Assembly (NCBI GenBank): GCA_024638505.1
Contig: JAHEKE010000007.1
Coordinates: 534 to 64,533 of the forward strand
Direction of reading: 5' to 3'
Origin: Gammaproteobacteria bacterium
Lineage (GTDB): Bacteria > Pseudomonadota > Gammaproteobacteria > Arenicellales > JAANXG01
DNA: 64,000 bases
Shown here: piece after piece, positions 1-64,000 of the stretch
Numbering within the stretch: position 1 is the first letter of the stretch
Layout: the number at the start of each line of letters is the position of its first letter
Program-made: the position numbers and the translations under genes
The notes under the pieces: model-generated
The model's database searches: none
What the model was told of the DNA's origin: nothing
What the model saw: only the letters and a program-made list of their open reading frames with translations

Positions 1-273
1 TTGTTTGTCGGGTATACCGGCGTTAAAGCGCGCCATCGCATCGTGCAGCACGCCCAGCTGGTGTTGAGCAGCAAAAGCCTGGCACCGATCATCGTTTTGG
101 CCAGCGGCCCGACGGTAGACAAAAAACTCGCGCAGACGAGCCATCAGGCATTGAGCAGAAAGGCGTATAACCTCATCGATGCACAGGCGCTGCGATTTAA
201 CGATCGCGCTCTTAAAGACAGTTTTGTCAGTGACTATCGAAGGGCGCGGGAAGAGATAAACAAAATTTTCTGA
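1..273 (+). CDS. 3' end of an unidentified CDS that enters from upstream of the window
   Basis: Open frame from base 1 to the stop at 271-273. No motif I recognise. Confidence 0.3.
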   Translation: MFVGYTGVKARHRIVQHAQLVLSSKSLAPIIVLASGPTVDKKLAQTSHQALSRKAYNLIDAQALRFNDRALKDSFVSDYRRAREEINKIF

Positions 274-298
274 CAGATGCAAAGGCACTTTGGCACAC

Positions 299-1885
299 AT
301 GTTTCATATTCTAGTTGCAGATAGCTTGGGCGAGGCCGGTATTGAGAGACTCCGGCTGGAATCCGATATTGAGATTGACGTCAAAACCGGTCTGACGAAA
401 GACCAGCTGGTGCAGGTCATTCCCCGTTACGATGCTTTAATCGTGCGCAGCGCAACCGTGGTGGATCAGGACGTACTTGCCGCAGCCCGCCGGCTGCGGG
501 TAGTCGGGCGGGCCGGCATAGGGGTTGACAACATTGATGTCAGAGCCGCTACCGCCAAGGGCGTTATCGTAATGAATACTCCGCAGGCAAACTCTATCGC
601 GACTGCGGAGCACACTATAGCGATGATGCTGGCAGTAAGTCGCCATATCGCGATTGCTCACGAGTCGGTAAGGCAGGGCCGGTGGGAGCGCGTAAAATTC
701 CAGGGTCAGCAGCTGTCCGGCAAGGTGCTGGGCATCATCGGCTTGGGGCAGATCGGGCGGTTGGTGGCGCACCGGGCGAAAGCATTCAATATGGAAATAA
801 TCGCCCATGATCCGTACGTATCCGAAGAGGTTGGGCGTGAAATGGAAGTATCGCTGGTGGATCTCGATCAGCTGCTGGCGCGGGCAGATTACGTTTCCCT
901 GCATACCAGCCTGTCGCACGAGACGGAGAGCATAATCAACGCGCGAACCTTGGGGCAAATGAAAACCAGCGCCATACTCATCAATCCGGCTCGAGGTAAA
1001 CTGGTCGATGAAGCCGCACTCGCTGCTGCGCTGGAAGCTGGCGGCATCCGGGCGGCAGCGCTTGATGTGTTCAGACAGGAACCGCCTGCCAAAAGTAATC
1101 CGCTGATTGGCATGCCGAACGTTCTGCATTTGCCGCACCTCGGGGCCAGTACCATGGAGGCGCAGAGAGACGTTGCGGTACAGATCGTCGAGCAGGTTCT
1201 GGATGCGCTACACAACAAAGATTTTCGCAACAGCGTAAACATGCCGTTCATTCCGGGTGCTGATTTTCAAAGAACAATGCCTTACATGAATCTAGCTGAA
1301 AAAATCGGGCGGCTGCATTTCCACATGGCCACGGGCCCGATCCGCAGCGTTGAGATCGAGTTGCAGGGCGATGCGGTTCAGGAACTGCTCAAGCCTATCG
1401 CAGCCGCCATTTTAAAAGGAGTGCTGCAGGGTTTTCTTGAGGATTCCGTTAACTACGTCAATGCTCCGATCCTGGCGGAACGGCATGGAATCACTGTAAT
1501 GCAGAGCAAAGGCATCAGCGCCGCACCCTACGCACATCTGATTTCCTGCCGGGTTCACTTTGAAGGGGGCAGCAGAACCATTTCCGGCGCTTTGTTCGGA
1601 GGCGTGCATCCGCGCATTGTCCAGGTTAGCAAGTACCATATGGATGTAGACCCAAGTGGCATCGTCCTGGTGATGTTGAACAAGGATACGCCAGGGGTGA
1701 TTGGTCAAATCGGCTCAATACTAGGTCAGCACCGAGTCAACATTGGTGAATGGCGCCTCGGGCGAGCGGAAAAAGGGGGCGACGCGCTGTCGTTCGTGAA
1801 TCTGGATAGTTATCCCTCTGCCGATGTCATCGCCGAGCTGAAGAACGTTCAGGCCGTAATAAAACTGGAAGTGCTGACGCTGTAA
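299..1885 (+). CDS. serA: D-3-phosphoglycerate dehydrogenase, long form with C-terminal ACT-type regulatory domain
   Basis: 2-hydroxyacid dehydrogenase fold with NAD motif GIIGLGQIGRLVA. About 525 aa with a long C-terminal extension. ATG at 299 preferred over TTG at 290. Confidence 0.9.
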   Translation: MFHILVADSLGEAGIERLRLESDIEIDVKTGLTKDQLVQVIPRYDALIVRSATVVDQDVLAAARRLRVVGRAGIGVDNIDVRAATAKGVIVMNTPQANSIATAEHTIAMMLAVSRHIAIAHESVRQGRWERVKFQGQQLSGKVLGIIGLGQIGRLVAHRAKAFNMEIIAHDPYVSEEVGREMEVSLVDLDQLLARADYVSLHTSLSHETESIINARTLGQMKTSAILINPARGKLVDEAALAAALEAGGIRAAALDVFRQEPPAKSNPLIGMPNVLHLPHLGASTMEAQRDVAVQIVEQVLDALHNKDFRNSVNMPFIPGADFQRTMPYMNLAEKIGRLHFHMATGPIRSVEIELQGDAVQELLKPIAAAILKGVLQGFLEDSVNYVNAPILAERHGITVMQSKGISAAPYAHLISCRVHFEGGSRTISGALFGGVHPRIVQVSKYHMDVDPSGIVLVMLNKDTPGVIGQIGSILGQHRVNIGEWRLGRAEKGGDALSFVNLDSYPSADVIAELKNVQAVIKLEVLTL

Positions 1886-1897
1886 CCCGGGCTTAGG

Positions 1898-3052
1898 TTA
1901 TGTTTTGTCAATCAAACGCAGTATGTTTGCCCGATCGGCGTTCAGTTCAGGGGCGGCGGAGCGCTCCCGTGGATCATCGAAATCCGACATCTTAATAGGG
2001 TTACCCGACATTTTCAGGTCACCGGCGACGGGGTCGCGGGTCTGGATAATCATGTTCCTGGCGCCGATCTGAGCGTCGTTGATCACTTGTTGAATGTTGT
2101 TGATCGGGCCGCACGGGACGCCCGCTTTGCTCAGGATAGATAACCACTCTAGCGCGGGTTTGACGCTCAGCGCTTGCTCAATCTCGGGCTTTAAAACGGC
2201 GTAATTCTTAGTACGCAGCGCATTGGATTCGAATCTTGAATCCTTGGCCAGGTCTTCTCGGTCGATTGCCTCGGACAGCTTTTTAAACAGCAGGTCGTTA
2301 CCCGCAGCAATCACGATGTATTCGCCGTTTATGCCAAACGAATCGAACGGGGTGATCGACGGATGGCGCGAGCCTAGCGGCCCGGGGATATCACCGTCGC
2401 TGAAAAAACGACTGACCGCGTTCTCTAAAATCGCGACCTGGCAATCGAGCATGCCAACGTCGACCATCATCCCTCTGCCGCTGCGCTGCCGATGGACTAC
2501 GGCGGAGAGAATTCCGGCAAGGCCAAACAGTCCGGCTGTAATGTCGCCGATGGACGTGCCTACGCGCACCGGATCCTGCCCCGGATGGCCAGTCACGCTC
2601 ATGATGCCGCCCATCGCCTGGACAACCATGTCGTACGCGGGGCGGGAGCGATAAGGGCCGGTCTGGCCGAAGCCCGAAATCGCGGCGTAGATAAGCCGAG
2701 GATTGAGTGTTTGCAGCGTATCCCAGTCGTAGCCGAGTTTATCCATGGTCCCCGGTCGATAGTTTTCTATCAGCAAGTCGGCTTTTTTAACCAGCGCTGC
2801 GAAAACCTGCCGGTCTTCGTCGGCCTTCAAATCCAGCGCGATGCTTTCCTTTCCCCGGTTGAGCGAAGCAAAGTAGGCCGATTTGCCCTTGATGAACGGG
2901 CCGAAATGCCGGGCGTCATCACCGACTTCCGGTATCTCAACTTTGATCACGCGTGCGCCAAGGTCGGCCAGCACCATCGTGGCATAGGGGCCGGCCAGCA
3001 CCCGCGTCAAGTCGATAACAAGCAATTGGTCCAGAGGCCCGGTTCTACTCAT
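1898..3052 (-). CDS. Family III CoA-transferase (CaiB/BaiF family)
   Basis: N-terminus LVIDLTRVLAGPYATMVLADLGARVIKVE is typical of CaiB/formyl-CoA transferase-like enzymes. Length 384 aa. Confidence 0.85.
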   Translation of the reverse strand: MSRTGPLDQLLVIDLTRVLAGPYATMVLADLGARVIKVEIPEVGDDARHFGPFIKGKSAYFASLNRGKESIALDLKADEDRQVFAALVKKADLLIENYRPGTMDKLGYDWDTLQTLNPRLIYAAISGFGQTGPYRSRPAYDMVVQAMGGIMSVTGHPGQDPVRVGTSIGDITAGLFGLAGILSAVVHRQRSGRGMMVDVGMLDCQVAILENAVSRFFSDGDIPGPLGSRHPSITPFDSFGINGEYIVIAAGNDLLFKKLSEAIDREDLAKDSRFESNALRTKNYAVLKPEIEQALSVKPALEWLSILSKAGVPCGPINNIQQVINDAQIGARNMIIQTRDPVAGDLKMSGNPIKMSDFDDPRERSAAPELNADRANILRLIDKT

Positions 3053-3246
3053 AGTGGATAGTCCTTGCTGCTATTGCGTGCTCACCTGAGCGACACCGTG
3101 CCGCCGACAGGAGACCAAACGAGATTTCATTAAGAACATGATCCTGGGTATCATACAGAGGCTTTGGTAATTTTCTTAAGAGCACGGCTTTAAACCGGTG
3201 CTGCATTCATGCTTTGATCAACCCATCTTAATCCGAGCGAGTCGGA

Positions 3247-4263
3247 ATGAAAATCGCCCAGTTTGCAGAATTTGGTCCGCCCCACGAGGTTGTGTCCTGC
3301 GTGGAGATTGATGAATTACCCGATCCCGTTGCCGATGAGGTGTTGCTTGAAATCGAGGCCTTTCCCATAAACCCCGCGGATCTGCTGACGCTGAGCGGAG
3401 ACTACGCGGTGCGTCCCAAGCTGCCGGCGAGCCTGGGGGCGGAAGGGGTAGGCCGCGTGGTTCAAGTAGGACCGGACGTACGGCAGATCTCCATAGGCGA
3501 CCGGGTACTCCCCCTGGGGCGTGACAACTGGGTACAAAGAAAAATTGAGAAAGAATCAAACGTAATCAGTCTGCCTAACATGGACGCGCACCAGGCCGCG
3601 ATGCTCAAGGTAAATCCGGCCACGGCCTGGTTTATGCTGCATGATTATGTCGCTCTGCAGCAGGGTGACATGCTGCTGCAGAACGCGGCCAATTCCGGGG
3701 TAGGTATGAATCTGATAAAAATGGCTGAGTCGCGCGGAATCAAGACGATAAATATCGTACGCCGACCGGAGCTTGTCCCCCTTTTGCAGGACAAGTACGG
3801 CGCGTTCGCCGTGCTGGTCTCAGGCCCGGATATTGCGGGTCAGGTGGCGGAGGTGGCGGGCGATAGTTCGCTGCAGCTTGGCGTCGACGCGGTCGGCGGT
3901 GAGGCAACGCGCCTGCTGGCAAAGTGCTTACAACCCGGGGGCACGGTGGTTAATTACGGCCTGTTATCCGGTCAACCCTGCGTAATCGATCCGCACGACC
4001 TGATATTTCGCGGCATCACCCTAACCGGCTTCTGGTTGGCGAAAACGCTTGGCGCAAGCGGGCGTGATCAACTGGAAAAGGTGTATGCTGAATTGAGCAA
4101 GCTGGTGGCGCAGAACGTATTGCATGTTCCGGTAGAAACTACCTATCCCATTGACCAGATAAAAGCAGCGGTGGCCCATGCCGGGCGATATGGCCGCAGC
4201 GGTAAGATAATCGTTTTGCCCAATCAACCGCACGCTGCGATGAATCGCTCTGTGCCCCATTGA
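3247..4263 (+). CDS. MDR-superfamily NAD(P)H-dependent oxidoreductase (quinone oxidoreductase / enoyl reductase-like)
   Basis: 338 aa with GroES-like N-terminal domain and Rossmann region NAANSGVGMNLIKMA. No Zn-ligand Cys pattern. Confidence 0.8.
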   Translation: MKIAQFAEFGPPHEVVSCVEIDELPDPVADEVLLEIEAFPINPADLLTLSGDYAVRPKLPASLGAEGVGRVVQVGPDVRQISIGDRVLPLGRDNWVQRKIEKESNVISLPNMDAHQAAMLKVNPATAWFMLHDYVALQQGDMLLQNAANSGVGMNLIKMAESRGIKTINIVRRPELVPLLQDKYGAFAVLVSGPDIAGQVAEVAGDSSLQLGVDAVGGEATRLLAKCLQPGGTVVNYGLLSGQPCVIDPHDLIFRGITLTGFWLAKTLGASGRDQLEKVYAELSKLVAQNVLHVPVETTYPIDQIKAAVAHAGRYGRSGKIIVLPNQPHAAMNRSVPH

Positions 4264-5252
4264 ACGACATCCCCATTATTGATCTGTCCGCACAGGCCGG
4301 CACGGAGGAAAAGCGCATCAGCATTGCCGGGCAGATATCCGAGGCATGTTCGCGCTGGGGGTTTTTCTATGCGCTGCACCACGGTATCTCTGATGAGTTG
4401 ATACAGCGTGTTTGGCGGCAGACCCACCACTTTTTCTCGCTGCCGAGGCAGGAAAAATTAAAGATTTTACGCTCAAAAGAAAATCCGCGCGGATACTATG
4501 ATCGCGAGCTGACTAAAAACACGCGCGATCTCAAAGAGGTGTTTGACTTCGGGCGAGTGCCGCACCCGGAACTCCCGGACGACCACGCCGCTAACCGCGA
4601 TCGCATCAACGGCTATAACCGCTGGCCAGACCTCGCCGGCTTTAAGTCGACCATGGAGGAGTATTTCAACGCTTGTGAAAGCCTGGGTTTACGGTTGCTC
4701 GAACTTTTCTGTCTGGGGATGGGTTCACCGGCGCACGCCATGCGTACAGAATTTGAGCCGGATCATACGAGCTTTATCCGCTTGAACTACTATCCTCTTG
4801 AGGACCCGCTAGAAACAGAGGTGACGGCGCAGGTTACCGCTCTGGGTGACATGGCTCTGCAGCATCACAGCGACGCTGGGGCGCTTACCATCCTGTTGCA
4901 GGACGAGGTAGGAGGCCTTCAGGTCCACGCCGGGGGCAGGTGGTGGGACGTGGAGCCGATACCGGGCACCCTGGTAATCAACACCGCAGATATGATGCAG
5001 GTCTGGTCCAATGATCGATACCGCGCGCCGCTGCACCGGGTTCTGCCGATCAAAGACCAGCCGAGGTACAGCATCCCATTCTTTTTCAATCCTTCATACG
5101 CGACTGACTGTGCTCCGCTTGAGTCTTTGCTTGACAAAGAGGATGCGCATTATCGGCCGATAAACTGGGGGACTTTCCGCCAGCTGCGTACCGACGGCGA
5201 CTATGCCGATTATGGCAAAGAGGTGCAGCTGGGCGAATACCGCAACTGTTGA
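4260..5252 (+). CDS. 2-oxoglutarate/Fe(II)-dependent oxygenase (isopenicillin N synthase-like family)
   Basis: N-terminus IPIIDLS. HxD motif in LQHHSDAG, distal His in APLHRV, RYSIPFF near the C-terminus. TTG start overlaps the upstream stop (TTGA). Confidence 0.8.
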   Translation: MNDIPIIDLSAQAGTEEKRISIAGQISEACSRWGFFYALHHGISDELIQRVWRQTHHFFSLPRQEKLKILRSKENPRGYYDRELTKNTRDLKEVFDFGRVPHPELPDDHAANRDRINGYNRWPDLAGFKSTMEEYFNACESLGLRLLELFCLGMGSPAHAMRTEFEPDHTSFIRLNYYPLEDPLETEVTAQVTALGDMALQHHSDAGALTILLQDEVGGLQVHAGGRWWDVEPIPGTLVINTADMMQVWSNDRYRAPLHRVLPIKDQPRYSIPFFFNPSYATDCAPLESLLDKEDAHYRPINWGTFRQLRTDGDYADYGKEVQLGEYRNC

Positions 5253-5338
5253 TCTGTCGCCTTACCGTGCGAAGACACATTGCCCGTTTGCAGGGCGTGC
5301 TCTTGACCGTACCGCAGCCCCGCCTCTGAATTCGAAGT

Positions 5339-6622
5339 ATGACTGAGCTTCGTGCTGTTGATTGTGTATGGCAACGCACCGCGCCAGCCGGCCAGATCCA
5401 TGAGCCGCTCAAAGGTGAAGAGCAGGCCGAAGTGGTTGTCGTAGGGGGTGGGTTTTGTGGACTGTCAGCGGCGCTGCACCTGGCAGAAGCCGGGCTTTCC
5501 GCCGTTGTACTGGAGACTCATACGCCAGGCTGGGGCGCTTCCGGTAGAAACGGAGGGCAGGTTATTCCAGGGCTGAAAAAGGATCCTGACGATTTGGCGA
5601 AACTGTATGGAGTCGAACGGGGTGGAATCCTGACCGATCTTACCGGCAATGCACCAGACCTCGTCTTCGAACTCATCCGTCGCTACCGCATTCAATGCAG
5701 TGCGCAACGTACCGGTTGGATTCAGCTTGCCCTGGGAGGCAGAGGCCTTGGTGAAATCGAGCGCAGGGCGATGCAATGGCAGCGCAGGGGTATCGATGTC
5801 GACGTGTTGGATCGAGACCAGGTAGGCGACCTCACCGGGGCGAGGGGATACGCCGGAGGGTTGCTCGACAGGCGCGGTGGCAACCTTAATCCGTTGGCTT
5901 ACGCCCGCGGTCTGGCCGCTGCGGCGGTGTCCGCCGGGGCCAGGGTTTACGCTCACAGCCCGGCTGTTTCCATCAAGCGAAGCAAAGACAAATGGGTCGT
6001 TGTCAGCAGTCGGGGTACAGTGACGACGGACAAGATTTTGCTCTGCACCAACGCCTACACGGATGACATATGGCCGGGCCTTAAAACATCCATCATCCCT
6101 TTTGTCAGCGGCGCTGTTGCAACCGAGCCGCTGCCGGATGACGTCAGACGGTCTATCCTGCAAGGGCGCCAGGCCGCGGCAGACAACGGCCGGCTGTTAT
6201 CCTGGTTTGGGCTCGACCGCGACGGTCGGTTAATTTTCGGGGGGCGAACCGGTATGTGGTCTGAGTCTAACAGTCCCTCCGACTATCAGCTTCGTATTAA
6301 ACGTATGCATCAGGTATTTCCGCAGGTCAAGCATACCCCCGTGCCATTTTACTGGTCCGGTAAAGTTGCATTGACTGCGGACGGGTTGCCGCACATCCAC
6401 AAACTGGCGCCTGATCTATATACCGGCCTCGGCTTTAACGGCAGAGGCGTGGCCATGGCAACATTGATGGGGAAACTGTTAGCGGCATGTGCGGAACGAG
6501 ACGGTGGTGATACATCATTACCGTTAACCGGGATGAAATCTCTGCCTTTTCATGCGGTGCGCAAACCAGTAGTGCAGCTGGTGGTTTGCTGGAAAAAATT
6601 GATGGATTGGATTAACCCTTGA
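5339..6622 (+). CDS. FAD-dependent oxidoreductase (DAO family, gamma-glutamylamine/amino-acid oxidase-like)
   Basis: Dinucleotide fold VVVVGGGFCGLSAALHLAEAG. 427 aa, typical for the DAO family. Confidence 0.8.
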   Translation: MTELRAVDCVWQRTAPAGQIHEPLKGEEQAEVVVVGGGFCGLSAALHLAEAGLSAVVLETHTPGWGASGRNGGQVIPGLKKDPDDLAKLYGVERGGILTDLTGNAPDLVFELIRRYRIQCSAQRTGWIQLALGGRGLGEIERRAMQWQRRGIDVDVLDRDQVGDLTGARGYAGGLLDRRGGNLNPLAYARGLAAAAVSAGARVYAHSPAVSIKRSKDKWVVVSSRGTVTTDKILLCTNAYTDDIWPGLKTSIIPFVSGAVATEPLPDDVRRSILQGRQAAADNGRLLSWFGLDRDGRLIFGGRTGMWSESNSPSDYQLRIKRMHQVFPQVKHTPVPFYWSGKVALTADGLPHIHKLAPDLYTGLGFNGRGVAMATLMGKLLAACAERDGGDTSLPLTGMKSLPFHAVRKPVVQLVVCWKKLMDWINP

Positions 6623-6663
6623 AGCTGTTGCCCGCCAATGTTTAGGGAGCGCAGCCTGTTACG

Positions 6664-6678
6664 ACAAAGTTTATTTGT
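6664..6678. promoter_or_regulatory. Inverted repeat ACAAA-N5-TTTGT just upstream of pcaD (candidate operator)
   Basis: Read directly: acaaagtttatttgt, ending 13 nt before the pcaD start codon. Confidence 0.25.
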
Positions 6679-6690
6679 GGTACTTTTAGT

Positions 6691-7494
6691 GTGATGAGAT
6701 TCATCGATCTCAACCATTTGACTGTGAATATAGCCACGGAAGGCACGCATGGGGCACCCACGCTGGTGTTCATTAATTCACTCGGTACCGACTTTCGTAT
6801 TTGGGACGAGGTTTTACCCGCGTTTGCATCTCACTTTTATCTGGTGCGTTATGATAAACGTGGGCACGGCCTGTCCGATGCACCCGCGGGGGAATATCGT
6901 TTACAGGACCATATCAGTGATCTGCACGCACTGCTCGCCAAACTCAACGTCAGGCAGGCGATTCTGTGCGGCGTTTCGGTAGGAGGCATGATCGCTCAGG
7001 GCCTGTGTGCGCAGCACCCGGACCGGGTGCTGGCCCTGGTGCTGTGCGATACTGCCGCCAAAATCGGGACGATCGAACTGTGGAATGAACGAATCGATGG
7101 CGTTACACATGCAGGCATTGCGTCGATTGCAGACAACATCCTGCAACGCTGGTTTTCAAGTGATTTTCATCAACAAAGAGCGGTCGAGCTGTCGGGGTGG
7201 CGCAACATGCTGACGCGTACGCCTGTTACCGGCTATGCTGGAACCTGTGCTGCCATTCGTGATGCGGACTTGACCGAGTCGGTGCGGACCATTACCTGTC
7301 CTGCGCTGGCGGTATGTGGGGATCAAGATGGCGCGACGCCTCCCGATGTTGTACGTACTCTAGTGGATCTAATACCAGACTGCCGGTTTAAGCTGATCAA
7401 AGGAGCGGGTCATCTTCCCAGCATTGAACAGCCCGAAGTCTTGATCAACTGCATGACGTCCTTTTTCAAGGAGATAAATGTTGGCGGACTCTGA
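6691..7494 (+). CDS. pcaD: 3-oxoadipate enol-lactonase (alpha/beta hydrolase)
   Basis: Alpha/beta-hydrolase with nucleophile elbow GVSVGG. Sits directly upstream of pcaC/HG. GTG at 6691 or ATG at 6694. Confidence 0.8.
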   Translation: MMRFIDLNHLTVNIATEGTHGAPTLVFINSLGTDFRIWDEVLPAFASHFYLVRYDKRGHGLSDAPAGEYRLQDHISDLHALLAKLNVRQAILCGVSVGGMIAQGLCAQHPDRVLALVLCDTAAKIGTIELWNERIDGVTHAGIASIADNILQRWFSSDFHQQRAVELSGWRNMLTRTPVTGYAGTCAAIRDADLTESVRTITCPALAVCGDQDGATPPDVVRTLVDLIPDCRFKLIKGAGHLPSIEQPEVLINCMTSFFKEINVGGL

Positions 7495-7882
7495 CTATGA
7501 TGCGGGCATGAGCCGGCGTCGACAGGTGCTTGGACGCAACCACGTGGCTCAGGCGGAGGCTGACAAAACACCGTTTGATTCCCGTTTTCAGCAATACATT
7601 ACTGAATCCGCGTGGGGTGCGGTTTGGTCGGACCCGACCATAGACCTGCGCACCCGCAGCCTGTTGACCATTGCGCTGCTGGCTGCGCTTGGCCATGAAA
7701 AAGAGTTGGCTATGCACGTACGGGCGACCGGGCAAACGGGTGTCACTGCCGAAGAGGTGAGAGAAGCCTTAATGCACGTTGCAGTCTATGCGGGGGTTCC
7801 CGCCGCTAATCGAGCGTTCGCCATCGCCAAGCGCGCGCTGGCAGAGGCAGCGGCAGTTGGCGGGAGTCAAAAGCTGGAATGA
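7478..7882 (+). CDS. pcaC: 4-carboxymuconolactone decarboxylase
   Basis: 134 aa of the carboxymuconolactone decarboxylase family (YDAGMSRRRQVLG..., AVYAGVPAA). Overlaps pcaD by 17 nt. Confidence 0.85.
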   Translation: MLADSDYDAGMSRRRQVLGRNHVAQAEADKTPFDSRFQQYITESAWGAVWSDPTIDLRTRSLLTIALLAALGHEKELAMHVRATGQTGVTAEEVREALMHVAVYAGVPAANRAFAIAKRALAEAAAVGGSQKLE

Positions 7883-8586
7883 CCGACTCTGAGTATTCTA
7901 AACGGGACTGGCAGTGTCACCCGCCATACCGGCATGATCCTTACAAGTCGACCAGCTTACGCGGCCCGCGCCAGCCGCTGGTGCCCATCAAGCATACCTT
8001 GTCTGAGATCACCGGGCCGATTTACGGGCATGGTGATATCGATCCTGTGGATAGTGATTTGACCAGGAATGCAACCCGTGGCGGCGAAGCGCTGGGTGAA
8101 CGCATCATTGTAACCGGCCGCGTGCTGGACGACAGAGGCAGGCCGGTATCCGGCACCCTGATCGAGGTCTGGCAGGCTAATGCCGCCGGTCGCTACATCC
8201 ACAAAGTTGACCAGCACGATGCGCCAATAGATCCCAACTTCTTCGGCGCAGGCCGCTTTCTAACGGATGATGACGGTCGGTACAGGATGATCACGGTGAA
8301 ACCTGGGGCATATCCATGGGGCAATCACCCCAACGCCTGGCGGCCTTCGCATATCCATTTCTCAATCCTTGGCCCGTGCATTGCGACCCGGCTGGTGACG
8401 CAGATGTATTTTCCAGGCGACCCACTGCTCCCTTATGATCCTATATTCAATTCAACACCCGACGTGAAGGCGCGGCAGCGCTTAGTCGCCAATTTTTCCC
8501 TGGATATCACCGAACCAGGGCGGGCGCTGGGCTACGAGTTTGATATTGTTCTGCGTGGCCGAGACGAGACGCCAACGGAACAGTGA
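7879..8586 (+). CDS. pcaH: Protocatechuate 3,4-dioxygenase beta subunit
   Basis: Intradiol dioxygenase motifs WQANAAGRY and PSHIHFSI. ATGA overlap with pcaC. Confidence 0.9.
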   Translation: MTDSEYSKRDWQCHPPYRHDPYKSTSLRGPRQPLVPIKHTLSEITGPIYGHGDIDPVDSDLTRNATRGGEALGERIIVTGRVLDDRGRPVSGTLIEVWQANAAGRYIHKVDQHDAPIDPNFFGAGRFLTDDDGRYRMITVKPGAYPWGNHPNAWRPSHIHFSILGPCIATRLVTQMYFPGDPLLPYDPIFNSTPDVKARQRLVANFSLDITEPGRALGYEFDIVLRGRDETPTEQ

Positions 8587-9170
8587 GCATGTTGAAGCAG
8601 ACGCCGTCACAAACCATTGGCCCGTTTTTCGCCTATGGTTTAACCCCCGAGGAATATGGCAAGTCGGGTATTTGGAGCGGCATTCTGGTTAACGATGCCA
8701 CCAAAGGTGAACGCATACGCATCCATGGTCAGGTCATCGACGGGGCAGGCGAGCCGGTAACCGATGCGCTGCTCGAGATCTGGCAGGCAGACCATGATGG
8801 TCGCTATCATCATCCTTCCGCGAATGAAAAGGAGGTATTCCAGGGATTTGGCCGGCGGTCCACTGATGAGAACGGCATGTATTCGTTCATGACCATAAAA
8901 CCGGGCCGCGTACCGGCGACGCAGCAAAGGAAGCAGGCGCCCCATGTAAATTTAATCGTGTTTTCGCGGGGTATACTTGTGCACGCTTATACCCGGATCT
9001 ATTTCTCAGACGAACTGGAGGCCAATAACTCAGACCCGGTGCTGCAAAGCGTTGACCACAAACGCCGTGCCACACTGATCGCCAACAGAGATGAATCGCG
9101 GGCCGTTCCCCGCTACAACTTCAACGTTCATCTTCAGGGTAGGCATGAAACTGTATTTTTTGACGTATAA
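8583..9170 (+). CDS. pcaG: Protocatechuate 3,4-dioxygenase alpha subunit
   Basis: TPSQTIGPFF, EIWQADHDGRY. Overlaps the pcaH stop. Confidence 0.9.
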   Translation: MSMLKQTPSQTIGPFFAYGLTPEEYGKSGIWSGILVNDATKGERIRIHGQVIDGAGEPVTDALLEIWQADHDGRYHHPSANEKEVFQGFGRRSTDENGMYSFMTIKPGRVPATQQRKQAPHVNLIVFSRGILVHAYTRIYFSDELEANNSDPVLQSVDHKRRATLIANRDESRAVPRYNFNVHLQGRHETVFFDV

Positions 9171-9222
9171 GAATCAGCTCAATCGCTGACCTTTTGTTCG
9201 CTTGAAACAGCAGGATTCGGCG

Positions 9223-10395
9223 GTGCGTACACAGGTAGGAATTGTAGGATCGGGGCCTGCCGGATTGCTGTTAGCCGAGATTCTGCGATGCAACGGGATC
9301 GATGCCGTCATCGTGGAATGTAAATCCCGCGCCTATGTGGAGGGGCGGATAAGAGCAGGCGTTTTGGAGCAGGGAACCGTCGATCTTTTGCGTGAGATCG
9401 GTGTCGCACATCGACTGGAGCAAGAGGGGCTGGTACACGACGGCGTGGATATATGCCTTGATGGAGATCGTCATCACATCAATTTCCGCGAATTGATCGG
9501 GAAAACGGTCGTCATCTATGGCCAGACCGAGATAACGAAAGACCTGATCCAAGCGCGACTCGCAGCGGGTGGGAACATCCTTTTCGACGCAGGCGAAGTA
9601 AGCGTGCACAATCTTGATACGGACAAACCGAGTATTAACTGTGTTATCAACGGCAGCCGTTTGCGTATTGACTGCGATTTTATCGCCGGCTGTGATGGTT
9701 TCCATGGCATATGCAGAGACAGTTTGCCTGCGGGACAAATCAAGACTTTTGGACAGACTTACCCCTTCGCCTGGCTCGGCGCGCTGGCGGAGTCGGTGCC
9801 TCCTTCCAAACAGCTGATTTATGTGAGGAGTTCACGAGGATTCGCTTTGTTCAGCATGCGCTCAAGAACGATCTCCAGAAACTATTTGCAGGTTGGCCCG
9901 GATGAGGATATCGGACAGTGGCCGGATGAGCGGATCTGGCAAGAGTTGGCGCAACGCCTGGGCGAAGAACACAGCGCCTGCATCGATGCGGGACGTATTG
10001 TGGAAAAAAGCATTACGCAAATGCGCAGTTTCGTGGCGCAGCCTATGCGCCACGGCCGGTTGTTTCTGGCAGGTGACGCGGCCCATATTGTACCGCCGAC
10101 CGGCGCCAAAGGTTTGAATCTGGCGGCGGCAGACGTGCGCTGTCTGGCGGGAGCGCTGAAGCAGTACTACCAGTCAGGCAGCGAGGACGTCCTGCACAAG
10201 TACAGCGCGACCGCGCTCAACCGAGTGTGGAAGGCGCAGCGATTCTCCCGCTGGATGACCTCATTGCTGCATATTTACCCCGCGCAGCAGGATTTCGAAA
10301 ATCAAATTCATCAGGCCGAGTTGGACTATGTGCTGTCCTCGAAAGCCGCGTTAACTTCATTTGCCGAAAATTATGTGGGTTTGCCCTATCACTAA
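9223..10395 (+). CDS. pobA: 4-hydroxybenzoate 3-monooxygenase
   Basis: VGIVGSGPAGLLLA and LAGDAAHIVPPTGAKGLN. GTG at 9223 with AGGA 7 nt upstream preferred over TTG at 9202. Confidence 0.9.
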   Translation: MRTQVGIVGSGPAGLLLAEILRCNGIDAVIVECKSRAYVEGRIRAGVLEQGTVDLLREIGVAHRLEQEGLVHDGVDICLDGDRHHINFRELIGKTVVIYGQTEITKDLIQARLAAGGNILFDAGEVSVHNLDTDKPSINCVINGSRLRIDCDFIAGCDGFHGICRDSLPAGQIKTFGQTYPFAWLGALAESVPPSKQLIYVRSSRGFALFSMRSRTISRNYLQVGPDEDIGQWPDERIWQELAQRLGEEHSACIDAGRIVEKSITQMRSFVAQPMRHGRLFLAGDAAHIVPPTGAKGLNLAAADVRCLAGALKQYYQSGSEDVLHKYSATALNRVWKAQRFSRWMTSLLHIYPAQQDFENQIHQAELDYVLSSKAALTSFAENYVGLPYH

Positions 10396-10410
10396 CGACA
10401 ATATCGAACG

Positions 10411-11745
10411 ATGACCATAGCGCTTTTTGATTCAGCGATATTTGGACCGCTGTTTGCAGATCGTCGCGTCACCGAGCTGTTCTCCGACCAGAGTCGCGTG
10501 CAAGCCATGCTCGACGTTGAAATCGCATTGGCCGCTGTCCAGGCAGAACTTGGGATCATTCCGGTCGACGCTGCAAAAAAGATCGAACAAGCCGCAGCTG
10601 ACTTTAGTCCGGATTGGAGATCGCTTGGAGATGGGACCAGACGGGCAGGTGTGCCCGTGATCGACCTGCTCCGCCAGCTGCGGGGACACATGGACTCTGC
10701 GGCTGCGCGCTATCTGCACTGGGGTGCCACTTCGCAAGATATTGTTGATACCGCTGGCGTGCTTCATCTGCGCACGGTTATTGATTTCTTGCAAACCCAG
10801 CTGGTCGCGTTAAGCTTGCGTCTGGCAAAGCTTGCCGACCGCCACCGCCACACGCTGATGTCGGGGCGAACGCGGGCGCAACAGGCTCTGCCGATCACTT
10901 TCGGCTTGAAAGTCGCCGTCTGGTTGATGCCGTTAATTCGTCACCGTCAGCGGCTGGAAGAGCTGAAGGGTAGGGTACTCGTGCTTCAATTTGGCGGTGC
11001 TGTGGGCACGCTGGCCGCGCTGGGTGATCGTGGTATTGAAGTGGCCGAAGCCCTGGCCCGCCGATTAAGCTTATCCGCGCCCGCTATCTCCTGGCATACC
11101 CAGCGTGACAGCCTGGCTGAGTTCGCGGATTGGTTGGCGTTGGTCTCTGGCAGCCTTGGTAAAATAGGGCAGGACGTGGTCTGGCTGTCGCAATCGGAAA
11201 TCGCAGAGGTGGCGGAGATCGCTCAGGGTGAGGCAGGCGCATCCTCCACCATGCCGCACAAATCCAACCCCATCACCAGCGAGATGCTGATTACCGCCGC
11301 GCGGATGAATACGACATTGCTCAGTAACATGCATCACGCCCTGCTGGCGGAGCATGAACGAGCGATACACGGCTGGCAGCTGGAGTGGAACACCCTGCCA
11401 CAGATGATATGTTGCCTGGGAAACGCGCTGGTGCAGGCTATATCCCTGATTGACAACCTGAGTGTCGATGAACAGCGCATGCGGCTTAACCTGGAAGGTT
11501 CTCACGGTCTGGTCCTGGCGGAAGCGGCAACTCTCGCCCTGGCAAAGCACGTTGACCGAACGGAGGCGGAAAGCATCGTCAAAGCGGCCTGTGCAGAGGT
11601 CAGGAGCAGTGGGCGCCACCTGTTGGATGTATTGCAGCAGGGGACAAGTCATCCCGTGCCGTGGGAGCGTATGCGTGATCCGTCGGGCTATTTGGGGCAG
11701 ACGCAAGCCCTGATCGACCGGGTATTGGCGTCGCTGCGGCAGTGA
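10411..11745 (+). CDS. pcaB: 3-carboxy-cis,cis-muconate cycloisomerase
   Basis: Fumarase/aspartase-superfamily signature GASSTMPHKSNP. pca context. Confidence 0.85.
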   Translation: MTIALFDSAIFGPLFADRRVTELFSDQSRVQAMLDVEIALAAVQAELGIIPVDAAKKIEQAAADFSPDWRSLGDGTRRAGVPVIDLLRQLRGHMDSAAARYLHWGATSQDIVDTAGVLHLRTVIDFLQTQLVALSLRLAKLADRHRHTLMSGRTRAQQALPITFGLKVAVWLMPLIRHRQRLEELKGRVLVLQFGGAVGTLAALGDRGIEVAEALARRLSLSAPAISWHTQRDSLAEFADWLALVSGSLGKIGQDVVWLSQSEIAEVAEIAQGEAGASSTMPHKSNPITSEMLITAARMNTTLLSNMHHALLAEHERAIHGWQLEWNTLPQMICCLGNALVQAISLIDNLSVDEQRMRLNLEGSHGLVLAEAATLALAKHVDRTEAESIVKAACAEVRSSGRHLLDVLQQGTSHPVPWERMRDPSGYLGQTQALIDRVLASLRQ

Positions 11746-11921
11746 GGCATGCCTCAGCACATACATAAAAAAAGGAACCCGCCTGCTATAACAAACGGAT
11801 TCCGCAAGGGCGGGAAGGTGTCGCACGTTTATTGAACGAAATAGTTATTGCATAAATGTTAAGCGCGCTGGAATATTGCGTTGCACGGCAGTATGGCACT
11901 CGGGTCATGGCTTAGTCGCAG

Positions 11922-12512
11922 ATGAATTGGGAACTGGTCGCACAGGCCGTTACACCTGAAGTCCACCACTTTCGAGTTGTCAGCGCGGGCAAGTGCCTGA
12001 CGTTCGAACAGGCGGCCAGCCTCTTGCAATGCGATGCAGGTTTTCAGTCCTGGTTTACGGATCAATTGAAGGCAGCACCCATGTCGGCGTATTTCTGGGA
12101 AACGCCGCCCGTTTCCAGGATGACCTTGAAGCGGAATTTTGAATACGTTTTGATTGCTGCTCCATCACTGGCAGCGGAGCCGGCGAACCGTTCCCCTTTC
12201 GTTAGCGTTTTCAGCAAAGCCAGCGCTGAGGTAGCGGCATTTTCTAACCTGGGTGGTGATGCGATGCTTGTTGCTCCGCTCCCGCTGCAGGTGGACGATG
12301 ACTATGCGCACCTTGCAAGCTTTGTGCGCAGCGCACCGCAGCGGCAGATCGATGCCCTTTGGCGGGTCACTTCTGAAGCTTTAACCAGCCTGCTTGCAGC
12401 AAATGCAACCTGTTGGGTCAGCACATCTGGGCTGGGGGTTGCTTGGGTGCATATACGTCTGGATTCCCGGCCCAAATATTACAACTATGCACCCTATAAA
12501 AAATCACCCTGA
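11922..12512 (+). CDS. Conserved hypothetical protein
   Basis: 196-aa ORF with coding-like composition and a conserved-looking C-terminus (STSGLGVAWVHIRLDSRPKYY). Function unknown. Confidence 0.5.
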   Translation: MNWELVAQAVTPEVHHFRVVSAGKCLTFEQAASLLQCDAGFQSWFTDQLKAAPMSAYFWETPPVSRMTLKRNFEYVLIAAPSLAAEPANRSPFVSVFSKASAEVAAFSNLGGDAMLVAPLPLQVDDDYAHLASFVRSAPQRQIDALWRVTSEALTSLLAANATCWVSTSGLGVAWVHIRLDSRPKYYNYAPYKKSP

Positions 12513-12540
12513 CCTAAAATACTTTAACCCTCTGCATTTA

Positions 12541-14553
12541 TTAAGCTAATCCGAACTCTTTCTTTTTTCGCTGGGCCCAGGCGCTGATCAGTCGATCCGA
12601 GATCATTGCAATAAACGCCACGCACAGGCCAGCGACGATGCCTCTGCCTGTGTCCGCTTTGGTCAGCGCAATGTAAACCTCCTGCCCGAGATCCCGGGTT
12701 CCCACCAGCGCAGTGATCACCAGCATGGCCAGGGCCATCATAATTACCTGATTTATACCCAGCATGATTTCGGGCAGTGCGATAGGGAGCTGGACTTTCC
12801 ACAGCATCTGCCGTCTGGAGCAGCCGAAGGCTTTGCCGGCTTCGACCAGAGACGGAGGGATCTGGCGTATACCGTGATCGGTATAGCGGATCGCCGGTGC
12901 CAGCGCGTAAGCGACAACCGCTATCATCGCGGAGAAGTCGCCAACCCGAAACAACATCACGACAGGTATCAGGTAAACAAATGACGGCAGGGTTTGGAGC
13001 GTATCAACGACGACCTGCACTACTCTGTGGGCACGCTCGTGCCGCGCGCTGTATATTCCTATCGGGATGCCGATCAGGGCGGCGATGATAACGGAGATAC
13101 CGCACAGGTAAACCGATATCATCGACTTCTCCCAGTTTCCGGTAACCGCCATGAACAGTGCCAAACTGCCGGTAAAAAGGGCGAGGCGCCAGCCGCCTAA
13201 TTGGTAGCCGGCGAGGCCCACCATCCCCACGACCGCAAGCCATGGTAAAACGAGCAGGAAGCGTTTGACCGGGATCAGCACATTGAGCAATAGCCAGGTT
13301 TTGATTGCCTCTAATTCGTCGAAGAAATTGATGTTGATCCATGATACGAGGTCGTTCCACCACGTTCCGGTGGTCACCTGCAGACGTTCCGGAAAAGTGT
13401 GCAAACCCTCGATGAACGTGCCTGCCAGGCTGGTGATTATCACGATACCTAAGGCTATGGTTGTATAGGGATAGCGCGCGATGAAGCTGTCTGGCCTATC
13501 GCGTTGCTCGCTCGGTGGGCGATTGGCAAATCCCTGGCTGATTCGGTCAAGCGCAATGGCCAGCACGGTAATGGCAACGCCGGCCTCGATGCCTTCGCCG
13601 ATACGCAGGCGTTTGAGCGAAGACAGGACATCGAAGCCCAGACCGCCGGCGCCAATCATCGAAGCGATGATGACCATGTTCAGCGACAGCATGATGACCT
13701 GATTCACCCCGACCATTAGCGTCGGGCGTGCCGAGGGAATCTGTATTTTCCACAGCAGCTGCCGGCGTGAACAACCCACCATTTGGCCAAACTCGACGAT
13801 TTCGGTGGGAACTTGTTTCAACGAGAGCATGGCACAGCGCACCATGGGCGGTGTGGCATAAATGATCGTCGCCACCATTGCGGCAACCGGCCCGAAGCCA
13901 AATAGGAATAACACCGGAACGAGGTAGGCAAACACCGGTACCGTCTGCATCAGATCCAAGATTGGCACAATCAACCGCTCGGCTCTGCGGCTGCGAAAGC
14001 CTAGAATACCGATAAACACACCCAGCACTACACCGATGGGTACTGCGATCACAATCGACGAAAGGGTGACCATGGCGCTGTCCCACTGGCCGAAGATCAC
14101 AAGATACAGAAAGCAGCCCCCCACCAGCAGAGCCAGCCTGATCCCCCCGCTTTGATAGCCGATCAAAATGACCACCGCCGTGACGGCGAGCCAGGACAGG
14201 CGGGGGATAAACCACTCGGCTTCCTCGCCCCAGGCCAGTTTGAAACCGGAGGCCAGCAAACCGCCAGCAAAATCTAGGGGCCACTGCAGCAGCCAGGCGA
14301 TAGAGCGTGTGAATTCCTTAAATGTAAAGAGACCAAGGTCGAAACTGTTGATCAGCCATTTCATGAAGTCGCTCACCCAGAAGCGCAGCGGTACGGTCCA
14401 GGCTTCGGGATAGGTCACCGCCCAGGGCCAAAGCTGCTGGAATAGATACAGTGCCGCCGTAAGCAGCAGAGCCACCGCCCAGATGACCAGCCAGATCGGT
14501 ATCGGGCGGCGCTGCCCGCGCACCCCGTCAGCGACGGTCGCAGCGTCCATCAA
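12541..14553 (-). CDS. Glycine betaine/proline-type ABC transporter permease, two fused ProW-like domains
   Basis: 670 aa with two internally similar halves. Each carries a BPD-transport EAA-type region (CSRRQLLWKIQIPSARP and CSRRQMLWKVQLPIALP). Confidence 0.85.
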   Translation of the reverse strand: MMDAATVADGVRGQRRPIPIWLVIWAVALLLTAALYLFQQLWPWAVTYPEAWTVPLRFWVSDFMKWLINSFDLGLFTFKEFTRSIAWLLQWPLDFAGGLLASGFKLAWGEEAEWFIPRLSWLAVTAVVILIGYQSGGIRLALLVGGCFLYLVIFGQWDSAMVTLSSIVIAVPIGVVLGVFIGILGFRSRRAERLIVPILDLMQTVPVFAYLVPVLFLFGFGPVAAMVATIIYATPPMVRCAMLSLKQVPTEIVEFGQMVGCSRRQLLWKIQIPSARPTLMVGVNQVIMLSLNMVIIASMIGAGGLGFDVLSSLKRLRIGEGIEAGVAITVLAIALDRISQGFANRPPSEQRDRPDSFIARYPYTTIALGIVIITSLAGTFIEGLHTFPERLQVTTGTWWNDLVSWININFFDELEAIKTWLLLNVLIPVKRFLLVLPWLAVVGMVGLAGYQLGGWRLALFTGSLALFMAVTGNWEKSMISVYLCGISVIIAALIGIPIGIYSARHERAHRVVQVVVDTLQTLPSFVYLIPVVMLFRVGDFSAMIAVVAYALAPAIRYTDHGIRQIPPSLVEAGKAFGCSRRQMLWKVQLPIALPEIMLGINQVIMMALAMLVITALVGTRDLGQEVYIALTKADTGRGIVAGLCVAFIAMISDRLISAWAQRKKKEFGLA

Positions 14554-15581
14554 GCGGTGCTTTTTCCGACCAGGACATCGAGTACCGCACGCCTGCTGAG
14601 CTGTCCCACCGTCCGACCGTCGCTGTCGACTACGGCGACGTCAGACTTACTGTTGACCACCGTCTCGGCAAGATCTTCGATTTTCGTGCTGGCAGAAACT
14701 TTGCCCAACGTGTTGCCGGTAGGCGGGGCCATGATGGCTCCGGCGGAAAATATCTTGGCGCGGGGTATCTCACGGGTGAATTCTGCGACATAGTCAGTGG
14801 CCGGTTCGAGCACCAGCTGTTCGGGTGATCCGATTTGGATGATGTGCCCGTCCTGCATGATGGCGATACGGTCGGCCAGCCGGATCGCTTCGTCAAAATC
14901 GTGCGTAATGAAAACAATGCTTTTGTGTAACAGGTTTTGTAAACGAAGAAATTCGTCCTGCATCTCCCGACGAATAAGCGGATCGAGAGCAGAAAACGGT
15001 TCGTCTAAAAACCAGATATCGGGCTCGACCGCCAGCGATCGCGCGATGCCCACGCGCTGCTGCTGCCCGCCGGAGAGTTCGCGCGGGTAATAATTCTCGC
15101 GTCCCTCCAGGCCTACTAATTCGATGATCTCGCGGGCACGCTGCTCGCGACTGGCGCGATCCACACCCTGAATCTCCAACGGGAACGCAACATTATGCAA
15201 TACGGTAAGATGGGGCAGTAGGGCGAAGTGCTGGAAGACCATGCCCATCTTATGTCGGCGAATATCGATCAGCTCATGCTCTGACGCTTTTAACAGGTCC
15301 TGATTCTCAAACATGACCTTGCCGGCAGTCGGTTCGATGAGTCGCGACATACAGCGCACGAGAGTCGATTTGCCTGAACCCGACAATCCCATAATGATAA
15401 AAATTTCTCCCTCAAACACCTCGAAGTTAGCGTCGCACACCGCGCCGATAAGGCCCGCTTCCTTCAGTGATTGCGCAGAGACCGACCCGTTATGCTCGGT
15501 GAGATACTCCTTAGCGTTGTCGCCGAACAGCTTCCATAGATCGTGGCAGGAGATTTTTACTGAACGCTCGGGCGATTCCAC
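14550..15581 (-). CDS. proV: Glycine betaine/L-proline ABC transporter ATP-binding protein
   Basis: Walker A GLSGSGKST, signature LSGGQQQRV, Walker B WFLDEPFSALD, CBS-like C-terminal tail. Overlaps the permease start. Confidence 0.9.
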   Translation of the reverse strand: MESPERSVKISCHDLWKLFGDNAKEYLTEHNGSVSAQSLKEAGLIGAVCDANFEVFEGEIFIIMGLSGSGKSTLVRCMSRLIEPTAGKVMFENQDLLKASEHELIDIRRHKMGMVFQHFALLPHLTVLHNVAFPLEIQGVDRASREQRAREIIELVGLEGRENYYPRELSGGQQQRVGIARSLAVEPDIWFLDEPFSALDPLIRREMQDEFLRLQNLLHKSIVFITHDFDEAIRLADRIAIMQDGHIIQIGSPEQLVLEPATDYVAEFTREIPRAKIFSAGAIMAPPTGNTLGKVSASTKIEDLAETVVNSKSDVAVVDSDGRTVGQLSRRAVLDVLVGKSTA

Positions 15582-15680
15582 GAGAGGTGACCCTGGGGGA
15601 ACGTTATGCGGAGTCTAGCGCGCACTGTAAGCAAGCCATAAGCTGAAACACATGCTGTCGCGCGTTTTCAATAACGGTAA

Positions 15681-15705
15681 CCGCCGGACCGACAAGGCCC
15701 GGCGG
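15681..15705 (-). other. Intercistronic hairpin between proX and proV (7-bp GC stem)
   Basis: CCGCCGG-N11-CCGGCGG read directly. Lies in the 162-nt proX-proV spacer. Confidence 0.3.
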
Positions 15706-15743
15706 CTAGTTAGGTTTTGAGTCTTACCGGCCAGCTGCTTGCA

Positions 15744-16691
15744 TTAGCTGCACTGAGTCCACTTTGTCCACGTATCCTCGTTGTTTTTTATCCAGTTCTC
15801 TACAACGTCGTCGACTTTCTTACCGTCCAGGTCAACTTCGCCAACCATCTCGCCCATGGCCTGGTTGCTAATGGTGAAGTTACGCACGGCCTGGTAAGCG
15901 CAGGGCCACTTTGCTTCACCGTCCTTCCATCCCACTTTCTTGATCCAGCCGCGCGGTTTACCGCAGTCATAGGCTTTCTCAGTGTTCATTCCCCATTTCG
16001 GATCGTTGTAGCACTCTTCGCTGTAACGTGGAAATTCCACCCATTCCCCTTTGAACTTGATCGGGGCCCAATGCGGGGTGTACACCCAGGCAAGAATAGG
16101 TGCTTTGCGTTCGTAGGCTGATTGAATCTCCGCAAAAAGCGCGGCGTCGGTCCCGGCATGAACAACTTCATAATCTAATCCAAGCGCTTCTGCACGCTCA
16201 TCGTCGAACCCCGCCCACGTCACAGGACCACCAAGGTAGCGGCCTTTAGGGTGAGTTTCTGGTGTAGAAAAAGCCTCGGCGCAATCGTTGAGTGCTTTCC
16301 AATCGGGTAATCCCGGACATTTTTCTTTCATGTACAGTGGATACCACCATTCCTCGATTGCTTTCATACCGGTTTCGCCTAAATCTACGGTCTTTCCGGT
16401 TTTAAGGCTCTCATCCATCGCTTGTTTACCGGTGGTCTCCCACATCTCCATCGCAACGTGCAGGTCGCCTGACTCCAGCCCTGCAAACTGTGCGATGTAG
16501 TCTGCTTGCTGGTACTCAACGTTATAGCCCATCTCTTCGAGCACGCGGCCCATGATGTGGGTGGTGATATATTGTCCTGTCCAATCGTGGATCGTCAGTT
16601 TTATGGGATCCTTGGATTCGGGCGCCGCGCCTAGGGCGGTACCAGAAGCAAGAAGCGCTGCCAGAAACACGGATCTGCAATACGCCTTCAT
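15744..16691 (-). CDS. proX: Glycine betaine-type ABC transporter substrate-binding protein
   Basis: Signal peptide MKAYCRSVFLAALLASGTALG. Trp-rich OpuAC/ProX-like domain. First gene of the transporter unit. Confidence 0.85.
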   Translation of the reverse strand: MKAYCRSVFLAALLASGTALGAAPESKDPIKLTIHDWTGQYITTHIMGRVLEEMGYNVEYQQADYIAQFAGLESGDLHVAMEMWETTGKQAMDESLKTGKTVDLGETGMKAIEEWWYPLYMKEKCPGLPDWKALNDCAEAFSTPETHPKGRYLGGPVTWAGFDDERAEALGLDYEVVHAGTDAALFAEIQSAYERKAPILAWVYTPHWAPIKFKGEWVEFPRYSEECYNDPKWGMNTEKAYDCGKPRGWIKKVGWKDGEAKWPCAYQAVRNFTISNQAMGEMVGEVDLDGKKVDDVVENWIKNNEDTWTKWTQCS

Positions 16692-16817
16692 ATTTAACTC
16701 CTCCTCATTCTCGGTGCATTATGAAGTGAGCCGGACAGAACTGAGCAGCATGCCACGCTGTTCGTCTATCCGGTATAAGCGCGGCGTCTATACAGGGCCG
16801 GCGCTGTGCTTATTATG

Positions 16818-17267
16818 CTACAGTCTGTACACAATCAACAAAACGCTGCCCTCAGCGGCGGGCTCGAGTGGCGTCCGGTCATTGTTGTGCAGTACCACGC
16901 GTAAATCATGTGAACCATCGGTGATGTCGCCAGGCACTGTAACCTTGGTGCTGTTATCAGCCCCCTCAATCAGGTAGTCGGCACCGGAAGCGTCGTCCAG
17001 GTAGACGCGATAGTGTCCGACTCCGTCCTCATTCGTCTGCTCCATCTTGGCAGGGTCCAGGGTGAACCCCGATACCTCGATGGTGAGGGTAATCTCATCG
17101 CCAGGTTGAACGGCATGGGTCTTATCAGCGCTCACCTTTACAGTGGGGCCGGCCGTGGTTGTGTCGGCATTCTCCTCCGGCGCCGGTGGTGCATCGTCAT
17201 CCTTGCCGCAACTGGTGACGACTGCCAAAGCAAAGGCGGTTAGCAATGCTAAAAAGATAGTTCGCAT
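16818..17267 (-). CDS. Hypothetical lipoprotein
   Basis: Signal peptide with lipobox LAVVTSC followed by a low-complexity linker. Confidence 0.6.
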   Translation of the reverse strand: MRTIFLALLTAFALAVVTSCGKDDDAPPAPEENADTTTAGPTVKVSADKTHAVQPGDEITLTIEVSGFTLDPAKMEQTNEDGVGHYRVYLDDASGADYLIEGADNSTKVTVPGDITDGSHDLRVVLHNNDRTPLEPAAEGSVLLIVYRL

Positions 17268-17527
17268 GATGTCTCTCTACAACGATTGATTGAGCAATGC
17301 TAGCACTCAGCTTAACGCTGGCAAATAGCGCAGGGCGTGTTTATCGCCACTAATTTGACATCCATTCAAGCGCGGCTCAAGTAAAGCTATGATCGCGGTT
17401 GTGATTATCTTTTATTCCGTTGATGCTAGTGCAGATTTGTTCTCAGTTAACCAAGCCTGATGTAAAAGGGAAGGAGAGCCGAGAAAAAAGTTCGCTCAGC
17501 ATCGGATGGCGAGGCGGCTTTTCTTCC

Positions 17528-18691
17528 CTAAAAACGAACGCTTTCAACAGGTCGTGAAGTGTTAGCATCAGTGCGGACGATGCGATTCCAGCCGTGTATG
17601 TCCTCGGTCACCCCCGTTTGGATGTCTACGATAGTCTGGTATAGCCATTTGCTGGCAAGATTTTCCGGTGAGACATCGAAGTTGAGCGTTTTTTCGCCGT
17701 AAGCGATTCGACTGACCGGCGCAATCACTGCGGCCGTACCTGCACCAAACACTTCCTGTAAATCTCCCCTGTCATAAGCCAGGATGACTTCTTCCATGGA
17801 AACGGGGCGTTCTTCAAACTTTTCGCCGTGGTCTTTAAGCAGCGTCAAAACGCTCTCTCGGGTCACCCCCGGTAGAATGGTGCCCTTAAGCGGGGGAGTG
17901 ACAAACGTATCACCGATTTTAAAAAATATGTTCATCTGACCCACCTCTTCGACAAAGCAGTGATCACGGCTGTCCAGCCATAAGGTCTGATCGAATCCCT
18001 GTTCCACGCTGTCGGTGCCCGGCCTCAAGGTCGCCGCGTAATTGCCGCCGGTTTTGGCAAAACCCGTTCCGCCCATGGCCGCCCGGGTGTAGTTGGGTTC
18101 AGCGCGGAGCGAAACACCGCTGTCGGTGGTTGAAAAATAGCCTTTGACCGGAGCGGTGATAATCAGGAACAAATAGCGATCGGACGCTTTGACCAGCAGA
18201 TTGGGTTCAGTAGCAAAAACAAGCGGTCGGATGTAAAGCGACTCGCCTCGTCGTTGCGGCAGCCATTTTTCATCGACCGTAACGAGCTGTTCGATTGCTG
18301 AGCAGAACAGCTCCTGATCAATTGGTGGGATGCACAGCCGCGCACACGACTGTTCCAGTCTGTCTGCATTTCGATCCGGCCGAAAGATGCGGGGCACCCC
18401 GTCGACGCCTCTGAACGCTTTGAGGCCCTCAAAAACCGCCTGACCGTAGTGCAGGCAGAGTGCGCCTGGCTCCATGGCGATCGGGCCGTAGGGCACGATT
18501 TGCGCGCTATGCCAGCGACCGTCTGTAAACTCGCAGCGGAACATATGATCAGAGAATACGTCGCCAAAGCCGAGATGATCGAAATCGACGCCTGACAGGC
18601 GGCTGCGTTGGCAAAGCGTGATCGGCAGGGCAGGATTGGGCACGGGTAATCGATTGATTGGAATTCTCAACAATTGTTGAGAATATGCCAT
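17528..18691 (-). CDS. ilvE: Branched-chain amino acid aminotransferase (long, class IV)
   Basis: LGFGDVFSDHMF N-terminal motif and class IV aminotransferase core. The start codon may lie further in. Confidence 0.85.
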   Translation of the reverse strand: MAYSQQLLRIPINRLPVPNPALPITLCQRSRLSGVDFDHLGFGDVFSDHMFRCEFTDGRWHSAQIVPYGPIAMEPGALCLHYGQAVFEGLKAFRGVDGVPRIFRPDRNADRLEQSCARLCIPPIDQELFCSAIEQLVTVDEKWLPQRRGESLYIRPLVFATEPNLLVKASDRYLFLIITAPVKGYFSTTDSGVSLRAEPNYTRAAMGGTGFAKTGGNYAATLRPGTDSVEQGFDQTLWLDSRDHCFVEEVGQMNIFFKIGDTFVTPPLKGTILPGVTRESVLTLLKDHGEKFEERPVSMEEVILAYDRGDLQEVFGAGTAAVIAPVSRIAYGEKTLNFDVSPENLASKWLYQTIVDIQTGVTEDIHGWNRIVRTDANTSRPVESVRF

Positions 18692-18886
18692 AAAAAAGCC
18701 AGGGCACCAATCCGGGGTGAACGCCGCTTGACAAGGTTGGGATCACGCCCAGGTTGTAGAATCAAGTATCGAAGTTGTTCATTCCCAAGTAATAAAGCTG
18801 ACAGCGAGAGCCCCCTGCACGGCCGGCCATACGTTGGGCAAAGTGTTACTGATTCTGCCGCTGCCGGCGGCGACATCAAGTTCGAG

Positions 18887-19630
18887 CTATTGCGCGGTCA
18901 AACCACCGTCTACAATCAGTTCACTGCCGGTGATGAATGACGCCTCATCGGAAAGCAGAAAAAGACAGGCGTTGGCCTGATCCTGAGTCGTTCCCAGTCG
19001 CCCCAGCGGAATCGCTTCGGCCACCGCGGCCTGTAGATCCGGTTTGTCACGCCATCGGTCCTGCATGGGTGACAGCACCGGACCGGGTAGAATGGTATTG
19101 GAGCGAATGTGGTCAGCGGCAAACTGGATGGCGATAGACTTGGACAGCCGGATCACCGCCGCCTTTGACGTCGCGTAGGCGTCCTGCGGCTTACGTTCTG
19201 CGCGCAGCGCGTCGATGGAGGCAAAGTGCACCATTGCGCCGCCGCCGCGTTTTTGCATTTGCGGAATGGCGTAGCGAGAGGTTAAGACAAAAGACTTAAG
19301 GTTAATATTGAATACCTGGTCCCACACGCCAAGGTCCATGTTACTAAATGAGGTATCTCGATCGAACCACAGCACTCCCGCGGTGTTTACCAGGTAGTCA
19401 ATACCGCCAAATTCGCCTGCGGTTTTGTTGATGAGCGCGCGAACGAACGTTTCATCGGTTAAATCCCCCCGGTAATAACGGAAGCTGCCAGCTTCACCAC
19501 GCAAACCATCCGGCTCGGGCTTGAGGTCAGCCAGGCTAACCCTGGCGCCGGCTGAGATAAGATCATTGCTAATATTCAAACCCATGCCGCCGCCACCGGC
19601 CACTACCGCAACTCTGTCATTGAAACGCAT
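18887..19630 (-). CDS. Short-chain dehydrogenase/reductase
   Basis: Glycine-rich VAGGGGMGLN and catalytic YATSKAAV (YxxxK). Confidence 0.85.
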   Translation of the reverse strand: MRFNDRVAVVAGGGGMGLNISNDLISAGARVSLADLKPEPDGLRGEAGSFRYYRGDLTDETFVRALINKTAGEFGGIDYLVNTAGVLWFDRDTSFSNMDLGVWDQVFNINLKSFVLTSRYAIPQMQKRGGGAMVHFASIDALRAERKPQDAYATSKAAVIRLSKSIAIQFAADHIRSNTILPGPVLSPMQDRWRDKPDLQAAVAEAIPLGRLGTTQDQANACLFLLSDEASFITGSELIVDGGLTAQ

Positions 19631-19746
19631 TTGTTTTTTGCAGCCTCCTGGTCGGTAAATTCAGCCCTTCGCCCGTCTGACTGGCGAAAATATCACAAAC
19701 AGGGTGTTTTCCCGCATGTCTTCGTATTTATCCTTGCGTTAGAATT

Positions 19747-20244
19747 GTGCCGGTTAAATATATGATGCAGAAAAGCAATATGATGAATGTTGAAGAATTT
19801 CAAAAGCTGCTCAAACCGGTTACAGAGTTTGTTGCGCACCGCGCCATTAATGCTGAGTTGGCGGAGGAGCTCAACAGCCATTTCCCTCCTGCAGGCGCAA
19901 CTTTTCAAGCCGTAGAGCACGCCTGCCACGAGGCCATAGCGGCAGGGTGGATGTGTGCCCACGGCGGGGACGGGCGCCGCTACGGCCGGGTTATTGAACC
20001 GAGCGAGCAAACCGGCGGTTTGAGTGTTGACGTAGTCGACCTAACGGATATTGTTGGTCCACACCACCGGCACCCGACCGGCGAGGTTTGCATGGTGATG
20101 CCGATCAGTGAAAACGCGCTGTTCGATGGGCGGGGAAAGGGCTGGTGCGTTTACGAGCCCGGGTCGGCCCATCAGCCAACGGTAACCGACGGCGAGGCTC
20201 TGGTACTGTACATGTTGCCGCAGGGAAAGATTGAATTTTCGTAG
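19747..20244 (+). CDS. Conserved hypothetical, possibly DUF4863 / 4-hydroxylaminobenzoate lyase-like
   Basis: About 160 aa with HHRHPTGEVCMV and a cupin-like C-terminus. Family assignment is from memory only. Start uncertain (GTG 19747 or ATG 19762). Confidence 0.45.
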   Translation: MPVKYMMQKSNMMNVEEFQKLLKPVTEFVAHRAINAELAEELNSHFPPAGATFQAVEHACHEAIAAGWMCAHGGDGRRYGRVIEPSEQTGGLSVDVVDLTDIVGPHHRHPTGEVCMVMPISENALFDGRGKGWCVYEPGSAHQPTVTDGEALVLYMLPQGKIEFS

Positions 20245-20286
20245 CTGCTGAAGATCTCTCATTAGCTGGCGTCCCCTGCGCGGGCC

Positions 20287-20886
20287 ATGTCCATGGATAA
20301 GAACAAAAACATTGTGGTAATAGTCGGTCATCCTGACCCAGACCGGAATCGATACTGCTACGCCCTGGCTAATGCTTACCTAGCGGGCGCGCATCAAAGC
20401 GGAGCGGACACCAGGCTGGTTGAAATTGCGCACGTCGATTTTCCCATTCTGCGCAGCAAAGCGGAGTTCGACAGCGGATCACCGAACCAGGCTATCAAGC
20501 GCGCGCAGGAAGACATTTACTGGGCCGGGCATCTGGTTTTCGTGTATCCCCTATGGTTGGGTACGATGCCGGCGCTGCTCAAAGCCTTTCTGGAGCAGGT
20601 TTTCAGACCCGGCTTTGCCGCAACTGAGAGTAAACAGGGCCAGCCCTGGAGCAAGCACCTATCTGGCAGGTCGGCTCGAGTTGTGATCACCATGGGCATG
20701 CCCGCATTTGTTTATCGCTGGTTTTATCTGGCACACAGCCTGAAAAACCTGGAGCGTAACATCCTGGGTTTTTGTGGAATTGGCCCGGTACGGGCGCTTT
20801 TGATCGGCATGGTTGAAACCTGTGGTGATGCGAAACGCAGCGATTGGTTGGTGAAGATGCAGACGCTGGGGCAGCACGGACGCTGA
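20287..20886 (+). CDS. Flavodoxin-like-fold NAD(P)H:quinone oxidoreductase
   Basis: IVVIVGHPDP N-terminus, FVYPLWLGTMPALLKAFLEQVF. Confidence 0.75.
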   Translation: MSMDKNKNIVVIVGHPDPDRNRYCYALANAYLAGAHQSGADTRLVEIAHVDFPILRSKAEFDSGSPNQAIKRAQEDIYWAGHLVFVYPLWLGTMPALLKAFLEQVFRPGFAATESKQGQPWSKHLSGRSARVVITMGMPAFVYRWFYLAHSLKNLERNILGFCGIGPVRALLIGMVETCGDAKRSDWLVKMQTLGQHGR

Positions 20887-20981
20887 ATTATTCAGCCAGC
20901 CGGTGTTATCCAACGAGTCTCACGTCTATATTGAATTGTAAGCAACGCTGCTGGGGAAGGACCGGTTTTTCTATAGTAACG

Positions 20982-21755
20982 ATGTCTTCAACTCTGCCTA
21001 GAGCGCATTCGCGGGATCACTTGCCGGAGCAGGCTCCGGGGTGGGCGTTTTTTCTGGATGTCGACGGCACCCTGCTCGAGATCAAGGAACAGCCCGAGCT
21101 TGCGCGGCCGACTCCCCGAATCAAATCCATTGTGCAGCATCTACAGCTCGTTACCCAGGGCGCCGTTGCCCTGATCAGCGGACGCTCGATCGAGACGCTG
21201 GATGAGATCTTTTTACCTCTGGTCCTGCCGGCGGCGGGACTGCACGGTTTGCAAAGAAGGGATGCGCGGGGACATCTGCATACGGAAGCGATTGCGGGGA
21301 AGTCTCTCGACCATACGCGGCAGATGCTGCAAGAGTTTTGCCGGCGGTACCCGGGGACGTTACTTGAAGACAAGGGTATGGCCGTTGCCGTGCACTATCG
21401 CAATGCGCCGGCGGCGGAGGGCCCGGCGCGGAGCGTCGTGCATCAAGCGCTGGAGGAATTGGGTCGTGGTTTCGAGATGAAATCAGGCAAGATGGTGTTC
21501 GAGATCAGACCCGCGGGAGACAACAAAGGATCTGCCATCGCGGATTTCATGCGTGAGGCGCCGTTCCAGGGGCGCTTACCTGTTTTTATCGGTGATGATG
21601 TAACTGACGAAGATGGATTCGACATGGTTAACCATATGGGTGGCTACTCCATTCGCGTTGGCGACAACGGCAAAAGCAACGCACGTTATCGCATACCCAA
21701 TGTCGAAATGGTGCTGCACTGGCTTGAAGAATACCACTATACCCACTGGCAATAG
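20982..21755 (+). CDS. otsB: Trehalose-6-phosphate phosphatase
   Basis: HAD motifs FFLDVDGTL and FIGDDVTDEDGF. ATG at 20982 preferred. The track ORF from 20844 overlaps the upstream gene. Confidence 0.85.
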   Translation: MSSTLPRAHSRDHLPEQAPGWAFFLDVDGTLLEIKEQPELARPTPRIKSIVQHLQLVTQGAVALISGRSIETLDEIFLPLVLPAAGLHGLQRRDARGHLHTEAIAGKSLDHTRQMLQEFCRRYPGTLLEDKGMAVAVHYRNAPAAEGPARSVVHQALEELGRGFEMKSGKMVFEIRPAGDNKGSAIADFMREAPFQGRLPVFIGDDVTDEDGFDMVNHMGGYSIRVGDNGKSNARYRIPNVEMVLHWLEEYHYTHWQ

Positions 21756-21764
21756 GGACAGGTA

Positions 21765-23549
21765 GTGAACAACCTCAATCTGGCCGCGATCGGTAATTGT
21801 CAAATTTCTGCCTTACTTGATGAAAGAGGTAAAGTGGTCTGGTTCTGTTCGCCCCGGCTGGATGGCGATCCCGTGTTTTCCGCGCTTTTATCAGGGCAGG
21901 ATGAACCAGAGCTCGGATTCTACGACGTAATCATTGATGATTTCTCTGCCAGTGAACAGCGGTACGTGCGTAACACTGCAGTTGTAGAAACCATCCTGCA
22001 CGATAATATCGGCGGATCGGTCCGCATCCTGGACTTTGCTCCTCGCTTCACCCACTACGGACGTCAGTTTCGACCGGTGATGCTGGCCAGGATTATCGAA
22101 CCATTGTCCGGTCGCCCACGCATCAAGATTCGCTTACGGCCCGGTTACCAATACGGGCGGGCGAAGTGCGAACGCACTTTTGGCAGTCATCACATTCGCT
22201 ATCTTGGCGCGGACCAGGTCATTCGCCTGACTACGGACGCTTCCATCAGCCACGTGTTGGAGGAAAACTGGTTTGTTCTCGAACGTAGCCTAACCCTGCT
22301 GTTTGGCCCCGACGAACCGGTCCCCGAGTCCGTAGACAGGCTTGGCAGGCAGTTTTTAGATGAGACGAAGCGCTACTGGCAGGATTGGGTACAGGGTCTG
22401 TCGATTCCCTTTGAGTGGCAGCAGGCGGTGATTCGCGCCGCCATCACGCTCAAACTATGCACTTTTGAAGATACCGGAGCGGTCGTGGCTGCGATTACGA
22501 GCTCGATTCCAGAGGCACCGCACTCGCAAAGAAACTGGGACTACCGTTACTGCTGGCTGAGAGACGCTTACTTCGTTATTCAGGCGCTGAATCGGCTGGG
22601 TGCGACCAAGACCATGGAAGGATTCATGCGATACATCATCGACATCGCGTCCCGGGCCGATGGTCAGCACCTGCGACCGGTTTACAGCATCAGCGGTCCG
22701 CACACGCTGGACGAGAGGATTATCGATACGCTGCCCGGGTACCGCGGCATGGGTCCGGTCCGGGTGGGCAATCAAGCCTATCTCCAAACCCAAAACGACG
22801 TCTATGGGGCGGTTGTGTTGGCTATATCCCAGGTTTTCTTCGATGAGCGTCTGGGGCAGCCCGGGGATCGTTATCTTTTCGAGAGGCTGGAGGAGCTCGG
22901 GGCACTGGCTGTGCAGAATCACGACCAGCCGGATGCGGGACTATGGGAGTACCGCGGCCGCAGCGAGGTGCACACGTTTTCAGCGTTGATGTGCTGGGCG
23001 GCGTGCGACCGTCTGCTGAAGATCAGTGAACGTCTGGGCCTCAAGGAGCGCGCTCGCTACTGGGGCACTCAGGCGCGGCAAATCGGCAAAGCAATCGACC
23101 AGCATGCATGGAGTAAAGAGTTAAATGCCTATTCGGGCAGCTTTAACAGCGCGCAACTGGATGCTAGTTTGCTGCTCATGCATGAACTCGGGTTTAAGAA
23201 TGTGAACGACCCTCGATTTCAAAAAACCATCGCCGCGGTAGGGCGACATCTGCGGCAAGAGAAACACCTTTTCCGCTACACGGCACCGGATGATTTTGGC
23301 GTGCCCGAAAACGCTTTTAACATCTGCACCTTCTGGTACATTGAGGCTATCGCGACTTCGGGGCATGAGGAGGAAGCGCGTGACATGTTCGAATACATGC
23401 TAAGCTGCCGGAATCCGATGGGACTGCTGTCGGAAGATATTGACCCGGCGACCGGCGAACTATGGGGAAATATCCCGCAGACCTACAGCATGGCTGGGAT
23501 TATCAATGTCGCAACACGGCTGAGCACCAGCTGGCGGGAAGCGTTTTGA
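21765..23549 (+). CDS. Glycoside hydrolase family 15 (glucoamylase/trehalase-like)
   Basis: RNWDYRYCWLRDA motif. 594 aa. GTG start 9 nt after the otsB stop. Confidence 0.85.
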   Translation: MNNLNLAAIGNCQISALLDERGKVVWFCSPRLDGDPVFSALLSGQDEPELGFYDVIIDDFSASEQRYVRNTAVVETILHDNIGGSVRILDFAPRFTHYGRQFRPVMLARIIEPLSGRPRIKIRLRPGYQYGRAKCERTFGSHHIRYLGADQVIRLTTDASISHVLEENWFVLERSLTLLFGPDEPVPESVDRLGRQFLDETKRYWQDWVQGLSIPFEWQQAVIRAAITLKLCTFEDTGAVVAAITSSIPEAPHSQRNWDYRYCWLRDAYFVIQALNRLGATKTMEGFMRYIIDIASRADGQHLRPVYSISGPHTLDERIIDTLPGYRGMGPVRVGNQAYLQTQNDVYGAVVLAISQVFFDERLGQPGDRYLFERLEELGALAVQNHDQPDAGLWEYRGRSEVHTFSALMCWAACDRLLKISERLGLKERARYWGTQARQIGKAIDQHAWSKELNAYSGSFNSAQLDASLLLMHELGFKNVNDPRFQKTIAAVGRHLRQEKHLFRYTAPDDFGVPENAFNICTFWYIEAIATSGHEEEARDMFEYMLSCRNPMGLLSEDIDPATGELWGNIPQTYSMAGIINVATRLSTSWREAF

Positions 23550-24925
23550 GCCGACTGGTCGTCGTGTCCAACAGGATTGCCGTACCCACCGGCCGTCGAA
23601 CCCCTCCTGGCGGACTGGCCGTGGCGGTTCTCGCAGCGCTCAAAGAATACGGTGGTATATGGTTCGGCTGGAGCGGTGAAGTCAAAGGGCAGCCCGATGC
23701 CGACGTTGAGATCATTAGCAAAGGCAATACCACCTATGCCATGGTCGACCTTGCCGCACAAGATCACAACGACTATTACAACGGATTCTGCAACAGTGTG
23801 TTGTGGCCCCTGTGCCACTACCGGCCGCAGTATATCGAGTACAACCGCGCCGAGTGGGCTGCTTATAAACGGGTAAACGATATGTTTGCGCGCAAGCTCT
23901 TGCCCATGCTGCAGCCTGACGACCTTATCTGGGTCCATGATTACCACCTGTTTGCACTGGCGCAACAGCTGCGTAAACTTAAAGTGAGGAACCGCATAGG
24001 GTTTTTTCTGCATATCCCCTTTCCAGCCTGGGGGTTGTGGCGCAGTCTGCCGTGTTACAAGGAGCTGCTGTCGTTTATTTGCGAGTACGATCTCATCGGA
24101 TTTCAGACCAATGATGATCTGATTGCCTTTCACAACTGTGTCAAATTCGGATTGGAGGTGGACAGTGACGAGGAGGGTACGATGGTAAAGGACGGGCATC
24201 GATTACGCGCAAAAGTGTTCCCCATTGGTATTGACGTCAAGTCAGTGAGTACAACGGCCAGGCAGTCTAGAAGAAGCGCTACGCGCAAACGATTGATTGG
24301 CAGCCTGCAGCGGCGCAAGCTGATAGTTGGGATTGACCGTCTGGATTACAGTAAAGGTCTGCTGACTCGCTTCCATGCCTATGAGCGGCTGTTTGAGCTC
24401 TACCCGAATCAACTACGCAAATGCGTTTTTCTGCAGGTCGCGCCGGAGTCCCGCAAGGATGTTGAAGCTTACCATGATATTCGTCGCGAGCTGGAGGAGG
24501 CATCGGGCCATATCAACGGTCGCTTTGCGGATTTCGACTGGGCACCCATCCGCTATCTTAATCGGAGTTTTGCCCGCGGCATCCTCATGGGCATCTTGAG
24601 AGCTGCGCAGGTGGGGCTGGTAACGCCGTTACGGGATGGCATGAATCTGGTGGCCAAGGAGTACGTTGCCGCGCAGAATCCTCGTAACCCCGGCGTGCTG
24701 GTGTTGTCTCGTCTTGCCGGGGCATCACGGGAATTGAGTGAAGGCGCGGTGATGGTAAATCCTCTGGATCTGGACGAAGTAGCAGAGGGTTTGGAGACGG
24801 CTCTCAACATGCCGCGTGACGAGCGCGTGCATCGTTGGCGACTGATGATCAAGATTCTGCGGCAGAATGATATCCGCGCGTGGCGAGTCCAGTTTGTAAA
24901 TTCGCTGAGGGAATCTGCCGCTTGA
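23546..24925 (+). CDS. otsA: Alpha,alpha-trehalose-phosphate synthase (GT20)
   Basis: SRLVVVSNRIA N-terminus typical of OtsA. TTG at 23546 overlaps the GH15 stop (TTGA). Confidence 0.9.
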   Translation: MSRLVVVSNRIAVPTGRRTPPGGLAVAVLAALKEYGGIWFGWSGEVKGQPDADVEIISKGNTTYAMVDLAAQDHNDYYNGFCNSVLWPLCHYRPQYIEYNRAEWAAYKRVNDMFARKLLPMLQPDDLIWVHDYHLFALAQQLRKLKVRNRIGFFLHIPFPAWGLWRSLPCYKELLSFICEYDLIGFQTNDDLIAFHNCVKFGLEVDSDEEGTMVKDGHRLRAKVFPIGIDVKSVSTTARQSRRSATRKRLIGSLQRRKLIVGIDRLDYSKGLLTRFHAYERLFELYPNQLRKCVFLQVAPESRKDVEAYHDIRRELEEASGHINGRFADFDWAPIRYLNRSFARGILMGILRAAQVGLVTPLRDGMNLVAKEYVAAQNPRNPGVLVLSRLAGASRELSEGAVMVNPLDLDEVAEGLETALNMPRDERVHRWRLMIKILRQNDIRAWRVQFVNSLRESAA

Positions 24926-25848
24926 GTTGCACCCTGCTGGTAGAAGTAGGCGGGACCTACACGCGCTGTGCGCTCACCTCTGGCGACATAGGCGCTGTCC
25001 AGGTATTCATCAACACCGACCACATGAATCTGGCTTCGGTGCTGCGGCGATACTACGAAAAGCTGCCCGGTGCGTCACCGTCGGCCGCACTGATTGCCAT
25101 CGCCGCACCCGTTACTGCTGAGCGAGTGCACCTGACAAACCTGAACTGGGAGGTAGACGGGGCTGAGCTGGCGGACGAATTCGCATTGGAGCGCGTTAGG
25201 CTGGTCAACGATTTCGCCGCGCTGGCTTGCGCGATCCCGCATTTGCCGCGCAAGGATCTGCTGGTATTGCACAAAGGACGCTCTGATTCTAACCAGCACA
25301 ATATCGCAGTCATGGGTCCGGGTACCGGGCTCGGTGTGTCCGGGCTGGTGCGCTGCGGCAATGAATGGCATCCCGTGTCCGGCGAAGGCGGGCACGTTAC
25401 GCTCGCCGCCGCCGCCGAGCGGGAAGAAGTAGTGATCGGCCGGCTGCGCGCGCGGTTCGGTCACGTGTCCGCCGAGCGGGCGCTGTCGGGTCGGGGCTTG
25501 GTGAACCTGTACCAGGCACTGAACGATGGTTCTGCGGTTAAAGCGCCAGAGGACGTCACCCGTCTCGCCCAGCAGGGTGACGGTGCCGCTATGGAGGCGT
25601 TGGACCTGTTTTTTAAGTTCTTGGGAACGGTTGCTGCGGATCTTGCGTTAACGCTGGGCGCGCGCGGCGGCCTGTATCTGGGTGGCGGCATCCTGCCGGC
25701 GATTAAGCAACAGCTGCAGAACTCTCAGTTCATCTCCAGGTTTCGGGCCAAGGGGCGTTATTCCGACTATCTTTCGGCAATACCGGTGTGTTTGATCATT
25801 GCCGACAATCCGGCTCTGCTGGGATTGAACAACTATCCGGATAGCTGA
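24922..25848 (+). CDS. glk: Glucokinase
   Basis: LLVEVGGTYTRCAL ATPase fold N-terminus and Glk-like length. TTG at 24922 overlaps the otsA stop. Confidence 0.8.
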   Translation: MSCTLLVEVGGTYTRCALTSGDIGAVQVFINTDHMNLASVLRRYYEKLPGASPSAALIAIAAPVTAERVHLTNLNWEVDGAELADEFALERVRLVNDFAALACAIPHLPRKDLLVLHKGRSDSNQHNIAVMGPGTGLGVSGLVRCGNEWHPVSGEGGHVTLAAAAEREEVVIGRLRARFGHVSAERALSGRGLVNLYQALNDGSAVKAPEDVTRLAQQGDGAAMEALDLFFKFLGTVAADLALTLGARGGLYLGGGILPAIKQQLQNSQFISRFRAKGRYSDYLSAIPVCLIIADNPALLGLNNYPDS

Positions 25849-25949
25849 GCCAGTCGGCGATTAGGCCTGCAGCATAAACCAGCCTGTTGGTTCCGGTTAA
25901 ACGTTTTAGGTAGCATTGAGCGACTTCAAGCCGGCGGAGTCTTGCCCAC

Positions 25950-27281
25950 ATGATGAGCACCGAACAAAACGAGCGCATTACCCTGAGCGGAAAGGGCAGG
26001 CCTGCCGGCGAGCTGCTGCGCCGTTACTGGCAGCCGGTGGCGCTGGTAGATGAGCTGGCCCCGCGTCGTCCCGTGATACCTGTAAAAATCATGGGCGAGG
26101 AGCTGGTTTTGTTCCGCAATGTGAGCGGTACGCTCGGGCTGATCGGTCGTTTCTGTCCTCACCGTGGCGCGGATCTGTGCTACGGGCGGCTCGAAGACGG
26201 CGGCCTGCGCTGCGCTTTTCACGGCTGGCTGTTCGATAGAGCGGGGCAGTGCCTGGAACAGCCGGCGGAACCGGAAACCAGCCGTATGTTTCAAAGAATC
26301 AAAACCGTTGGATATCCTGTGACCGAGAAGAATGGAATCGTCTTTGCCTACATGGGGCCGGGTGAGCCACCCGGATTCGCCGCGTTTGACTGTTTTACCG
26401 CCCCCCTTGAGTACACCTTTGCCTTTAAAGGCTGGATTGAATCAAACTGGTTGCAGGCACTGGAGGTCGGCATTGACCCGGCCCATGCCTCTTTTCTGCA
26501 TCGCTACCTGGAAGACGAAGATCCCGGGAAATCTTACGGTAAGCAGTTCCGTGACCTGGTCGGCGACAGCGAGATACCCATGACGAGGCTGCTGCGGGAG
26601 TATCCTCGACCGGAGATCAACGTGGAGCATACGGATTACGGTTTGCGCATTACCACGCTGCGCCATATGGAAAACGGAAAAACACACGTGCGTGTAACCA
26701 ATCAAATATTTCCGGCGGCCATCACCATTCCTCTGTCCAATGAGATGACCATCACCCAGTGGCACGTTCCGATAGACGATTACAATTGTTACTGGTACGC
26801 CATCTTCACCAGTTTTGGCGACAAGGTGGACAAGGACCTCATGCGGCGCCAGCGCCTGGCGCTATATCAGCTGCCCGATTATGTTCCCAATAAGAACAAG
26901 CGTAACAACTATGGTTATGATCCCGCGGAGCAGGCGGTAAAAACCTACACCGGCATGGGATTGGATATCAACGTGCACGACCAGTGGGCGGTCGAATCCA
27001 TGGGGCCGATACAGGACCGGACCAAAGAACATTTAGCGAAAAGCGATCGAGCGATTGTCCAGTATCGCAAAATCCTGCTTTCCGCGATCGCCCAGGTAAG
27101 CTCCGGTAAAGTCCATGACTTGCCGCTGCGGGGAGACGATGCCGCCTGTGCCAGCATCAAAGGCCCGGTCGCCATCGACACCATCGCTCGCAAAGAGGAC
27201 TGGACGATCGCCTGGACCGAACAGGATGCGCAACGTCGTGCCGCCTGTGCCTGGCAGCCAAGTGAGGTAAGGATGGAATGA
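25950..27281 (+). CDS. Rieske [2Fe-2S] non-haem iron oxygenase, alpha subunit (phthalate-dioxygenase-like family)
   Basis: Rieske CPHRG...CAFHGW (CxH-N16-CxxH) and mononuclear Fe motif DPAHASFLH. Confidence 0.85.
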   Translation: MMSTEQNERITLSGKGRPAGELLRRYWQPVALVDELAPRRPVIPVKIMGEELVLFRNVSGTLGLIGRFCPHRGADLCYGRLEDGGLRCAFHGWLFDRAGQCLEQPAEPETSRMFQRIKTVGYPVTEKNGIVFAYMGPGEPPGFAAFDCFTAPLEYTFAFKGWIESNWLQALEVGIDPAHASFLHRYLEDEDPGKSYGKQFRDLVGDSEIPMTRLLREYPRPEINVEHTDYGLRITTLRHMENGKTHVRVTNQIFPAAITIPLSNEMTITQWHVPIDDYNCYWYAIFTSFGDKVDKDLMRRQRLALYQLPDYVPNKNKRNNYGYDPAEQAVKTYTGMGLDINVHDQWAVESMGPIQDRTKEHLAKSDRAIVQYRKILLSAIAQVSSGKVHDLPLRGDDAACASIKGPVAIDTIARKEDWTIAWTEQDAQRRAACAWQPSEVRME

Positions 27282-28732
27282 ATCAACACGCTGGCGCGGA
27301 AGAGGGGGCAAAATGTCGCGCGCTTTGGACTGACGAGGATCACGCCGCTGCGGAGGCGGTACTCGCCAGAGTAAAGGAACAGGCGATAGAGACCATACGC
27401 ATATCGTTCGTTGATCAGCATGGCATCCTGCGCGGAAAGACGCTGATGGCAAGCGGCCTGAAAGGCGTTTTCGACCGCGGGGTCAGTATGACCAGCACGC
27501 TGCTGCTAAAGGATACGTCCCACACTACGGTGTTTCCCGTGTGGAAGGTGGACGCGGGTTTCGGCCCGGATAAATTTGTTGGTGCATCCGATTTTCTGGT
27601 GCTGCCCGATCCCAAAACCTTCCGCGTTTTGCCTTGGTCACCGCACAGCGGTTGGATGTTGAGCGATATTTATTTTAAGGACGGACAACCCATTGCTTTC
27701 TCCTCTCGCCGCATACTGCAAGACGCCGTCGGCAGATTGCATAAGCGCGGTCTGGACATGTTGACCGGCCTGGAGGTGGAGTTCCATGTTTTTAAGCTGG
27801 ATGATCCGCATCTGCAGCACGATAACGCAGACAGACCAGAGGACCCGCCGCGTACCAGTCTCCTTGCGCACGGCTATCAATACCTGACTGAGCAGCGTTA
27901 CGACCAGCTGGAACAAGTGATGGACTTGATCCGGCGTAATGCCTCCGGGCTGGACCTGCCCGTTCGATCCATGGAGGCGGAATTCGGACCCAGTCAATTC
28001 GAATTCACCTTTCATCCTGGTACGGCTGTAACCTGTGCCGATTCGCTGGTTCTGTTCCGCAGCATGGTCAAGCAGGTATGCAGGCGCGAGGGATACCATG
28101 CCACCTTCATGTGTAGACCCAAGCTGAAGAACATCATGGCCAGCGGCTGGCATCTGCACCAATCTATTATTGACCGCCGCAGTGGAGAAAATCTTTTTCA
28201 GCCCAAACCCGGTGAAGTATTGACTAAACTCGGTGGGCAGTGGGTAGCCGGTCTGCTGCATCACGCCGGCGAGAGCTGTCTGCTTTCGACGCCCACGATC
28301 AACGGTTACAAACGCTACCAGCCTTTCGCCCTGGCGCCGGATCGCATCCAGTGGGGGCAGGATAATCGCGGTGCAATGATTCGCGTCATCACCCACAGCG
28401 ATGATCCGGCGTCGCGCATCGAGAACCGCGTGGGTGATCCGGCCGCCAATCCCTGTTTATTCATCGCAGCGCAGATACTATGCGGATTGGACGGTATAGA
28501 AAACGATCTCGTCCCACCGGATGCGGTAGAAACTCCTTACGACAGCGGCGCACAGATGCTGCCGAAGAGCCTGCTCGAGGCCCTGCAGTTGTTTCGCGAC
28601 AGCGCATTTTACCGATCGGTCTGGGGTGACCAGATTGTGGATTACTTCTCACATATCAAGCAAGCCGAATGGAATCGCTATATCAGCAGCGTATCAGAGT
28701 GGGAGCATCGGGAATACTTTTCACTGTTCTAA
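27278..28732 (+). CDS. Glutamine synthetase-family ligase (gamma-glutamyl-amine synthetase-like)
   Basis: 484 aa GlnA-type catalytic domain (GLEVEFHVF, MEAEFGPSQFEF, NRGAMIRV, RIENRVGD). ATGA overlap with the Rieske gene. Confidence 0.85.
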   Translation: MNQHAGAEEGAKCRALWTDEDHAAAEAVLARVKEQAIETIRISFVDQHGILRGKTLMASGLKGVFDRGVSMTSTLLLKDTSHTTVFPVWKVDAGFGPDKFVGASDFLVLPDPKTFRVLPWSPHSGWMLSDIYFKDGQPIAFSSRRILQDAVGRLHKRGLDMLTGLEVEFHVFKLDDPHLQHDNADRPEDPPRTSLLAHGYQYLTEQRYDQLEQVMDLIRRNASGLDLPVRSMEAEFGPSQFEFTFHPGTAVTCADSLVLFRSMVKQVCRREGYHATFMCRPKLKNIMASGWHLHQSIIDRRSGENLFQPKPGEVLTKLGGQWVAGLLHHAGESCLLSTPTINGYKRYQPFALAPDRIQWGQDNRGAMIRVITHSDDPASRIENRVGDPAANPCLFIAAQILCGLDGIENDLVPPDAVETPYDSGAQMLPKSLLEALQLFRDSAFYRSVWGDQIVDYFSHIKQAEWNRYISSVSEWEHREYFSLF

Positions 28733-28776
28733 TGATTCGCACTCGCCTGCGCAGGCCAAGAGACCAGAAAAGCAGC

Positions 28777-29478
28777 TTATTCCTCATCTATTGGTCCTAA
28801 TTCGAAAAACTGACCGCGACTCATGATTCCTAGAATTCGACGCCCGTTGATTAATCGGGTCGTGCCGCTCTCCGCCAGTTCGTAGAAAACGCTGCGACTG
28901 AGCAGTGCGTTTAACTGGCCTCTAATCCTGACCAAAGGTATCGGGCCTCTTTCATCCTGTTCCACCCATAGCGGATGATCCTGGTCTACCACGACTACAT
29001 CTCCGACATTAGTCTGCAGCGCGACTGCCGGTCCCCGCGCTTCAACCCGAGATTCCATTCTGGTCGCGATAAAGGGCGCGAGATCTACCTGCACCGCGAC
29101 CTTTTCCACTGGCGTAACCAGAAAGTATCCGTCATCATCCCGCCGCAGGATGCGGGAGAAAAGTTCAACCATGCGCTGCCTGTTGATCGGCGTCCCCTGG
29201 TAGTACCAGGTCCCGTCGCGAGCAATGCGCATGTCGATGTCCTGCACACCATCCGGATCCCACAGATGCACCGGCGGCAGCTGGGTTGATCCTGCCTCGG
29301 ACAATGCGTGGAACAAGGAATCTGGATCGTATGGCACGGCTCGCTTTACTCGTGAATATCTACTTACAGGCAAGGCCAGGCGAGACGAAGGCTTGGCTAT
29401 ACGCTCGATCTGCGAACGACTGGGGAAGTATAGTGTGATAAAAGCCCGGCTGCATTGATGATTAGACGGCCCGTACAC
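28777..29478 (-). CDS. DUF1285-like protein
   Basis: IDMRIARDGTWYYQGTPINRQRMVELFSRIL matches my memory of DUF1285. The N-terminal ~50 aa look non-conserved, so the true start may be internal. Confidence 0.55.
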   Translation of the reverse strand: MYGPSNHQCSRAFITLYFPSRSQIERIAKPSSRLALPVSRYSRVKRAVPYDPDSLFHALSEAGSTQLPPVHLWDPDGVQDIDMRIARDGTWYYQGTPINRQRMVELFSRILRRDDDGYFLVTPVEKVAVQVDLAPFIATRMESRVEARGPAVALQTNVGDVVVVDQDHPLWVEQDERGPIPLVRIRGQLNALLSRSVFYELAESGTTRLINGRRILGIMSRGQFFELGPIDEE

Positions 29479-29639
29479 GAGCGATTCGGGAGGTCCTGAA
29501 CTTACATCTGAGCGACGTTGACGCTCACTCGGAGATCGTTATCTGCTACCAACCGCCTACACGACTGAATCATGGCCATAGGCGTTAACAAAGATTTCCT
29601 CGCCACTGTGTCGATACTATCCATGCTGGCGGAACATTA

Positions 29640-29659
29640 ATATGCATAAAAATACATAT
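29640..29659. promoter_or_regulatory. AT-rich inverted repeat ATATG-N10-CATAT (candidate operator 1 upstream of the tupA-like gene)
   Basis: Read directly: atatgcataaaaatacatat. Contains a TACATA hexamer. Confidence 0.3.
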
Positions 29660-29704
29660 TTATGAAACCAAAACAATCTATGATAATAGGGCTGTAAATT
29701 TCAA

Positions 29705-29722
29705 TATGTAAGATATTACATA
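29705..29722. promoter_or_regulatory. Inverted repeat TATGTAA-N4-TTACATA (candidate ModE-type operator, also readable as TATGT-N7-TACAT)
   Basis: Read directly, 42 nt upstream of the tupA-like ATG. Resembles the E. coli ModE operator consensus as I recall it. Confidence 0.35.
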
Positions 29723-29763
29723 ATAATAATCAGACCGCGCGCATTGAATCGACCCATTGAAGT

Positions 29764-30591
29764 ATGAATTTCATGATAAGGACCGTTGTTGCTCTATTGC
29801 TGGCTTTTACAAGCCTTATGGCAACCCAATTACACGCACAAGAGCGGTTTATCACGGTCGCGTCTACCACCTCTACGGAAAACTCCGGTCTGTATGAATT
29901 CCTGCTGCCCAGGTTCACCGCGGAAAGCGGGATTGACGTTCGCGTCGTTGCGGTTGGCACCGGTCAGGCGATCAGGCTGGCGCGTAACGGCGACGCCGAC
30001 GTCCTTCTGGTTCACCATCGGGAATCGGAGCAACAATTTGTCGAAGAGGGTTTCGGTGAGCAGCGCTTCGACCTCATGTACAACGATTTTGTGATTGTCG
30101 GACCACTGGCTGATCCAGCCGGTGTTCGCAGCTTAAAAGACGCCGTCGCCGCGTTGCGCTCCATAGCAGGCAAGTCTCAACTGTTCGTTTCCCGCGGAGA
30201 CGACAGCGGTACGCACAAAATGGAACTCGGTCTGTGGCGGGCAGCCGGGATAAAACCCGATATAGACGGCGTCGACTGGTATAGAGAAACCGGATCGGGT
30301 ATGGGCAGGACACTCAACGTGGCCAGCGGGCTCGATGCCTACTCCCTGACCGATAGGGCCACCTGGATGAAGTTCAAAAACAAAGGATCGCTGGAGCTGC
30401 TGGTAGAGGGTGATCAGCGGTTGTTCAATCAATACGGGATTATTCTGGTCAGCACAGAAAAACATCCGCATATTAAAACTGAGGAAGGACAGCGGTTTAT
30501 CGACTGGATGCTCTCTCCGCAAGGCCAAAATGCAATCAACGCATACCAGATCAGCGGCCAGCAGGCCTTTTTTGCCAATGCGCGCCAGTAG
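29764..30591 (+). CDS. tupA: Periplasmic tungstate/oxyanion-binding protein, TupA-like
   Basis: Signal peptide, then VASTTSTENSGL (the TTTS-type motif of TupA) and AVGTGQA. 275 aa. Confidence 0.7.
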   Translation: MNFMIRTVVALLLAFTSLMATQLHAQERFITVASTTSTENSGLYEFLLPRFTAESGIDVRVVAVGTGQAIRLARNGDADVLLVHHRESEQQFVEEGFGEQRFDLMYNDFVIVGPLADPAGVRSLKDAVAALRSIAGKSQLFVSRGDDSGTHKMELGLWRAAGIKPDIDGVDWYRETGSGMGRTLNVASGLDAYSLTDRATWMKFKNKGSLELLVEGDQRLFNQYGIILVSTEKHPHIKTEEGQRFIDWMLSPQGQNAINAYQISGQQAFFANARQ

Positions 30592-30622
30592 TGCGCTGAG
30601 CGAAGCGCGGCCCCTGTAGTCC

Positions 30623-31690
30623 ATGGACCTAAGGCTCGATATCTCGTGGCGTCTCGGCTTAGGTGATCTGGAGCCGGTCGGTAAATCTCTGTTCCAGATA
30701 CTCAAATTTGTTGACACTCATGGCTCACTCAGCAGCGCGGCCAAAGCAGCTGGTGTCTCCTATCGTAGCGCGTGGAATCTTGTGAACACCTGGTCCGTTC
30801 GTCTGGGTCAACCGCTGGTAATCATGCAGCGCGGGCGGGGTGCAACACTGTCACCGCTAGGTCGAAAATTGGTACAGGCGGAAAACCGGGCTGTGAATAG
30901 AGTTTCTTCGCTACTTTCTGATCTTGCTGACGAGCTGAAAACGGAACTTGAGCAAATACCGGCTGCCGCACTCGACCAACCGGCCACCGTCTTTGCCAGC
31001 CATTGCCTGACGCACGATATATTGCGCAAGATATTTCGGGATTACGCTCAGCAGGAACTGATCCTGAAAAATGCTGGAAGCGCCAAGAGTCTTGCGGCGC
31101 TCGCGCAAGGCAGATGCGACGCGGCGGGCTTTCATCTGGTCAGCGGTGATTTGCGCCCCCGATTTATCGAGCATTACCTGAACCAGATCAATCCAGCGGA
31201 TTACACGCTGATCTATGCCACGACTCGGCGTCAGGGACTGATTGTCGCTCCCGGTAATCCGAAAAATATTCAAGATGTGACAGACCTGGTTAAAAAAAAC
31301 GTCCGCCTGGTTAACCGGCAGGAGCATTCCGGTACTCGCCTGCTGCTGGATGCCTTGCTGGACGCCAACGAAATCGCAGCCAGCCGCATAACAGGCTACC
31401 ACGCGGAAGAGTTTACTCATTCTGCGGTAAGCGCGCTGGTGGCAAGCGGGGCGGTGGATGTGGGCGTTGGGACGGAGGCATACGCCAGCCAGTTCGGACT
31501 CGATTACATCCATCTGGCGTCGGAGGAATACTACTATGCGGTGGCAAGTGAGAATCTTTTGTCACCGCCGGTCGCCAGCTTGTCGGCAGTACTTGCTGGT
31601 CAGCCATTCAGACAAAAGGTGCGCGCCCTCCCGGGCTATAACCCAACGGGTTCAGGTCGAAGACTTGCTGCCCAGTCCATTATTTCGTAG
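30623..31690 (+). CDS. Transcriptional regulator with ModE-type HTH N-domain fused to a periplasmic-binding-protein-like sensor domain (TunR-like architecture)
   Basis: HGSLSSAAKAAGVSYRSAWNLVNTWSVRLGQPLVIMQRGRGATLSPLG is the ModE/LysR-type winged helix. The C-terminal ~230 aa are PBP-like. Confidence 0.7.
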   Translation: MDLRLDISWRLGLGDLEPVGKSLFQILKFVDTHGSLSSAAKAAGVSYRSAWNLVNTWSVRLGQPLVIMQRGRGATLSPLGRKLVQAENRAVNRVSSLLSDLADELKTELEQIPAAALDQPATVFASHCLTHDILRKIFRDYAQQELILKNAGSAKSLAALAQGRCDAAGFHLVSGDLRPRFIEHYLNQINPADYTLIYATTRRQGLIVAPGNPKNIQDVTDLVKKNVRLVNRQEHSGTRLLLDALLDANEIAASRITGYHAEEFTHSAVSALVASGAVDVGVGTEAYASQFGLDYIHLASEEYYYAVASENLLSPPVASLSAVLAGQPFRQKVRALPGYNPTGSGRRLAAQSIIS

Positions 31691-31767
31691 AGCGAGTTCC
31701 GCAAAAGCCGTCTTTCTTCTTCGCTCGGAGAAATATATAACGTAGTCTTCGTAAACAGAGTGTACCT

Positions 31768-34197
31768 ATGAAATCTCACGTGCAAGTTGCCGTCATCGGC
31801 GGTGGGGTGGTGGGCTGCAGCGTTTTGTATCACCTCACCAAGTTCGGTTGGGACGAGGTCGTCCTGTTTGAGCGTTCGGAATTGACCTCAGGTTCCACCT
31901 GGCATGCGGCAGGCGGATTTCATACGCTCAATGCCGACACCAATATGGCCGCCCTGCAAGGCTACACCATCGGTCTGTATAAGGAACTAGAGACGTTATC
32001 CGGTCAGTCCTGTGGCTTGCATCACGTCGGTGGCATCACCCTGGCAACTACGCCGGAGCGAATGGATCATCTCACCGCCGAACGCGCCAAGCACCGCTAC
32101 ATGGGCCTCGAGACTGAACTGGTCAGCCCGGATGAAATCCGCGAACTGTCGCCCATCATAAACACCGATGGCGTGATCGGTGGTCTCTATGACCCTCTGG
32201 ACGGCCACCTGGATCCCTCGGGGACGACGCATGCCTACGCCAAGGCAGCCCAGCAGCAGGGCGCTGAGATTTATCTGCGTAACCGCGTACTTGCGACCAA
32301 GCCGCGCGGGGACGGCACCTGGGAGCTGGTCACAGAGGAAGGCTCGCTCATCGCGGAGCACGTGGTCAATGCCGCCGGCCTGTGGGCACGGGAGGTGGGG
32401 AGAATGGCCGGCGTTTATCTGCCGCTGCACCCCATGGAGCACCAGTACCTGGCCACGGACGATATACCGCAGATCTATGAGCGCGATCAGGAGCTGCCGC
32501 ACGTTATGGATCCTGGCGGCGAGAGCTACCTGCGGCAGGAGGGGCGGGGCCTGGTGATCGGGTTTTATGAACAGGCGTGTGAGCCCTGGGCTGTGCGGGG
32601 TACCAGCTGGGACTTTGGTCACGAGCTGCTGAACGATAAGCTGGAGCGGATTGGGGATTCGCTGGAGATCGCATACCAACGATATCCGGTGCTGGCGCAG
32701 GCGGGAATCAAGCGGATCATCAACGGCCCCTTTACCTTCGCCCCTGACGGTAACCCGCTGGTCGGGCCCGTGCCCGGGCTGAGGAACTACTGGTCGGCCT
32801 GTGCCGTTATGGCGGGATTCAGCCAGGGCGGTGGGGTGGGGCTTACCCTGGCGCAGTGGATGGTGCACGGTGAACCGGAGCGCGACGTTTTTGCAATGGA
32901 CGTTGCCCGTTACGGTGACTACTGCACCGAGTCGTTTACGCGCATAAAGGTTACTGAAAACTATCAGCGGCGTTTCGCGGTGTCTTATCCAAACGAAGAA
33001 CTGCCCGCCGGCAGACCGTTTTATACCACGCCAGCTTATGGCTTGTGGCGCCAGCAAAATGCGGTATTTGGGTCGGCCTACGGCATGGAACACGTCAATT
33101 ATTTTGCCCGGCCTGATGAACCGCGCCTCGAAATTCCGTCATTCCGACGCTCCAACGCGTTTGCCAGGGTGGCAGAGGAATGCCGCGCCGTGCGTACCGC
33201 AGTCGGAATCAACGAAATTCATAACTTCAGTAAGTTTGAGATGACGGGGCAGGGAGTAGCCGACTTTCTTGATCATATTATGGCGGGGCGCATTCCGCCG
33301 GTTGGTCGACTGAGCTTGAGCCTCATGCTCAGCCCCAAGGGGCGCATTATCGGCGATTTCACTTTATCCCGTCTGGCGCAAAACCGTTTCCAAGCCACCG
33401 CGTCTTACGCCGCGCAGGCCTACCACATGCGATGGTTTGAAGCGCACCAGCGCGAGCACCCGGGGGTCGAAATCAATAACATATCCAACGAGCGCATCGG
33501 TTTTCAGATAGCGGGCCCGAAAGCGCGCGATCTTTTAAGCAGCGTCACATCAGATGATGTATCCGCTGCGGCGTTCAAGTTCATGCAGGTACGGCGAATG
33601 CCAGTGGGACTGTGCGACGCCATTGTGCAGCGCGTGAGCTACACCGGTGATCTGGGATATGAAATCTACGTCGATCGGGATCATCAGGTGTCACTGTTCC
33701 AGACGCTGTGGGAGGCGGGTCAGCAGTTCGGTTTACGCCCCTTCGGCATGCGCGCAATGATGAGTCTGCGGCTGGAAAAGTCTTTCGGCTCCTGGCTGCG
33801 GGAGTACCGGCCGGACTACACGCCCCTGGAAACGGGGCTTGATCGGTTCGTCATGTACGACAAAGCGTCTGATTTTGTTGGCAAGCAGGCTGCCATCGCG
33901 GATCGGCAGAATGACGGTGACAGTAAAAGACGGAAGCTTTGTACCTTTGCGGTGGATGCGGACGATGCGGATGTGTGGGCGGATGAGCCGATCTGGCTGG
34001 ACGGCCGGGTAGCCGGATTCGTCACCTCGGGTGGCTATGCGCATTATTCAAAGCAAAGCGTCGCATTCGGTTTTCTACCGACAGCCGCAATAGAAGAGGG
34101 GTTAGCGGTGGAAATCGAAATACTGGGTCAGCGTCGACCAGCAAAGCTGTATTCCTCGCCTCTGTTCGACCCGGAGGCAAGGCGCATGCGCGGTTGA
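31768..34197 (+). CDS. Dimethylglycine/sarcosine dehydrogenase-family enzyme (FAD oxidoreductase fused to GcvT-type folate-binding domain)
   Basis: VAVIGGGVVGCSVLYHL FAD fold. 809 aa with a C-terminal aminomethyltransferase-like domain (YTGDLGYEIY). Confidence 0.85.
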   Translation: MKSHVQVAVIGGGVVGCSVLYHLTKFGWDEVVLFERSELTSGSTWHAAGGFHTLNADTNMAALQGYTIGLYKELETLSGQSCGLHHVGGITLATTPERMDHLTAERAKHRYMGLETELVSPDEIRELSPIINTDGVIGGLYDPLDGHLDPSGTTHAYAKAAQQQGAEIYLRNRVLATKPRGDGTWELVTEEGSLIAEHVVNAAGLWAREVGRMAGVYLPLHPMEHQYLATDDIPQIYERDQELPHVMDPGGESYLRQEGRGLVIGFYEQACEPWAVRGTSWDFGHELLNDKLERIGDSLEIAYQRYPVLAQAGIKRIINGPFTFAPDGNPLVGPVPGLRNYWSACAVMAGFSQGGGVGLTLAQWMVHGEPERDVFAMDVARYGDYCTESFTRIKVTENYQRRFAVSYPNEELPAGRPFYTTPAYGLWRQQNAVFGSAYGMEHVNYFARPDEPRLEIPSFRRSNAFARVAEECRAVRTAVGINEIHNFSKFEMTGQGVADFLDHIMAGRIPPVGRLSLSLMLSPKGRIIGDFTLSRLAQNRFQATASYAAQAYHMRWFEAHQREHPGVEINNISNERIGFQIAGPKARDLLSSVTSDDVSAAAFKFMQVRRMPVGLCDAIVQRVSYTGDLGYEIYVDRDHQVSLFQTLWEAGQQFGLRPFGMRAMMSLRLEKSFGSWLREYRPDYTPLETGLDRFVMYDKASDFVGKQAAIADRQNDGDSKRRKLCTFAVDADDADVWADEPIWLDGRVAGFVTSGGYAHYSKQSVAFGFLPTAAIEEGLAVEIEILGQRRPAKLYSSPLFDPEARRMRG

Positions 34198-34202
34198 CCG
34201 CT

Positions 34203-35399
34203 TTACTCCGCGCGACCGTCTATGCGCGGTTGCCACAGTATGGGTGAGTATACGAACAAGAACAGCGCGAACGCTCCGATCCAGGCAATTTGCGACAGCG
34301 TTATCCACCACGGATAGTGTACCGTATCGATCAGAGGCAGTATGACTCTGGCTATTGCACCGATCGCTAAAACCGCAAAAATGAAGCGCAGGCTCAGCGG
34401 CGGGTCATGCACATTTCTACCAGTGTGGCCAAGAGACACCCGTGTCATCATGCCCATTGTCATCATACCAATGCCGCCGTAGGCAAAAGCGTGTACCGCA
34501 AGATACGGCGCCAGAGGCAGCCAAGGGGTAATGCTTTTGAGGATGAAACCGAAGGCGATGAAAGCGTATGCGACATAGAGTATCCACAGTAACGGTTTGT
34601 TCCAGATGCCGGGGTAATACCATCCCCACAGTATGCATGCGTTGGTGATGAACAATGCCCCAGCCAGCAATTGCGCCGCAGACTGAAAGGTCGTAAACAC
34701 TTCGGCAACAAGGAACAGCACGAACATGATCAGGTTCGCCCGCTCGAGCCGCGGCCAGCGGCGCAGCGTCACCTCATGTCCAATGCCCCGCTCCACAAAA
34801 AAGGGTATAACGCGCCCGCCAATGACGATGATCAAACCCGTCACCAGATACAGGCCAAGGTACATTCCACGGTACATCTCTTTGGCCGTCGCAGTGATGG
34901 CCCCCCAGTAAAACAACATGTTGGCCAGAACGATTAACGTCGCAATGACCACTATTCCCAATTGCTTCCACTGCGCGGACTGGATTATTGGCCGGCTGAT
35001 GCTGACAATCAGGACCGCACCGAAGGCACCATCCAGCGCCATGGCGGACACCAGGGACAGCTCGTGCGATGACAGCAAAGCGAGTCTCGCACCGAGCCAG
35101 AGCAGAACCAGTGCAGCCAGAGGTACGCCATGCAGCGTGCGTCTGTCCGTCCAGTTGCGCACCGCGGTGAGCAGGAATCCGGAGATCACGGCCAGCGCAA
35201 AACCGAAAATCATTTCGTGGGCGTGCCACAACTGCGCGCTCAAACCAGCGGTTACGGTCTGCGCGTCGCTAGTGTACCACCACAGCCAGAGCACCATGGA
35301 GACGCAGCTGAATGCCGCCGCGCAGAGGAAAAACGGCCTGAATCCCAGGCGGAGGAGGGCAAAGCTGCGCGACGCACCTTCGACGTTTGGATCAATCAC
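34203..35399 (-). CDS. nnrS: NnrS-family haem/copper membrane protein
   Basis: About 12 TM segments. N-terminus LLRLGFRPFFL and WHAHEMIFGF are typical of NnrS. Confidence 0.8.
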   Translation of the reverse strand: MIDPNVEGASRSFALLRLGFRPFFLCAAAFSCVSMVLWLWWYTSDAQTVTAGLSAQLWHAHEMIFGFALAVISGFLLTAVRNWTDRRTLHGVPLAALVLLWLGARLALLSSHELSLVSAMALDGAFGAVLIVSISRPIIQSAQWKQLGIVVIATLIVLANMLFYWGAITATAKEMYRGMYLGLYLVTGLIIVIGGRVIPFFVERGIGHEVTLRRWPRLERANLIMFVLFLVAEVFTTFQSAAQLLAGALFITNACILWGWYYPGIWNKPLLWILYVAYAFIAFGFILKSITPWLPLAPYLAVHAFAYGGIGMMTMGMMTRVSLGHTGRNVHDPPLSLRFIFAVLAIGAIARVILPLIDTVHYPWWITLSQIAWIGAFALFLFVYSPILWQPRIDGRAE

Positions 35400-35463
35400 G
35401 GCGCCGAGCCTCGCTTGTCGAACGGTTCACGGCCGCGAGTGATCAACGAGAGGCTCGACTGCC

Positions 35464-36699
35464 TCAGAAGCTAATGAAATACTGCAGCCACCATTTGGTC
35501 GTATCGGTAGCAAAGCCGTCGGCATTGTAGTCGGCGTACTTAAGCAGCAGTTGGTGCTCTCGAAAAATGGCCTTGCCCACTGAAAAATCCCATTCATCGC
35601 CATACTTGCGTCCGCCGGCTTCGGCTGCGAAACGGTGGTAAATAACCGACGCATTCGCGCCAGCAAAATCCAAGTGCAAACCGATATAGCGGTCGTCCAC
35701 CCCAGCATCAGGGGTACTGAGGAATTTATCGGCCCAGCCCTGAAATTTGTGCAATGTGGCCAACGGCGTAATGAACTGCTTTCCCGCTTCATTTTCATCG
35801 CCGCCCAACGCCGCCCATCCAAGATTCAGCTTAACCGATTGGTATTCCGCGCCAAATTCAAGCAGGTGGTAATTGGCGGTGTAGTCAGTTGGGTTGTCGC
35901 CGTAGTCTGACTGGCGGGCGAATTCCGCAGCGTAGCTGATTGCTAGATCCGTGGACGGCTGCATGCGGCCAGTAAGGCGTATGCCGTATGTATTATTAGA
36001 GAACGCCGGATTATCTGTAAAATCAAAAAAGTAAGCGTAAGCACTCAACTCTGCCTCCGTCCAACGACTCAGGTGGGCATTGACAACGTGCGAATCGCTG
36101 TCGAGTTCGGCCGCTGGGATGCCTTCTTTCGGGCCGAAAACTCGTTTGACCTGCCAAATGTAGCCATAGCGAAGACTGAGGTCGGGCAGGGTGCTATTGC
36201 CGATGGTGAAACTGTCAAAAGTCTGTTCGTTCTGACGCCAGCCAACGGTGCCGATAAAACGCTGGTCATCGAGATTGATGCGCTGTCGGCCTAACGTGAA
36301 ATCACTGTGTTTTGGCGAGAAGCGCAAATAGGCGCGGTTAACCACAGTCCCATCAGGGTCGGCAACTACAGGGAACTCAACCTCGCCGTTGCGGGTGCTG
36401 TTATAGCGTTCGCTGCCGATGACGCTGACGTTGTTGAATTCCAGTAAGACTTTGAAGTTTTTATACGCAGCCGTCTCCAGACCCAGGCGGGTGCGCAGGG
36501 TAGACGCTTTGGCTTTATCGGTAAAACCCACCTGGTCAACGTATTCGAAGCGGTAGCGGAAGCTCAAAGTTGCTGTGCCCTTGCTGACGGCTTCGCTCAC
36601 GCTGGCCGCGGCCACCTCGGCCCGTGCCGGAGTGGCGCACACGAAACATACAATTAAGCCCAAAGCGGGCATCACGGGCAGATGGCGACGATTAGGCAT
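35464..36699 (-). CDS. Outer-membrane beta-barrel, alginate-export (AlgE-like) family porin
   Basis: Signal peptide ending ARA-EV. Alternating beta-strand pattern, LSFRYRFEYVDQ near the N-terminus, C-terminal aromatic residue (SF). Confidence 0.65.
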   Translation of the reverse strand: MPNRRHLPVMPALGLIVCFVCATPARAEVAAASVSEAVSKGTATLSFRYRFEYVDQVGFTDKAKASTLRTRLGLETAAYKNFKVLLEFNNVSVIGSERYNSTRNGEVEFPVVADPDGTVVNRAYLRFSPKHSDFTLGRQRINLDDQRFIGTVGWRQNEQTFDSFTIGNSTLPDLSLRYGYIWQVKRVFGPKEGIPAAELDSDSHVVNAHLSRWTEAELSAYAYFFDFTDNPAFSNNTYGIRLTGRMQPSTDLAISYAAEFARQSDYGDNPTDYTANYHLLEFGAEYQSVKLNLGWAALGGDENEAGKQFITPLATLHKFQGWADKFLSTPDAGVDDRYIGLHLDFAGANASVIYHRFAAEAGGRKYGDEWDFSVGKAIFREHQLLLKYADYNADGFATDTTKWWLQYFISF

Positions 36700-36704
36700 C
36701 TTAA

Positions 36705-37127
36705 TTATTTAGCGGCGACAAACTGTTTGACGAAATCCTCTTCGGTGATAATGCCCACCAGCTTGTTGTTGTCTATAACGGGTAAACAGCCTACCTTGTA
36801 CTTGGTCATCAGCTCGGCCGCTTCTTTCAGCGAGGTATCGGGAGTGGTGGTGTGAACGCGATCAACCATGGCTTCCTTAACAACGTGGGTGTCCAGCAAT
36901 TTTTGTTCCAAGTAGGTACCATATCCAAGCGTTCTCAGCAGCATCCCGCGGAATAAATCCCGCTGTGACACGATCCCGCACAGATTACCGTCTGCATCTA
37001 AAACCGGCAGGTGTCTGATTCGGTCCTGTTTCATTATGTCATCCGCGGTTGCCAGCTTGTCGTTTCTGCCCAGCGTCTTAACCTGTGATGACATTACGTC
37101 GGCTACGCGCATTTGTTCGTCTATCAT
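36705..37127 (-). CDS. CBS-pair domain protein
   Basis: 140 aa with two CBS repeats (IRHLPVLDADGNLCGIVSQRDL and VGCLPVIDNNKLVGIITEEDF). Stop lies 5 nt before the porin start. Confidence 0.85.
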   Translation of the reverse strand: MIDEQMRVADVMSSQVKTLGRNDKLATADDIMKQDRIRHLPVLDADGNLCGIVSQRDLFRGMLLRTLGYGTYLEQKLLDTHVVKEAMVDRVHTTTPDTSLKEAAELMTKYKVGCLPVIDNNKLVGIITEEDFVKQFVAAK

Positions 37128-37211
37128 TCTGCGTAAACCTCGCTCATGAGAGCTATTCCCAAGGAATCAAATTCAGTTTTCCGATTTTGGGATTTGTATA
37201 GGCCCTTGTCA

Positions 37212-37225
37212 TTGACCTAAGTCAA
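37212..37225. promoter_or_regulatory. CRP/FNR-family (Dnr/NnrR-like) box TTGAC-N4-GTCAA
   Basis: Perfect palindrome ttgacctaagtcaa, 85 nt upstream of the CBS-porin-nnrS unit. Confidence 0.5.
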
Positions 37226-37284
37226 TCCCGTGACTCATCATGCGAGCCGCTTGTATCTGCGCTGAGTGCTAGACAGATTGTCTG

Positions 37285-39000
37285 CTACGAGTACTGAGCC
37301 CACCAGCGCGCCACGCTGTCCCGGATTTCCCGGCTGTGGAAGCGCGCCGCTTTGTTAGAGGGGGGCAGGGGTTCCTCATAGAAAAACGCGGGCAGTTCGT
37401 CGTCTTCTACGGTGAAACCGGCCTGACGGTTGAATTCACTCTCCAAGCGCAGCGTTTCCCGGCCGATTCTCTCGAAAAAGCCGGCGTCGAGGTCTGTCCC
37501 CACCGCGTGGTTGATGGCGTCGGCAATCAGGTGGAGATGGGTGTTGGTTACCCCCCGGCCGAATATGCAAAAGCCGAGAGAATCCGCCGCGGCCATAACG
37601 ACCTGCGCCTCCATGCTGGCGTCCACCAGTTCGTCTGTACTTTTGCCTTCTGCCTGCATGCGGGGAACATTACCTGCGGTATGGTCCGCACCCTGGGCGG
37701 TCATCATCATAGTGATGCCAGTGACCTCTATAACGCGAGGGTCATAGGCGCTGATGGCCTGTTTTTTTATCACCGGAATCCGTGATGCGCCGAAATGTTC
37801 ACCCACCCGTGCTGTACCCTGGGCATAAATGCGCCCGCGCTCTGTTCCCCGCCGTATTTCCTCTAGCACCTCGAGCATGAAGCCAACGTCACCGAACTGG
37901 CCCACGCCGGCATCCATCAGCACCGCAATCATCGCCCCGGCCTCAATCGTATCGATGCCCAGATCATTCGCCACCGCATTGACCCGAGCCAGTTCATCCG
38001 GATCGGACAAACCACAATTCGTCCCCATCAAGCCGATGGTTTCGTATTCGACCGGCGAGACGATCTCCACCCCATTCTCGTCGGCGTACACGTTGCTGCA
38101 CTCAATCAGGCACCCCGGCATGCAGGCGTGCGCGGTAGTGCCGCCGCGGGACAGATTAAGTTCTCGAATATAGTCCCCACCCATTTTGAACGGCCCACCG
38201 CTCCCATCCTGCTGCCCGGAACGGAAGTTCTCTACGGGCAGGCCACCAATATAGTTGGTAAAGTCCGCCATCGTTGCGGTTCCCGTTTTTTTATAAACGT
38301 CCACCAGCTCGTCCGCTCGTATCTTCTTGCCGTACTCCTTGATGGCAGCCATCACTTTCTTGCGTTCATGCAGCTCGGGCATCTTGTTGAGCTCCGCCAC
38401 AACTGCCTTGACCTTTTTCGTCCCCATCACCGCGCCGACGCCGCCGCGGGCCGCCAGTCGGCTCGGTCGACGGTCCGTGTCGCTGATCGCAATACCGGCC
38501 AGCAGCCCCTGGTATTCACCAACGGGTCCACACAGGGCCAGACTGACTTTTTTTCCGTATTTCTCGTGCAGTTTCTTAGCCGCTTCGAAGTTCCCCAGTC
38601 CCATGTATGGCGCGGCGGAGTCAAAACTAATCGTCCCGTCTTTTGCGATATGGATAATCACCCAGTCCGGGGCGGCACCTTGCAGGGTCAGGCCGGCAAT
38701 ATGCAGCTGACCGAGCGCCACACCGAAAGTACCGCCCGCGTTGGATTCCTTGATGCCGCCGGTTAACGGGCTCTTGCAGCCGATGCTGGTGCGGTTGGCG
38801 TTGGAGAAGTTGGTGCCGGCAAATGGCCCGGCGGAAAAAATGAGCGGGTTGTCGCCAGACAGGGGGTCGACTTGTGCCGCCCCCGAATCCAACAGTGTTT
38901 TGGCGATGAAGTAACGCCCCGCGTTGACCAAGTCCATGCCGGCCAGGCGTTTTTCTTGCACTTCTTGCGTAGCTAAATCGATATCAAGATATCTGCGCAT
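37285..39000 (-). CDS. aor: Aldehyde:ferredoxin oxidoreductase family (tungstopterin enzyme)
   Basis: AOR N-domain (DIDLATQEV..., CKSPLTGGIKESNAGG). Cys cluster ACMPGCLIEC plus DSLGFCIFG. ANDLGIDTIEAG. Confidence 0.85.
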   Translation of the reverse strand: MRRYLDIDLATQEVQEKRLAGMDLVNAGRYFIAKTLLDSGAAQVDPLSGDNPLIFSAGPFAGTNFSNANRTSIGCKSPLTGGIKESNAGGTFGVALGQLHIAGLTLQGAAPDWVIIHIAKDGTISFDSAAPYMGLGNFEAAKKLHEKYGKKVSLALCGPVGEYQGLLAGIAISDTDRRPSRLAARGGVGAVMGTKKVKAVVAELNKMPELHERKKVMAAIKEYGKKIRADELVDVYKKTGTATMADFTNYIGGLPVENFRSGQQDGSGGPFKMGGDYIRELNLSRGGTTAHACMPGCLIECSNVYADENGVEIVSPVEYETIGLMGTNCGLSDPDELARVNAVANDLGIDTIEAGAMIAVLMDAGVGQFGDVGFMLEVLEEIRRGTERGRIYAQGTARVGEHFGASRIPVIKKQAISAYDPRVIEVTGITMMMTAQGADHTAGNVPRMQAEGKSTDELVDASMEAQVVMAAADSLGFCIFGRGVTNTHLHLIADAINHAVGTDLDAGFFERIGRETLRLESEFNRQAGFTVEDDELPAFFYEEPLPPSNKAARFHSREIRDSVARWWAQYS

Positions 39001-39169
39001 AGTCGTAAAGCGGTCGGTCTCTCATGTAAGCGGGTATGGATTAAGGTTATCTGCTGGCTGAAAGATACCAACACAGTATTTGGGGTCAAGAAGCCCGCCA
39101 TAAAATAGCCGTCGTATGGGACTTAAGTCAGGAAGGGCGATCAGACGAAACCAGACCAATACCTAACTT

Positions 39170-39187
39170 TACATAATATACATTATG
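39170..39187. promoter_or_regulatory. AT-rich repeat TACAT-N4-TACAT / CATAAT-N4-ATTATG upstream of aor
   Basis: Read directly. Shares the TACATA hexamer with both palindromes upstream of the tupA-like gene. Confidence 0.25.
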
Positions 39188-39192
39188 CGCAA

Positions 39193-39879
39193 TTACACAT
39201 CAGTATCAGACAAAACACCAGGTTTCAGAATTTGCCCCCTTTCCGCTGTTTTGACGCGGGTTTTCCCCGCCTGTTTCCCCCTTCGCCGGTACCAGCGGTA
39301 TGCCAGTAGCACCATAAGTATGAGCGCATACTGTGCCGGCCCACTGATGTCCGCTTTGACCTGCAGGAAATGATGCAGCACGCCCAACACGGCAATCCCG
39401 TACACCAGGGCATGCAGTTTCTGCCAGCGCCGCCCGCCGAGTCTTCTGACCCAGCCATTTGTTGACGTAACGGCTAAGGGAACAAGCAAAACGAACGCGC
39501 TGAATCCAACCAGTATGTACGGTCGCTCGCTGATATCTTCCACGATGAATTGCCAGGCAAAGAACTGGTCCAGCATTAAATAAGTCAGAAAATGTAAACA
39601 GGCATAAAAGAAAGCGAATAAACCAAACATGCGGCGCAGCTTGATCAACGCATGCCAGCCGGTGACCTGTCGCACGGGGCTGACCGCCAGGGTGATCAAA
39701 AGAAGCCTGAGCCCCCATGTCCCTGTGACAGCAGTTATGTCGTCTACCGGGTCAGCATCGAGTTGGTTGGTGAGCCCGCGGTAGATCAAATCGGCTAAAG
39801 GCAGCAGGCACAGCAAAAAAACGGCTGGTTTCAGGCGTTTAATGAGTAAAGCCTGTTGCGCGAACGGCGAGGCAAACAC
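39193..39879 (-). CDS. msrQ: Protein-methionine-sulfoxide reductase haem-binding subunit
   Basis: Ferric-reductase-like 6-TM protein immediately after msrP (3-nt gap). About 200-228 aa. Confidence 0.85.
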   Translation of the reverse strand: MFASPFAQQALLIKRLKPAVFLLCLLPLADLIYRGLTNQLDADPVDDITAVTGTWGLRLLLITLAVSPVRQVTGWHALIKLRRMFGLFAFFYACLHFLTYLMLDQFFAWQFIVEDISERPYILVGFSAFVLLVPLAVTSTNGWVRRLGGRRWQKLHALVYGIAVLGVLHHFLQVKADISGPAQYALILMVLLAYRWYRRRGKQAGKTRVKTAERGQILKPGVLSDTDV

Positions 39880-39882
39880 GAA

Positions 39883-40842
39883 TTAATACAGTTTTGTCGG
39901 ATCCATCCCGCGATAAAGGGAGGCGACCTGCTCGCCGTAGCCATTAAAAGGAAGCGTTGGTCTTTTAAGAAACTCACCTATGCGGCGTTCACGGGCCTGG
40001 CTCCAGCGGGGATGCGGGACTTCGGGATTGACGTTGGCGTAGAAGCCGTATTCGCGCGGTGCCTGCGCCTGCCAGGTATTGAGCGGTTGGTCTTCGCTCA
40101 GTTTGATTTTGACTATGGATTTAATGCTCTTAAACCCATACTTCCAGGGTACGACCAAACGAATGGGTGCGCCGTTCTGTCCCGGTAATTCTTCTCCATA
40201 CAGTCCCACTGCCAGGATTGTCAGCGGATGAACAGCTTCATCGATACGCAACCCCTCACGATAGGGCCAGTCCAGAACACTGCCAAACAAACTCTTGTGC
40301 TGGCCCGGCATACGCTCCGGGTCATACAGTGTCTCAAATTCGACGTACTTGGCACGTGAGTTGGGCTCAGCGTGGGCGATGAGTTTGTGTAATGGAAATC
40401 CCACCCACGGAACCACCATAGACCAGGCTTCAACGCAGCGCAGCCGGTAAATGCGCTCTTCCAGATCGAAAAGTTTGATCAGTTCATCCACATCAAAGGT
40501 CTTGGGGCGATTCACCTCTCCTGCAACCTCTAACGTCCACGGCCGGCTTTTGAAATCTCGCGCGAGTTCCGCCGGGCCGCGTTTATCGGTAGAAAATTCG
40601 TAAAAATTGTTATAGGTCGTGACGGCTTTATACGGCGTGAGTTCCTCATTCGTACTGAACGCACTTTTTTGCAGGCTTTCAAACACAAGTTTGGCCTGTG
40701 TAACCGGGCTGTGCAGCAGCATAGGGACAGCGCCCAAGGCGAGCATAGCGCCGCTGGTTTTTATGAATTCGCGACGCCTTTTGAACATGACATAGTCCGT
40801 TATCTCCGATGCTTTGATGTCCCGTGGTTTATTAATCAGCAT
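39883..40842 (-). CDS. msrP: Protein-methionine-sulfoxide reductase catalytic (molybdopterin) subunit
   Basis: Tat signal [18 protein letters not shown]. YedY-type sulfite-oxidase fold ([21 protein letters not shown]). Confidence 0.9.
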
Positions 40843-41002
40843 GGCGGTGTGTCTTCACCCATGTCTTTTCCGATTTGGATTAGAAAATGTGTTAAACGAC
40901 AAAGTTTATGGATTTTGAAGATTTTTACCAGCTACGATTTTAACCTTTGCCAAAGAGTTTTAGCCTGGACGGCTCTATGACTTAGGCTATTCTTTAGTAA
41001 TC

Positions 41003-41227
41003 ATGAGTCGATCAATGAAAAGATCTAAAATAGACCGCCGCGGCGTGTCTGATTTGAGCTACTTTGCCCGGGGTGGGGCCGAGCGGCGCGACTATGCTGA
41101 GAGAAGGGACGGCGCTGAACCGACAGCAAAAAACACGCCCAATCTCCTGGATCGTGCAGCCTGGGCGGGTATTGTGCTGCTGGGCATCGTTGCCACCGTG
41201 TTGCTGATAAACATCCTGTCGCAATAA
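41003..41227 (+). CDS. Arg-rich small protein, paralog A (C-terminal hydrophobic helix)
   Basis: Shares DRR..SDLSYFARGGAERR..ERR with ORFs B and C. Ends in AAWAGIVLLGIVATVLLINIL. No clear SD. Confidence 0.45.
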   Translation: MSRSMKRSKIDRRGVSDLSYFARGGAERRDYAERRDGAEPTAKNTPNLLDRAAWAGIVLLGIVATVLLINILSQ

Positions 41228-41252
41228 AAGCCTGTACCCACCAGTCACTGCC

Positions 41253-41444
41253 TCAATCTGGCTTGGGCACGCTGCTCCAATGGTCGACCCGAGCCCAGTT
41301 TTTTCGACGCTCCTTCTTCACGCGTCGCTCTGATCCAGCGCGTCTCTCTACCCCGCCGCACGCGAAATACTCCAAGTCGTGAGCCTGCCGTCGATCATTT
41401 CCTGAGCGGCGGTCACGAATCGACCTTTTGTTCGTTTCATTCAT
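41253..41444 (-). CDS. Arg-rich small protein, paralog B
   Basis: RDRRSGNDRRQAHDLEYFACGGVERRAGSERR...WARVDHWSSV. ATG at 41444 preceded by GAGGG at 8 nt. Confidence 0.55.
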   Translation of the reverse strand: MNETNKRSIRDRRSGNDRRQAHDLEYFACGGVERRAGSERRVKKERRKNWARVDHWSSVPKPD

Positions 41445-41822
41445 GGGTGCTACCCTCAACCGATGTCTTGAGCAATTGCCTTAGTTAAAAGCATAGTTGG
41501 TGCTGCCCATTCCGCTACTTAACTTAACTTCTAAGTTTTAAGCGATAAGTTATTGTATGTGAAAGGAGCTCTACTGACTAAAGAACGCCCGCCAAGCCAT
41601 GAAAATGCCTGTCCCAAAGCGGGAAACCAGAGGCAGGCGCGGAAATGCATGGAAAAATATTTATTAATTATAGAGGGTTAGAGCGCAAATCTAATCTTTG
41701 ATGAGAGGTATTTTTTGGCTTTGACCGCGGTAATAGACATCTCTGGCCCTGTATTTGGCAAGTCATGTAATATTTGACTTAAACGCCCTGTATTGTTGTA
41801 AATCTATGCCCATTCCCTGTCT

Positions 41823-42053
41823 TTGCACGTGAGTTGGATCAACCGGAGGTCTGGAATAGATAGGCGTTATGGCGTTGAGCGAAGACGAGTGCATGACCTC
41901 ACTTATTTCAAACGAGGTGGAATTGAGCGACGAAGCGGTGACGAACGCCGTAAAACCCCTGAACTCAGGGAGGATTGGGTGCGAATCGACCGCTGGAGCA
42001 GCGTAAAAAGAAGCGTAATTTTGGACCCTGAAGAGTACTTTCCCCTGCCCTGA
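41823..42053 (+). CDS. Arg-rich small protein, paralog C
   Basis: IDRRYGVERRRVHDLTYFKRGGIERRSGDERR...WVRIDRWSSV. TTG or GTG start with no clear SD. Confidence 0.5.
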   Translation: MHVSWINRRSGIDRRYGVERRRVHDLTYFKRGGIERRSGDERRKTPELREDWVRIDRWSSVKRSVILDPEEYFPLP

Positions 42054-42204
42054 CGCTGGGCTCCTAGGCGGGGGTTTACAACAGTTTTGTGCGACCGTTA
42101 TGCGTTGCGCCAGCTGTAAATTTACCCGAGATGCCGTTATCTCCTCCCGCATGGACTAGACTTTGTAGGATACAAACGGGAGTACGATCTCCGGGGGTAG
42201 TCGA

Positions 42205-42621
42205 ATGACGGGAATGAGGCTGAAAGAAGCGCGTAAGGAGGCGGGCCTCACGCTCGAAAAATTGGCAGCAGAAGCCGGTGTCAGTAAGCAATCGATCGCC
42301 TTGATAGAGTCGGGAAAGACGAAAGGCCCGCGATCCGACACTTTATTCAAGATTGCCGATACGCTGGGAGTTGAACCAAGATGGCTGGTAACCGGTTCGG
42401 GTCCTAAACAGCGCAACAACCACGGTAATATCAATCAAGAGTTACTGGCAAGCATTGCCGCGTCGATCAGTTCGTCCGCCCAAGAACGAGAGATCAAATT
42501 GACGGCGGAACAGTTTGCTGAACTGGTAGCGTACATTTACGATGCACAGATGTCCGGCAGGTTTGACCAGGACCCGCTGTCCACGCTAATTGCCTTCGCA
42601 GCTAACCTCGACAGTGGGTGA
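42205..42621 (+). CDS. XRE-family (Cro/CI-type HTH) transcriptional regulator
   Basis: LKEARKEAGLTLEKLAAEAGVSKQSIALIESGKT HTH, plus an uncharacterised C-terminal half. Confidence 0.8.
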   Translation: MTGMRLKEARKEAGLTLEKLAAEAGVSKQSIALIESGKTKGPRSDTLFKIADTLGVEPRWLVTGSGPKQRNNHGNINQELLASIAASISSSAQEREIKLTAEQFAELVAYIYDAQMSGRFDQDPLSTLIAFAANLDSG

Positions 42622-42654
42622 AGATCCGAGGTGATTTTCCGTGCGGTGCCCGCG

Positions 42655-44385
42655 CTACGCTGGCGCCATATCTCTTGTCTTGATGCGTCGTGCGAGCCAG
42701 GAAAAAAAGTAGCCTCGGGGTGGATCGATTCCCGTTGCCAGGTAATACAGCGTGTAGGGATTGTTCAAGTTTGCCAGCAACATCCGTTCACCCTGTTCGG
42801 TACCGCAGAAAACGATTTCGTCACCGCGTAGAACTTGCTCTGAGTCATCCGGTAACATTATGCATTGGCCATCACGCTGAATCATCAGCGGCACAGAGGC
42901 CAGCGCATGAGTAGGTTGTTGTGGGTTTTTTATCAGGTCCTCGAGTCTGAGCTCGCCTCCAGCTTTGAGCAGCTGGGTCGCCGCAGCTGCCTCGGAATCG
43001 CACAGATTAGCCCTCCACAGATGAGGGATCCGTTCTCCAACCGCGTTGTTGAGCCGGCGGATGAGATACTGCGTCGCGGCCTCGTCCTGCGTCCGCAGGT
43101 GGTCAATCAGCGTCTGTATCAGCGGTGAGATGAGATACTTCAGGATTCTGCGGGCCGTGGTCAGGCTGGATTGCAGAGTCAAGTTAGCACTTGCAGCATC
43201 GAAGGCCAGCTGGTTTTCGTGGTTGTTCTGCCGGACGATACTAAACGCGTCGGGATTGAGGGCCTGCACGTTCAACAAAATACTGAGGTTGTCGGAATCG
43301 CTGTTGGTACAGGCGACAATGCCTGCTGCTTTCTCCACACCTGCGCGTTCGAGGGTCTTGCGGTCGGCGTGGGCCCGAATCAACCGTCCTGCGGCAGCGG
43401 TTTCTTCGGCATCCGGGTCAATTATGGTCGAACGAACCCCCTGCCCCACCATGTATTTGTCAATCCACTGCCCCATGCGGCCGTAGCCACACAGTATCCA
43501 ATCCCCGGTTGGGACATTCAGCGGGTTTCCCAACTGCACGCCGTGTGCCCGCACCAGCCAGCTGTTCAGGTTATGTAGCCAAGGATGGGTGATCGCCATA
43601 CTCAGCAGCTGCGCGAAGATCTCAAACGGGTCAATCACAGTTACGTTTCCCATCTCCTTTAAATGTTCCTCGTGGCGCAATGAAGTCGAGCTGCAGACCA
43701 CTTTTACATCGGGATTAAGAAACTTTGCCATGACGGTAATTTTGAGGCTGACGTCCTCATCATTGATCAGCACGACCACACCTTTACAGTTGCTTTGCTT
43801 GACACCTGCATCAACCAGATGTTTGGGCACGCTGGCATCAGCGCACAGGCCCGGCATCCTGATTTTATAATCGCGTAATCCCAGCGCCTTAATGCGTTCC
43901 AGATCGCTGTCGATGATGACCGCTGCAAGCCCGTGGTCACTCAGCCCGCGCGCCAGTAGGCTGCCGGTGTCACCAAACCCGCAAATGATGAAAAACGGCT
44001 CCGAGATTCGTTTTACCGTGCGGGCAAAACTCCTCTCGTTGACGGCCTGGATAAAATGAGGATTTTGTAGGAGACGAATGGTTGAGCCGATGGCATAAAA
44101 CCAGGCGATAACTCCCGTGTATAGGCAAAAAATTGCCCACAGTCTCTGCTGGTCACTGAATTCGCTGGGTATCTCGCCAAACCCGGTGGTGGTGGCGGTG
44201 TAAGTAAAGAAATAGAAAGCGTGAAACAGGCTCATGTATTCCGGATTCCCGTCCACGTCACGACCGGGGATCAGCGCCATGCCGGTAATGCCAACGGCGT
44301 AAACGAGCACGATGGCGAAGAATGGTCTGCGCATATAGCGCAGAACGACCATAGAGACCCGATCGAGCTCGGAGGTGGAAGCCAA
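42655..44385 (-). CDS. Two-TM potassium-channel-family protein with two RCK/TrkA-N domains
   Basis: Pore helix and filter YTATTTGFGEIP. Rossmann motifs ICGFGDTGSLLA and LCGYGRMGQ. Start is TTG 44385 or ATG 44352. Confidence 0.8.
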   Translation of the reverse strand: MASTSELDRVSMVVLRYMRRPFFAIVLVYAVGITGMALIPGRDVDGNPEYMSLFHAFYFFTYTATTTGFGEIPSEFSDQQRLWAIFCLYTGVIAWFYAIGSTIRLLQNPHFIQAVNERSFARTVKRISEPFFIICGFGDTGSLLARGLSDHGLAAVIIDSDLERIKALGLRDYKIRMPGLCADASVPKHLVDAGVKQSNCKGVVVLINDEDVSLKITVMAKFLNPDVKVVCSSTSLRHEEHLKEMGNVTVIDPFEIFAQLLSMAITHPWLHNLNSWLVRAHGVQLGNPLNVPTGDWILCGYGRMGQWIDKYMVGQGVRSTIIDPDAEETAAAGRLIRAHADRKTLERAGVEKAAGIVACTNSDSDNLSILLNVQALNPDAFSIVRQNNHENQLAFDAASANLTLQSSLTTARRILKYLISPLIQTLIDHLRTQDEAATQYLIRRLNNAVGERIPHLWRANLCDSEAAAATQLLKAGGELRLEDLIKNPQQPTHALASVPLMIQRDGQCIMLPDDSEQVLRGDEIVFCGTEQGERMLLANLNNPYTLYYLATGIDPPRGYFFSWLARRIKTRDMAPA

Positions 44386-44390
44386 AGGGA

Positions 44391-44768
44391 TTAACGGCGT
44401 GACATGAGGGTATCACCGATCAGGATGACGGCGGAAACGATGTTGGCAACCAGCGCACCGGCGGCAATAGAGACTATGGTGACCATCGCCTCAGGAGCCA
44501 GGCCCACGTCGGTCTTGGCCACAATCCAGATAATACGCGCCGTAATCAACAATAGATCAGTCACCAGACTCGCTGCCAGCAACAGCGCACCGACCTGGGT
44601 GCGATCGCCCAGCTTCAACCCGGTCGCGATTAAACTGACCAGGATGGCGATCGTAAGCACCCACACGTTATGGTGCTTATAGTTGTCGATCTCACCTACG
44701 ACGAAGACGAAATTCAACGTCAGCGCGAGGAGAATGAAGAACCCGAAGATCACCCTTTCTAAATTCAT
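44391..44768 (-). CDS. Small 4-TM membrane protein, co-oriented partner of the channel
   Basis: 125 aa, strongly hydrophobic. Stop lies 5 nt before the channel ORF. Confidence 0.6.
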   Translation of the reverse strand: MNLERVIFGFFILLALTLNFVFVVGEIDNYKHHNVWVLTIAILVSLIATGLKLGDRTQVGALLLAASLVTDLLLITARIIWIVAKTDVGLAPEAMVTIVSIAAGALVANIVSAVILIGDTLMSRR

Positions 44769-44840
44769 GTCCGGTTCTCAATAAACGTCTGGCTTCACAG
44801 AATACTACTGAAGCAACGTCAGGTCACCATTCAAAAGGGT

Positions 44841-46241
44841 TCAATCCTTCAAGCTACCGATCATTTCCTCCGGTCTAACCCACTCGTCGTATTCCTCTTC
44901 CGTTACGTAGCCCAGGCGCAGAGCCTCCTCTTTCAGGGTTGTTCCGTTTACGTGGGCTGCGTTGGCTATTTCAGCGGCTTTGTAGTAACCGATTCTGGTG
45001 TTCAATGCGGTCACAAGCATCAGAGAGTTGTTTACCAGTTCGGTAATTCTGGACTGATTTAGTTCGATGCCCACCGCGCAGTTATCGTTGAAAGATCTTA
45101 CGCTATCGCCCAGCAGTACGGCGCTCTGCAGAAAATTAGCGGCCATCACCGGCTTGAATACGTTTAATTCGAAGTGGCCCTGCGTCCCGGCGACTGTGAT
45201 CGCCACATCATTTCCCATCACCTGTGCGCACACCATGGTGAGCGCTTCTATCTGTGTAGGATTGACTTTGCCGGGCATGATAGATGAACCGGGTTCATTA
45301 GCTGGAATAATCAACTCGCCGATGCCAGAGCGCGGTCCGGAAATCATCATTCTTAAATCGTTGGCAATCTTATTTAAAGAGACGGCCAGCAGTTTAAGAG
45401 CGCCGTGGCTTTCAACGATTGCGTCATGTGCCGCCAAAGCTTCGAACTTGTTTTCGGCGGAAACGAATGGTAACCCGGTGAATTCGGCAATCTTAGCCGC
45501 AACCATGACGTCATATCCGTTCGGGGTATTCAGACCGGTGCCTACCGCCGTCCCCCCCAAAGCCAGCTCGGCCAGGTGAGGCAAGGTATTTTCCAGCGCT
45601 GTCATTCCGTGCTGCAGCTGTGATACGTATCCGGAAAACTCCTGCCCGACGGTCAGCGGGGTAGCATCCATCAGATGGGTACGCCCGATTTTAACCACAT
45701 CTTTAAACGCCTCCGATTTGGCGTGCAGGGTATTTTTTAGCTGCTCAATCTGCGGCATTGTTTCCTCCACCAGCTGCTTGTAGCAGGCGATGTGCATAGC
45801 CGTCGGGAACGTATCATTCGAAGACTGAGATTTGTTGACATCGTCGTTAGCCAGAACTGTGGGCTCGCCTTGTCCGATGGTCTTGCCGTCGATGACGTGG
45901 GCCCTATTGGCAATGACCTCGTTGCAGTTCATGTTGCTTTGCGTACCGGAACCGGTTTGCCAGATGACCAGGGGGAATTGATCGTCCAGTTGCCTCGCTA
46001 GAATCTCATCACAAACCGTGGAGATGAGGTCCCTCTTTTCCTTCGATAATGCACCCAATTCATAATTAGCGTGTGCTGCGGCCTTCTTGAGGTAGGCGAA
46101 TCCGTAAATCACCTCCAGCGGCATCGACGCCTGCGGGCCTATCTTGAAATTGTTTCTCGAACGCTCCGTCTGAGCGCCCCAGTATTTGTCCGCCGGCACG
46201 CGCACTTCACCCATGGTGTCTTTTTCAATTCTGTATTGCAT
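44841..46241 (-). CDS. fumC: Class II fumarate hydratase
   Basis: [13 protein letters not shown] signature. 466 aa. Confidence 0.95.
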
Positions 46242-46357
46242 GTTTCAAGGACTCATCTGACCATACACAATTTGTTATGGCAATGTAGACTACAAGGTTC
46301 CAGCTAAGATGGACAGAAACAAACTGCATCCAACCCGGCATCAACGTCAACCGCAGA

Positions 46358-46903
46358 CTAACGCACGGGGTCTGGGCAAATCTGTTTCAGCCGGCAGGTA
46401 TCGCAATGTTCTCCAATCCAGAACTGATCAAAAAGTGTTGCCAGACGATCGACCCATACTTTATCGCTGGAGACAACCCCGATTTCGAGGTTCCGCTTGT
46501 CCGGCGATTTCGCGCCCAAACCAGCACCCGTAAAATTGGCGGACCCGCAGTAACCAAAATCCCCATCTACAATAACCATCTTCCAGTGTGATCGAGGGCA
46601 GATCTGCAGTTCTAGCGAGTCTTCAACCAGACGCGGGTAGGCTTCAAGCGTGGTCCGAAAATATTTCGACGGCAAGGCGCTGTGCACGATGCGAAAGCTC
46701 ACGCCGCGTTGCGCCATGGTGTCGAATATGTCCAGGATGGGCTTGAAATGGCGGCCTGAACGTATGTGCATGTCTTTGAGATCTGCGGTTGCAATCCACA
46801 CCTGGGTGCGCGCCGACAGCAGGTGCTCCTCAACTACCACCCGGTGCAGCTCTCTACCCGTAACAAGCTGCACATTGTGTGTACTTTGCTTGTTTTCTGA
46901 CAT
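46358..46903 (-). CDS. Small phospholipase D-family (HKD, Nuc-like) protein
   Basis: Single HKD motif HWKMVIVDGDFGYCGSANFT. ATG at 46903 preferred over the TTG-initiated track ORF from 47074. Confidence 0.7.
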   Translation of the reverse strand: MSENKQSTHNVQLVTGRELHRVVVEEHLLSARTQVWIATADLKDMHIRSGRHFKPILDIFDTMAQRGVSFRIVHSALPSKYFRTTLEAYPRLVEDSLELQICPRSHWKMVIVDGDFGYCGSANFTGAGLGAKSPDKRNLEIGVVSSDKVWVDRLATLFDQFWIGEHCDTCRLKQICPDPVR

Positions 46904-47108
46904 CGGCGTTTTCCCCGGACGCGAGTACGCCCGACAATCTATACCAATTCTCGCCGTGAATCGCAGCTTTTCTCGCGCCAGTCGCGGTAAATCTGGATAG
47001 GGCGCCGTTGCTTCGAACTGGTGCGGCTGGTATTTGTCAAAGCTGTCGGATTTCGAAGTTCGTTGGATAGACAATTGAAGTTCAATTTACAAAACCGCGG
47101 CAAAGACC

Positions 47109-47122
47109 TTGATCTACATCAA
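47109..47122. promoter_or_regulatory. FNR/Anr box, perfect TTGAT-N4-ATCAA
   Basis: ttgatctacatcaa read directly, 105 nt upstream of the Yip1-ccoNOQP unit. Confidence 0.6.
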
Positions 47123-47226
47123 TGCTCTTTTTTCGCGCCTATTCCATGCTACCTGCCGATCCGAATACGCGGTTACAATCGCGCCTAGTTTTGATGTTAT
47201 TCGCTAAAATACAACAAATTTGAGGT

Positions 47227-47838
47227 TTGAAAGTGATACTCAAACATGTATGGGGCATTCTTTCCGAGCCCAGGCTAACGTGGGGCAGCATTCGCGATGA
47301 AAGATGGTCTGCAGCACAAATCTACCTTGGTGTAATCATACCGCTGTCGCTGATTTCCCCCGTTGCTGGCTACATCGGGACCACCCAATTTGGTTGGCAG
47401 ATAGGACCGGGCGGTCCGGTGACGTTGACACCCTCGAGTGCGATACAAATAAGCGTGGCTTATTTTGGCGCAATACTGATCTCGGTTTTCGTAATTTCAC
47501 TGCTTATCAGATGGATGTCTGAGACCTACGGCGAGATAAAACCGCTGACTCGGTGCTTAGCTTTAGCTGCGTATACCGCGGTCCCGCTTTTCCTGGTTGG
47601 AGTAGTCCAGATTTTTCCTGTTTTATGGATTAACTTTTTATTTGGGCTGCCTGCATTGGCCTACTCGGTTTACCTGCTTTATTCCGGAGTGCCAATCATG
47701 ATGGACATCCCTCCGGAAAAGGGATTTCTTTTTGCCAGTGCCGTTCTGGCTGTTGGACTGGTGGCGCTGGTTGGCCTGCTGGCATCGACCGTGGTCCTAT
47801 GGAGCTTCGGGCTGGGACCCGCATTCATATCTAATTAA
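47227..47838 (+). CDS. Yip1-domain membrane protein
   Basis: 203 aa, 5 predicted TM segments, N-terminal region like Yip1-family proteins. TTG 47227 or GTG 47233. Confidence 0.6.
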
Positions 47839-47876
47839 TTAAGAAAAAGACTGTAATCAAACGGAGACTGAACAGC

Positions 47877-49289
47877 ATGTCGAGTTCGGATACGTACAAC
47901 TATCAGGTGGTCAAACAGTTCGCTGTGATGACGGTCGTATGGGGAGTGGTAGGCATGCTGGTCGGCGTGCTCATTGCTGCTCAAATGGCCTGGCCCTTAC
48001 TCAATTTTGACATTCCATGGCTGACTTTCGGCAGGCTGCGGCCTCTGCACACTAACGCCGTGATTTTTGCTTTTGGCGGCAGCGCTTTGTTTGCAACTTC
48101 TTACTATGTTGTGCAGCGCACCTGCGGCGTTCGTTTGATCTCGGATAAACTGGCCGCATTTACCTTCTGGGGTTGGCAACTCGTTATCGTATCAGCCGCA
48201 ATAACGCTCCCCCTGGGCATCACTACCAGCAAAGAGTACGCAGAGCTTGAGTGGCCGATCGACGTTTTGATCACTATTGTGTGGGTAGCCTACGCCGTTG
48301 TTTTTTTCGGCACAATCGCGATCAGGAAGGTTCAGCATATTTACGTGGCAAACTGGTTTTTCGGTGGTTTTATTCTGACCATAGCCTTGCTGCATGTAGT
48401 TAACAGCGCCGCCATACCCGTATCTTTTTGGAAATCCTACTCGGTGTTTGCCGGCGTGCAGGATGCCATGGTGCAGTGGTGGTACGGGCATAACGCGGTG
48501 GGTTTTTTCCTGACCGCCGGTTTCCTCGGCATCATGTATTACTTTATTCCCAAGCAGGCAGAGCGTCCGATTTACTCCTATCGGCTCTCTGTGGTGCATT
48601 TCTGGGCGCTCGCTTTTACCTACATCTGGGCTGGTCCACATCACCTGCACTATACGGCACTGCCGGACTGGGCGCAGTCACTGGGCATGGTGTTCTCGCT
48701 CATCCTACTGGCACCCTCATGGGGAGGCATGATCAACGGTATCATGACCCTGTCCGGGGCGTGGGAAAAGCTGCGCACCGATCCGATTTTGAAGTTTCTG
48801 ATCGTGTCCGTATCGTTTTACGGGATGTCTACGTTTGAAGGCCCAATGATGTCGATCAAGACGGTCAACGCCCTATCCCACTATACGGACTGGACTATTG
48901 GGCATGTGCACTCCGGCGCTCTTGGCTGGGTAGGATTCATATCCATTGGCGCCATGTACTACCTTATTCCCCGTCTGTTCAACCGAGAGCTGTACAGCCT
49001 CAAGCTGGTGGAGACGCACTTCTGGATAGCCACCATCGGTATCGTGCTGTACATCACCGCCATGTGGATCTCGGGAATCATGCAGGGTCTGATGTGGCGG
49101 GCGGTCGATCCCGACGGCACCTTGACCTACAGCTTCGTTGAAAGCGTGCAGGCCATGCATCCTTACTATGTGATCCGCTTCCTGGGAGGGCTGTTGTACC
49201 TGACGGGAATGCTGATGATGGCGTACAACATCGCGCGCACCATCGCCGGCCATGCCTCGGTGCGTGCGGTAGCACCGAGCCCGGCCTGA
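47877..49289 (+). CDS. ccoN: cbb3-type cytochrome c oxidase subunit I
   Basis: Haem-copper oxidase core with His ligands ([37 protein letters not shown]). Confidence 0.95.
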
Positions 49290-49299
49290 GGAGATCAAT

Positions 49300-49911
49300 A
49301 TGTCACTGCAACAAACGGCGGAAAAGAACGTCACTGTATTGATTATCCTGATTGTGCTGGTGGTAAGCGTTGGCGGTCTGGTTCAAATCACACCGCTGTT
49401 TTTCCAAACTAGCCTGACCGAACCCGTAACCGGGCTCAAGCCCTACTCCGCACTGCAGCTTGTCGGCCGCGACGTGTACGTTAGAGAGGGATGCTATACC
49501 TGTCATTCACAGATGATTAGGCCGTTTCGATCGGAAACCGAGCGCTATGGCCATTACTCGGTGGCCGGTGAATTTGTATACGACCGCCCCTTTCAGTGGG
49601 GCTCGAAAAGGACCGGCCCCGATCTGGCCCGGGTCGGCGGCCGCTATAGCGATGACTGGCACCGGGTACACATGAACAATCCGCGCGATGTCGTTCCGGA
49701 ATCGATTATGCCGGGCTATCCCTGGTTGCAGAACAATGCAGTAGATGTGAACTCAACTATTCGGAAAATGCTGGTTCTGCGAAAACTTGGGCACCCCTAC
49801 AGCGATGAAGAGATTCAGAACGTGCAGGAAATGGTCTCCGGTAAAACTGAACTTGACGCCGTCGTGGCGTACCTGCAGAGCCTGGGTATCGCGATAAAAA
49901 GCAGGAGGTGA
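49300..49911 (+). CDS. ccoO: cbb3-type cytochrome c oxidase subunit II (monohaem)
   Basis: CYTCHSQ haem-c site. 203 aa. Confidence 0.95.
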
Positions 49912-50075
49912 TGGCAGTGGTAACTTTTCATGCGGTGTGGACGGTCGTTTTGTTTGTGATTTTTATCGGTATTGTGCTTTGGGCATGGAGTTCAAAACGA
50001 AAGAAACGGTTTGACGAAGCCGCTCGCTTGCCGTTAGATGATGATGAAGAGAAGTTGGAGCGAAAAAATGGCTGA
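49911..50075 (+). CDS. ccoQ: cbb3-type cytochrome c oxidase subunit IV
   Basis: Hand-translated 54-aa [57 protein letters not shown]. Single TM followed by the WA(W/Y)SSKRK motif typical of CcoQ. Absent from the ORF track. Confidence 0.75.
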   Translation: MAVVTFHAVWTVVLFVIFIGIVLWAWSSKRKKRFDEAARLPLDDDEEKLERKNG

Positions 50076-50976
50076 TTTTGTGAGTGACTTTTGGCACTGG
50101 TTTATCATTATCCCTACGCTAATAGGCATTTTTGCGCTATTCCCATTTATCTACATGAACCGGGGCAGCAAGAAAGCAGGTGAAGCTGAAACAACCGGTC
50201 ACGTGTGGGACGAAGATTTAAAAGAGTACAACAATCCTCTGCCCGGCTGGTGGCTGAATATGTTCGTCATCACTCTGGTCTTCGGCATTATCTACCTGAT
50301 TCTCTATCCCGGTTTGGGGCGCTTCGAGGGACTGCTGCAATGGAGTTCGCTGCAGCAGTACAAAGACCAGTTGCAGGTCGCCGAGGAAACCTACACCCCG
50401 CGTTTCAAGCAGTATGCCGCCGTTGATATTCAAACTCTGGCCAAGGACGACGCTGCTATAAAATCCGGTGAACGCCTTTATGCCAACTATTGTTCAGTCT
50501 GTCACGGCTCCGATGCCCGGGGCGCTAAAGGCTACCCCAATCTACGCGATCAGGACTGGCTTTATGGCGGGGAGCCCGAGCAGATTAAAAGCAGCATCCT
50601 TAACGGCCGTCAGGCCGCTATGCCGGCGTGGGAAGCTGTATTGGGCGAAAGCGGTGTGCTCGATGTCACCGAGTATGTTTTGAGCCTGAGCGGCCGGGAT
50701 CACGATCAGCCTGCCGCGGCTCGCGGCAAGACGCAGTTCGAAGCAGTCTGCGCCGCCTGTCACCAGGCCGATGGGACCGGTAACCCGGCGCTGGGCGCGC
50801 CCAATTTAACTAATCGCATATGGCTGTACGGTGGGTCGAGAAAATCGATCATAGAATCGATCACCATTGGGCGTAACGGCGTTATGCCGGCACACCGTGA
50901 ATTTCTCGGTGAAGACCGCGTGCACGTTCTCACCGCCTACATTTACAGTCTGTCGCAAGAGTACGAAAACGAGTAA
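50068..50976 (+). CDS. ccoP: cbb3-type cytochrome c oxidase subunit III (dihaem)
   Basis: Two CxxCH sites (CSVCHG, CAACHQ). ATG at 50068 overlaps the ccoQ end. Confidence 0.9.
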   Translation: MADFVSDFWHWFIIIPTLIGIFALFPFIYMNRGSKKAGEAETTGHVWDEDLKEYNNPLPGWWLNMFVITLVFGIIYLILYPGLGRFEGLLQWSSLQQYKDQLQVAEETYTPRFKQYAAVDIQTLAKDDAAIKSGERLYANYCSVCHGSDARGAKGYPNLRDQDWLYGGEPEQIKSSILNGRQAAMPAWEAVLGESGVLDVTEYVLSLSGRDHDQPAAARGKTQFEAVCAACHQADGTGNPALGAPNLTNRIWLYGGSRKSIIESITIGRNGVMPAHREFLGEDRVHVLTAYIYSLSQEYENE

Positions 50977-50989
50977 CTGCAGGCCATGA

Positions 50990-52477
50990 ATGCAGCAAGT
51001 GGACGATACTAGCGTGGCGACTACGCAGACTGCCGAGAGCCTAAAAGACAAGCAAACCTCGGGTAAAAACAAAAGCCGTCAAGCTCGCACCGGCACCGAT
51101 ACCGAACTGGAACGGGCGCTGTATGAAAAGCGCCAAAAAATCTACCCGCGGGAAGTGCACGGGTTGTTTGCAACTTTGCGCTTGACTGGGGTAGCTGTGC
51201 TGATGGGGATTTTCTACTTTACGCCATGGTTACAGTGGGGTGACCGTCAGGCTGTGCTGTTTGATCTACCGGGGAGAAAGTTCTATATCTTGGGGCTGAC
51301 GCTGTGGCCGCAGGATCTGATTTACCTCTCTGCCCTGCTCATCATTGCCGCCTTGTCCCTATTTTTCTTTACCGCTCTGGCCGGACGCCTGTGGTGTGGA
51401 TATGCCTGTCCGCAAACCGTGTGGACCGAGGTTTTTTTGTGGATCGAACGCAAGATCGAGGGCGATCGGATGAAACAGATCAAACTCGATCGGGCGCGGT
51501 GGACACTGCGAAAGCTGGCTACCAAGGGCACAAAACACGGTCTGTGGATCGCCCTGTCGCTGTGGACGGGCTATACCTTTACCGGTTACTTCACACCGAT
51601 CAGAGAGCTTGGTGCGGGCATTTTCAGTCTCAATCTGGGTCCGTGGGAGACGTTCTGGGTCCTGTTTTACGGATTTGCCACTTACGGTAACGCAGGCTGG
51701 CTACGGGAGCAGGTTTGTATCTACATGTGCCCCTACGCTCGATTTCAGAGCGCCATGTTCGATAAGGACACCCTCATCATCTCTTATGACACCGCGCGGG
51801 GAGACCCCAGAGGATCACGTAAGCGCGGTGCGGATCCGCAGGCACTTGGGCTGGGAGACTGTATAGACTGTACCCTTTGCGTACAGGTCTGTCCGACCGG
51901 AATCGATATCCGCGACGGTCTGCAGTATCAGTGTATAGGCTGTGCTTCCTGTATCGATGCCTGTGATGATGTGATGGATCGCATGGGTTATGCACCAGGC
52001 CTGGTCCGCTATACCACGGAAAACGCCCTGCAGGGCAGGCCCTCGCATATCACCCGGCCGAGGGTCCTGGTTTATGCCGCCATACTGGTTCTTCTTTTAT
52101 CAACCGTGGTGTACACGCTGGCGATACGCACCCCGGCGAAGCTGGACGTCATCCGTGACCGTAACAGTCTGTATCGGGAAACCAACGAAGGGTTGATTGA
52201 GAACGTCTATACGCTGCGCATACTGAACAAAGATGATCGGACGCACAGCTACATCATTACAGCGGAGGGTATGCCCGATATGCGGCTGCTGCTCGACAAA
52301 CCCGAAATCAGCGTTGACGCAGGCGGCGTGCGAGATGTTTCCGCCCGCATCCAGATTGACCCGGTCGATATTAAGGCAGCCAGCAGCGAAATATTATTTC
52401 ACCTTAAAGCCGCAGATTCCCCGGACATATCGGTCTCAGAATCTGCCCGCTTCGTTGGGCCCAACGGTGGATCGTAG
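50990..52477 (+). CDS. ccoG: cbb3 oxidase accessory 4Fe-4S protein
   Basis: CIDCTLCVQVCP and CIGCASCIDAC ferredoxin motifs. FixG-like TM region. Confidence 0.9.
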   Translation: MQQVDDTSVATTQTAESLKDKQTSGKNKSRQARTGTDTELERALYEKRQKIYPREVHGLFATLRLTGVAVLMGIFYFTPWLQWGDRQAVLFDLPGRKFYILGLTLWPQDLIYLSALLIIAALSLFFFTALAGRLWCGYACPQTVWTEVFLWIERKIEGDRMKQIKLDRARWTLRKLATKGTKHGLWIALSLWTGYTFTGYFTPIRELGAGIFSLNLGPWETFWVLFYGFATYGNAGWLREQVCIYMCPYARFQSAMFDKDTLIISYDTARGDPRGSRKRGADPQALGLGDCIDCTLCVQVCPTGIDIRDGLQYQCIGCASCIDACDDVMDRMGYAPGLVRYTTENALQGRPSHITRPRVLVYAAILVLLLSTVVYTLAIRTPAKLDVIRDRNSLYRETNEGLIENVYTLRILNKDDRTHSYIITAEGMPDMRLLLDKPEISVDAGGVRDVSARIQIDPVDIKAASSEILFHLKAADSPDISVSESARFVGPNGGS

Positions 52478-52979
52478 TTCAGCGTCCCAACACTGGTATC
52501 GTGAGCCTTACGTCTGGCTGCTGCTGGCCATACCTTTGTCTTCTGTGGTGATGGGAGCGACCCTGCTCTGGCTCGCGCTCAAGAGCGAAGATGGCTTGGT
52601 GGTCGATGATTATTACAAACGCGGTCTGGAGATCAATCGCACGCTCAAGCGGGATATCATGGCTCAGCAATACAGCCTGCAATCAAACATCAGATTTAAC
52701 GCAGCTGCGGAAACGGCGCACATCTTGTTGCGAGCGGTGCCCCAGTTTCGCTATCCGGAATCAATACAATTAGGCTTATACCATGCCACTAAGTCTGGAT
52801 TTGATCAGGAGCTGACTCTCGAACGAATCAGTGACCGCGGATATACCGGGTACTTGCCGAAACTCGTCCCCGGCCGCTGGTATATCACGCTATGGCATGG
52901 CCAGTGGCGGCTTACCGGAAGCGTGGTATGGCCCGCCGAATCCGCAGAATTGGCCTCTTCGAATAAAACCGAGGGTTGA
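52467..52979 (+). CDS. ccoH: cbb3 oxidase assembly protein FixH/CcoH
   Basis: WYREPYVWLLLAIPLSSVVMG...VDDYYKRGLEINR is FixH-like. GTG at 52467 chosen. The track ORF from 52233 lies inside ccoG. Confidence 0.7.
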   Translation: MDRSSASQHWYREPYVWLLLAIPLSSVVMGATLLWLALKSEDGLVVDDYYKRGLEINRTLKRDIMAQQYSLQSNIRFNAAAETAHILLRAVPQFRYPESIQLGLYHATKSGFDQELTLERISDRGYTGYLPKLVPGRWYITLWHGQWRLTGSVVWPAESAELASSNKTEG

Positions 52980-53821
52980 GCATGCCGGCAGAATTGACTT
53001 TTCTGGCAGCGCTGCTGCTCGGATTCGTGGGATCAAGCCACTGCATCGGTATGTGCGGTGGCATTGCGGGAGCTACGGGCGCAGCTTCCATTGGCAGCGC
53101 CGCGCACCGGTTAGCCGGCCGTATTGCAGATCTGCTGCTGTATAACGCCGGGCGGATTTTAAGCTATATCACGGCGGGTACTATGGCCGCGACTGTGGGC
53201 CAGATCGGATTGAGCATCCTCCCTGCCGCCGTGGCGCGCGGCCTCGCCTTGACTGTGTCGATCGCGTTCCTGTTTGGCTTAGGCCTTTACCTCTCCGGTT
53301 GGTGGTCCTTCCTTCCCGGACTGGAGCGCATCGGAAGCAAGTTTTGGCAGCGGATAGAGCCTTGGGGCCGGCGGTTTCTGCCCATCCGACACCGGTATCA
53401 GGCCTTCTTACTTGGCGTCGTGTGGGGTTGGTTGCCCTGCGGTCTGGTTTACAGCGCGCTTGCCTGGAGCGCTGCCACCGGTGAGCCGTTGACTGGGGCG
53501 CTGCTGATGGCCGGATTCGGGCTGGGTACGCTGCCTACGCTGCTCTGTCTGGGCGCGGCCGGTCATTTGCTGCAGCGGCTGCGACGCAATAGGCTGTTTC
53601 GCCAGGCCGCCGGAGTTACGCTTATTCTTCTCGCGGCAACGCTGTTCGGACTGTATGAACACAATACCCACAAGCATGGACGGCAGCCGGACGATGTGCT
53701 GTTGCGGGGTCCCGAAACAGAAAAAGTCGGGCCACTAAAGATATCCGCTATTCAATCTTATCATCGTCCATCAGAATTCTGTGTGCCGGCCCCTCCAGAT
53801 CATCGAACTGCCTTGACTTAA
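52976..53821 (+). CDS. DsbD_2 / TauE-SafE-like membrane protein commonly linked to cco assembly genes
   Basis: GFVGSSHCIGMCGGIAG N-terminal motif, about 6 TM segments. The C-terminal ~45 aa are hydrophilic and overlap ccoS on the opposite strand. Confidence 0.7.
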   Translation: MSMPAELTFLAALLLGFVGSSHCIGMCGGIAGATGAASIGSAAHRLAGRIADLLLYNAGRILSYITAGTMAATVGQIGLSILPAAVARGLALTVSIAFLFGLGLYLSGWWSFLPGLERIGSKFWQRIEPWGRRFLPIRHRYQAFLLGVVWGWLPCGLVYSALAWSAATGEPLTGALLMAGFGLGTLPTLLCLGAAGHLLQRLRRNRLFRQAAGVTLILLAATLFGLYEHNTHKHGRQPDDVLLRGPETEKVGPLKISAIQSYHRPSEFCVPAPPDHRTALT

Positions 53822-53897
53822 CCGCCCACAGAATGGCAGCGATGATGATCGCAACAAGAATCAGTGACAGTGGAATCAGTAAAAAGATAATGTTCAT
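53748..53897 (-). CDS. ccoS: cbb3 oxidase maturation protein CcoS/FixS
   Basis: Hand-translated 49 aa: MNIIFLLIPLSLILVAIIIAAILWAVKSRQFDDLEGPAHRILMDDDKIE. WAVKS.QFDDLEGPAHRIL is the CcoS hallmark. ATGA overlap with the ccoI stop. Absent from the ORF track. Confidence 0.8.
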   Translation of the reverse strand: MNIIFLLIPLSLILVAIIIAAILWAVKSRQFDDLEGPAHRILMDDDKIE

Positions 53898-56434
53898 CAA
53901 ACGTAGGCCCAGGAAGCACTGGGCCCGTTCAGATCGAAGCTTTTCTCAGCGCGACCCGAAGACAGACGCAACGCATTGATTACTACAAGCAGCGAACTGA
54001 GGGACATGCCAATAACCGCAAGCCAGGGCGGAACCAGACCTAATATACCCAGAGGGAGTGCAAGCAGATTGTAGCTCAACGCCCAGGCAAAGTTCTGGCG
54101 AATTATGCGGCGAGTTTTATTCGCCTGCGTCAGCAGAAGCTCAAGATCAGTTAAGCGGTTGTTCATCAGCACGGCATCGCCGGTGATCTGGGTAAGATCC
54201 GCGCCTGACCCCATGGCGACGCCGATGGCGGCTGCGGCCAGGATGGGGGCATCATTGAGGCCGTCTCCGAGAGCCAGCACAACCTCCCCTTCTGCCTGGC
54301 GGCTTCGCAATATCTTGAGCTTTTCCCGGGGAGCGAGCTGAGCATGATAGTCCGTCACGTTAAGGTCTTTAGCGACCTGCTCCACCACCTCGCCGCGGTC
54401 ACCGGAAAGAATCGAAGCCGTTGCGCCTGTGGCAAGCAGCCGTTTCACCACAGCTTTTGCTTCGGGCCGTAATTCGTCCGAGAAGTAAAAGCTGGCCAGC
54501 ATCTCGGTATCGTTTGCCAGCACGCTGCAGGTCCGATTCCGTCTCATATCTACCGTGCCGGCACTGGCCAGAGAATTACCCGTTTCTTCATGTATGAATC
54601 GGGGTGATCCGAAAAAATATCTTCTACCGGCTATCAAGCCGCTGACGCCCCCGCCGGATGTATGATTCAATTTTTCTACGGGCGGACTCTTCACGCTTTG
54701 CGCATCTGCGGCCTGGGCCGCGGCTAAAGCCCGCGCGATTGGGTGGCTTGAGGATGCCTCCAGGGCACAAGCCATGTTTAGAGCCTCTCTCTCCTCTATC
54801 TGCTTAAGTGTTTGAATTCGCTCCAATTTCATATCGCCCCGGGTTAGGGTTCCCGTCTTGTCGAAAACGATATGCGTGACTGTTGTGAGTTTTTCCATGG
54901 CGTCCGGCTCGAGCAGAACGATACCCTTACGTGTAAGGGTTCCCACACTCGCGGTGATTGCTGCCGGCGTCGCCAGTGACAACGCGCAGGGGCACGCGAT
55001 GACCAGGACGGCAATCACGGTGGATAGCAGGCGTGAAGGTTCATAGAACCAGCAAAAAACAGCCACCGCAGACGCAATTAGCACCAGCCCGACTACGAAC
55101 CAGTTAGCGATGCGGTCGACCAGCTTGACGAATCGAGGCTTGGCGGACTGGGCGCGCTCGGCGAGGTGAGCAATGGTGCTGATCACGGAGTGATCGTAGG
55201 GCCTGACAACGCGTATGGTAATGGCATCATCCAGGTTGACCGAGCCACCCAGCAGCTCACTGCCGATACTTTTCTCAATAGCTTGTGATTCTCCGCTTAT
55301 CACGGACTCATCAACGACACATCTGCCGCTGATAACAACGGCATCAGCGGGTATGATCTCACCCGCCCCAACCCAGACCTGGTCGTCGGTTTCGAGCTGC
55401 GTTGCGGAAACTTTCGTCAGCCCGTCCGCGTCGATGCGCTGAGCCAGTGCAGGCAGTGAGTTATACAGGTGGGAAACTGCGTCCAGCCCCCTTTCGCGGG
55501 CGATGAATTCAAAATACCGCACCGACAATAAAAGAAAGACGAACATCGCAACGGCTTCAAAGTAGGTGTCCCCGCTGCCGCTCGCTGTCGCCCAGGCGCT
55601 GGCGGTAAACGCCAGGAGAATGGCTATCGCCACCGGTATATCTATGCTTGGCTGGCGATGCACTATGCTGCGCCAGGCGCCCAGAAAAAAAGATTGGGCA
55701 CAATACACAACAATAGGTAGAGCAAGCAGCATCGATATCCATTTGAAAAAATACTCGTAGCTTGGGCTGATGCCGGAAGATTTACCAAAATACAGGGCAA
55801 CCGCGATCATCATGATCTGCATACCAAGGACCGCGGACAAACCTATTGCGCGAATTTGTCGATCCCGCTCCTTTTGAACGAACTCGGCCTGTTGCCCCAA
55901 TGCGAAAGGGTGAGCGGTGAAGCCAATGTGAGCGAAAGCCGCCAGGATATTCTTAAGCTCGGTTTCGTTTCTGTTCCAGGTGACCAAAGCCCTTCTGGTG
56001 CTGTAGTTTACAGTCACAGACTCCACGCCGGGAAGCTGTGCAATGCGCGATTCAATTAACCACATGCAGGCACCGCAGTTGATACCCGTAATACGCAGCG
56101 TGACCTCGTTGCGATCGTTGTTGAGCGATCTGATGAATTTAGACTGGATTTCCGGGGTTTCGAATATCGTTGAATCCAGCTGAGTCTGAGTCTCCGGGTT
56201 TAAGGATTTTGCCGTGCGCTTGTCATAAAAGCGTTCCAGGCCTCCATCCACAATCGCCTGCGCTACCGCCTGGCATCCCGGGCAGCAAACTGGCCTGGGT
56301 CGCCCTAAAATGTTTACAACATAACGACCAGCGTGAGGTATGTTAAGCCCACAGTGGTAGCAGCCCTCACTGGCCTTAAGTTCAGCTGCGCTGTGGACGT
56401 GATCTTGGCCAATAGATTCAGCTTTCGTTACCAT
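53897..56434 (-). CDS. ccoI: Copper-translocating P1B-type ATPase for cbb3 assembly
   Basis: HMA domain CGAC, CPC motif IACPCAL, DKTGTLT, GDGLNDAP. Confidence 0.9.
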   Translation of the reverse strand: MVTKAESIGQDHVHSAAELKASEGCYHCGLNIPHAGRYVVNILGRPRPVCCPGCQAVAQAIVDGGLERFYDKRTAKSLNPETQTQLDSTIFETPEIQSKFIRSLNNDRNEVTLRITGINCGACMWLIESRIAQLPGVESVTVNYSTRRALVTWNRNETELKNILAAFAHIGFTAHPFALGQQAEFVQKERDRQIRAIGLSAVLGMQIMMIAVALYFGKSSGISPSYEYFFKWISMLLALPIVVYCAQSFFLGAWRSIVHRQPSIDIPVAIAILLAFTASAWATASGSGDTYFEAVAMFVFLLLSVRYFEFIARERGLDAVSHLYNSLPALAQRIDADGLTKVSATQLETDDQVWVGAGEIIPADAVVISGRCVVDESVISGESQAIEKSIGSELLGGSVNLDDAITIRVVRPYDHSVISTIAHLAERAQSAKPRFVKLVDRIANWFVVGLVLIASAVAVFCWFYEPSRLLSTVIAVLVIACPCALSLATPAAITASVGTLTRKGIVLLEPDAMEKLTTVTHIVFDKTGTLTRGDMKLERIQTLKQIEEREALNMACALEASSSHPIARALAAAQAADAQSVKSPPVEKLNHTSGGGVSGLIAGRRYFFGSPRFIHEETGNSLASAGTVDMRRNRTCSVLANDTEMLASFYFSDELRPEAKAVVKRLLATGATASILSGDRGEVVEQVAKDLNVTDYHAQLAPREKLKILRSRQAEGEVVLALGDGLNDAPILAAAAIGVAMGSGADLTQITGDAVLMNNRLTDLELLLTQANKTRRIIRQNFAWALSYNLLALPLGILGLVPPWLAVIGMSLSSLLVVINALRLSSGRAEKSFDLNGPSASWAYV

Positions 56435-56508
56435 GGCGCGAAGTGTATTCCGCGCGTTGATGAAAGGCCACAGTCTCGTTAAAAGGGGATTTAAAAAACA
56501 ATTTTATG

Positions 56509-56522
56509 ATGATTTAGATCAA
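56509..56522. promoter_or_regulatory. FNR/Anr-like box, 9/10 match (ATGAT-N4-ATCAA)
   Basis: atgatttagatcaa read directly in the ccoI/usp divergent spacer. Confidence 0.45.
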
Positions 56523-56548
56523 ACCTACGCCGCTTAACTGGTCATTGA

Positions 56549-56562
56549 TTGATTTACATCAA
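56549..56562. promoter_or_regulatory. FNR/Anr box, perfect TTGAT-N4-ATCAA
   Basis: ttgatttacatcaa read directly. Lies 40 nt from the first box, centre to centre. Confidence 0.6.
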
Positions 56563-56715
56563 ATTGCACTGAGTGAGCGTAGAGTAAAAGCTGGATGGAT
56601 GCGGTTTACAGGGCAGCGTAGGCTTTACTCCAACGCGGGTGATTTAAATTGACGAACCGCGATGCGAACGGGCTTTTGCTCGCCGGTTGAATTCCTGCTG
56701 CAGGAGGTAATTACA

Positions 56716-57537
56716 GTGTCTATTAGAGATATCCTGGTACATGTAGACCATCAGGAGAGCAGCGAGCGTATTCTCAGGATTGCAATGGCACTGGCGCAAA
56801 AGTTAGGCGCACACCTGGCGGCGCTTTACGTCAAAAATCCTATTGAGTATCCGGTATACGCGGACGTAACTATTCCCCAGAGCGTATTCGACCAAGCGGA
56901 GGAATTCGAACAGGAGAAGCTGAAGGCGTCGAAATTACAATTCGAGAAAATTACGCACGGCCAACAAATACTGGTTGAGTGGAAACAAGAAGAAGGTAGA
57001 ACCGTGGCTAAACTGATAGAACAGTCTGCTTTTTGTGACCTTTTGCTTGTGCGCCAAACTTCTCCATCGAACCAAAGCGATATCGACGAAGATGTCGCAG
57101 AACGTGTCGTGCTGGAATCGGGCAGGCCGATACTGGTTATACCCGAGTCCGTTACTGAAAACATCGGTCTTGATAGAGTTGTTGTGGCGTGGAACGGCAA
57201 GAAGGAAGCGGTCAGGGCGATACATGATGCGATGCCGCTACTCGAAATTGCGAGTAAGGTGAGCATCGTGTCGGTGAAGACCTCGCCTGCCGAAGACATT
57301 CCATGTGCCGACATCGCTAAACACCTGGCTCGCCACGGCGTGAACTTAGAGGTGGAGCAGCCGGACCAGGATATTGTGGACGTGGGCTATTGGCTGCAGT
57401 CACAGCTCGATGAGAAAAAAACGGACCTGGTGGTAATGGGAGCATACGGGCATTCCAGGTACAGGGAAATGATCTTTGGCGGCGTGACGCGTCACATGCT
57501 GCGCAATATGCCCATACCCTGCCTGATGTCGCACTGA
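56716..57537 (+). CDS. Universal stress protein, tandem Usp domains
   Basis: IRDILVHVD..., second domain VVVAWNGKKEA...LVVMGAYGHSRYREMIFGGVT. GTG at 56716 preceded by AGGAGG. Confidence 0.8.
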   Translation: MSIRDILVHVDHQESSERILRIAMALAQKLGAHLAALYVKNPIEYPVYADVTIPQSVFDQAEEFEQEKLKASKLQFEKITHGQQILVEWKQEEGRTVAKLIEQSAFCDLLLVRQTSPSNQSDIDEDVAERVVLESGRPILVIPESVTENIGLDRVVVAWNGKKEAVRAIHDAMPLLEIASKVSIVSVKTSPAEDIPCADIAKHLARHGVNLEVEQPDQDIVDVGYWLQSQLDEKKTDLVVMGAYGHSRYREMIFGGVTRHMLRNMPIPCLMSH

Positions 57538-57582
57538 CCTATAACGTCTGATATTTAAACCGGCCCAGTCATAGACGTAATC

Positions 57583-57600
57583 TGCTTTTTTAAAAAAGCA
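57583..57600. terminator. A/T palindrome between convergent genes (weak bidirectional terminator candidate)
   Basis: tgcttttttaaaaaagca read directly between the usp stop and the proline-racemase-family stop. Confidence 0.3.
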
Positions 57601-57604
57601 TCGG

Positions 57605-58636
57605 CTACTTGAGCATTGGCCAGGTATCGCTGATTTTATAGCCAGCGGGCCATGGATCCTCCGGATCCAAGGTATGCTGATGCAAACCCGTTATCCAGGC
57701 CCGCCCCTTAAGCGATGGAATGATAGCTGCAGTATCTCCTACCCGCGCGCTGGCCACTATCCGGCATTCGAAACTTGAGTCGATGATTGAGCGGCCGATG
57801 AAGAGTTCTCCTGATTTGATTTCTCCGCGCGCACTCAACACGGCTAAACGGGCGGAACACCCGGTGCCGCAGGGAGAACGGTCAAGCTTCCCCGGTTGGA
57901 TGGCAACCGCGTTCTTACCAGTTTTAATGCCGCGCTCAGTCATTACCGGGGCAGCGATCTGACAAAAGGAGATATGGTCCCAGTTCTTGTTTTCAGGGTG
58001 GTTGAAACCAAGCTGTTGATTTGCCGCGTTTGTAATTCTGATGCCTGTCTCAGCGATATCTTTTGCTTCATCCTCAGTCATGCCGAAACCCAGGTCACTG
58101 GCGCTGACTATGACAAAGCTGTCCCCTCCGTAGGCAGTATCCACAGTCAAGCTGCCTAATCCCTCTACTTCCAGATTAACGCCCAGTTTATCGACAAAGG
58201 AGGCAACGTTGCTTACCGTCACGGATTTGACTTTGCCGTTTTCACAATGCGCTACGACCTTAACCAGTCCGCCCGGCGCCTCAAGTACCAAGTGAGTTTC
58301 GGGTTCAGTCATCGGCAAAATGCCGGTTTCGAGTAATACAGTTGTGACGCACATTGAGTTTGAGCCTGACATAGGTGGCGTATCCTCAGGCTCCATGATA
58401 ATCCAGCCTATATCCGCGTCTGGATTTACTGCGGGTACCAGTAAATTGACATGGCGAAACACGCCGCCTCGCGGTTCATTAAGTACGAAGTTACGCAGCG
58501 ACTGATCCCGCGCGATAAATCGAGACTGCTCCCATATAGACTGACCCGGCGGGGGCAGGATACCACCAACAATTACGTCTCCCACCTCTCCTTCAGCATG
58601 GCAACTCACAATGTGTACAACTGTGTTGCAACGCAT
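57605..58636 (-). CDS. Proline racemase-superfamily enzyme (hydroxyproline epimerase/dehydratase-like)
   Basis: [19 protein letters not shown]-terminus, PMSGSNSMC and LDRSPCGTG motifs. Confidence 0.85.
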
Positions 58637-58675
58637 CAGTGCGGCTCGCCGGCATTCAATTTGGCCAAATCCATT

Positions 58676-59452
58676 TCAATGCCGTTTAGCGGAACTAAAC
58701 AGAGTAAAGAAGTTGTCGGTAGTAGCCTCCGCCAGTTTGTCCAGCGAAATGTTGCGCAGGGAAGCCACATGCTCGGCTGTGTATCTGACGTAGGCCGGCT
58801 CGTTGGTCTTACCGCGGAACGGAACTGGAGCCAGATACGGGCAGTCGGTCTCGATTAAGATACGATCGATCGGCATCTTTTTGGCGACTTCCTGAATTAC
58901 ACTCGCGCTGTTGAAGGTGACGATCCCAGAAAAAGAAATGTAGAAACCGATATCCAAAGCTTGCTTGGCGACTTTCCAATCTTCAGTAAAGCAGTGCATT
59001 ACACCACCCGCTTCGCGCGCCGACTCCTCACGTAGAATCCGCTGGGTATCGACCGCTGCGTTTCTACTGTGGACAATTAACGGTTTAGCTACCGCTCTGG
59101 CAGCCTCAATGTGTCGCCGGAACCTGTCTCGCTGCCATTCAAGGTCACCCTGGCTTCTAAAGTAATCCAGCCCCGTTTCTCCTACACCAACGATATCCGG
59201 AGCCTGCGCAATTTGTCGGATTTCGGCGACATCTGGTTCCTTGCCCCCGCTCTCGTTAGGATGGACACCAACCGTTGCATAAATATTGGCGTGATTACGG
59301 GCGAGTTGAAGCACCTGCGGAAAATCCTCCATGTTGACTGAGATGCAAAGCATGTAGGCTACGTCGTGCTGTTGTGCATTGGCCAGCACTTCATCGAGAC
59401 GCGTATGCAGAGGCTCGAAATTAATGTGACAGTGGGAGTCGACTAAGACCAT
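58676..59452 (-). CDS. tatD: TatD-family metal-dependent hydrolase
   Basis: MVLVDSHCH start, HPN, IETDCPYL. ATG at 59452 preferred over the track start at 59512. Confidence 0.85.
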   Translation of the reverse strand: MVLVDSHCHINFEPLHTRLDEVLANAQQHDVAYMLCISVNMEDFPQVLQLARNHANIYATVGVHPNESGGKEPDVAEIRQIAQAPDIVGVGETGLDYFRSQGDLEWQRDRFRRHIEAARAVAKPLIVHSRNAAVDTQRILREESAREAGGVMHCFTEDWKVAKQALDIGFYISFSGIVTFNSASVIQEVAKKMPIDRILIETDCPYLAPVPFRGKTNEPAYVRYTAEHVASLRNISLDKLAEATTDNFFTLFSSAKRH

Positions 59453-59663
59453 GGGAGACAGTTGCGCTGAATACAGACTATCGTATATCACAAAAAACTG
59501 TCTGGTCGCCACTCGCCACTACCCAGTCCGTGCGCTCTGTTGTGTAAAATCGCGCGTCCGGATACCTCACATTTGACGCAGAAAACCGGCGCCTGTCCGG
59601 CAAGTCAAGTATTACAAGGAATGGTGAACGCGGGCGACGGCTGCACGGCGCCAACCAGAGCTA

Positions 59664-60035
59664 CTACATGGTGTGGGTGGGACGGTTGGATTGAAGAGCG
59701 CCGCCGAGAATGGCTTCGATTTTGGTGCGGGCGACATCTTCTTTTGCGCTGAACTGCACGCCAACGCCTGCCGCACGGTTGCCCTGCGCGCCGACCGGGG
59801 TAATCCAGACCACGTTGCCTGCGACGGGTATTTTTTCCTGGTCCTGTAGCAGGGTCAGTAACATGAATACCTCTTCACCTAGCTCGTATGATTTGTTAGT
59901 GGGGACGAATAACCCGCCGCCCCTTAAAAACGGCATATAGGCAGCGTAAAGGGCGCTTTTATCCTTTATGGTTAGAGAGAGAACGGTAGGTCTCGGACCG
60001 CCGTTTTCCAGTTTGACCCCTTGTTCAGCCATCAT
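59664..60035 (-). CDS. pilZ: PilZ-domain protein (type IV pilus assembly PilZ)
   Basis: About 120 aa. LSLTIKDKSALYAAYMPFLRGGGLFVPT. Conserved position after holB. Confidence 0.8.
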   Translation of the reverse strand: MMAEQGVKLENGGPRPTVLSLTIKDKSALYAAYMPFLRGGGLFVPTNKSYELGEEVFMLLTLLQDQEKIPVAGNVVWITPVGAQGNRAAGVGVQFSAKEDVARTKIEAILGGALQSNRPTHTM

Positions 60036-61029
60036 GTTGCATCATCGCATTGAGTTCCAGCAAGAAATCTTCTAATACAAGGTTTTTATCTAGCGGAGCG
60101 CTTGTATCTTGTAAATAAGAACCGACTCTGTCGATTAGGGAAAACACCCTTTTTAAGTGTAGGCGTTTTACTGAACCTTGCAACCAGTTCAGCTGATCCG
60201 GGTTGAATAGATCTGGTGGATTGGCCTGAAAACTGACCCTAACGAGGTCTATCAGTGTGTTTCTTAATATAGGTAGGGACAAGTCTACGCCAAGATCTTT
60301 CCATTTTGCGGCGATGTTCGTGACGTCCACCGGTCCGGCCAGAACGCTCTGAATATCCCGCATTACCTGCGCGCGGTGCCGTAAAAGCCCACTCTGCAGC
60401 ATGCGGGCCGCCAGCAGCGGGGCCCCACCGGCGATACTTAGTGCCAGAGGTAAATCATCACCGACTGCCCCATGCGCCGCCAGCCATTCAAGCGCCTGGG
60501 CGGCCGGAGGTTTTGCAAACTTAACGTGGGAACACCTGCTGCGCAGCGTTGCCGGTAAACCATCCGGGTTGCTGCTCACCAGTATGAAGATGGTGGCAGA
60601 CGGGGGCTCCTCTAAAACCTTCAACAGCGCATTAGTCGCATTGATATTCATGGTATGTGCCGGTGAAATCAGTACTACTTTGTTCGCGCCAGAGGCATAG
60701 GTAATTAAAGCGCTGATCAAAGCCCGAACCTGATCTACCGAAATAACTGATCTCGGCTTAATTCCCTTTCTGCTTAAGTTATAGCGCATGCCGTATCGCT
60801 GCAGCAGATTTCCTTCACCATCCGACTGATCTTCCGGTGTCAGCACGTGAAAATCGGGATGAGAGGCGGCGATGAAATTTCTTGGTTGGCCAAGCAGCTC
60901 CCTGGCATAGTCCAGGGCCAGTTCAACCTTGCCTAAACCCTCTGCACCGATAAACAGCAAGGCATGCGGATTGCGCTCCCGCTCCCGCGTCAGGTTTTGC
61001 CAGATGGCATTATTCCAGGGTGTAACCAA
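60025..61029 (-). CDS. holB: DNA polymerase III subunit delta'
   Basis: HALLFIGAEGLGK, HPDFHVL, LKVLEEPP. TTG start overlapping the tmk end. Confidence 0.85.
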   Translation of the reverse strand: MVTPWNNAIWQNLTRERERNPHALLFIGAEGLGKVELALDYARELLGQPRNFIAASHPDFHVLTPEDQSDGEGNLLQRYGMRYNLSRKGIKPRSVISVDQVRALISALITYASGANKVVLISPAHTMNINATNALLKVLEEPPSATIFILVSSNPDGLPATLRSRCSHVKFAKPPAAQALEWLAAHGAVGDDLPLALSIAGGAPLLAARMLQSGLLRHRAQVMRDIQSVLAGPVDVTNIAAKWKDLGVDLSLPILRNTLIDLVRVSFQANPPDLFNPDQLNWLQGSVKRLHLKRVFSLIDRVGSYLQDTSAPLDKNLVLEDFLLELNAMMQHDG

Positions 61030-61666
61030 GACTTTTTACATAAATATCGAGAATGTGACGAATCTGGCGCTGTACCTGTTCGATTTCGACGGACGCATCG
61101 ACAACATGGACACGATCAGGGTAGTGCTCGGCGAGCGACAGGTAGGTTTTTCGTACCCTGCGCTTGAAGGCAATCTGCTCTTGTTCAAATCTGTCTGGAT
61201 GCTCGGCTGCGCGCCTGCGTGATCGAGCTAAACCGGTGTCGATATCGACGTCCAACAGCAGGGTAAGATCGGGTTTCAGATCTCCTTGTACCAGGTTTTG
61301 CAGGGTTTGTATGTGCTCCATGGGCAGGCCCCTGCCTCCCCCCTGATAGGCAAAAGTGGCATCGGTAAACCGATCGCACAGCACCCAGGTACCGCGATTC
61401 AACGCGGGCACGATCGTCTCCTCCAGATGCTGCGCGCGGGCGGCAAAGATCAGGAGCAGTTCAGCGGTTGCGTCAATTTTGTGCTCGTGCCCATCCAAAA
61501 TCAAGCGCCTTAAGTTTTCCCCCAGCTTGGTTCCACCGGGTTCACGGGTGGACAATACAGCAATGCCATATTGTTCCAGCAGCTCTTGCACATGTGCGAT
61601 ATTAGTTGTTTTGCCTGCACCGTCCTGGCCTTCGACTGTTATAAACTTTCCCCTACTGTTATTCAT
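61010..61666 (-). CDS. tmk: Thymidylate kinase
   Basis: P-loop FITVEGQDGAGKTT and DRF motif. Confidence 0.9.
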   Translation of the reverse strand: MNNSRGKFITVEGQDGAGKTTNIAHVQELLEQYGIAVLSTREPGGTKLGENLRRLILDGHEHKIDATAELLLIFAARAQHLEETIVPALNRGTWVLCDRFTDATFAYQGGGRGLPMEHIQTLQNLVQGDLKPDLTLLLDVDIDTGLARSRRRAAEHPDRFEQEQIAFKRRVRKTYLSLAEHYPDRVHVVDASVEIEQVQRQIRHILDIYVKSLGYTLE

Positions 61667-62690
61667 TTACAGCTTCTGTTTTTGCACTTCGTTTAGCGCC
61701 CAGCTGGTATTTAGCCACCGCTGCATTATGTTCCTCCAATGTATCTGAAAATTCGTGTGAGCCGTCTCCCCGGGATACAAAGTACAGTGCGCTTGTGTCT
61801 GCGGGATTAACGGCGGCTTGAATTGCGAGTTTTCCTGGGTTGGCGATGGGTGTCGGCGGCAGCCCGTATCGCGTGTAAGTGTTGTACGGCGAATCCGTTT
61901 TTAAATGCACTCTGGTTAGGTTGCCATCAAAATTCTGGCCCAAGCCGTATATTACTGTGGGGTCGGTTTGTAATCGCATGTTTTTAGCTAAACGGTTGTG
62001 AAATACGCCGGCAATCATTTCTCTTTCTTCTGGTTTACCCGTCTCTTTTTCAACAATTGAGGCTAGGATCAGGGCTTCATCCACATCCTGCAGCATCAAT
62101 CCTGAGGCTCGGTTTTCCCACGCGTCAGCCAGGATATTCTCCATATTTTTGAAAGCACGACGCAAAACATCGATGTCCGGAGTGCCGGCGGAAAAGAGGT
62201 AAGTATCGGGAAAAAAGCGACCTTCCGGATGCAGTTGTTCAAAACCCAGTTGCGTCATGACTTCCGCATTGGATTTACCGTTCAACGTATGCCGCAGCTT
62301 TGGATGGCGCCTCAGCTGCTCCAGGTATTGCCGGAAGGTCCAGCCTTCGACAAACGTTATGGCGTAGGAAATTACATCACCCTTAACAAACCTTTCCAGC
62401 AGCCTGATAAGGCTGATCCCCGTTTCAATCCGGTATTCTCCGGCTTTGATGGAACCGCTGTATCCGCGCTGGTAACTCCAAAACAAAAAAGCAAATGGAT
62501 TCGGTATGATTTTCTGCTCCACCAATTTATGTGCAACGGCGGAGACACTGTCGCCTGAATCGATCACGAAATGCGGTGAACCGTTAACTGGCTGATGGGC
62601 GCTCCACATGGCGTAACCCAAAGTGACGACGCCGCTTGCCATAATCACAACGCATAGGGCAATCATCAAAGTTCGGGCGCGTGCATTCAT
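61659..62690 (-). CDS. mltG: Endolytic murein transglycosylase
   Basis: YceG-like: N-terminal TM, LASIVEKE, TVIYG, SPYNTY. Confidence 0.9.
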   Translation of the reverse strand: MNARARTLMIALCVVIMASGVVTLGYAMWSAHQPVNGSPHFVIDSGDSVSAVAHKLVEQKIIPNPFAFLFWSYQRGYSGSIKAGEYRIETGISLIRLLERFVKGDVISYAITFVEGWTFRQYLEQLRRHPKLRHTLNGKSNAEVMTQLGFEQLHPEGRFFPDTYLFSAGTPDIDVLRRAFKNMENILADAWENRASGLMLQDVDEALILASIVEKETGKPEEREMIAGVFHNRLAKNMRLQTDPTVIYGLGQNFDGNLTRVHLKTDSPYNTYTRYGLPPTPIANPGKLAIQAAVNPADTSALYFVSRGDGSHEFSDTLEEHNAAVAKYQLGAKRSAKTEAVNE

Positions 62691-62822
62691 GACAGGTCAG
62701 GTCCGTGCTGGCATATAGAGGGATGCCCGCCGCAGAACAGCGGTTTGACACCCACCGGTGGATGGATCGGGTACCGGCGCAGATCGGTACAGATCATGCG
62801 GCTGTTAAATTCAGATATTCTC

Positions 62823-64000
62823 TCAGCTGAATCGCTTGAAAGCGAGTGTTCCGTTTGTACCGCCAAAACCGAAAGAATTGCTCAGAGCGAAATTTATCTG
62901 TGCTGGACGAGCCGAGTTGGCTACGTAGTCCAGGTCGCAATCAGGATCCTGGTCGTGCAGGTTAATTGTGGGCGGCAACGTCTGGTGGTACAGCGCCAGC
63001 ACCGAGTAAACTGCCTCAACTCCTCCCGCGGCACCGAGTAGATGCCCTACCATTGATTTGGTTGAACTCACCGCAAGCTTATATGCGTGATCTTTGAAAC
63101 TGATTTTTATTGCCATGGTTTCCGCTACGTCGCCTTGCGCAGTGGAGGTGCCGTGCGCATTGACATACTCCACCTGCTCTGGATTGATTCTGGCGTTTCT
63201 CAAGCAGTTGTCCATGCAGCGCGCGGCCCCCTCGCCGCCGGGCGACGGACTGGTCATGTGGTAGGCATCGCCGCTCATACCAAACCCGGCCAGTTCGGCG
63301 TATATTCGCGCGCCCCGGGCTTTGGCATGTCCGAGTTCTTCCAATACCAGGACCCCCGCTCCCTCGCCCATGACAAAACCGTCTCGTCCGGTATCCCAGG
63401 GGCGGCTGGCTCCTTGCGGATCGTTGTTGCGCGAGCTCAGCGCTTTGGCATTGGCGAAACCTGCTGTTGCCGTGGGTGTGATCGCGGCTTCCGATCCACC
63501 CGCGAGCATGACGTCAGCGTCGCCGTACTCTATCATGCGACCTGCTTCACCTATGGCGTGGGTGCCGGTTGTGCATGCGGTAACCATTGACAAATTCGGG
63601 CCCTTGAGCCCGTACATGATCGATAGATTGCCCGATATCATATTGATTATGGACATCGGTACATAAAATGGGGAAACCCGACGCGGACCTTTTTCCAGCA
63701 GCGTCCTGGTGGTGTTTTCTATGGTTTCGACGCCGCCGATTCCAGATCCGATGTATACACCGATGCGGTGAGCGTTGTCTTCGGTTGCGGTCAATCCAGA
63801 ATCTCTAAAAGCATCCATCCCTGCAGCCATCCCGAGCTGAATGAACCGATCCATCTTGCGGGCTTCTTTTGACGATAAGTAATCTTGAGCTTTAAAGTCG
63901 TCCGCTTGTCCCGCTATCGTGCAGGCGAAGCCCGTTGGGTCAAAGTGACTGATTGTTGTGATGCCGCTTTTACCCGCGCGGATGTTCTGCCAGTTTTGCT
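62823..64000 (-). CDS. fabF: 3-oxoacyl-ACP synthase II (5' end beyond the window)
   Basis: Active-site VTACTTGTH, NAHGTSTAQGD, SSTKSMVGHLLGAAG. The frame stays open to base 64000 (hand-translated WQNIRAGKSGITTISHFDP...). Confidence 0.9.
   Translation of the reverse strand, partial: QNWQNIRAGKSGITTISHFDPTGFACTIAGQADDFKAQDYLSSKEARKMDRFIQLGMAAGMDAFRDSGLTATEDNAHRIGVYIGSGIGGVETIENTTRTLLEKGPRRVSPFYVPMSIINMISGNLSIMYGLKGPNLSMVTACTTGTHAIGEAGRMIEYGDADVMLAGGSEAAITPTATAGFANAKALSSRNNDPQGASRPWDTGRDGFVMGEGAGVLVLEELGHAKARGARIYAELAGFGMSGDAYHMTSPSPGGEGAARCMDNCLRNARINPEQVEYVNAHGTSTAQGDVAETMAIKISFKDHAYKLAVSSTKSMVGHLLGAAGGVEAVYSVLALYHQTLPPTINLHDQDPDCDLDYVANSARPAQINFALSNSFGFGGTNGTLAFKRFS

Follow-up and report, generated by a model that had tools for sequence, protein, structure and literature searches.

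The closest described relative of the gene pair analysed here is the sad operon of Hydrogenophaga (intermedia) PBC, encoding the 4-aminobenzenesulfonate 3,4-dioxygenase (Gan et al. 2012, Microbiology 158:1933, via PMC5632844). As far as this work is excerpted in PMC5632844, the operon comprises the alpha-only oxygenase SadA, the glutamine synthetase (GS)-like protein SadB, a ferredoxin and a reductase and deaminates 4-aminobenzenesulfonate to 4-sulfocatechol, its authors proposing a natural substrate structurally near sulfanilate. The aniline, chloroaniline and 1-naphthylamine systems (AtdA1-A5, TdnQTA1A2B, DcaQTA1A2B and NpaA1-A5) follow a related logic, a GS-like ligase making the gamma-glutamyl anilide and a Rieske oxygenase turning this anilide into a catechol (PMC11335346; PMC4539516). 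The phthalate and isophthalate dioxygenases (PDO and IPDO) of Comamonas testosteroni KF1 (7fjl and 9ina) are alpha-only Rieske enzymes requiring no ligase partner and releasing stable cis-dihydrodiols.

Here, we provide a computational analysis of a Rieske oxygenase/GS-like ligase gene pair, which is an ordinary and intact copy of a widespread two-gene module belonging to a known kind of pathway. Our data suggest that the pair forms the core of a dioxygenase system of the sad type, which depends on glutamylation and deaminates an acidic arylamine, probably converting 4-aminobenzoate to protocatechuate. The literature searched here contained no paper describing either this marine pair or a pathway that glutamylates 4-aminobenzoate; such a pathway has reportedly been observed in Paraburkholderia terrae KU-15, which we did not count as evidence.

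Results

Architecture of the locus

The window, i.e. the whole stretch of DNA analysed, comprises 64,000 nucleotides of a gammaproteobacterial contig (JAHEKE010000007.1). It contains the following features:

6691-11745, plus strand: pcaD-pcaC-pcaH-pcaG-pobA-pcaB, protocatechuate branch of the beta-ketoadipate pathway (NCBIfam equivalogs)
5' neighbour of the pair, plus strand: glk, separated by a 101-nt gap
25950-27281, plus strand: Rieske oxygenase gene, SadA-like, alpha-only (ORF, 443 aa, ATG start)
27278-27281, plus strand: ATGA stop/start overlap of the oxygenase and ligase genes (direct sequence reading)
27278-28732, plus strand: GS-like ligase gene, SadB-like (ORF, 484 aa, ATG start)
3' neighbour of the pair, convergent: DUF1285 gene (ORF and Pfam)
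31768-34197: DAO+GCV_T (dimethylglycine-dehydrogenase-like) gene (Pfam)

A first-pass annotation of this DNA had described a PDO-type Rieske gene joined to a GS-like gene by ATGA and had stated that no reductase, amidotransferase-like subunit or hydrolase adjoins them. Both descriptions hold, the former by the ORFs, the sequence and Pfam, the latter by the ORFs and profile matches around the pair, which place no ferredoxin gene next to it either. An AAGGA Shine-Dalgarno-like motif lies a few bases 5' of the ATGA within the end of the oxygenase gene. The ORF list shows no beta-subunit gene adjoining the oxygenase gene, and no IclR regulator or transporter marks the pair in the window. No GC anomaly is present at the pair, and a promoter/terminator scan of 25600-29100 gave no signal above shuffled expectation. 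The host is marine, and a xenobiotic context and IS elements are absent around the pair.

Comparison with sad-type loci

The sulfanilate degrader Novosphingobium resinovorum SA1 carries the pair in identical order on its plasmid pSA3 (59% identity for the oxygenase, 51% for the ligase), where it adjoins genes for a maleylacetate reductase, a 2Fe-2S ferredoxin, an FAD reductase and a glutaminase. The operon on plasmid 1 of Polaromonas JS666, of which the oxygenase homologue is 61% identical, encodes the Rieske protein, the GS-like protein, a ferredoxin, an FAD reductase, a Liv-type ABC importer and a type-1 amidotransferase. Both loci thus show a PDO-type alpha-only oxygenase gene followed by the GS-like gene on one strand, as observed here, with identities of 59-61% for the oxygenase and 50-51% for the ligase. 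Among the active-site columns shared with them are R248, H246, Q270, W271 and H272 in the oxygenase and, in the loop of the ligase, K78-D79. The locus here differs in that no ferredoxin, reductase, transporter, amidotransferase or regulator gene stands beside the pair, and in position 83 of the ligase loop, where Thr takes the place of Arg. The first-pass annotation had considered the pair not a copy of any of the loci it listed; this stands insofar as no such accessory genes adjoin it, but a precedent outside that list exists in the sad operon, to which the homologous pairs of SA1 and JS666 lead.

The sad-type assignment runs via these SA1 and JS666 homologues and the literature descriptions of SadA and SadB, the experimentally tested Hydrogenophaga PBC proteins being WP_009515254.1 (SadA) and WP_009515256.1 (SadB). 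A search with the Polaromonas JS666 protein named no Hydrogenophaga protein in its best 120 hits.

The ligase belongs to the clade of arylamine ligases

The ligase matches Pfam Gln-synt_C (1.2e-79) and stays below the NCBIfam cut-offs for GlnA (TIGR00653; 226.7, cut-off 429), PuuA (NF045547; 224, cut-off 650) and type III GS (TIGR03105; 239, cut-off 470). Its top solved structure is NpaA1 (8wwu, 4.6e-126). In our ligase tree, all Rieske-linked ligases group with NpaA1 and TdnQ in one clade with an SH-aLRT of 100 and a long stem, including the SadB-like proteins of SA1 and JS666, the ligases of the aniline-type systems sharing 41-44% identity with the ligase here. GlnA, PuuA (from E. coli) and a GmaS-type ligase are all placed outside this clade; they share with the ligase the GS fold as well as the residues for ATP, metal and glutamate. 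Two assignments were rejected on these grounds: PuuA or a GmaS-type ligase, with NCBIfam scores far under the cut-offs and both outside the clade, and a true type I GlnA, being below its cut-off, outside the clade and missing the ammonium-site residues and Y397. The genome encodes its own GlnA on contig C66 (866 bits) and a GmaS-type ligase on contig C62 (667 bits).

All ATP, metal and glutamate residues are intact in the ligase, the residue table listing E166, E168, E235, E242, H292, H294, R346, R364, R369, E382 and R384. The GlnA residues D50, S53, E327 and Y397 are missing, being replaced by Thr (D50), Leu (S53) and Leu (E327) or absent (Y397); judged by these residues, the ligase is without an ammonium site and is predicted to be a gamma-glutamyl-arylamide synthetase. 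The amine pocket sits at a subunit interface.

The hydrophobic, aromatic amine tunnel of the aniline-type enzymes (F75, M81/W81 and F86) is replaced by K78, T84 and W89. Our alignments show Lys78 without exception (78/78 and 120/120 family members), and NpaA1 has Phe75 at this place, a tunnel position of the aniline and naphthylamine enzymes that mutagenesis has shown to matter. The alignments suggest K78 may contribute to the choice of an acidic substrate. Loop position 83, Thr here and Arg or Lys in most relatives, varies between R, K, T and A across the family, so specificity may differ within it.

The role that the first-pass annotation had given to the GS-like protein, gamma-glutamylation in partnership with the Rieske enzyme, is thereby supported by tree and residues as well as by the conservation of the pair described below, and its question of whether the ligase clusters with true GlnA is answered by the position outside GlnA. 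Among the precedents it had named, the aniline-type ligases proved close, belonging to the same clade, but PuuA and a GmaS-type ligase did not.

The oxygenase is of the phthalate/isophthalate dioxygenase type

The oxygenase shows Pfam matches to Rieske (1.8e-18) and LigXa_C (1.4e-26). Among solved structures, it matches isophthalate dioxygenase 9ina best (4.1e-66), followed by phthalate dioxygenase 7fjl (1.6e-59), according to which it is an alpha-only oxygenase of the phthalate/isophthalate dioxygenase type with the same Rieske fold family and an LigXa_C-type catalytic domain. Without exception, the oxygenase family members (83/83) keep the Rieske ligands C69, H71, C88 and H91, the likely Fe ligands H179, H184 and D344, and R248, which aligns with the carboxylate-anchoring Arg of PDO (R244) and IPDO (R234) (PMC12445078). 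Rieske ligands, Fe ligands and this Arg are thus common to PDO, IPDO and the oxygenase, whereas PDO R207 and IPDO H257 are not kept and the E-values are merely 1e-59 to 1e-66. By analogy, R248 may anchor a carboxylate of the substrate, for which the glutamyl alpha-carboxylate could equally be the partner.

The aniline-type oxygenases differ more strongly, being two-subunit alpha-beta enzymes of another Rieske family (22-26% identity in blastp between NpaA3 and the Rieske proteins of 13 related loci). Their clusters carry an amidotransferase-like subunit and a dedicated reductase, neither of which adjoins the pair here. As the naphthylamine system works without its amidotransferase-like subunit, the lack of one here does not speak against a functional pair.

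The pair is conserved across genomes

We compared the 80 best loci from other species, of which one is cut off at a contig end leaving 79 evaluable, and identified the neighbouring genes by searching all ORFs for homologues. In 75/79 evaluable loci, the GS-like gene is the immediate 3' neighbour of the Rieske gene, and in four it is absent, an adjacency far beyond chance, answering the first-pass proposal to check the co-occurrence of the two genes. The order is kept across Rhodobacterales, Hyphomicrobiales, Rhodospirillales, Granulosicoccaceae and Oceanobacter, and the intergenic gap ranges from -8 to 159 nt (median 17 nt, overlap in 13/75; starts are approximate). The module is present in at least hundreds of species, mostly marine Alpha- and Gammaproteobacteria. 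Its cultivable holders include Rhodobium orientis DSM 11290, Sulfitobacter sediminilitoris and Oceanobacter sp. 1_MG-2023. TupA/ModE-like, DUF1285 and trehalose/glk neighbours were rejected as partners, accompanying the pair in 0/80 loci.

The comparison also bears on an aliphatic substrate. According to this explanation, which is modelled on the isopropylamine (Ipu) pathway, the ligase glutamylates an aliphatic or osmolyte-derived amine and the Rieske protein is a monooxygenase or demethylase for the resulting gamma-glutamyl amide; a link to the dimethylglycine-dehydrogenase-like gene would then be conceivable. The genome is rich in Rieske oxygenases and in GS paralogues (eight GS-family genes, one of GmaS-type), and compared with the aniline enzymes, the ligase has a more polar loop, both of which fit such a function. 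However, the ligase is nested among arylamine ligases with PuuA and the GmaS-type outside the clade, the nearest characterised relatives of the oxygenase are ring dioxygenases for aromatic acids, and the recurrent neighbours of the pair, i.e. IclR regulators, Liv-type ABC systems, aryl-CoA-ligase-like genes and pca genes, are typical of aromatic-acid catabolism. The dimethylglycine-dehydrogenase-like gene, pointed out downstream by the first-pass annotation and indeed present at 31768-34197, stands beside the pair in 0/80 loci and was rejected as a functional partner. We consider an aliphatic substrate highly unlikely.

Electron-transfer partners mostly do not adjoin the pair

Dedicated ferredoxin and reductase genes of the SadD/SadC kind are found nowhere in the window. 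They adjoin the pair in 4/80 related loci, showing that they are not universal to the wider family. The 98%-complete genome contains no SadD-like ferredoxin; it has one weak FAD reductase match (28% identity, contig C131), FNR-type reductases of uncertain assignment (contigs C66 and C24) and an amidotransferase homologue (34%, contig C24). The lack of adjoining partners and of a SadD-like ferredoxin in the assembly would be compatible with the pair being a non-functional remnant that lacks its own electron-transfer partners. Against this, both frames are intact with all catalytic residues present, close homologues at 70-83% identity show purifying conservation, and 76/80 related loci are likewise without adjoining partners, suggesting a borrowed reductase being the norm for the family. 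A remnant therefore appears hardly credible.

Protocatechuate genes near the pair and in its holders

The six proteins encoded by the pca/pobA cluster all pass the respective equivalog thresholds of NCBIfam (TIGR02427, TIGR02425, TIGR02422, TIGR02423, TIGR02360 and TIGR02426). The cluster lies 14 kb 5' of the pair with unrelated genes in between. Among the 80 related loci, pca genes directly adjoin the pair in two: in locus L018, pcaD-C-H-G follow directly 3' of the GS-like gene on the same strand with tight spacing, and in locus L049, pcaCHG and pobA are located just 5' of the pair. Across 61 related genomes, a true pcaH or a strong putative LigB-type dioxygenase is present in 10/11 holders of the Rieske gene and in 6/50 non-holders (Fisher p = 9e-7, phylogeny not corrected for). 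The pca cluster is the probable downstream route for the predicted product.

The same mechanism of glutamylation followed by Rieske oxygenation might act on another aromatic amine, e.g. anthranilate, an aminophenol, an aminophenyl-acid or a natural sulfonated aniline, to give a product other than protocatechuate, the proximity of the pca genes then being coincidental. The substrate of the characterised relative is a sulfonate and not a carboxylate, the variable loop position 83 suggests sub-specificities, and direct adjacency to pca genes is restricted to the two loci mentioned. The strong enrichment of protocatechuate-type ring-cleavage genes in the pair holders and the tightly spaced arrangement with pcaDCHG on one strand in L018 argue for protocatechuate, and the invariant Lys and Arg suit an anionic para-substituted aniline; another arylamine is in our view unlikely. 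The amine substrate, left open-ended by the first-pass annotation, is hence narrowed to what is probably an acidic arylamine, with the pca cluster as the likely downstream pathway.

Discussion

Our analysis supports a model according to which the pair deaminates 4-aminobenzoate, or a similar acidic arylamine, in a glutamylation-dependent manner. Homology and residue conservation suggest that the ligase would use ATP to form gamma-glutamyl phosphate and would transfer the glutamyl group onto the amino group of an acidic aromatic amine, most likely 4-aminobenzoate, yielding the gamma-glutamyl-anilide; sulfanilate would be a xenobiotic analogue of this proposed substrate. The homo-oligomeric, alpha-only oxygenase, receiving electrons from a reductase/ferredoxin encoded elsewhere, would then dioxygenate two adjacent ring carbons, one of them carrying the amide nitrogen, and the unstable diol would regain its aromaticity through loss of the glutamyl-bound nitrogen, presumably in the form of glutamine, leaving a catechol, which in the case of 4-aminobenzoate would be protocatechuate. 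From there, protocatechuate could enter the pathway encoded by the pcaHG, pcaB, pcaC and pcaD genes of the window. The ATGA overlap would couple translation of ligase and oxygenase, so that the reactive anilide would be made solely where its consumer exists.

The pair reveals no new kind of mechanism. It suggests a likely route for the turnover of 4-aminobenzoate, a vitamin precursor, in marine bacteria. A further possibility, which we regard as doubtful although somewhat less so than a switch to another arylamine, is that the module is dedicated to scavenging nitrogen and carbon from a natural dissolved arylamine, which may be 4-aminobenzoate as folate precursor or breakdown product or an unrecognised marine aniline, the Thr/Ala-83 subclade, to which the pair belongs, perhaps having a substrate unlike that of the Arg/Lys-83 majority. 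If so, the aryl nitrogen would be passed straight to the glutamine amide pool.

GS-like genes of this kind should not be counted as ammonium assimilation genes. In hundreds of genomes, the oxygenase is annotated merely as 'aromatic ring-hydroxylating dioxygenase subunit alpha' and the ligase as 'glutamine synthetase family protein', annotations that would gain a testable function by recognising the pair as a sad-type arylamine deaminating system.

Overall reading and gene organization

We assign the gene pair, from a marine host, to the sad-type arylamine dioxygenases, which depend on glutamylation and are related to aniline dioxygenase, with 4-aminobenzoate being the most likely predicted substrate and protocatechuate the most likely predicted product. 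This kind of system is already known; the remaining interest lies in the natural substrate of the pair and in its wide distribution. The two genes are:

25950-27281, + strand: SadA-like Rieske oxygenase ORF, 443 aa, Pfam Rieske and LigXa_C
27278-28732, + strand, co-oriented: SadB-like, glutamine-synthetase (GS)-like ligase ORF, 484 aa, Pfam Gln-synt_C

Read from the sequence, the ATGA at 27278-27281 joins the oxygenase stop to the overlapping ligase start, and a ribosome-binding motif (AAGGA) lies within the oxygenase gene shortly 5' of that start. Upstream lies glk, which ends the run otsB-GH15-otsA-glk; downstream follow a convergent DUF1285 gene, genes for a TupA-like binding protein and for a ModE/PBP regulator, and a DAO+GCV_T gene (31768-34197), and no reductase, ferredoxin, amidotransferase or hydrolase gene adjoins the pair in the window. 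The first-pass annotation had described both ORFs, the ATGA overlap, the domains, the lack of adjacent partner genes and the downstream DAO+GCV_T gene, and this description is correct because ORFs, overlap, Pfam domains and neighbours all match. The pair is real, intact and translationally coupled. Promoter, terminator and compositional signals were sought in the pair region, none of them distinguishing the pair from its surroundings.

Conservation of the pair in other genomes

Homologues of each protein number in the thousands, several contigs being common to both match lists. We compared the best 80 of at least 598 related stretches in a one-genome-per-species collection and found the GS-like gene directly 3' of the Rieske gene in 75, the remainder being one locus ending at a contig edge and four without a ligase gene, showing that the pairing of the two genes is real. 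The hosts include Rhodobacterales, Hyphomicrobiales, Rhodospirillales, Granulosicoccaceae and Oceanobacter, among others, and the intergenic gap has an estimated median of 17 nt (range -8 to 159 nt; start calls being approximate). None of the window's other neighbours recurs in any of the 80 loci, including the dimethylglycine-dehydrogenase-like gene at 31768-34197, whose suggested link to the pair is thus not borne out; it has no relation to the pair. This gene, solitary and following the ModE/PBP-type regulator, encodes an 809-aa DAO + FAO_M + GCV_T protein resembling dimethylglycine/sarcosine dehydrogenases.

Electron-transfer partners adjoin the pair in only 4/80 loci, so their absence next to it is typical of the family; a genome search revealed no SadD-like ferredoxin in the window's own genome. 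The naphthylamine system can do without its amidotransferase, and an amidotransferase homologue with 34% identity is present on another contig (C24) of this genome. The pair is accessory and patchy, since the Rieske gene occurs in only 11 of 61 relatives of this genome. Elsewhere, IclR regulators and Liv-type ABC systems recur as its neighbours.

The ligase groups with arylamine gamma-glutamyl ligases

With the NCBIfam models for GlnA, type III GS and PuuA, the ligase scores under each cut-off. Its closest solved structure is NpaA1 (8wwu; E 4.6e-126), followed at ~1e-55 by an entry deposited as glutamine synthetase; NpaA1, which belongs to the aniline-dioxygenase family, is a gamma-glutamyl ligase for 1-naphthylamine (PMC11335346). 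In a maximum-likelihood tree of 88 sequences all Rieske-linked ligases and the Novosphingobium resinovorum and Polaromonas homologues form a single long-stemmed clade (SH-aLRT 100), within which NpaA1 and TdnQ are nested. The ligase is thereby set apart from true GlnA: outside the clade branch E. coli PuuA and, from the window's own genome, GlnA, the GmaS-type ligase and five further GS-family paralogues.

Residue comparison with GS revealed all metal, ATP and glutamate ligands being present; Asp50 and Ser53 are missing, and so are Glu327 of the flap and the tyrosine for adenylylation. The retained ligands and the loss of Asp50, Ser53 and Glu327 suggest that the enzyme should form gamma-glutamyl phosphate without using ammonium as GlnA does. 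In NpaA1, the amine tunnel is lined by the neighbouring subunit's loop V68-M81, and F75, M81, F86 and W235 control the use of aniline versus naphthylamine; the window ligase has K78, T84, W89 and F236 at these positions. K78-D79 is invariant in 78/78 and 120/120 family members, and, judged from the alignment, a Lys replacing the tunnel Phe would be expected for an aniline carrying an anionic group. Loop position 83 is Thr in the window ligase and close relatives (SHTT), whereas most family members have Arg or Lys (SH(R/K)T); the counts at this position in the 120 nearest homologues are R44, T26, A24, K7 and V6. This variation may mark sub-specificities.

The oxygenase resembles phthalate and isophthalate dioxygenases

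The closest solved structures of the oxygenase are isophthalate dioxygenase (IPDO, 9ina; 4.1e-66) and phthalate dioxygenase (PDO, 7fjl; 1.6e-59), the VanA/DdmC, CarAa, NdmA, KshA and CntA types being much weaker matches. The Rieske ligands, the iron-site residues (two His and one Asp) and R248 show no variation among 83 family members; R248 aligns with PDO R244 and IPDO R234; these form a salt bridge with the substrate carboxylate, and IPDO R234 is essential.

Relation to sad-type systems and predicted pathway

For the Hydrogenophaga PBC sad operon, kept across Hydrogenophaga, PMC5632844 names sadA as dioxygenase and sadB as 'glutamine synthetase', credits the operon with 4-aminobenzenesulfonate deamination to 4-sulfocatechol and suggests a sulfanilate-like natural substrate. 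Plasmid pSA3 of the sulfanilate degrader N. resinovorum SA1 carries the pair in identical order (59% and 51% identity to the window pair), with maleylacetate reductase, 2Fe-2S ferredoxin, FAD reductase and glutaminase (17590-18501 of the retrieved locus) genes nearby and flanking IS elements. Deletion of the Hydrogenophaga sadB was reportedly found by Gan et al. in 2012 to abolish activity in E. coli. Polaromonas JS666 plasmid 1 (61% and 50% identity) encodes Rieske, GS-like, ferredoxin, FAD reductase, a Liv-type ABC importer and, last in the operon, a type-1 amidotransferase (18066-18788 of its locus). The aniline-type ligases are more distant (TdnQ 44%, NpaA1 41%), and their clusters encode an amidotransferase and an oxygenase with alpha and beta subunits. 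The chemistry and the pSA3 glutaminase gene suggest that nitrogen would be released as glutamine; this predicted glutamine, or the gamma-glutamyl anilide, could be acted on by the pSA3 glutaminase or the JS666 amidotransferase.

The window also contains:

6691-11745: pcaD, pcaC, pcaH, pcaG, pobA, pcaB cluster, all six over NCBIfam equivalog cut-offs

The cluster encodes 4-hydroxybenzoate hydroxylase together with the complete beta-ketoadipate pathway branch for protocatechuate. The clearest genomic tie between pair and protocatechuate is a locus of an uncultured Rhizobiaceae (L018, 3423-8623), in which Rieske, GS-like, pcaD, pcaC, pcaH and pcaG genes lie tightly spaced on one strand, with an IclR regulator and an aryl-CoA-ligase-like gene, both divergent, 5' of the pair. 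In a second locus (L049) pcaCHG and pobA lie immediately 5' of the pair. Among the 61 relatives, a true pcaH or a strong, putative LigB-type dioxygenase occurs in 10/11 holders of the Rieske gene versus 6/50 non-holders (Fisher p = 9e-7, ignoring shared ancestry). The window pca cluster, the linkage in both loci, the enrichment among holders and the recurrent IclR and Liv-type neighbours together point to conversion of an aminobenzoate-like substrate to protocatechuate.

Paralogues in the same genome

The genome holds eight GS-family genes, on contigs including C66, C62, C136, C64 and C33. The C66 gene is the true GlnA, and C62:67596-68945 exceeds the type III/GmaS-type cut-off; a second gene on C62 lies ~10 kb from the latter, and C136 carries two ~3 kb apart. 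A second PDO-type Rieske oxygenase (C48:15165-16235; 31-34% identity to SadA-like proteins) has no GS-like gene beside it and retains the Arg equivalent to R248.

Follow-up and report, generated by a model that had tools for sequence, protein, structure and literature searches.

Genes A, B and C, three short open reading frames (ORFs) in the 64-kb stretch of DNA analysed here (the window), are three old paralogs of a large unannotated family of small proteins, and comparison of their sequences shows that they are real, frame-conserved genes under strong purifying selection. The family is defined by a strongly conserved arginine-rich domain that lacks a database entry, and PilZ-domain genes are its only recurrent neighbours. 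The reading that we prefer, held tentatively, is that these proteins are c-di-GMP binders or adaptors whose folding is induced by the ligand.

Three paralogous genes in one locus

All three ORFs are present where the initial annotation had placed them (74, 63 and 76 aa, on both strands), and the peptide blocks and DL.YF codons quoted there were correct on re-reading of the sequence. Gene A (41003–41227, + strand) encodes a 74-aa family member with a predicted C-terminal transmembrane helix. Its core, residues 11–35 (41033–41107, + strand), reads DRR-x6-YF-x2-GG-x-ERR-x3-ERR, the block common to all three paralogs, of which DRRQAHDLEYFACGGVERRAGSERR is an example. An exact 70-aa version of A that starts at M5 (P0006) is present in NCBI and Logan assemblies, and the orthologs P0007–P0010, 71–78% identical to A, start at the first Met. 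Gene B (41253–41444, − strand) encodes a 63-aa soluble member that starts at ATG 41444, with GAGGG 8 nt upstream, and ends with the stop codon at 41253–41255; the alternative start TTG 41459 would give 68 aa. The domain of B, delimited by family alignments (residues 11–59; 41268–41414, − strand), reads DRRSGNDRR-QAHDLEYFACGG-VERRAGSERRVKKERR-KNWARVDHWSSV. Gene C (41829–42053, + strand) encodes a soluble member for which the longest ORF, from TTG 41823, has 76 aa; the GTG at 41829, giving 74 aa that begin MSWINRRSG, is the likelier start because the resulting N terminus and length match the homologs P0001 and P0002 and the ortholog at locus L006. Counted from this GTG, the C domain (residues 11–59; 41859–42005, + strand) reads DRRYGVERR-RVHDLTYFKRGG-IERRSGDERR-KTPELREDWVRIDRWSSV. 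Both soluble proteins score strongly against the family hidden Markov model (HMM), with E = 2.5e-27 for B and 1.8e-25 for C. Orthologs of B occur at L007 and at L104–L106, the latter three syntenic, and the homologs P0001–P0003 are 69–77% identical to C.

The three proteins had been described as divergent paralogs conserved at the protein level, and the alignments bear this out. B and C are identical at 32 of 56 positions (57%, E = 2e-21) and A and C at 18 of 34 positions of the core (E = 1e-9), with pN of 0.31–0.45 against a saturated pS of at least 0.84. The saturated synonymous sites, together with a codon-aligned nucleotide identity of 45–52%, rule out a DNA repeat, as had been claimed; the sole match that blastn returned among the paralogs was a 19-nt remnant shared by B and C, and the inverted 'repeats' I1 and I2 were merely leftover B/C coding similarity. 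A six-frame HMM scan of the whole window yielded only A, B and C as accepted family members. A weak match at 1099–1260, considered as a fourth paralog, was rejected as out of frame within a 531-aa ORF (290–1885).

Homologs that preserve the reading frame exist in related genomes. In a relative of approximately 72% nucleotide identity (L104), the trio is syntenic, in the order msrP-A-B-...-C-XRE-K+ channel, and comparison with the L104 orthologs gave pN of 0.126 and pS of 0.634 for A (omega approximately 0.10), 0.146 and 0.839 for B, and 0.161 and 0.74 for C; against its ortholog at L006, C has a dN/dS of approximately 0.13. All three strain SNPs that fall within the ORFs are synonymous, two of them in gene B and none in gene C. 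That the ORFs are instead chance readings or non-coding DNA, such as a repeat, an RNA gene or a pseudogene remnant, could be argued from the public gene calls, which omit B and C in the near-identical contigs L001–L005 and B in L104 (B is in fact uncalled in all public contigs examined), and from the failure to find a strong Shine–Dalgarno sequence before A or C or clear terminators. This explanation is effectively refuted by the protein-level E-values of 1e-9 to 2e-21 and the hundreds of homolog clusters, by low pN beside saturated synonymous sites and variants within the ORFs that are all synonymous, by a GC content of 0.55–0.58 in the ORFs against approximately 0.41 in the spacer between B and C, and by the lack of any match to the Rfam 15 families at E up to 1 in positions 40500–42700.

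The stretch had been called gene-poor, which hardly suits a segment with three genes and one divergent promoter spacer. This B–C spacer (41445–41828) is weakly constrained non-coding DNA of 363–384 nt with a GC content of 0.41, in line with the gap of approximately 360 nt first noted. Of the 19 strain variants in the 1.9-kb region that was compared, 11 fall within the spacer, at 10 sites. The spacer cannot be aligned to L104, which has an inserted patatin/Omp85 gene here. The promoters of both B and C presumably lie within it, and the two genes would be transcribed divergently from this common, poorly conserved spacer. One sigma-70-like site was seen on the − strand at 41580–41552, no more than expected by chance; scans for sigma-70 promoters and terminators and folding of the gene ends likewise gave nothing above chance. 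A sigma-54 promoter upstream of family genes was rejected, as such sites were not enriched over the reverse-complement control, and the TGGCCC-N5-TTGGC sequence upstream of C lacks the −12 GC.

The flanking genes are as originally noted. On one side of the trio lie a molybdopterin oxidoreductase gene and a ferric-reductase-like gene, a pair consistent with msrP/msrQ, and on the other, downstream of C, an XRE/HTH_3 regulator (42205–42621, + strand; Pfam HTH_3, 1.3e-16), which we regard as context only. An XRE gene follows C in the window, L001–L003 and L104; none is called beside family members in more distant loci with public gene calls, and HTH_3 is not among the listed neighbour families of the family loci. 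An XRE regulator was therefore rejected as a family-wide partner, being confined to these close relatives. A TrkA-N/Ion_trans_2 K+ channel gene lies near the trio in both the window and L104.

A large family of small arginine-rich proteins

The family comprises 558 clusters at 50% identity (E ≤ 1e-3), with 165 at E ≤ 1e-10, and at least 1330 clusters at 90% identity. Among the best 120 of these at least 1330 clusters, every one that is named by a source is called 'hypothetical' and the Pfam column is empty throughout. A, B, C and essentially all matches are 60–120 aa long and without a Pfam domain, and family members appear to be small (approximately 60–100 aa) cytoplasmic proteins, unannotated so far. 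The initial annotation could not place the motif in any named family, and our searches agree: A, B and C had no Pfam match at E up to 10; the family had none in Pfam, NCBIfam, PADLOC or PHROGs; the family profile matched no PDB sequence; and a literature search on the peptide motifs returned nothing relevant. The motif thus does not map to any characterised domain in these collections. Members come mainly from Desulfobacterales-type sediment bacteria and Arenicellales, and their genes usually stand alone in varied, often housekeeping neighbourhoods.

The domain spans approximately 55 aa, with the consensus RS..DRRSG.DRR...DL.YF..GG.ERR...ERR...ERR.GW.RVS.WSSV. It contains four to five [DE]RR triplets, mostly as G-x-[DE]-R-R units, and a DLxYF..GG aromatic/glycine block followed by a GW.R...WSS tail that would form a Trp-rich C-terminal hairpin. 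Units of the form G-x-[DE]-[RK]-R occur 2.3 times per protein, compared with 0.04 in shuffled sequences. AlphaFold2, run with a 104-sequence alignment, returned mostly coil (pLDDT 60, pTM 0.38), with only the WVR...WSSV hairpin of C exceeding a pLDDT of 70, from which we infer that the domain is probably disordered when alone.

Some members carry a membrane anchor. The tail of A reaches a Kyte–Doolittle mean of 2.49 over 19 residues (55–73 of 74), its helix is conserved in P0007–P0010, and its basic N-terminal domain fits the positive-inside rule; with a single C-terminal helix and a predicted cytosolic N-terminal domain, A has the features of a tail-anchored protein. C-terminal helices are also predicted in other members (P0007–P0010 and P0148), and N-terminal ones in P0046, P0056, P0062 and P0072, the helices of these variants being flanked by basic residues. 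The earlier suggestion that A is a membrane-anchored variant is strengthened by its hydropathy and by the helices of these other members. Kyte–Doolittle maxima of B and C are below 0 and most members have no hydrophobic segment; the Trp-rich GW.R...WSS segment of the soluble members aligns with the start of the A helix.

PilZ neighbours and resemblance to the CleD peptide

PilZ was the top Pfam family in a set of 114 nearest-neighbour ORFs from 66 non-redundant loci, with seven ORFs; no other family had more than two. All seven PilZ genes (L006, L012, L022, L066, L080, L092 and L102) lie upstream of the family gene; an eighth case, at L057, lies downstream. The control set of 150 ORFs, taken from these loci at distances above 1.5 kb, contained no PilZ in its listed families with at least two members and none by a crude local PilZ HMM. 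The resulting enrichment (Fisher p = 0.0025) weakens to p = 0.014–0.09 when the count is limited to the five nearest ORFs that were picked automatically, or when one missed PilZ is assumed in the control. At least four of the PilZ neighbours carry the canonical RxxxR and [DN]xSxxG motifs. In one case, P0132, the family protein is fused to a PilZ-like segment that matches only weakly (Pfam E = 0.0058, profile positions 10–100, below the gathering score) and is without the RxxxR region; a single-sequence AlphaFold2 model of this fusion was unusable (pLDDT 35). A PilZ gene adjoins only approximately 10–13% of family loci, leaving approximately 85–90% without one. No PilZ gene adjoins the trio in the window. 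The closest one lies 17.6 kb away, and the window PilZ ORF (59667–60041) was considered as an ortholog of the PilZ neighbour at L006 and rejected. Searches of 342 kb of family loci and of the window for GGDEF, EAL or HD-GYP signatures were negative, positions 40500–42700 and 12 homolog loci yielded no c-di-GMP riboswitch, and no Rfam family or riboswitch reached the gathering score in those homolog loci.

The PilZ domain (PF07238) is the canonical c-di-GMP receptor, with RxxxR and [DN]xSxxG motifs on a six-stranded beta-barrel. It too has an Arg-rich flexible segment, at its N terminus (RxxxR), which wraps c-di-GMP. The family domain differs from it in being about half the size and predicted to be disordered, with no beta-barrel, no [DN]xSxxG seen and no Pfam match. 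The GGDEF I-site (RxxD) offers a further parallel, since in both an arginine is followed by an acidic residue three to four positions on: RR-x3-[DE] occurs in all 278 family sequences and RRxxD in C and 102 of the 278. The I-site, however, lies within a folded domain, whereas the family motif recurs along a free peptide and mostly has RxxxE spacing.

Known c-di-GMP receptors account for only part of c-di-GMP biology. To our knowledge, the arginine-rich region (ARR) of Cle proteins is the only linear peptide-type c-di-GMP-binding motif, and the reports that we know of place it almost exclusively in alphaproteobacterial CheY-like proteins. The CleD peptide, which is unfolded in its apo form, uses DRR-x11-[R/K]RxxD to bind c-di-GMP as an intercalated dimer, with Tyr163 and Gly165 critical; an alanine scan of the CSP peptide identified D154, R155, R156, Y163, G165, R167–R169 and D172 as critical residues (Hee et al. 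2020, PMC7382256). The ARR core has been described as tandem [Y/F]xGP[D/E][R/K]R (2017, PMC5677366). The near-invariant positions of the family match these CSP-critical residues in both residue type and order. The element [DE]RR-x6-[YFW], with the same +7 spacing as from R156 to Y163, is present in 240 of 278 family sequences, [YF]-x1-3-G-x-[DE]RR in 237, and the full ordered pattern [DE]RR-x6-[YFW]-x2-5-G-x1-3-RR-x2-3-[DE] in 192. The exact CSP motif DRR-x11-[R/K]RxxD was found by regular expression in none of the 278, A, B and C included, the family spacing being DRR-x14-RR-x3-[DE] instead, and the exact ARR unit [YF]xGP[DE][RK]R was found in one. The family HMM aligned with CSP1 and CSP2 in the expected register (GPDRRRFNSADY against GeDrRkaydldY) at 3.3–3.8 bits, which is not significant given that composition-matched shuffles reach 3.3 bits at the 95th percentile and 5.3 at the 99th. 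The core resembles the CleD ARR in the order of its residues; the exact motif and a significant similarity are both lacking.

Further parallels can be drawn with the CleD ARR and CSP peptides. Both they and the family are short, linear and Arg-rich, CleD being unfolded without ligand and the family predicted to be disordered. Both the CleD ARR and the family have repeated G-x-[DE]-[RK]-R-type units after an aromatic residue, the order DRR, Tyr at +7, Gly, RR and acidic residue, and a small hydrophobic or aromatic beta-hairpin segment, which is C-terminal in the family and N-terminal in CleD. The family loops between Tyr and RR and between RR and the acidic residue are 2–4 residues longer, and the family has four to five [DE]RR triplets where the CleD ARR has two units. 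The CleD ARR is a C-terminal extension of a Rec (CheY-like receiver) domain in alphaproteobacteria, whereas the proteins of Desulfobacterales-type bacteria and Arenicellales described here are free-standing or membrane-anchored.

Candidate functions

The initial annotation had speculated about nucleic-acid, nucleotide or polyanion binding and had named c-di-GMP as a ligand to try; two separate leads, the enrichment of PilZ neighbours and the pattern-level likeness to the CleD ARR, lend this still speculative idea some backing. In the reading that we prefer but hold as tentative, the domain would fold around an anionic, guanine-containing ligand, for which c-di-GMP, probably as intercalated dimers, is the best candidate. 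By a contact scheme modelled on the CleD ARR and the CSP peptides, the arginines would recognise the Hoogsteen edges, stacking on the bases would fall to the conserved Tyr, Phe and Trp residues, and capping to the acidic ones. The proteins would thereby serve as c-di-GMP mini-receptors, adaptors or buffers, often beside a PilZ protein; the soluble B and C would do so in the cytosol and the anchored A at the inner membrane face. A more specific version, which we consider possible though doubtful, sees the family as widespread free-standing c-di-GMP-sequestering mini-proteins, or 'natural CSPs', of sediment Desulfobacterota and some Gammaproteobacteria, which would either buffer c-di-GMP or pass it on to PilZ partners. 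Here, through coupled folding, the four to five [DE]RR units in tandem would capture one intercalated c-di-GMP dimer or several, in soluble versions (B and C) and a membrane-tethered one (A).

Disordered peptides rich in Arg bind a wide range of polyanions, so a composition of this kind does not by itself single out c-di-GMP. The proteins might be arginine-rich RNA- or DNA-binding mini-proteins that fold on nucleic acid, as RNA chaperones, ribosome or nucleoid factors or small regulators. B and C have 21–22% Arg and a net charge of +6 to +8, conserved aromatics and predicted disorder are typical of arginine-rich nucleic-acid-binding peptides, the genes stand alone in varied, often housekeeping surroundings, and in close relatives an XRE regulator adjoins C. 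We nonetheless judge this unlikely. The invariant acidic residue before each Arg pair dilutes the charge and is unusual for such motifs, membrane-tethered variants such as A fit poorly with ribosome or nucleoid roles, and the PilZ adjacency and PilZ-like fusion would be left unexplained, with no neighbouring RNA element found. The arginine-rich-motif RNA-binding peptides lambda N and HIV Tat/Rev are likewise short, Arg-rich and disordered until bound; unlike the family, they are basic runs without a regular acidic partner, an aromatic/glycine block or membrane anchors, and the family has no evident RNA partner.

The helix in A and in several unrelated members, together with the alignment of the GW.R...WSS segment of soluble members to the start of the A helix, would also suit peripheral or tail-anchored proteins whose Arg/Trp-rich domain binds anionic phospholipids or modulates the cytoplasmic face of a channel or transporter. 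The K+ channel near the trio in the window and L104 fits this idea, as do the mechanosensitive channel, Na/Ca exchanger and AI-2E transporter genes at some other loci, but none of the membrane-protein families is a recurrent neighbour (at most 2 of each among the 114 flanking ORFs), most members have no hydrophobic segment, and the strict [DE]RR/Y/G conservation exceeds what lipid binding needs; we rate it less probable still. Least probable of these, in our view, is that the family consists of protein partners of PilZ-domain proteins, acting as antagonist, chaperone or output adaptor and themselves binding no nucleotide. PilZ is the sole enriched neighbour, upstream in seven of eight adjacent cases, and P0132 is fused to a PilZ-like match; against this, most loci, the window trio among them, have no adjacent PilZ gene, and the conserved residues suit nucleotide contacts better than a protein interface.

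Whatever the ligand proves to be, the analysis defines a large, strongly conserved small-protein domain, and the repeated failure of gene callers to report its members is a concrete annotation gap that does not depend on the ligand. If the preferred reading of c-di-GMP binding is true, the family would be a second and much more widespread peptide-type receptor besides the Cle ARR. The engineered c-di-GMP-sequestering peptides would then have an equivalent in nature, and the orphan PilZ proteins of environmentally dominant sulfate reducers might have a partner in this family. Should the proteins be 'natural CSPs', they would form a new class of very small receptors missed by domain databases and often by gene callers.

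Three paralogous small genes between msrP and an XRE regulator

The initial annotation described three divergent, arginine-rich paralogs, and all three open reading frames (ORFs) are present in the window. Gene A (41003–41227, plus strand) encodes 74 amino acids (aa). Gene B, on the minus strand, has 63 aa counted from an ATG at 41444 with GAGGG 8 nt upstream; its longest ORF begins at TTG 41459 (68 aa). The longest ORF of C, on the plus strand, begins at TTG 41823 (76 aa); GTG 41829 is the likely start, because the resulting 74-aa product (MSWINRRSG...) agrees in N-terminus and length with its closest homologs, which begin MSQINRRSG, MNRINRRSG or MSIINRRSG. The flanks are also as described, with a molybdopterin oxidoreductase and ferric-reductase-like pair, consistent with msrP/msrQ, on one side and an HTH_3/XRE regulator on the other, followed by a TrkA-N K+ channel and then a DUF6394 gene.

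The proposed paralogy was borne out: B and C are 57% identical across 56 residues (E = 2e-21), and within the core A matches C at 18 of 34 residues (E = 1e-9). Codon-aligned nucleotide identity between the paralogs was 45–52%, with saturated synonymous sites (pS at least 0.84) and pN of 0.31–0.45, in agreement with the earlier view that no DNA repeat is involved. A six-frame profile scan of the whole 64-kb window recovered A, B and C as the only members; a weak fourth match was discarded, as it lay out of frame within a 531-aa ORF (290–1885).

Comparison with relatives establishes A, B and C as genes. Near-identical metagenomic contigs (L001–L005, 99.0–99.7% identity) differ from the window by 19 variants in all across 1.9 kb; of these, the one within A and the two within B, the only ones inside ORFs, are synonymous, and ten variable sites fall in the B–C spacer. 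In a more distant relative (contig L104, approximately 72% nucleotide identity), the order msrP-A-B-...-C-XRE-K+ channel is kept, all three frames are intact, and pN (0.126, 0.146 and 0.161 for A, B and C) is so far below pS (0.634, 0.839 and 0.740) that omega is roughly 0.1 or less. Orthologs of the C type (dN/dS approximately 0.13) and the B type were found on other contigs in an Arenicellales metagenome-assembled genome (MAG), and GC content is 0.55–0.58 in the ORFs vs approximately 0.41 in the spacer. Set against this evidence, the reading of the region as non-coding DNA retains a negligible probability. Gene callers called A, sometimes C and never B in the public contigs examined (L001–L005, L104–L106), despite the purifying selection on B.

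In L104, a patatin/Omp85 gene (1769–4009, 746 aa) sits precisely in the poorly conserved B–C spacer, the remainder of which does not align with that of the window; B and C therefore do not require one common regulatory region. Directly upstream of the B ortholog in L104, a 45-aa ORF (1568–1705, minus strand) is called in place of B. In the window, the strand opposite C carries a 129-aa antisense ORF (41763–42152, minus strand), which we regard as almost surely spurious in view of the purifying selection on C, the gene it overlaps.

A small-protein family and its variants

Single-sequence word-indexed searches returned just five relatives per query, and an exhaustive profile search gave 558 clusters (50% identity) at E ≤ 1e-3 and 165 at E ≤ 1e-10, their members nearly all 60–120 aa long. 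Profile search of a 90%-identity database yielded at least 1,330 proteins; the best 120 of these contained no Pfam domain, and every one named by its source was a "hypothetical protein", several coming from Desulfobacterales MAGs. The consensus is RS..DRRSG.DRR...DL.YF..GG.ERR...ERR...ERR.GW.RVS.WSSV, in which the [DE]RR triplets, Y/F, GG and W...W.S are near-invariant. The motif had not been placed in a named family, and searches of Pfam, NCBIfam, PDB sequences, PADLOC and PHROGs gave no match in any of these curated resources; the DNA had no match in Rfam. That this is a new family and that A, B and C are coding we hold with very high confidence.

An AlphaFold2 model of C (104-sequence alignment; pLDDT 60, pTM 0.38) is largely coil and exceeds a pLDDT of 70 only in a short hairpin of the WVR...WSSV tail, which suggests that the domain is unfolded by itself. 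A single C-terminal transmembrane helix occurs in A and its orthologs (P0007–P0010) and in the unrelated member P0148, and a single N-terminal one in P0046, P0056, P0062 and P0072; either arrangement leaves the basic domain facing the cytoplasm. Paralog pairs in two unrelated loci, L054 (tandem, 4596–5174) and L057 (1019–1258 and 3897–4112, 2.6 kb apart), each join one canonical member to one of a second subtype, distinguished by the absence of DLxYF, by F[FY]R.G.ERR and by a terminal DLKIS[KR]FLK. These pairs suggest that the two subtypes are maintained together and make the A/B/C trio a case of a wider tendency.

Other variants also occur. In an uncultured Desulfobacteraceae genome (L008, 5995–6639), a longer protein, of approximately 214 aa, opens with the family core plus additional DRR repeats and runs on into a domain of approximately 130 aa without a Pfam match; the gene downstream on the opposite strand (6672–8132) has, by eye, the look of a membrane-bound PP2C/SpoIIE-type phosphatase. 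On reading the sequences, P0074 (N-terminal) and P0093 (C-terminal) have apparent Cys-pair, zinc-ribbon-like segments, with a weak Pfam match to zf-H2C2_5 (E = 0.014) in P0093.

PilZ genes beside family members

The 103 loci collected were reduced to 66 non-redundant ones, whose 114 nearest flanking ORFs were scanned against Pfam. PilZ (PF07238), a c-di-GMP receptor domain, was the commonest family, with 7 of the 114 ORFs and no other family above two. Each of these seven genes (L006, L012, L022, L066, L080, L092 and L102; E = 5e-20 to 3.7e-4) is located upstream of its family neighbour, co-directional or divergent, at 49 to approximately 700 nt; an eighth is directly downstream in L057, and at least four of the PilZ neighbours have canonical RxxxR and [DN]xSxxG motifs. 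As controls, 150 ORFs of these loci lying at distances above 1.5 kb were used; PilZ was absent from the recurrent Pfam families listed for them and a crude local PilZ HMM found none (Fisher p = 0.0025). The p value is 0.014 when the count is limited to the five nearest ORFs that were picked automatically, and 0.02–0.09 if one missed PilZ is granted to the control. One 213-aa member, P0132, has a PilZ-like region fused at its C-terminal end, a weak match (E = 0.0058, under the gathering score) that starts past the RxxxR part of the profile.

Against this association, the majority of family loci have no adjacent PilZ gene, and none adjoins the trio in the window, where the nearest (59667–60041, minus strand) is 17.6 kb off. 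This 125-aa ORF (Pfam E = 5.9e-13, profile positions 9–100) apparently lacks the RxxxR start and was rejected as an ortholog of the L006 PilZ beside a C-type gene (BLASTP E = 0.005). Equally, searches for GGDEF/EAL/HD-GYP signatures (342 kb of family loci and the window), c-di-GMP riboswitches (the trio region and 12 homolog loci) and shared sigma-54 promoters found none. Upstream of the PilZ/C-type pair in L006, an Arenicellales MAG locus, a cluster of four paralogous ORFs (3489–5014; 53–81 aa) may represent a further family of small membrane proteins that lacks annotation; they have M..I..FF..dG.W.V in common at the N-terminus, together with a hydrophobic helix.

Likeness to c-di-GMP-binding peptides and candidate functions

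The arginine-rich CleD peptide is unfolded without ligand and uses DRR-x11-[R/K]RxxD to enclose a c-di-GMP dimer of the intercalated type, with D154, R155, R156, Y163, G165, R167–R169 and D172 critical by alanine scanning (PMC7382256); its ARR core has been described as a tandem [Y/F]xGP[D/E][R/K]R (PMC5677366). The family core resembles it in residue types and their order, as in DRR-QAHDLE-Y-FAC-GG-V-ERR-AGS-E of B, and the Tyr at +7 from the second Arg is shared, [DE]RR-x6-[YFW] occurring in 240 of 278 sequences. A relaxed, ordered CleD-like pattern was found in 192 of the 278, G-x-[DE]-[RK]-R units number 2.3 per protein against 0.04 in shuffled sequences, and the CleD-like core is exactly the portion of A in common with B and C. 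In contrast, family loops are 2–4 residues longer than those of CleD, the exact motif of CSP, the peptide that sequesters c-di-GMP, occurs in none of the 278 sequences, one of which has the exact ARR unit, and the family profile aligns with CSP in the expected register at 3.8 bits, approximately the 95th percentile of shuffles. Because the likeness is thus pattern-level only, we do not class the family as Cle ARR.

Binding of c-di-GMP by the family, argued from this analogy, is a tentative reading that we place somewhat short of an even chance. A disordered Arg/aromatic peptide would fold around c-di-GMP, as the Cle ARR does, and with four to five units per protein might bind more than one dimer. 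The role of such a protein would be that of a c-di-GMP mini-receptor, adaptor or buffer, often with a PilZ partner alongside, and A would be its membrane-tethered form. The same basic domain might instead bind nucleic acid, which we regard as unlikely, or, with helix-bearing variants in the family, anionic lipids or a membrane protein, which seems still more doubtful. The PilZ adjacency could also reflect a partner of PilZ that acts independently of nucleotide, an improbable alternative given a rank below both.

The initial observation holds, and the evidence supports the interpretation placed on it. New here are the size of the family, the lack of an entry for it in any domain database, its adjacency to PilZ genes and its ordered likeness to the critical Cle/CSP residues. 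The family is a candidate, pending biochemistry, for a type of linear Arg-rich peptide that binds a second messenger. If the ligand is not c-di-GMP, a conserved and undescribed small-protein domain remains.
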